DNA from: Candidatus Sulfobium sp.
GTDB lineage: Bacteria > Nitrospirota > Thermodesulfovibrionia > Thermodesulfovibrionales > UBA6898
Assembly: GCA_037380845.1 (NCBI GenBank)
Contig: JARRRI010000051.1
Span: forward strand, 68,755-88,183
Direction: 5' to 3'
DNA length: 19,429 nucleotides
Within the stretch, counting starts at the first letter, position 1, and the number at the start of each line of letters is the position of its first letter. The position numbers and the translations under genes were made by a program. This document shows, piece by piece, positions 1 through 19,429 of the stretch. A model generated the notes under the pieces. It searched no databases. It was not told the DNA's origin and worked only from the letters and a program-made list of their open reading frames with translations.

Positions 1-10
1 AAACCTGTTA

Positions 11-1048
11 TTGTCAACTTATTTTATCGACCTGTGGAACACGCCGAATCCGGTATCAAGGGCATTGCCGGTGCTGACTTTTTCCGAAAATGGGACTTTG
101 CAGATAGACAGATATGCCGAGCAGGTTGAAGACAAGAGCAAGGTTGAAACTCACTTCTATTCGGATAAGGCCCCTTTGCCGACACTGGTTGTTATCCCGT
201 TTTACGAGGTGCTTAAGGCTCTGGGTCTCGATAGAATCGGAATAAAGGCGTCTCAGAGGTTTCCCATTTATATCTGGAGGACGCACGGGGTCGCGGACGG
301 GCGGGAACTTTCTTTCGACAAAATAGTGCCTGTCCTCTGGCTCGGAAGTTTTCTCTGTGGATCTCTACCGTTTGCGTTAATTGTCGTGCTCAGTTTTTTG
401 AGGATCCGGGACAGGAGTCTTCCTCTTTCACCGGTTGTAATGGTAATGATGGCCTTTTACGGGTCATTACTGCTTGTATTCTCAGGTACTTACTTCAATC
501 ATATCTTTGCCGGCTTTCTGCTGCTACTCAGCTACATATGTCTTAAAGACCGGAAGTTTGCCCTCTCGGGACTGTTTGCCGGGTTAAGTTTCCTTTCAGA
601 ATATACTGTGGGACTGGTATTACCCCTCTGGACCCTGCTTATTCTGATTAATGAAAAACGGATTAAAAAGTCTCTCTTATTTGTCGGAGGGACCTTGCCA
701 GCCGTGGTTTTCATCGGCATATATAATTATTTGATCACGGGTACTCCTTTCGTAATGGTGAACGCCTTTCATTATGCTTACGGTAAAGAATTGAGCCATG
801 ATTATGGGTTCGGCTCCCCTTCGCTGACATCCCTATGGGGCCTTTCATTCAGCGGCTCCGCAGGACTGTTCGTATTCGCCCCTGTGCTGATGATGGCTGG
901 CTTCTATATGCTGAAACTGTGCAGAAAGAAAGACTATCTGACCAGGCTCCCCACAAATTATCTTTTTGCGTTCGGCCTTATATTTTTCGTCGTCATTGCT
1001 TCCTTCTTTACCTGGTGTTATTTCTGGCTCTCACCGCCTATGGGTTAG
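11..1048 (+). CDS. Polytopic membrane protein, GT-C/ArnT-PMT-like glycosyltransferase; 5' end probably outside the window, 3' part frameshifted
   Basis: Frame is open from position 2. Many hydrophobic TM segments; motifs YSDKAP, GTYFNH, SEY, YNYLITGTPF and GLFVFAPVL resemble GT-C-type membrane proteins. The hydrophobic tail continues in another frame after ~1012. Confidence 0.6.
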   Translation: MSTYFIDLWNTPNPVSRALPVLTFSENGTLQIDRYAEQVEDKSKVETHFYSDKAPLPTLVVIPFYEVLKALGLDRIGIKASQRFPIYIWRTHGVADGRELSFDKIVPVLWLGSFLCGSLPFALIVVLSFLRIRDRSLPLSPVVMVMMAFYGSLLLVFSGTYFNHIFAGFLLLLSYICLKDRKFALSGLFAGLSFLSEYTVGLVLPLWTLLILINEKRIKKSLLFVGGTLPAVVFIGIYNYLITGTPFVMVNAFHYAYGKELSHDYGFGSPSLTSLWGLSFSGSAGLFVFAPVLMMAGFYMLKLCRKKDYLTRLPTNYLFAFGLIFFVVIASFFTWCYFWLSPPMG

Positions 1049-1302
1049 CCGGCGCATGGATTGCCAAATCAACGCTGGTGTTTATGGTGCCCGGCCGCTT
1101 TCTTCACGGCGCACAACATTCAAATACTCTTCTCGACATTCTCCTCCCGGAATTCCTGGCTGGACGCTTTAATCCCGACAGCCTTCCAACGCTTATCTTT
1201 GGTATGTCACCTTTTTTGAGCGCGGCTTTATGGCCGGTGGCGTTCATAATTTCTGTAATAGCTCTGTCATATTGGCATAAAAGGTTGTTATGTCGATGGT
1301 AG
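1012..1302 (+). pseudogene. Out-of-frame C-terminal part of the preceding membrane protein
   Basis: The 835..1302 frame becomes protein-like only from LVLFLALTAYGLAGAWIAKSTL..., ending in a TM helix plus basic tail (ALSYWHKRLLCRW). Confidence 0.55.
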
Positions 1303-1468
1303 AGCGAGGAGACGAGAGCTTCAGTCTGTCGTTTTGGGATTAAGATTCGAGCAGGGAAACCTGCCTGCCCGCAGGCTGAAAGCTACACATGTACCGAAAA
1401 AACTAAAGCCAGCGGTAATTGGAGAGCTTCAGTAAATAAGATGAGATAATTCTTGAAGTTGCGACGCC

Positions 1469-2230
1469 TCAAGTTCCGAGCTTTCTGCCGGTGTCGCTGA
1501 AAATTGGGAATTTCTTTACCTTCCACCCGCTTAATACATATTTCAACATGGTAACAATGATGCCGACCCCGTACTTGACGCTTTTCCGGAAACTTATAGA
1601 GGACGCCTCTGCAAAATATTTTGTCGGGCAGCTCAGTTCGCCTATCCTGAAACCAAAGAAGACCGCCTGGACAAGCATCTCGTTATCAAAAATAAAATCG
1701 TCGGAGTTCTCTTCGAGGGGCAGAGTTTCCAGGACCTCACGCGTAAATGCCCTGAAACCGGTGTGATATTCTGAAAGTTTGGCGCCAAGAACCATGTTCT
1801 CGATGAAAGTCAGAATTCGGTTTGCAATATACTTATATAAAGGCATGCCGCCCTTAAGCGCCGTGCCTCCCAGTATCCGGGAGCCGAGAACGAGGTCATA
1901 ATGCCCGGACGCAATCATGGACGCCATGGCGGTCACAAGACGCGGTGAATACTGGTAGTCCGGATGTACCATAACGACGATGTCGGCATTGCACTTCAGC
2001 GCCTCCAAGTAACAAGTTTTCTGGTTTCCACCATATCCTTTGTTCTCCATATGAAGTATCGTCCTTATGCCCAGTTGACGGGCCAGTTCCGGAGTACCGT
2101 CTCTGGAAGCGTCATCAACAAGAAGCACCTCGTCGACATATTCATGCGGGATTTCAGCATAAGTTCTGCGGAGAGTCGTCTCTGCATTATAAGCAGGCAT
2201 TATTACGACAAGTTTCTTGCCGAGAATCAT
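1469..2230 (-). CDS. Glycosyltransferase family 2, DPM1-like (polyprenol-phosphate sugar synthase)
   Basis: [37 protein letters not shown] and EYHTGFRAF motifs; 4-bp overlap with the upstream TPR gene. Confidence 0.9.
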
Positions 2231-3309
2231 TTTTGTGGCATCATTCTCTCGTAGCAGGGGGTCTGCCGAATGTTTTTAAGTGAGGGATCTTTTGCAATGA
2301 ACCCCCAGTCAACATCTCCTTTTTTCAGGCCGAGTTCCAGACTCTTTGTGAACCATTTGCACGCTTCTTTCTTTTTGTTTTTGAGGGAATAAGCGGCCGC
2401 CATACCGTAATATGCCAATCTGGACTGGGGGTTTAGCTTGGCGGCCTTATTGTAATCGGAAAGGGCGCGATCGAGATCCCCCTTCAACTGATATGCTGTG
2501 CCGCGGTTGTAATAGATTTTGTCATTTTGGGGGTCCAGCCCAGCGGCCTTGCTGTAGTCGGAAAGGGCCTTCTCAAGATTCCCCTGTGATTGATACAAAA
2601 TACCCCGGTTGAAATAGGCCTGACTGTTTCGAGGGTTCAGTTCGGCGGCCTTGCCGTAATCCGAGATGGCCTTATCGAGATCTCCTTTTGTCTGATAAGC
2701 GAATGCCCGGCCGAAATACGCATCCTCGCCCCGGGGGTTTATCTCAAGGGCTTTCGTATAATCTGAAATGGCCAGGCCGGTTTCTCCGTTCGCCTGATGC
2801 GCCGTACCACGGTTGTAATAAGCCTTGTCGTCCCCGGGGGACAATTCGATGGCCTTGCTGTAATCCGAGACGGCCTGGCTAATATTTCCTGTTGCCTGGC
2901 AGGCAAGACCCCGGTAATAATAATATATTTCAGAGCCGGGGTTGATCTCAACGGCCTTGTTGTAATCCACAACGGCAAGTGTGAAGTCTCTTTTAAGATG
3001 ATGGACTAAGCCGCGGCGATAAAAGGCCTTGTCGTTCTTCGGGTCCAGAGCTATGGCCTTGCTGTAATCCTGAATGGCTTGGTCGAGTCTTCCTGTTGCC
3101 TGGTATGCGATGCCCCGGTTGAAGTGGGCAGCGGCAAGGATATGATTGTCGTGACTCTTTTGGATCGTGCTGTTGCAGGCGCGGATAGCCGCGCGGTATT
3201 CCATTTTATCCACAAATTCTTTACAGGGAGACCAATGATTTTCGGCAAAAACGACGGATGAAAGAAAAAGCCCTGAGAAAATCAGCATCCACACAAGAAT
3301 CGGTTTCAC
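2227..3309 (-). CDS. Exported tetratricopeptide repeat protein (~8 TPRs)
   Basis: Signal peptide ending VVFA; 34-aa repeats of the form AYxNRGxAY...G..D.AI.DY.KA.EL.P; C-terminal cap [15 protein letters not shown]. Confidence 0.9.
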
Positions 3310-3399
3310 GCTACTTTATCCCACAATGCAGCAATAGAACACCTCAACTCCGAAGAAAGAATCAACGACAGTGGCTCCCGGCGGCCCCCTGTTTCCAAA

Positions 3400-3445
3400 T
3401 GGTGAGCCGTGCCGGGATCGAACCTGCGATCCGCTGATTAAGAGT
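3400..3445 (-). repeat. Displaced 3' fragment of tRNA-Lys(CTT); att-site direct repeat
   Basis: 46-bp copy of 4592..4637 with 2 mismatches, running from the anticodon loop to CCA. Confidence 0.9.
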
Positions 3446-3787
3446 AAGAAGAGCAAGCGAAAAACGGATTAAAAAACAATGGGTTACAGGCTCAAAAAGT
3501 GTCCACGTGGTCATCATTGTTAATAATACCATACATACCCTTCTTTTTTGGACCTACCGAACGGGAAAGGGAAAAATGAAGTGAAAGCCCCTAAATTTTT
3601 TTCTCACCTGGCTGAAGAACACGAACTCGCCGCACCTTACCTGGTGGACAGGGAAGGCCCGCTCACTTCTTTTTCGACCTCTTAATAAAGGGGCCTTTTC
3701 TTTTTGTTTCGAAGAGTGGTAGGATTTTACGGGGCTAATCTATAGACGCCGAAAACAGATGTCTAACATTGAAGCGAGGAGGGAGTT

Positions 3788-4447
3788 ATGAGAATTTTTG
3801 CGGGGCTAGTGTTTAGCATCTTTTTTATTGTATCAGTGGCAGGGGCTGATCAGTTCCCCTTGAATTTCTCAGCATCAAAAGTAGACGTGACCGCAATCGA
3901 TACTATCAGGATTCACCATGTGTCAGCTCCATGGGCCGAAGGATCCTACTGGATAGATTTTCAGTGGGATCCGGCGAATCTGGCCATGATTCCGGTGAAT
4001 GCCGGCGCGGAACCGCAGCCAACTGGTCTGACATGGAATTTAAGTAGCTCAACATATCAAGCTGCGATTGCGGCAGATCCTGCGGAAAGATCGCTGACGA
4101 TTTACTTCAAGTGTATTGGTCCAGTGTGCGATTTTGACGCTGTCTCCAGCGTGACCCCCGGTTGCCAGTTGGGTTTATCGTTTTTCCAGGGAAACAGCTT
4201 TTACTTTGGTTTGACGACGAATAGTTCGCAAGTGAATAGCTCGAAAGCATTCGTCTCTGCTTTGTCTTCGACAAGCGAGTGGAACGTGTGCGGGACTCTT
4301 TATTACAATGAGGAAGTCGGAATAAAGATCACCGATTTACCACAGTGGTTTGATTTTGCGAAGACATTTGAAGTTAATAATATTGGTCTCTATTGGGATT
4401 CTTGGACCTTGAATCCTGATGGTAGTGGTTACATCAGTTCTTTCTAG
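3788..4447 (+). CDS. Hypothetical secreted protein (islet cargo)
   Basis: Strong SD (GAGGAGGGAG), signal peptide ending VAGA, 219 aa, Ser/Thr/aromatic-rich with 4 Cys; family not recognised. Confidence 0.75.
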   Translation: MRIFAGLVFSIFFIVSVAGADQFPLNFSASKVDVTAIDTIRIHHVSAPWAEGSYWIDFQWDPANLAMIPVNAGAEPQPTGLTWNLSSSTYQAAIAADPAERSLTIYFKCIGPVCDFDAVSSVTPGCQLGLSFFQGNSFYFGLTTNSSQVNSSKAFVSALSSTSEWNVCGTLYYNEEVGIKITDLPQWFDFAKTFEVNNIGLYWDSWTLNPDGSGYISSF

Positions 4448-4591
4448 TTAATGTGAGTTATCATGACAGCATGATAAAATAACCAGCGATAGGCAACATT
4501 CGAAGGCGGTCACGTGTGGTCTCAACTGCCACTGAAAAAGGAAATCAGGGAGCCGCGAGACTTCCGCAACTCCCCGAAAGAAGGAGAAAAA

Positions 4592-4667
<76 letters not shown>

Positions 4668-4773
4668 ATATCAAAGTCAGTGATCAGCAAAAAGTGAGCA
4701 GTGAATAGTAAAACAAAAAAACGGAGCTTCAGTCAACTCACCGATGCCGATCAGCCTGTCCCGTAGGATCGGT

Positions 4774-4849
4774 TGGCGCGCCTGAGAGGATTCGAACCTC
4801 CGACCCTCGGCTCCGGAGGCCGATGCTCTATCCACTGAGCTACAGGCGC
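4774..4849 (-). tRNA. tRNA-Arg(CCG)
   Basis: GCGCCTG...TCGGC-CTCCGGA-GCCGA...GGTTCGAATCC...GCCA, 76 nt. Confidence 0.97.
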
Positions 4850-4901
4850 ACAGAGACAGCTTAAGGCTAAAAAGCTGCAAACTTTGTTTGCGCAATTTAT
4901 A

Positions 4902-4978
4902 TGGGGTGGGCGAGGGGATTCGAACCCCCAACACCTGGAGCCACAGTCCAGTGCTCTAACCATTGAACTACGCCCACC
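4902..4978 (-). tRNA. tRNA-His(GTG)
   Basis: CTGGA-CTGTGGC-TCCAG anticodon arm, encoded G-1, C73 discriminator and CCA. Confidence 0.97.
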
Positions 4979-5071
4979 ATTAACTGCCGGTTATAGTGAA
5001 TAGTGAATAGTAAAACAAAAAATGATGATTCAGTCAACTTGCTTCGCCGATCTTCCCGAGCCGGATCGGGT

Positions 5072-5148
<77 letters not shown>

Positions 5149-5181
5149 AATGTCGGAGTCCTGTGAATTGCCCGGAAATTC

Positions 5182-5211
5182 ATTATAAGAGGTTATAAGA
5201 AACCCTGTCAA
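5182..5211 (-). promoter_or_regulatory. sigma70 promoter of the tRNA Arg-His-Arg-Lys operon
   Basis: Minus strand reads TTGACA-N18-TATAAT, ~33 nt upstream of tRNA-Arg(TCT). Confidence 0.85.
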
Positions 5212-5348
5212 CTCTCACTTGCGACACATGTCAGGAGAAAGGAGGCGAAAGAAGTCCGGTCACAATCCCGCCGACTTCCGGATCATGAGCGCAGAAACAT
5301 TGACTGGGTTGCACGAATTTTGTTTTACTATCCTTCTGGAAAACAGAT

Positions 5349-5424
5349 GGGCGGTTAGCTCAGCTGGGAGAGCGCCACGTTCGCAACGTGGAAGTCGGGG
5401 GTTCGAATCCCCTACCGTCCACCA
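5349..5424 (+). tRNA. tRNA-Ala(CGC)
   Basis: GGGCGGT/ACCGTCC acceptor stem with G3:U70, CCACG-TTCGCAA-CGTGG anticodon arm, CCA. Confidence 0.97.
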
Positions 5425-5473
5425 TTCCTTTTTTGAAATGATCAAGACATACTTTTTTTGAAAATTTTTGTTT

Positions 5474-6040
5474 ATGCATACAAAAGAACGACTCATTGAA
5501 ATCATAAGGGAAAGGTCCTATCAGTACAGCCACGAGCCGAAGTTCAAGCTTGCGTCAGGCGCTGTTAGTAATTTTTATTTCAACATGAAGAAGACCACCC
5601 AGTCGCCTGAAGGCATGCACCTTGTGGGGAAAATAATTTTCGAAAAGATAAAGGAACTCGGGATTCGTCCCGACGCCATAGGGGGGCTTACGCTGGGTGC
5701 AGACCCTATTGCTTGCGCAGTTGCCATGTATTCCTATGGTGCCGGCGAACCGATCGAGGCGTTTGTAATAAGAAAGGAACCGAAGGGACACGGGTTGAAG
5801 CTCCCCATGGAAGGTAATGTGAAATCCGGAGACCACGTGATTGTGGTTGACGATGTGGTGACGACAGGGGGATCCACTATAAAGGCCATAAATGTCGCTG
5901 AAGAAAACGGTCTCACCATAGACGCCGTAATTGTCCTTGTCGACCGGTGCGAACAAAACGGAAAACAGAATATAGCAGCCCTGGGTTACCCTGTTTACGA
6001 TATCCTCACGATAGACGATTTTATTTCTGCCGGGAAGTAG
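5474..6040 (+). CDS. pyrE: Orotate phosphoribosyltransferase
   Basis: FKLASG..SNFYF, GGLTLGADPI, IRKEPKGHG and PRPP-binding VVDDVVTTGGS motifs. ATG at 5474 is preferred over TTG at 5468. Confidence 0.93.
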   Translation: MHTKERLIEIIRERSYQYSHEPKFKLASGAVSNFYFNMKKTTQSPEGMHLVGKIIFEKIKELGIRPDAIGGLTLGADPIACAVAMYSYGAGEPIEAFVIRKEPKGHGLKLPMEGNVKSGDHVIVVDDVVTTGGSTIKAINVAEENGLTIDAVIVLVDRCEQNGKQNIAALGYPVYDILTIDDFISAGK

Positions 6041-6149
6041 GCGCAGCAAAGCGGTACCGGAAATATTTTGGACAAAGTAACAAAATACAGAGAGAGACGA
6101 TACTGCAAGTTTTCAAAAATCTTTCGGCTTTCTGTTATACTATTCGACA

Positions 6150-7469
6150 ATGAGTAAAAAGAGTCTGTTTCTTCTGTTTGTATTAGTTTTCATCGTTTCA
6201 GCAGTTGTCATTGGTAGCAGTACAAAGGCAGAGCCGGCGGAAGGCTGCGTTACAGGCCAGTGCCATTCCGACCTTTTAAAGGGAAAAGACGTACATCCTG
6301 TTGCCGAGGGCTGTGACACCTGTCACCAGGAGATAGCGAAACCCCATCCCCAGAAAGGCAAGAAGACCTTCAAGTTAATGCAGAAAGTGCCGTCGTTGTG
6401 TTTTATGTGCCACTCCCCTTTTGGAAAGCAGCCTCATGTCCACCCGCCGGTGAAGGACGGGATGTGCACAACCTGCCACAATCCGCACTCTTCCAATCAG
6501 GCGAAACTTCTTGTTCAGCCGCTGAAGGACCTTTGTCTTATGTGTCATCCGGACAAGGTCGACCATAAGGTTGTCCATGGTCCGACCTCGGCCGGCGACT
6601 GCACGGTTTGTCATAATCCGCATGAATCGGTGAACGACAAGCTTCTTGTGAAAAAAGAACCTGATTTGTGTCTCACCTGCCATGTGGACATGCAGGACAT
6701 GTTGAAAAAGAAGGACGTGCATCCGGCCCTTTCCATGGGATGTACGTCATGTCATGACCCTCACGGGTCTTCGTACCCGAAGATGCTGCCGGCTGAGGGA
6801 GCAAAGGTCTGTTTCCAGTGCCATCCTCAAATCCAGGAGACGGTGGAAAAGGCGAAGGTGAAGCATCCTCCCGTAATGTCCGAGAAGGGGTGTATTACCT
6901 GTCATTCACCGCATGCGAGTGACTCGGAGAAGCTTCTGTTGAAGCCCGGAGAAAACCTGTGCCTCAGCTGTCATACGAAGATCATCACGAAGTCGATGAC
7001 TGACATCCACGGGGCCATCAAGGCGGGCGGTTGTACCTCTTGCCACAATCCTCACGGTTCTGTTTACTTCAAACTGCTGAAGGAGGAATTCCCCTCTGAC
7101 TTTTATGTCTCTTACAATGACAAGGAGTTCGAGTTGTGTTTCACCTGCCATAACAGGGACCTGCTCCGCTTTCCCGACACGTCATATGCCACTAACTTCA
7201 GAGACGGCGATGTGAATCTGCATTATTTGCACGTCAACCGCAAGTTCAAGGGGAGGAGTTGTATAGCGTGCCATACTCCCCACGGAACCACGCTGCCGAA
7301 AATGCTTGCCGAAAGGATCACGTTCGGCCAGTGGTCTTTTTCATTGCAGTACAAGAAAACCGAGACCGGGGGAAGCTGCACTCCGGGATGCCACAAGACT
7401 CAGACTTATGACCGAAAGAACCCTACGCACCCCGCCGGGACCATAAGGATGCCGGCAGAGACGAAGTAG
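6150..7469 (+). CDS. Periplasmic multiheme cytochrome c (doubled-CxxCH type, 13 CxxCH + CX4CH + CX3CH)
   Basis: Signal peptide; repeating H.P...G.CxxCH.PH.S....LL......LCxxCH units; terminal CVTGQCH and CTPGCH. Confidence 0.92.
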   Translation: MSKKSLFLLFVLVFIVSAVVIGSSTKAEPAEGCVTGQCHSDLLKGKDVHPVAEGCDTCHQEIAKPHPQKGKKTFKLMQKVPSLCFMCHSPFGKQPHVHPPVKDGMCTTCHNPHSSNQAKLLVQPLKDLCLMCHPDKVDHKVVHGPTSAGDCTVCHNPHESVNDKLLVKKEPDLCLTCHVDMQDMLKKKDVHPALSMGCTSCHDPHGSSYPKMLPAEGAKVCFQCHPQIQETVEKAKVKHPPVMSEKGCITCHSPHASDSEKLLLKPGENLCLSCHTKIITKSMTDIHGAIKAGGCTSCHNPHGSVYFKLLKEEFPSDFYVSYNDKEFELCFTCHNRDLLRFPDTSYATNFRDGDVNLHYLHVNRKFKGRSCIACHTPHGTTLPKMLAERITFGQWSFSLQYKKTETGGSCTPGCHKTQTYDRKNPTHPAGTIRMPAETK

Positions 7470-7615
7470 CAATCTGTCAGGTTCAGGAGATCTTGCTCTC
7501 TTTCGGTTTCTTTGGAGAACTTTCCACGTTGCCCATATATAGTCTGCCCGGAGTTTTTGTTATATGAAGTCCGGGATTAGTCATCCTCTGAAAAAGTCTG
7601 TGTTATATTAGATTT

Positions 7616-10420
7616 GTGGATCGGTCGCCAGAAAAGAAGACAGCCGGCATCGGAAAAAAGAAGATGACTGCCACGCGGAAGAAGACTGATATCACTTTGC
7701 TGCTGCGTACGCCGCTTATTCATATTTTGTTTATTGCGGCACTTGGTTTTTTAGTTTACTCCAATACTTTCTATTCTTCTTTTCATTGGGATGATTCACC
7801 TCAGATATCTCATAATACTGTAATAAAAGACATCCGGAACTTTACTTCGAACACGAAGGGATATGACTTCAATCCCCGGCGTTTCGCAGGTTATTTCAGT
7901 TTTGCCCTGAATTATTACCTGGGGGGCGGATCGGTGACCGGCTACCACATAGTGAATTTCGTCATCCACCTGATCAATGCCTTCCTTGTCTACTTTCTTG
8001 TGATGTTGACATTTAAAACCCCGTACTTCAGCAATCAGCAGTCAGCGACCGGCGATAGGCAGGCGGTACCGCGCAATAACCCCCCTCTGTCCCCCCCTAA
8101 GTTAAGGGGGGATGAAGGGGGGTTAAACTTCCCCGATTCGCGATTCACGATTCACGATCAACGGCCGTTTATAGCCCTTTTTTCGGCGCTGCTTTTTGTC
8201 TCGCATCCGCTGCAGACCGAGGCTGTGACCTATATTGTCCAGAGACTCGCATCACTCGCCACGCTGTTTTATCTCCTGTCTCTGGTGCTCTATATAAAAG
8301 GGAGGCTGGAGGTTGGAGGAAGAGGATCGGAAGGCGAATCCGTTAAATCCTCGCACCCCATACCTCATACCAAATACGTATTTTATTCTTTGTCGCTAAT
8401 TTCCGCTGTTCTCGCCATGAAGACCAAGGAGATAGCCTTCACCCTTCCTGTAATTATAGTTTTATATGAATTCGCTTTCTTCAAGTCATCGCCGAAGAAG
8501 AAGCTGCTTCTGCTTCTGCCTGTGGTGCTCACATTGTTGATAATTCCTTTGAGCGTTCTGCACAGCGGCAAGCCCCTCGGAGAGATACTGTCCGATGTGA
8601 CACAACAGACAAGGGTCCAGACAAGCATGTCGCGGTGGGATTACCTGATGACTCAGGCGGGTGTGATAACAACTTATCTGAGACTCATTTTTTTCCCGGT
8701 CAACCAGAATCTGGATTACGACTATCCGCTTTACCATTCATTATTCGCGCCGCGCGTATTCCTCTCGCTCCTGTCCCTTCTGGCGGTCTTCGGACTCGCG
8801 GTGTACCTGTTTTACAAGAGCCGGCAGGCCGGTGAGCCGGCAAGCCGTCAAGAAGAGGAGAAGGAAAGCAGTCTGGAGGATGGAGGTTTGATGCCTGAGC
8901 ACGGAAGTCCTTCCCTCCGACCTCCAACCTCAAACCTTTATCGTCTCATCTCTTTCGGCATCTTCTGGTTCTTCATAGCGCTGTCGGTCGAGTCGAGCAT
9001 CATCCCCATCGTGGACGTGATATTTGAGCATCGCGTCTACCTCCCGTCGGTGGGCCTTTTTATCGCGATAACGACGGGTGTGTTCGTCGTGGCGGGCAGG
9101 TTTAAGAAGGAGAAGGTCCTTGTGGCGGCCCTGGTCCTCGTGCTGGCGCTATTTTCAGGTATCACCTATGCAAGGAATTCAGTATGGAAGAATGAAACCA
9201 GCCTGTGGGAGGACGTGGTGCGCAAGAGTCCCGACAAGGCTCGTCCCCACAGCAACCTCGGATATTTTTACATGGGAGAGGGGCTCCTGGATAAGGCACA
9301 TAAAGAGTTGCTGGCTGCCTTGAGAATCAACCCCGGATATGTGGAAGCGCACACCAGCCTCGGGAATGTCTATTTCTTGCAGGGAAAGAGAGATGACGCA
9401 CTCAGGGAACTGCAGACTGCCTTAAAGCTGAATCCGGGCTATACGGAGGCGCACATAGATCTTGGAAACCTGTATTCTGCTGAAGGCAGTCTGGATAAGG
9501 CCCTCGGGCAATATGAGGCTGTCCTCAAACGCAATCCGGACCATGTGGAGGCTCATATCAGTCTCGGAAATGTCTACCTTATGAAAGGCCGCAAAGACGA
9601 GGCCCTCCGCGAGTATAAGACTGCGTTGAGGCTTAGCCCGGACGATTTTCAGGCACATAATAATCTCGGTAATCTTTATTTCATGCAGGGCCGGCTGGAC
9701 CAGGCCATCGAGGAATATCAGACAGCTCTGAAACTCAATCCCGGCGCCGACCGGACGCGTAAGAACCTTATGACCGCCTATCGGAAACAGGGCCGTCTGG
9801 ATGAAACTGCCGGAAAAGACCGGGGCACCGGCGTTAAGCCGGATACCGGCCCCGCTCAAGACCACATCAATCTTGCAAACATTTATTACAGACAGGGCCG
9901 CCTGGATGAGGCCGTTAAGGAATATGGGGACTTCCTGAAGCTGAACCCCGATTCCGTTGAAGCTCACAACAACCTCGGGAACATCTATTACAAGCAGGGT
10001 CTTCTCGATAAGGCCCTGGCTGAATATCGGACTGCATTAAGACTCCGCCCGGGTTCTGCTGAAGTGCATAACAATCTCGGCAAGATATACGGCAGGCAGG
10101 GCCGCCTGGATGAGGCCCTCAAGGAATTCCAGGCCGCAGTCAGTCTCATTCCTGATTTCGCCGATGCTCATAACATGCTCGGCAATGTTTATGGCCTTCA
10201 GGGAGACCTTGAAAAGGCCCTGAAGGAATATGAGACGGCATTAAAGCTGGACCCTGGTTCCGCCGACTCGCACAACAACCTGGGGACCATCTATTACAGA
10301 CAGGGCCGGCTTGACAAGGCGCTCAGGGAATTTCAGACTGCGTTAAGGCTCGAACCCGACAATCGCGGGGCACGCAGGAATCTGGAAATGCTTTATAAGA
10401 AAAAGGGAACCGGACGATGA
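7616..10420 (+). CDS. TMTC-like membrane glycosyltransferase (GT-C) with ~11 C-terminal TPRs, paralog 1
   Basis: YSNTF..F.WDD, GYHIVN..IH.IN, HPLQTEAVTYIVQR, KTKE, P.NQNLDY, EHRVYLPS and RNSVWKNETSLW motifs, then HNNLG-type TPRs. Start is GTG 7616 or ATG 7664. Confidence 0.9.
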   Translation: MDRSPEKKTAGIGKKKMTATRKKTDITLLLRTPLIHILFIAALGFLVYSNTFYSSFHWDDSPQISHNTVIKDIRNFTSNTKGYDFNPRRFAGYFSFALNYYLGGGSVTGYHIVNFVIHLINAFLVYFLVMLTFKTPYFSNQQSATGDRQAVPRNNPPLSPPKLRGDEGGLNFPDSRFTIHDQRPFIALFSALLFVSHPLQTEAVTYIVQRLASLATLFYLLSLVLYIKGRLEVGGRGSEGESVKSSHPIPHTKYVFYSLSLISAVLAMKTKEIAFTLPVIIVLYEFAFFKSSPKKKLLLLLPVVLTLLIIPLSVLHSGKPLGEILSDVTQQTRVQTSMSRWDYLMTQAGVITTYLRLIFFPVNQNLDYDYPLYHSLFAPRVFLSLLSLLAVFGLAVYLFYKSRQAGEPASRQEEEKESSLEDGGLMPEHGSPSLRPPTSNLYRLISFGIFWFFIALSVESSIIPIVDVIFEHRVYLPSVGLFIAITTGVFVVAGRFKKEKVLVAALVLVLALFSGITYARNSVWKNETSLWEDVVRKSPDKARPHSNLGYFYMGEGLLDKAHKELLAALRINPGYVEAHTSLGNVYFLQGKRDDALRELQTALKLNPGYTEAHIDLGNLYSAEGSLDKALGQYEAVLKRNPDHVEAHISLGNVYLMKGRKDEALREYKTALRLSPDDFQAHNNLGNLYFMQGRLDQAIEEYQTALKLNPGADRTRKNLMTAYRKQGRLDETAGKDRGTGVKPDTGPAQDHINLANIYYRQGRLDEAVKEYGDFLKLNPDSVEAHNNLGNIYYKQGLLDKALAEYRTALRLRPGSAEVHNNLGKIYGRQGRLDEALKEFQAAVSLIPDFADAHNMLGNVYGLQGDLEKALKEYETALKLDPGSADSHNNLGTIYYRQGRLDKALREFQTALRLEPDNRGARRNLEMLYKKKGTGR
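8077..8125. repeat. 49-bp imperfect palindrome (REP-like) in frame within the CDS
   Basis: TAACCCCCCTCTGTCCCCCCCTAAGTTAAGGGGGGATGAAGGGGGGTTA; homologous to 18355..18520. Confidence 0.85.
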
Positions 10421-10517
10421 TAACTGTTCCTGTGCCCTTTATTCCCGCTTTTTGATCCGTATTTCCGCAAGGTACTGAAAAAGACTTACCCCAGATTATT
10501 CATAAAATGTGGTAGAC

Positions 10518-10667
10518 GCGAAAGGACACAGTATTTTCGCTCATTCTCGGTCGTTACGACCTCCGAGGAACTTGCCCTCTTTATTTCGGGATACACAATG
10601 TCTGAATATCGGGCAAGTAAAACCCTGCCTGCCGGCAGGCAGGCACTCAAACGCTATGTCCTTTCGC
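10518..10667. other. Structured intergenic element (multi-stem; ncRNA or MITE-like) containing a perfect 20-bp palindrome
   Basis: Closing stem GCGAAAGGACACAGT/GCTATGTCCTTTCGC; inner stems CTCGG/CCGAG and ACTTGCCC/GGGCAAGT; CCTGCCTGCCGGCAGGCAGG at 10624..10643. Confidence 0.5.
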
Positions 10668-10923
10668 CATGCAGGAAGATTTGCGAATAAAGCGGGTTAA
10701 TTTTTTTGCGACCCCGGCCGGCGTTGCCACAAGCACGATTCTCTGCTTTGTCGGCATATCCTCTGGAATCATGCCCGTTATTTCAGAACGATTACCGTCG
10801 ATGGCCGTAAAACGTGAGACGTAGGACGCCAGACGTACTTCTCGCCGGCTTGCCGGCCGGAGCGACTCCTCGAGGAGCCGCTTCAGACTTTCCGGCCTCC
10901 CTGTCATGCTCTCTGCGCTGTAC

Positions 10924-11970
10924 TCAGAAAAGTGCCTTGATCCCTTCTCCCTTCTTCAACGTAACCTCTATCTTTGCGCTTTTCTTCAACCCCTTCTCCC
11001 ATTCTTCCTTTCTCTTTTCGATCGCCTGGTTCATCAGCCTCTGCCCGATGATATGTTTCGCCTCTTTGAAGGTCATGATTCTCGCGGGGCTTTTGCTCCC
11101 TGCTTTTACGATATGAAGGCCGTCCCTTTCCTGGATTATCCCGCTCACGTCACCTGATTTCATGCCGGAGAGACTGTCGTATATATTGGGGAACATATTC
11201 CTGGTCACAGGGATTTTTCTTATTACAAAGCTACCGTCCGAAGCCAGTCTGGAAAAGTCATTACCACCGGCTTTTATACCGGCAAGGACCTTCTTCGCTT
11301 TTTCCATTGTCTTTTCGTCTTTTTTGCCGCCGGCAAAGAACAGGTCTTCTGCATTGTAAGCTTCCGGCATCACAAAGGATTTCTTCTCCCTCGTATAAAT
11401 TTCCTTCAGCTGCTTCTCATCAGGCTTGACATCCTCTGCCTTCCGGAAGATCTCCTTTTTGGTGATCTGCCGGAACAGATTGTCTTCAGCGATCAACTTT
11501 TTGAACTGGGCTTCGGTGAGCGCCTGTGATACCAGATACGCCTCGTAGGCCTTATCCGAGCCGGCCCTGGCTTTAAATTTCCTGACCGCGTCATCCACTA
11601 CCTGCTGACTTACTTTCATGCCTTGCCTTTTTGCTTCCTGTACGGCCAGTTTTCGAAATATCAGAATGTCGAGGGCCTCTTTTCTTACCGCGGCGTTTAT
11701 TTCGGGAGTCGAATGCCCGCCCGGCTTCACGTATTTAGGACCGATCATGTTCATCTCGCGAATGAGGTCGTTCATGGTAATAGTGTCTTTGTCTACCCTG
11801 GCCACGATTACTTTTTCTGATTTCGCAAGATCTTTCTTCATCCCTTCAACCATCTTTTCGTGGTCCGGAGGAACGCTTTTTCCTGCTTTCGGCTGCTCCT
11901 TCCTGCTGCATGAACCGAGACTGAAGATTACCAAGAGAGCCGCCGCCAATATGAGAAAACTTTTCTTCAT
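10924..11970 (-). CDS. SurA-N/PpiC-type (PrsA-like) chaperone/peptidyl-prolyl isomerase lipoprotein
   Basis: Lipobox LGSC, IVARVD..TIT..DL, ALDILIFRKLAVQEAKRQG, degenerate parvulin (GNDFSRLA, GDVSGII...GLHIVK) and LKKSAKIEV tail. Confidence 0.85.
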   Translation of the reverse strand: MKKSFLILAAALLVIFSLGSCSRKEQPKAGKSVPPDHEKMVEGMKKDLAKSEKVIVARVDKDTITMNDLIREMNMIGPKYVKPGGHSTPEINAAVRKEALDILIFRKLAVQEAKRQGMKVSQQVVDDAVRKFKARAGSDKAYEAYLVSQALTEAQFKKLIAEDNLFRQITKKEIFRKAEDVKPDEKQLKEIYTREKKSFVMPEAYNAEDLFFAGGKKDEKTMEKAKKVLAGIKAGGNDFSRLASDGSFVIRKIPVTRNMFPNIYDSLSGMKSGDVSGIIQERDGLHIVKAGSKSPARIMTFKEAKHIIGQRLMNQAIEKRKEEWEKGLKKSAKIEVTLKKGEGIKALF

Positions 11971-12367
11971 TCTGCATCTCCTTAATCGTAACTTTGATTC
12001 ACAAAAAGTATTTGTAGTATAACCGCGCGGAAAACAATTTTGCTACCGGAAGCCGTCGCGACACTTATCATGGCACTGTTACCGGCTACTGCCGTGAGCC
12101 CGGCAGGCCTGCCCCATCGGCCTTTGCCTGAAACGGCGGCAGTAATCGGGCATCCGTCGCCCAGATGAAGGAAGAAAATCTGAATTCCCGGTGGGAATGA
12201 GGACTAAGAGATTCGACATATTTAAAGACGTAAGAATTGTTTGACGACAACCCTGGCCTATCAGCTAGAGAATATGGTATGATTATTGCTGATACAGAAT
12301 CACTGCTACCCTTTATTGATAAACTGTCGAACACACAAGGACAAAAAGCCCAGTTAAGGAGGAGAAG

Positions 12368-13696
12368 ATGTTTTTGAACAGACTTTTAAAAGGGAGTGCC
12401 ATAGCCGGCATTGGATTGCTTCTCACGTTTCTGTCCATCAGCGCCAGTGCCGAGACCTATTCGTTTCGAAACCAGATAGATCACGGACTGAGCGCGCCCC
12501 TTGATGTGGCTGTTGGGCGTGACGGCAGAGCATATATTGCGGATCAGTCAAACTTCCGCATACTGCAGGTCGACGAATACGACAATTTTGCAAACCAATG
12601 TCTGTTTGGTCAGTCTGTTTTCCCGCTTGCCTTAGCAGTGGATCCTGGCGGAGGAGTATATTATGCAACGAGGTTCAGCGGAACGCAGGGCGATATTATC
12701 AGGTTCAATTCTCTTCACAGCTGTCTTGATTCCACCGAAATCGGCACACCGACACAGCTTATCGCCCCTTTTGGAATTGCTGTCGCTCCCGACGGCAGCT
12801 TCTTTGTTTCGGACAGCTACAACAACAGGATAGAGAAATTCGATCCAGCCGGCAACTTTGTCAAGGCGTGGGGGACACTTGGAAATGCCGTCCCGGATCC
12901 CGATTTATGTCAAAGCGGCATGACGGAATTCTGCGACGCCCAGTTCTATTTTCCTAAGGGGCTGGCAGTCCTTCCTTTCGGCGGTACCAACTATCTGATA
13001 GTGGCAGACACGAGTAACAACAGGCTGCAAGTATTTGATATGGACGGGAATTTTTTGGCGGCCGCAGGTTCGTTGGGAGCGGGTGAGTTCAATTCGCCAG
13101 ACGGCGTTGCCGTGGGTCCTGATGGGAATCTTTATATTTCCGACACCGGCAATAACAGAATTTTGAAATTTTCTCTGGGCGACGGCTCTATCTCAGAGGT
13201 CGATGACGGGACCGTTTCAACTCCGGAAGGTCTCGCAGTGGATCAGGGTGGTAATGTGTATGTAGCTGACAGCGATAATAACAGGGTCGCGGTTTTTACC
13301 CCGGATGTCGTGGTGTTCGAAAATGGCTCATCGAGCAAGGTCATAACGGGAAATGACCCCTTTGGCGCGGTTTTCAGTATTGTCCCCGATGTCTATTGGC
13401 AGAATGCGCCTGAGTTTGAGCTCTATCTTTGGCTTGAGGCCTTTGGTGTGAAGGCTTATTGGGCCGGTCTTCCGCTCGATTTGGTGGTGTTCAGTTTGCC
13501 AACGGAGATGAAACCGCTGGCATCGGTGCAGGCCGGTGTTCCGGCAGTCAATAACCTGAACCTGACGTTTCTCAATGATTCCAGCGTGGTGCTGCCCGGT
13601 ACATACACGCTCCATCTCTGTCTCGACAGGGATGTAAACGGAACATACAATCCTTCGGCGTCAGTCTGTGGCAGTATAGATATCGTGCGCCAATAG
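12368..13696 (+). CDS. Secreted NHL-repeat beta-propeller protein with an additional C-terminal domain
   Basis: SD AAGGAGG, signal peptide ending ASA, six P.G.AV..DG..Y.AD..N.RI repeats. Confidence 0.9.
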   Translation: MFLNRLLKGSAIAGIGLLLTFLSISASAETYSFRNQIDHGLSAPLDVAVGRDGRAYIADQSNFRILQVDEYDNFANQCLFGQSVFPLALAVDPGGGVYYATRFSGTQGDIIRFNSLHSCLDSTEIGTPTQLIAPFGIAVAPDGSFFVSDSYNNRIEKFDPAGNFVKAWGTLGNAVPDPDLCQSGMTEFCDAQFYFPKGLAVLPFGGTNYLIVADTSNNRLQVFDMDGNFLAAAGSLGAGEFNSPDGVAVGPDGNLYISDTGNNRILKFSLGDGSISEVDDGTVSTPEGLAVDQGGNVYVADSDNNRVAVFTPDVVVFENGSSSKVITGNDPFGAVFSIVPDVYWQNAPEFELYLWLEAFGVKAYWAGLPLDLVVFSLPTEMKPLASVQAGVPAVNNLNLTFLNDSSVVLPGTYTLHLCLDRDVNGTYNPSASVCGSIDIVRQ

Positions 13697-13749
13697 TTTC
13701 CAACGCTTCCCGTTGAAAGGATTAGTGGCGGGTGGTGGAATGATAGTAG

Positions 13750-13779
13750 GAAGGCGGTTTTCTTACCGCCTTCTTTTTT
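13750..13779 (+). terminator. Rho-independent terminator
   Basis: GAAGGCGGT-loop-ACCGCCTTC followed by a T-run, downstream of the NHL gene. Confidence 0.8.
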
Positions 13780-13905
13780 ACAGATCAGGCGAATTCTGTG
13801 TCAACCGGATGATAAGCATATTTTGCGAAAACGCTTCAGGGACCGCGCCCGGAATTTGCAGGGCGTGTCAGTTGTCATGACCGCACCAGAACCGCCCATG
13901 ACCTG

Positions 13906-13921
13906 TGGCATATAAATTGCT
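13906..13921 (+). promoter_or_regulatory. sigma54 -24/-12 promoter
   Basis: TGGCATATAAATTGCT matches GG-N10-GC, 35 nt before the receiver gene ATG. Confidence 0.75.
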
Positions 13922-13956
13922 CCAAGACTATAGAAAAAAGGTGGCAACGAGGGAGA

Positions 13957-14352
13957 ATGAACAGGAGCGTCCTTATAGTAGATGACGACAAATTAACCTG
14001 CTGGGGACTTGAAAAAATAATGTCTACCCATAACTTGCTCATCACCTCGGTGAACAACGGCAGGGACGCCATATCAGAAGTCGTAAGCCGGCCTTTCAAC
14101 TCCGTATTCCTCGATATAAATCTTCCGGACATAAACGGCTTTGATGTTCTTAAGGAGATCAGGAAACTCTCGCCCGCGACGAAGGTTATCGTTATCAGTG
14201 CCGATGATACGGTCTCAAACAGGCAGCGTGCCATGGATGAAGGGTCTTTTCATTTTATGGGGAAACCATTCAGTGTGCCGGAGATTAAGAAGGTAATCAA
14301 CTCCTGCATGTCCGACTCGCAGACAGATCAATGCCGGGAACAGACTATCTGA
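13957..14352 (+). CDS. Single-domain response regulator (receiver)
   Basis: VLIVDDD, FLDINLPDING (phospho-Asp), VISA and KPF motifs; SD GAGGGAG. Confidence 0.9.
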   Translation: MNRSVLIVDDDKLTCWGLEKIMSTHNLLITSVNNGRDAISEVVSRPFNSVFLDINLPDINGFDVLKEIRKLSPATKVIVISADDTVSNRQRAMDEGSFHFMGKPFSVPEIKKVINSCMSDSQTDQCREQTI

Positions 14353-15508
14353 TCTGGAATTTCTTCATCCGGTAGCGAAGCGTGTCGTAGCTAATGTTGA
14401 GAAGACGTGCCGCCTTTCTCATATTGCCCCTTGCCTTGTGCAATGTTTCCTGAATGAGCTTCTTCTCGACATCGTAGAGACATAGGCCTGAATCGGGGAC
14501 AGCCGACAACGACGTCTGTTTTTCGGGGACGAATTCGAGCCTCTGATAAATGTGTTCGGGCTGTATGACATCAGATTTTTCGAGGAGACAGACCTTGGCA
14601 AAGAGGCTCTTCAGTTCTCTCACATTTCCCGGCCAGGAATGCTTTGTAAGGACTTCCATGGCCTCAGGCGATATCTGCATATTCTCGCGTCCGAATTCTT
14701 TTTTCGATGTGGCGAAGAAGTGTTCGGCGAGCAGGGGGATGTCTTCTTTCCTCTCCCTGAGCGGAGCCACGCGGAGACTGAACATGTTCAGCCTGTAAAA
14801 AAGGTCCCGCCTGAACTTGCCTTCCTGCTGAAGCCTGTTGAGGTCCCTGTTTGTGGTGGCTATGACCATGACATCGAAGGGGATCTCTTTCGTGCCCCCT
14901 ATTCGCCGGATAGTCCTGTTTTCGAGGACCCTCAATAGTTTTGCCTGGAGGGATACGTCCATGTCTCCGATTTCATCCAGCACAAGGGTCCCGCCGTCGG
15001 CCTCCTCAAAGAGACCTTTCTTGGTGCCCTTGGCATCCGTGAAAGAACCTTTCTCATGACCGAAGAGCTCACTTTCGAGCAGTCCCTGGGGCAGAGCCGC
15101 GCAGTTGATCGCAATGAAAGGGTTTGAGTATGCCGGGCTGGCGTTATGTATTGCCCGCGAGACGAGTTCCTTCCCCGTGCCGCTTTCTCCGGTTACGAGA
15201 AGATTCTGTACCCTCTGTTCGGCGATTTTCTTGATGTCATCGATCAGATGCTTCACGGAAGATGATTTGCCTATGAGTGTATTGCTGACGGTATCGTCGC
15301 GGTATTGTTCGATGGTCCGTTTCAGCCTCACCGATTCAAGGGCGTTCCTGACGATTATCTTCAGCTTCTCTATTTCGAAAGGTTTGGTTATGTAATCGTA
15401 GGCCCCGAGTTTGAGGGCATTTACCGCTGTCTCCGCCGTGTCATCAGCGGTGAGCATGAGTTCGTCGTCTTCTACAATAAATACCTTATCTTTCTTGCGG
15501 ACCGCCAT
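14345..15508 (-). CDS. sigma54-dependent NtrC-family activator with an internally deleted receiver domain
   Basis: GESGTGKE, INCAA, ESELFGHEKGSFTDA, LDEIG, FRRDLFYRL, WPGNVREL and a Fis HTH. The N-terminus IVEDDELM joins directly to LTADD...KPF. Confidence 0.9.
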   Translation of the reverse strand: MAVRKKDKVFIVEDDELMLTADDTAETAVNALKLGAYDYITKPFEIEKLKIIVRNALESVRLKRTIEQYRDDTVSNTLIGKSSSVKHLIDDIKKIAEQRVQNLLVTGESGTGKELVSRAIHNASPAYSNPFIAINCAALPQGLLESELFGHEKGSFTDAKGTKKGLFEEADGGTLVLDEIGDMDVSLQAKLLRVLENRTIRRIGGTKEIPFDVMVIATTNRDLNRLQQEGKFRRDLFYRLNMFSLRVAPLRERKEDIPLLAEHFFATSKKEFGRENMQISPEAMEVLTKHSWPGNVRELKSLFAKVCLLEKSDVIQPEHIYQRLEFVPEKQTSLSAVPDSGLCLYDVEKKLIQETLHKARGNMRKAARLLNISYDTLRYRMKKFQIR

Positions 15509-16987
15509 TTATAACTGCTCCTCCACGGCGTCGGCGTTAATGATATTCCCCTGCGGACCGGCATATGTCAGGGGAAGGGCCAGAGTGACTGTTGTACCTT
15601 CCCCAAAGCAGCTTTCGAGTTCTATCCGGCCGCCGTGTCGTTCTATTATCCCCTTGATGATCGGAAGTCCGAGACCCGTCCCTTTAACCTTCGTTGTAAA
15701 AAAAGGTTTGAACATTTTTGCCATGTCTTTTCCCGGGATGCCCTGGCCGGTGTCCGAGACCGAGATTATGACCGAAGAATCGTTCAGCGAGGTGCTGACA
15801 CCGAGAGTTCCCCCCTCCGGCATGGCGTCATAGGCGTTAAGCACTACGTTCATAACGGCCTGCTGTATTTGCATCGGGTCGACCATAATTTCGGGAACGG
15901 CAGCCCCCAGCGATTTTACTACCTCTACTGAAGAATGGCCGTTTGACTGAGACGACACGGCACCGATAAAGGAAACCGTCTTTTCCACCAGGGCATTGAT
16001 GTCTGTTTTGCTGTATTCAGGCTCCTTGGGCCGGGCAAAATCCAGCACTTCCTTGATCAGTGACTCCATCCGCTTGATCTGTGAGAAAGAGGCGTACGCT
16101 ATCTCACTCTCGGATTCGGTGAGGTTTTTGTTTTCCAGGAGCATCTGGAGGGCGATCTTTATTCCGGTCAGCGGGTTCTTGAGTTCATGGGCTATCGATG
16201 CTGCCATCTCACCCACCACGGTCATCTGTTCGGCCCTCTGCATCTGGTTCATCTGTTCATTCAGAGAATGGGCCATTTCGTTAAAAGATGCTTCCAGTTC
16301 CCCGAATTCATCCTTCAGTCCTTCTATACGATAATCGAGGTTGCCCGCCTTGAGGCTCCTTGTCGCATCCAGAACGGAGTTGATAGGTTTCGTTATCCCC
16401 CTTATGAAGAAAAACCCGATCCCCAGCGCCAGCAACGGCCCAAGGGGGACGAGAATATAAAGTATGAGCTTCATGCGTCCTATCTTCTGATAAGAAACAC
16501 GGGTCTTCTGCTGAAGCCTCATGTTGGAAAAGCGCACCATGCTGTTGACCTTTTTTATGAGGTTCTCGCCCAGCTGGGCTGCAGCTTCCTCCTCCTGGGC
16601 AAGCGCACTGTCATCACTGCTCATCGCTATGATACTGCTCAGTTTCTCGTTGTATTTCTCTATATTGTTCTTTACGCCGAGAAGTTCTCTCTCAAGCGCT
16701 TCGGGGTGGTGGCATTTAAAGCAGACGTTCGACATCTCCGACAGGTTTTTCATATTTGTCCTGATTGTGGCGGTCCCGCGCGCATGGCGCGTATTCCTCA
16801 GGTAGAGGTCAGACTGTACCTGCCTGATCTGCAGAAGTAAGTGTTCCCTGATGATCTCTATCTGGTGGAGCTTTATAATATTGTCGAGTGTGGAAGTAGC
16901 GGTCTCGATGCTTATGATCAGGTAAACGCCGCCAACAAGAAATATGAAGGAGAAAAGCCCCATGCTTATCAGGATTTTCTTTTTCAT
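15509..16987 (-). CDS. HAMP sensor histidine kinase with a periplasmic CxxCH heme-c motif
   Basis: Two TM helices, CFKCH in the periplasmic region, HAMP, H-box AHELKNPL, N-box NAYDAM, DTGQGI, FFTTK and GTGLGL. Stop abuts the activator ATG. Confidence 0.92.
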   Translation of the reverse strand: MKKKILISMGLFSFIFLVGGVYLIISIETATSTLDNIIKLHQIEIIREHLLLQIRQVQSDLYLRNTRHARGTATIRTNMKNLSEMSNVCFKCHHPEALERELLGVKNNIEKYNEKLSSIIAMSSDDSALAQEEEAAAQLGENLIKKVNSMVRFSNMRLQQKTRVSYQKIGRMKLILYILVPLGPLLALGIGFFFIRGITKPINSVLDATRSLKAGNLDYRIEGLKDEFGELEASFNEMAHSLNEQMNQMQRAEQMTVVGEMAASIAHELKNPLTGIKIALQMLLENKNLTESESEIAYASFSQIKRMESLIKEVLDFARPKEPEYSKTDINALVEKTVSFIGAVSSQSNGHSSVEVVKSLGAAVPEIMVDPMQIQQAVMNVVLNAYDAMPEGGTLGVSTSLNDSSVIISVSDTGQGIPGKDMAKMFKPFFTTKVKGTGLGLPIIKGIIERHGGRIELESCFGEGTTVTLALPLTYAGPQGNIINADAVEEQL

Positions 16988-17341
16988 ATCAGTCTTCCGT
17001 GTGCCGCGGGAGGCCGGTTTTGACCGGAATTAACAACGCGTGCCGGCAAGAGATTATTGCTTGACCGTTGATACCGGTCAAGCGGAAAGAACCTGCGAGA
17101 AAAATCAGGCGGCAACAGATAGCCCCCGGTAGACTTAACATGTGGAATTATAACATGAGAAACCTCTCTGAAAACAAGAGCGGAGTTGGTTATTTGGGGA
17201 TTTGACCAACCAATATCTGGCCATATCACCAAATCGAACAGTTGCGTATCGTGAGACGTGAACCGTGAGATGCCCTTTTCTTCTATCCGAACGTCGCCAG
17301 CCTTATGAGGCCCTGACCTCTCTTAAAGAAGTCCTTCTAAA

Positions 17342-17371
17342 GTCATTCCCGAGGTAGTAGTCGGGAATCCA
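17342..17371. repeat. REP-like palindrome, left copy (inverted relative to the right array)
   Basis: GTCATTCCCGAGGTAGTAGTCGGGAATCCA; its reverse complement matches the right-array units. Confidence 0.9.
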
Positions 17372-17377
17372 AGTTTT

Positions 17378-17671
17378 TCATTTAATCAAATCGTCGTACA
17401 AATCTCTCCATTCAGGGTTTTGCGCCTCAATAAGTCTTAACTTCCAGGTCCTGTTCCATTTCTTCATCTGCCTTTCCCTTGACAACGCTGTCTCGGCATC
17501 CCGTGCAACTTCGTAATAAACGAGACGATGGATTGCGTATCTTTTCGAAAAGCCCTCAACTATGCCGTTTCTGTGCTCATAAACTCTTTTGGTTAGATTC
17601 GAGGTTATCCCTATGTACAAGGTGCCTCTTTTTTGCGAAGCCATGATATAAACATAAAAGTTTTCTTTCAT
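17378..17671 (-). CDS. Small GIY-YIG nuclease family protein
   Basis: FYVYIMAS..GTLYIGITSNL..RVYEH, LVYYE, A..RE.QMKKWNR.WK..LIE..NP.W.DL. Confidence 0.93.
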   Translation of the reverse strand: MKENFYVYIMASQKRGTLYIGITSNLTKRVYEHRNGIVEGFSKRYAIHRLVYYEVARDAETALSRERQMKKWNRTWKLRLIEAQNPEWRDLYDDLIK

Positions 17672-17692
17672 GTGGAGTCTATTATAGAGGAA

Positions 17693-17874
17693 AATGGATT
17701 CCCGATTACTGACTCGGGAATGACGGCCGGAGGAATGGATTCCCGATTACTGACTCGGGAATGACGGCCGGGGGAATGGATTCCCGACTACTGACTCGGG
17801 AATGACGGCCCGGGGAATGGATTCCGACTACTGCCCCCGGCTGAGAACTTCGAGGGCAAGCTCTCGGGAATGAT
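17693..17874. repeat. Tandem array of 41-bp REP-like units (3 intact + 1 interrupted)
   Basis: AATGGATTCCCGA(T/C)TACTGACTCGGGAATGACGGCC(G/C)G(A/G)GG starting at 17693, 17734, 17775 and 17816; core ATTCCCG-N10-CGGGAAT. Confidence 0.92.
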
Positions 17875-17938
17875 AACAGAAATGTTCAAGCCGGCGCCGT
17901 TTGACTTCTAAGAGGAGCGCGTTTTAGTATTTTTTTGT

Positions 17939-19429
17939 ATGAGAAAGACCTTTTTTGCCTTGGCGATTCTGGTGGTCGCAGGCCTTCTGGCTTATTCCAA
18001 TTCGTTCAGCGTTCCCTTCCAGTTCGACGGTCTGAAGCAGGTTACTGATAACCCGATGATACGGAGCCTGGACAATTTTACGCCCGTCCTTGAAGGTCAA
18101 TACCTTCATCCACCTGCGGGTTCGGAATACAACAGCAGGCGTGTTGTCGGTTATCTGACTTTGGCCCTGAATTACCGTTTCGGAGGATTTGATGTGGCGG
18201 GTTATCACATAGTGAACCTCGCCATACACTTGATCAACGGCATTCTCGTATATTTTCTGGTAATGCTGACTTTCAGGACGCCGTACTTCAAAAGCAACGG
18301 GCAAGAGGCAACAAAAGCCTGCAAGCCTGCAAGCTGGCAAGCTGGCAAGCGTAATAACCCCCCTCTTTCCCCCCTTACCTCAAGGGGGGATGAAGAGAAA
18401 GGATCGCCCCCCCTTACCTCAGGGGGGGATGCAGAGAAACGATTTTCCCCCGTCAGTTTAAAAAGGGTTGCAGAGAGCCGATTGTCCCCCCTTAGGTTAA
18501 GGGGGGATGAAGGGGGGTTACGCTTCCCCGACTCACGGTTCACGACTCACGGTTCTCACTCTCTCATCGCCTTTTTTGCCGCTCTTCTGTTCGTCGTCCA
18601 CCCTGTCCAGACCCAGGCGGTGACCTACATTGTCCAGAGGTTTACCTCTCTGGCTGCAATGTTCTATCTGTTGTCGGTGGTATTTTATATAAATGGACGG
18701 CTCGGGGCAATGGGCGATGGGCAAAAAAGCTTGCCAGCTTGCCAGCCTGCCAGCTTGCCAGCCGGACATCAGGATTCCACCGATTCAACATTCACGATTC
18801 AGTTGCCTATTGCCTATCGCCTATTGCCTATCGTCTATTATTTTTTATCCCTACTGTCTGCTGTCCTTGCCATGCTGACAAAGGAAATAGCTTTTACCCT
18901 TCCTCTCACAATAGTCCTCTACGAGTTTATCTTTTTTAAAGCGACCGTAAAGAAGAAGCTCCTTTTCCTGCTGCCTGTTCTCCTTACTCTCGTGGTCATA
19001 CCCATAAGCGTACTGGGAACGCACAGACCCCTGGGCGAGTTACTCTCGGACCTGAGCACCCGGACGCGCGTTCAGACCAATATCCCTCGTTGGGATTACC
19101 TCATGACTCAGATGAGGGTAATAGTCACCTACATCCGGCTTATATTCTTCCCCGTGAACCAGAACCTCGATTACGATTACCCCATATACCATTCACTGTC
19201 GGAACCGCCGGTAATCCTGTCCTCACTTTTCCTGCTTTCGCTCTTCGGGATAGCTGTGTACCTGATATACAAGAGCAGGCAAGCTGATAAGGCGACAAGC
19301 CGACAAGCCTGCAAGCCCGACGTCCAGTCCCCCCCTTACTCCTCACCCCTCACTCCTTACTTTCGCCTGATTTCCTTCGGTATTTTCTGGTTTTTCATAA
19401 CCCTTTCGGTGGAGTCGAGCGTAATACCC
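17939..19429 (+). CDS. TMTC-like membrane glycosyltransferase, paralog 2 (3' end beyond the window; absent from the ORF track)
   Basis: Manual translation is open for 497 codons: MRKTFFALAILVVAGLLAYSNSFSVPFQFDG...GYHIVNLAIHLING...HPVQTQAVTYIVQR...TKEIAFTLP...FPVNQNLDYDYP...RLISFGIFWFFITLSVESSVIP. It is colinear with paralog 1. Confidence 0.9.
   Translation, partial: MRKTFFALAILVVAGLLAYSNSFSVPFQFDGLKQVTDNPMIRSLDNFTPVLEGQYLHPPAGSEYNSRRVVGYLTLALNYRFGGFDVAGYHIVNLAIHLINGILVYFLVMLTFRTPYFKSNGQEATKACKPASWQAGKRNNPPLSPLTSRGDEEKGSPPLTSGGDAEKRFSPVSLKRVAESRLSPLRLRGDEGGLRFPDSRFTTHGSHSLIAFFAALLFVVHPVQTQAVTYIVQRFTSLAAMFYLLSVVFYINGRLGAMGDGQKSLPACQPASLPAGHQDSTDSTFTIQLPIAYRLLPIVYYFLSLLSAVLAMLTKEIAFTLPLTIVLYEFIFFKATVKKKLLFLLPVLLTLVVIPISVLGTHRPLGELLSDLSTRTRVQTNIPRWDYLMTQMRVIVTYIRLIFFPVNQNLDYDYPIYHSLSEPPVILSSLFLLSLFGIAVYLIYKSRQADKATSRQACKPDVQSPPYSSPLTPYFRLISFGIFWFFITLSVESSVIP
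18355..18520. repeat. In-frame array of four 39-bp palindromic units
   Basis: Units start at 18368, 18407, 18446 and 18485 (TCCCCCCTT-N5-AAGGGGGGATG consensus), bracketed by TAACCCCCC...GGGGGGTTA. Confidence 0.88.

Follow-up and report, generated by a model that had tools for sequence, protein, structure and literature searches.

Two paralogous genes of Candidatus Sulfobium sp. carry repeat-built inserts at the same three loops of the proteins that they encode, and the question raised by this locus is where such inserts come from and whether they amount to a system of their own, tied to one enzyme family. The window, by which we mean the whole stretch of DNA analysed, comprises 19,429 nt of contig JARRRI010000051.1 (GCA_037380845.1, an assembly in 104 contigs), positions 68,755-88,183; the host lineage is Thermodesulfovibrionales (Nitrospirota). 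Paralog 1 (7616..10420, plus strand), described from its open reading frame, its TPR families and an AF2 model, has a membrane domain of 11 helices with a predicted GT-C fold, followed by 9-10 TPR repeats; in the database form, which begins at M17 (7664), the protein is 918 aa long. Paralog 2 (17939..19429, plus strand) is an open reading frame known only as an N-terminal part of 497 aa, because the contig ends with the window, directly after the third insert site. A full-length, near-identical form of it, P0053 (793 aa), comes from another source. The paralogs are 61% identical and, as the earlier note had observed, their lengths differ essentially at the three sites alone.

Architecture of the six inserts

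The coordinates and lengths first given for the six inserts are correct. All were analysed by TRF and by folding, and those at site 1 of both paralogs and at site 2 of paralog 2 by a palindrome search as well; arrays are given below by their TRF rows, of period 7 for heptamers and of period 8 for octamers, and all inserts are on the plus strand. Site 1 follows the motif TPYF, which ends at 8029 in paralog 1 and at 18289 in paralog 2. In paralog 1 it lies in the TM2-TM3 loop, probably on the cytoplasmic side, and spans 8030..8167 (138 nt, 46 aa), with a heptamer array (8028-8046), a G/C hairpin (8077-8125) whose 24-nt arms are 83% complementary, and a second heptamer array (8134-8158). In paralog 2 it spans 18290..18562 (273 nt, 91 aa), with an octamer array (18315-18350) and a heptamer array (18529-18555; TRF row 18529-18551). 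The arms of the paralog 1 hairpin recur here at 18355-18390 and 18485-18520, and the G/C hairpin is enlarged by 3.8 tandem copies of a 39-nt unit (18366-18512) that the earlier note did not name.

Site 2 follows GRL (ending at 8308 and 18703). The insert of paralog 1 (8309..8377; 69 nt, 23 aa), in the probably cytoplasmic TM4-TM5 loop, consists of a heptamer array (8301-8319) that pairs with a C-rich inverse stretch. That of paralog 2 (18704..18832; 129 nt, 43 aa) is a nested palindrome, with outer arms formed by heptamer arrays (18705-18724 and 18803-18839) and an interior made of an octamer array (18728-18762) and a heptamer stretch (18780-18801). Site 3 follows YKSR (ending at 8824 and 19279). 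In paralog 1 (8825..8938; 114 nt, 38 aa) it falls in the TM8-TM9 loop, again probably cytoplasmic, and combines an octamer hairpin (8819-8852) with a GGAGG-type array that pairs with a CCTCCAA array of period 7 (8914-8937). In paralog 2 (19280..19360; 81 nt, 27 aa) an octamer array (19280-19317) is followed by a C-rich heptamer array (19332-19357).

TRF recovers every repeat unit that had been named, and 15 of its 24 rows for the window fall inside the six inserts, which make up 804 nt or 4% of the window. The insert arrays have 2.7-5.3 units with 73-95% matches. When folding was tested against 200 dinucleotide shuffles per insert, the z values were -2.76, -1.93 (8/200 shuffles as good) and -2.41 for sites 1 to 3 of paralog 1, and -3.65 and -3.24 for sites 1 and 2 of paralog 2 (0/200 shuffles as good at both). 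The description of the inserts as palindromic thus holds for five of the six, which out-fold their shuffles as hairpins, but not for site 3 of paralog 2 (z -0.35), which forms no hairpin. All six are in frame and free of stops. This follows from the genes being intact, since paralog 1 reads through its 9-10 TPR repeats, and is no independent surprise; the frame is preserved in the inserts as we find them, but as a property of the process that makes them the claim does not stand, in-frame inserts being what selection leaves.

Fold of the enzyme and position of the loops

The AF2 model of the whole of paralog 1 has a pLDDT of 84.2. Because a fold search with the whole protein returned TPR proteins only, the N-domain was modelled and searched alone (pLDDT 74.9, pTM 0.81), and its closest matches are AglB (Z 18.6), Pmt1/2 (Z 18.5) and Pmt4 (Z 18.3), with 357-364 aligned residues for the Pmts. 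Every one of the best 20 VIA matches is a GT-C membrane transferase or a structural relative such as a GPI transamidase subunit, and the next unrelated match has a Z of 6.8; Foldseek gives the same families, with E values of 0.02 or weaker. The models thus assign the membrane domain to the GT-C fold. An Asp after TM1, in the first outside loop, is invariant (D43 of P0003 in 68 sequences; D30 of the N-domain in 18 sequences), and the C-terminal TPR array is seen as TPR_1, TPR_2 and TPR_11 matches in 9-10 stretches over residues 540-934. At the level of sequence, Pfam gives no family at E <=0.01 for the membrane domain of the homolog P0002 and nothing relevant at E <=1 for 18 N-domains, and a profile search of PDB sequences with the membrane domain gives 0 matches at E <=1. 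The label TMTC-like, under which the paralogs had been introduced, is therefore apt for predicted fold and architecture but not for sequence; one source labels homologs 'protein O-mannosyl-transferase'.

Structure prediction, which had been suggested as a way to place the inserts, puts them in disordered loops flanked in paralog 1 by helices TM2-3, TM4-5 and TM8-9. They are low-confidence coil in both models, with a pLDDT below 50 at site 1 of paralog 1. The positive-inside rule (the short loops are rich in Lys and Arg), the order of the helices and analogy with GT-C enzymes all suggest that the five insert-bearing loops of the family are cytoplasmic, and they would lie away from the conserved periplasmic face of the GT-C fold. 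We propose that the TPR array is periplasmic.

The same repeats elsewhere in the genome

At a TRF score >=35 the genome contains 35 period-7 and 25 period-8 arrays, compared with 2 of each in either of two third-order Markov simulations; at the same score there are 11 arrays of period 6, 22 of period 9 and 9 of period 12. Merging gives 98 arrays of period 7, 8 or 14, of which 10 are in the two paralogs and a further 13 in nine other Pfam-confirmed genes, those for UvrA, UvrC, CarA, CarB, DapF, DNA polymerase III delta', HemD/CysG, a molybdopterin oxidoreductase and a BcrAD-type ATPase; most of the 98 lie in short open frames. Twenty long open frames surrounding arrays were inspected, and Pfam domains are present in 17 of them. 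In-frame arrays within genes make up about a quarter of the genome's total, and the remainder appear to be mostly intergenic; intergenic DNA shares both the units of the loop inserts and their arm-loop-arm build. An octamer pattern, allowing <=2 mismatches, matches 17 times in the genome and 0 times when reversed, and is found in 8 of 21 related genomes, all from one family. No publication on repeats of this kind in Nitrospirota turned up in our literature search.

These counts contradict the proposal that the insert-generating process is special to this enzyme family: 7- and 8-nt arrays of the same kind occur genome-wide, and at least nine other, unrelated genes confirmed by Pfam carry them in frame. 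The repeat-built loops show a lineage-wide habit in conspicuous local form and do not amount to a system of their own.

Loop variation across the homolog family

The three loops are hot spots throughout the family, as had been supposed, and nearly all of the length variation among 121 aligned homologs is found there: 13-93 aa at site 1 (sd 17.2 aa), 8-68 aa at site 2 (sd 11.4 aa) and 0-82 aa at site 3 (sd 14.5 aa), with two further loops rarely used for inserts. The earlier note had held that inserts scattered without site preference would count against it; on this point the evidence divides, in that the arrays are spread over the genome but the family has definite hot loops. In distant homologs, including those of cultured Geomonas, the loops are short and non-repetitive, and the inserts are on that account the derived state.

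Cassette types, judged by reading the lists of homolog loops, are unlike between proteins whose cores are 94-99% identical. P0034 and P0059, with cores 98.9% identical, have 49 and 42 aa at site 1 and differ by replacement at site 2. For P0002 and P0053 the core identity is 96%, and site 3 has 30 and 70 aa, P0053 bearing there a hairpin array that sits at site 1 in P0002. P0053 in turn matches sites 1 and 2 of paralog 2 almost letter for letter, and its 70-aa site 3 cassette differs. Cassettes thus turn over faster than the remaining protein.

We considered whether the loops or their mRNA hairpins might be selected, with fast-evolving loops that tune regulation or partner binding, or with ribosome pausing that aids folding. 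Such a function would suit the fact that all five insert-bearing loops come after membrane helices, on what is probably the cytoplasmic side, and that arrays in soluble host proteins often lie between domains or at their edge (between the two domains of CarA and between the halves of DapF). Moreover, many homologs of only ~50% identity share a peptide, derived from heptamers, where site 1 ends on its 3' side, which could mean a constraint on peptide or RNA in place of neutral tolerance. However, linkers and loops also simply tolerate insertions, near-identical proteins replace cassette content wholesale, and 23 of the 121 homologs, like those of Geomonas, have minimal loops in intact genes. 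We therefore regard selection for a loop or hairpin function as quite unlikely.

Gain of a cassette in paralog 1

The sequences show that the cassette at site 1 of paralog 1 was acquired from a copy like paralog 2, after paralog 1 had split from same-genus orthologs. Paralog 1 belongs to a clade of 10 members (support 1.0), and the other 9 have a site 1 of 13-14 aa with no cassette; in a DNA alignment the gained segment, ~8057-8167, is absent from three same-genus orthologs. The site-1 inserts of the two paralogs are not independent but homologous (60 nt at 80%), and their cassettes are identical at 78 of 95 nt (82%) as against 624 of 954 nt (65%) for the core, although this excess could partly reflect hairpin constraint and not recent transfer. 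Contigs from two runs link 18521 to 19376. Beyond the two paralogs, no other genomic copy of the site-1 hairpin motif was found among 58 C5-G5-type hairpins, and a protein search with the 95-aa site-1 cassette, which covered proteins of 273-870 aa, gave P0053 and P0002 and no others. Since this composite cassette has no other copies, an origin from a shared stock holds for the 7- and 8-nt units and not for the site-1 hairpin.

A gain at a homologous site might also be read as the work of an active small mobile element, MITE-, RPE- or REPIN-like and mobilised by, for instance, a Y1 transposase, that targets loop-coding stretches, so that recurrence would mean site-specific insertion. The palindromic and nested build of the inserts fits this idea, as does the presence of one cassette type in different loops and paralogs (P0002 has the hairpin array at site 1, P0053 at site 3). 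Two proteins encoded in the genome also pass the Pfam cut-off for Y1_Tnp (PF01797), and a separate REP-like hairpin of 29 nt is present in at least 71 copies. However, none of the loop cassettes is a copy of that hairpin, and all 71 copies are more than 3 kb away from both Y1_Tnp genes. The cassette lacks a family of near-identical copies, the arrays lack defined ends, and a possible 4-nt duplication at the gain junction of paralog 1 is within chance; gene conversion from the paralog 10 kb away explains the gain equally well. We consider a mobile element of this kind unlikely.

Contigs from four runs

Among the 14 runs found, none is listed as RNA. Length variation was examined in Logan contigs of four runs, and no change in unit number was seen in them, contigs being assemblies that drop rare variants. 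Contigs of runs X1, X2 and X5 cross sites 1-2 of paralog 2 without a gap, and an X1 contig does so for sites 2-3 of paralog 1. This coverage by three runs argues against the inserts being artefacts of assembly or binning, a suspicion that the fragmented assembly, its break directly past site 3, and contigs of other samples that join the paralogs differently would otherwise feed. Together with P0053, which repeats sites 1 and 2 from another source, and with similar cassette kinds in ~100 independent homologs, it leaves an artefact with next to no likelihood.

The contigs bear equally on the suggestion that the arrays are phase-variation switches, in which a single 7- or 8-nt unit more or less would shift the frame and turn the enzyme off. 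In favour of such a switch, the unit sizes are not divisible by 3, the third paralog (on contig C63) is frameshifted right past site 3, and a minority contig of X5, at a depth of 9.4 of 34.9, is short of one C in the C7 tract at 8091. Against this, arrays so short and imperfect are poor substrates for slippage, and all 120 of the 120 listed homologs are open, in a list biased by holding only called proteins >=513 aa. Arrays of the same kind also occur in genes not expected to be switched off, namely carA, carB, dapF, uvrA and the DNA polymerase III delta' gene. ON/OFF switching, as the earlier note had envisaged it, is very improbable.

A model for the origin and turnover of the inserts

We suggest, with a probability of roughly 0.7, that the inserts lengthen three cytoplasmic loops of a GT-C-fold glycosyltransferase by disordered segments, built from a lineage-wide stock of small repeats, tolerated, and turning over. 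This model starts from what is observed, namely the repeats and palindromes, the genome-wide class to which they belong, the hot loops of the family, the turnover seen among near-identical proteins and the acquisition of a cassette by paralog 1 from a source like paralog 2. The inserts are probably translated, and the steps by which cassettes change are those that we infer as follows. The stock would consist of tandem 7- and 8-nt units, often with an inverted partner array that lets DNA or RNA fold back, plus a tandemly multiplied G/C-rich hairpin. Arrays would emerge or land at many places in the genome, and selection would then purge copies that break the frame, add a stop or disturb structure. 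In the enzyme, cytoplasmic loops would be the sole surviving sites because, as we propose, the periplasmic loops hold invariant residues. Resident cassettes could then slip in frame-keeping steps of 3 x 7 = 21 nt or 3 x 8 = 24 nt, change by internal duplication (of 39 nt, for example) and by nesting, and be swapped between paralogs by recombination on the conserved helix-coding flanks. The view of the loops as recurrent landing or expansion sites is in this way borne out by the family's hot loops, their turnover and the cassette gain, but it does not extend to a link with this family alone.

A bolder version, in which hairpin repeat DNA is actively copied among the loop sites of the family and the linkers of other genes, rebuilding the cytoplasmic loops fast, with mRNA hairpins that act as programmed pauses after helix pairs or between domains, seems to us decidedly improbable.

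The tolerated-repeat model has implications for how deeply small repeat DNA can invade coding sequence where protein loops tolerate it: in this enzyme family every cytoplasmic loop appears to have been colonised and no periplasmic one. For annotation, such segments lengthen proteins, break assemblies, as at the contig end past site 3, and blur orthology. The family is also a natural experiment on the loop lengths that a GT-C enzyme tolerates and on any effect of mRNA heptamer hairpins on translation.

Comparison with known systems

Heptamer repeats of cyanobacteria are named STRR, and small dispersed repeats nested in heptamer arrays were reportedly described by Elhai in 2008. Three tandem heptanucleotide repeats in Calothrix PCC 7601 and GGGNATC-type repeats in Xanthomonas and Nostoc are described in an account that also summarises the 2007 survey by Mrazek (PMC4692102). 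Measured against these repeats, the arrays described here are alike in having tandem 7-nt units that occur genome-wide and far above chance, probably for the most part between genes, with variable number and sequence. They differ in that about a quarter are in frame in genes, 8-nt units are as common as 7-nt units, many arrays are paired with an inverse array, the units follow no G-quadruplex logic, and the lineage is Nitrospirota.

Rickettsia palindromic elements form families of ~150 bp with conserved sequence and many copies (PMC10969869). The likeness is that palindromic DNA lies in frame in unrelated genes, where it is read through as a fold-compatible peptide in Rickettsia and probably here too; in contrast to those elements, the present inserts consist of 7-8 nt units in degenerate arrays with no defined ends, and the complex cassette has no other copies. 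REP and REPIN sequences are short, hairpin-forming dispersed repeats mobilised by RAYT Y1 transposases. Short, dispersed, hairpin-forming repeats are found here too, in a genome that also has the REP-like 29-nt hairpin and two Y1_Tnp genes, but none of the loop cassettes is a copy of that hairpin and no link to Y1_Tnp was found. Phase-variable contingency tracts, of which the heptanucleotide tract in hmw1A of Haemophilus influenzae is an example, are long, near-perfect and varying within populations. The present arrays share the 7-nt unit and, presumably, slippage as the means of length change, but they are short and degenerate, and contigs of four runs, in which rare variants are not visible, are without variation.

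The eukaryotic TMTC enzymes combine a membrane domain with TPR repeats. Unlike the PMT and TMTC sequence families, the membrane domain described here is without a Pfam or PDB sequence match. Its predicted fold nevertheless resembles those of Pmt1-Pmt2 (PDB 6p2r) and Pmt4 (PDB 9e61), at Z 18.3-18.5, and from its sequence it appears to share with protein O-mannosyltransferases and TMTC enzymes an invariant Asp in the first outside loop, with a putative catalytic role, and a C-terminal TPR array.

Repeat-built inserts in a pair of GT-C-like proteins

The window is the terminal 19.4 kb of an 88-kb contig, in a genome of 3.18 Mb and 104 contigs, and it carries paralog 1 (P0001; 7616-10420, plus strand) as an open frame of 934 aa, shortened to 918 aa with its start at M17 in the database form, and the first 497 aa only of paralog 2 (P0002; 17939-19429, plus strand), where the contig stops. 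The two share 61% identity, and their lengths diverge at just three places, the loops after TPYF, GRL and YKSR (sites 1, 2 and 3). Every checkable detail of what the earlier note observed there proved correct: the lengths of all six insert intervals are as it gave them, and each 7-nt and 8-nt unit that it named was recovered by TRF. Fifteen of the 24 TRF rows of the window fall inside the 804 nt of the six inserts, among them an additional 39-nt tandem (x3.8) within paralog 2 site 1. The arms of a hairpin at 8077-8125 (24 nt each) also flank this 39-nt array, and paralog 2 site 2 is a nested palindrome with an octamer array inside heptamer arms. Two octamer arrays of paralog 2, at 18321-18350 (site 1) and 18729-18758 (site 2), are mutual inverted copies (30 nt, 90% complementary), 378 nt apart and separated by two membrane-helix coding stretches.

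The name TMTC-like, under which these proteins were first described, is fair for fold and architecture only, because it is the GT-C structural matches that support it, alongside 9-10 TPR repeats at the C-terminal end of paralog 1 (Pfam); it does not extend to sequence-family membership, since neither a Pfam family nor a PDB sequence matches the membrane domain. In a fold search, the AlphaFold2 model of the N-domain (pLDDT 74.9, pTM 0.81) matched GT-C membrane glycosyltransferases, with Z scores of 18.6 for AglB, 18.5 across 357 residues for Pmt1-Pmt2, 18.3 for Pmt4 and 15.9 for ArnT. All of the top 20 structural matches are GT-C membrane transferases or structural relatives, such as a GPI transamidase subunit, and the first unrelated match has a Z of 6.8. 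The TPR array is broken by a stretch of ~14 residues with pLDDT below 50 (window 9803-9845, residues ~730-743, or 714-727 in the 918-aa form), where TRF finds no repeat. Genes nearby encode a family-2 glycosyltransferase, a further TPR protein, five tRNAs, a multihaem cytochrome, a SurA-like chaperone, an NHL-repeat protein and a sensor kinase with a sigma-54 activator.

Recurrence and placement of the loops

The three loops NEVERTHELESS are special inside this glycosyltransferase family. We aligned 121 sequences: P0001, P0002 and the 119 homologs left from a list of 120 once P0003, the same protein as P0001, had been dropped. That list comprises the best 120 of 5487 proteins at E <=0.001 among 8000 scored. 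Inserts recur at the same three sites, as the earlier note had anticipated, and the loops there measure 13-93, 8-68 and 0-82 aa at sites 1, 2 and 3, respectively. Length variation in residues 1-620 is restricted to these sites (sd 17.2, 11.4 and 14.5 aa), except for rare inserts in two further loops (reference 296/297 in one sequence, 499/500 in two). The loop sequences are periodic peptides of the sort that arrays of 7- and 8-nt units, together with G/C hairpins, yield on being read through, variously combined. Site 1 is minimal (13-14 aa) in 23 of the 121 sequences, and heptamer-type peptides are found in two Geobacteraceae MAGs. In distant homologs, including cultured Geomonas, sites 1-3 are all short and non-repetitive, and the inserts are therefore derived and confined to some lineages.

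In both structure models the inserts are low-confidence coil. Along the chain there are 11 membrane helices; Lys and Arg abound at the N-terminus and in the short loops, and the invariant residues lie in the alternate loops. On these features, together with analogy to GT-C enzymes, sites 1-3 and both rare sites would lie in the five cytoplasmic loops, and the loops that carry the invariant residues, which have no inserts, would be periplasmic.

A repeat class spread across the genome

Inserts of 7- and 8-nt repeats are not private to these glycosyltransferase genes, and the proposal of a process particular to the enzyme family fails on the presence of the same unit families genome-wide and in unrelated genes. 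TRF over the whole genome gave, after merging, 98 arrays that have a period of 7, 8 or 14 and no fewer than 2.8 units; the two paralogs account for 10. At a TRF score of at least 35 there are 35 period-7 and 25 period-8 arrays, whereas two third-order Markov simulations each produced 2 and 2; periods 6, 9 and 12 yield fewer (11, 22 and 9). Intergenic arrays, from the same unit families as the inserts, are built alike, either one-armed or as array-loop-inverse-array hairpins that reach 290 nt. Short open frames host the majority of arrays and many others lie in long ones, 17 of 20 of which, among those examined, contain Pfam domains. In-frame arrays occur in UvrA, UvrC, CarA, CarB, DapF, DNA polymerase III delta', HemD/CysG, a molybdopterin oxidoreductase and a BcrAD-type ATPase. 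The octamer pattern (<=2 mismatches) occurs 17 times in the source genome and never when read backwards; among 21 related genomes it is present in 8, which all belong to a single family (7 of 12 others), and in none of 9 genomes from other families of the order.

We consider it probable (about 0.68) that the inserts are repeat DNA that is translated and tolerated. On this reading, some process common to the lineage would seed 7/8-nt arrays and hairpins everywhere, and selection would spare only in-frame, stop-free copies in loops irrelevant to folding or catalysis; resident cassettes would then be altered by slippage, with steps of 21 or 24 nt, and by duplication, nesting and exchange between paralogs. 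Five of the six inserts fold more stably than shuffles (z -1.9 to -3.7), while paralog 2 site 3 folds no better (z -0.35). A function of the loop or of an mRNA hairpin under selection seems to us unlikely. A mobile element driven by an enzyme with site preference, a reading that would speak to the recurrence at three sites, is doubtful too, if a shade less so; the composite site-1 cassette is not a multi-copy element, its hairpin motif occurring in this genome nowhere outside the two paralogs and its 95-aa peptide, among proteins of 273-870 aa, in P0002 and P0053 only.

Other repeats lie elsewhere in the window. The five-tRNA cluster (Lys, Arg, His, Arg, Ala; 4592-5424) has a heptamer array (x2.7) between two of its genes at 4993-5011, and its spacers at 4693-4738 and 4995-5039 nearly duplicate each other. 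A distinct, REP-like dispersed hairpin of 29 nt lies at 17342-17371, 17693-17833 and around 10486-10645; 5' of paralog 2 it forms a 41-nt tandem (x3.5) with an inverted copy 320 nt earlier. The genome holds at least 71 copies (<=6 substitutions), none within 3 kb of either of its two Y1_Tnp genes (contigs C22 and C35), and summed contig depth there in marsh-metagenome run X1 is 161.8 and 629 versus ~35-39 in adjacent bins (4 to 18 times).

Turnover and transfer of cassettes

Loops differ between proteins that are near-identical in their cores. P0034 and P0059 (core 98.9%) have site-1 loops of 49 and 42 aa, a step of 7 aa or three heptamers, and entirely unlike site 2; P0078 and P0082 (94%) have 21 versus 28 aa at site 2 and 55 versus 25 at site 3. 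P0002 and its near-twin from another source, P0053 (96%), have 30 versus 70 aa at site 3, where P0053 bears the hairpin array found at paralog 2 site 1; contigs from two runs join 18521 to 19376, in agreement with a P0053-type allele.

Paralog 1 falls in a ten-member clade (support 1.0) in which the remaining nine, including three same-genus orthologs, have a minimal site 1, and the site-1 cassette of paralog 1 matches that of paralog 2 at 78/95 nt (82%) as compared with 624/954 nt (65%) for the core. Sequence comparison thus shows that paralog 1 took up the cassette, at the homologous site, from a copy resembling paralog 2; gene conversion across 10 kb is the simplest route. A third close paralog (contig C63:8313-10632, locus L020) is 99% identical to the intact P0030 over residues 1-427, after which ~45 residues directly behind the site-3 cassette are missing and the frame changes; this copy is a pseudogene or else the result of faulty assembly.

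Nine marsh-metagenome runs, seen as contigs only, contain at least half of the sampled paralog 1 words. Contigs of X1, X2 and X5 span paralog 2 sites 1-2 gap-free, and an X1 contig spans paralog 1 sites 2-3 without differences; that the inserts are an artefact is the least credible reading. Contigs of four runs list no change in unit number, although contigs cannot reveal rare variants, and one minority X5 contig has the C7 tract at 8091 one C shorter. The phase-variable switches suggested earlier are thus unsupported, and we consider them improbable. A contig crosses from paralog 2 (19120) to paralog-1-like sequence (8666) at homologous positions in all four runs. In two runs 8951 is joined to 18465 on opposite strands, so that the inverted paralog 2 site-1 hairpin region meets the sequence directly after paralog 1 site 3. 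Both joins are either mosaic alleles or assembly-graph effects. In X1, X2 and X5 contigs a further 195 letters separate 15457 from 15458, within the sigma-54 activator gene at its receiver-domain end (where the Response_reg match is partial), and ~100 more are present near 1017; no repeats are visible in the window at either place, and its assembly may be missing sequence there.

Comparison with known systems

The chief points of interest are the apparent all-cytoplasmic-loop pattern and the transfer between paralogs. Our full-text literature search found no publication on such repeats in Nitrospirae or Thermodesulfovibrio. Among described classes, the heptanucleotide repeats known from cyanobacteria and from Xanthomonas come nearest; those are under-represented in genes (PMC4692102). 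Rickettsia palindromic elements likewise insert in frame, and they are longer than the repeats described here, conserved and multi-copy (PMC10969869).
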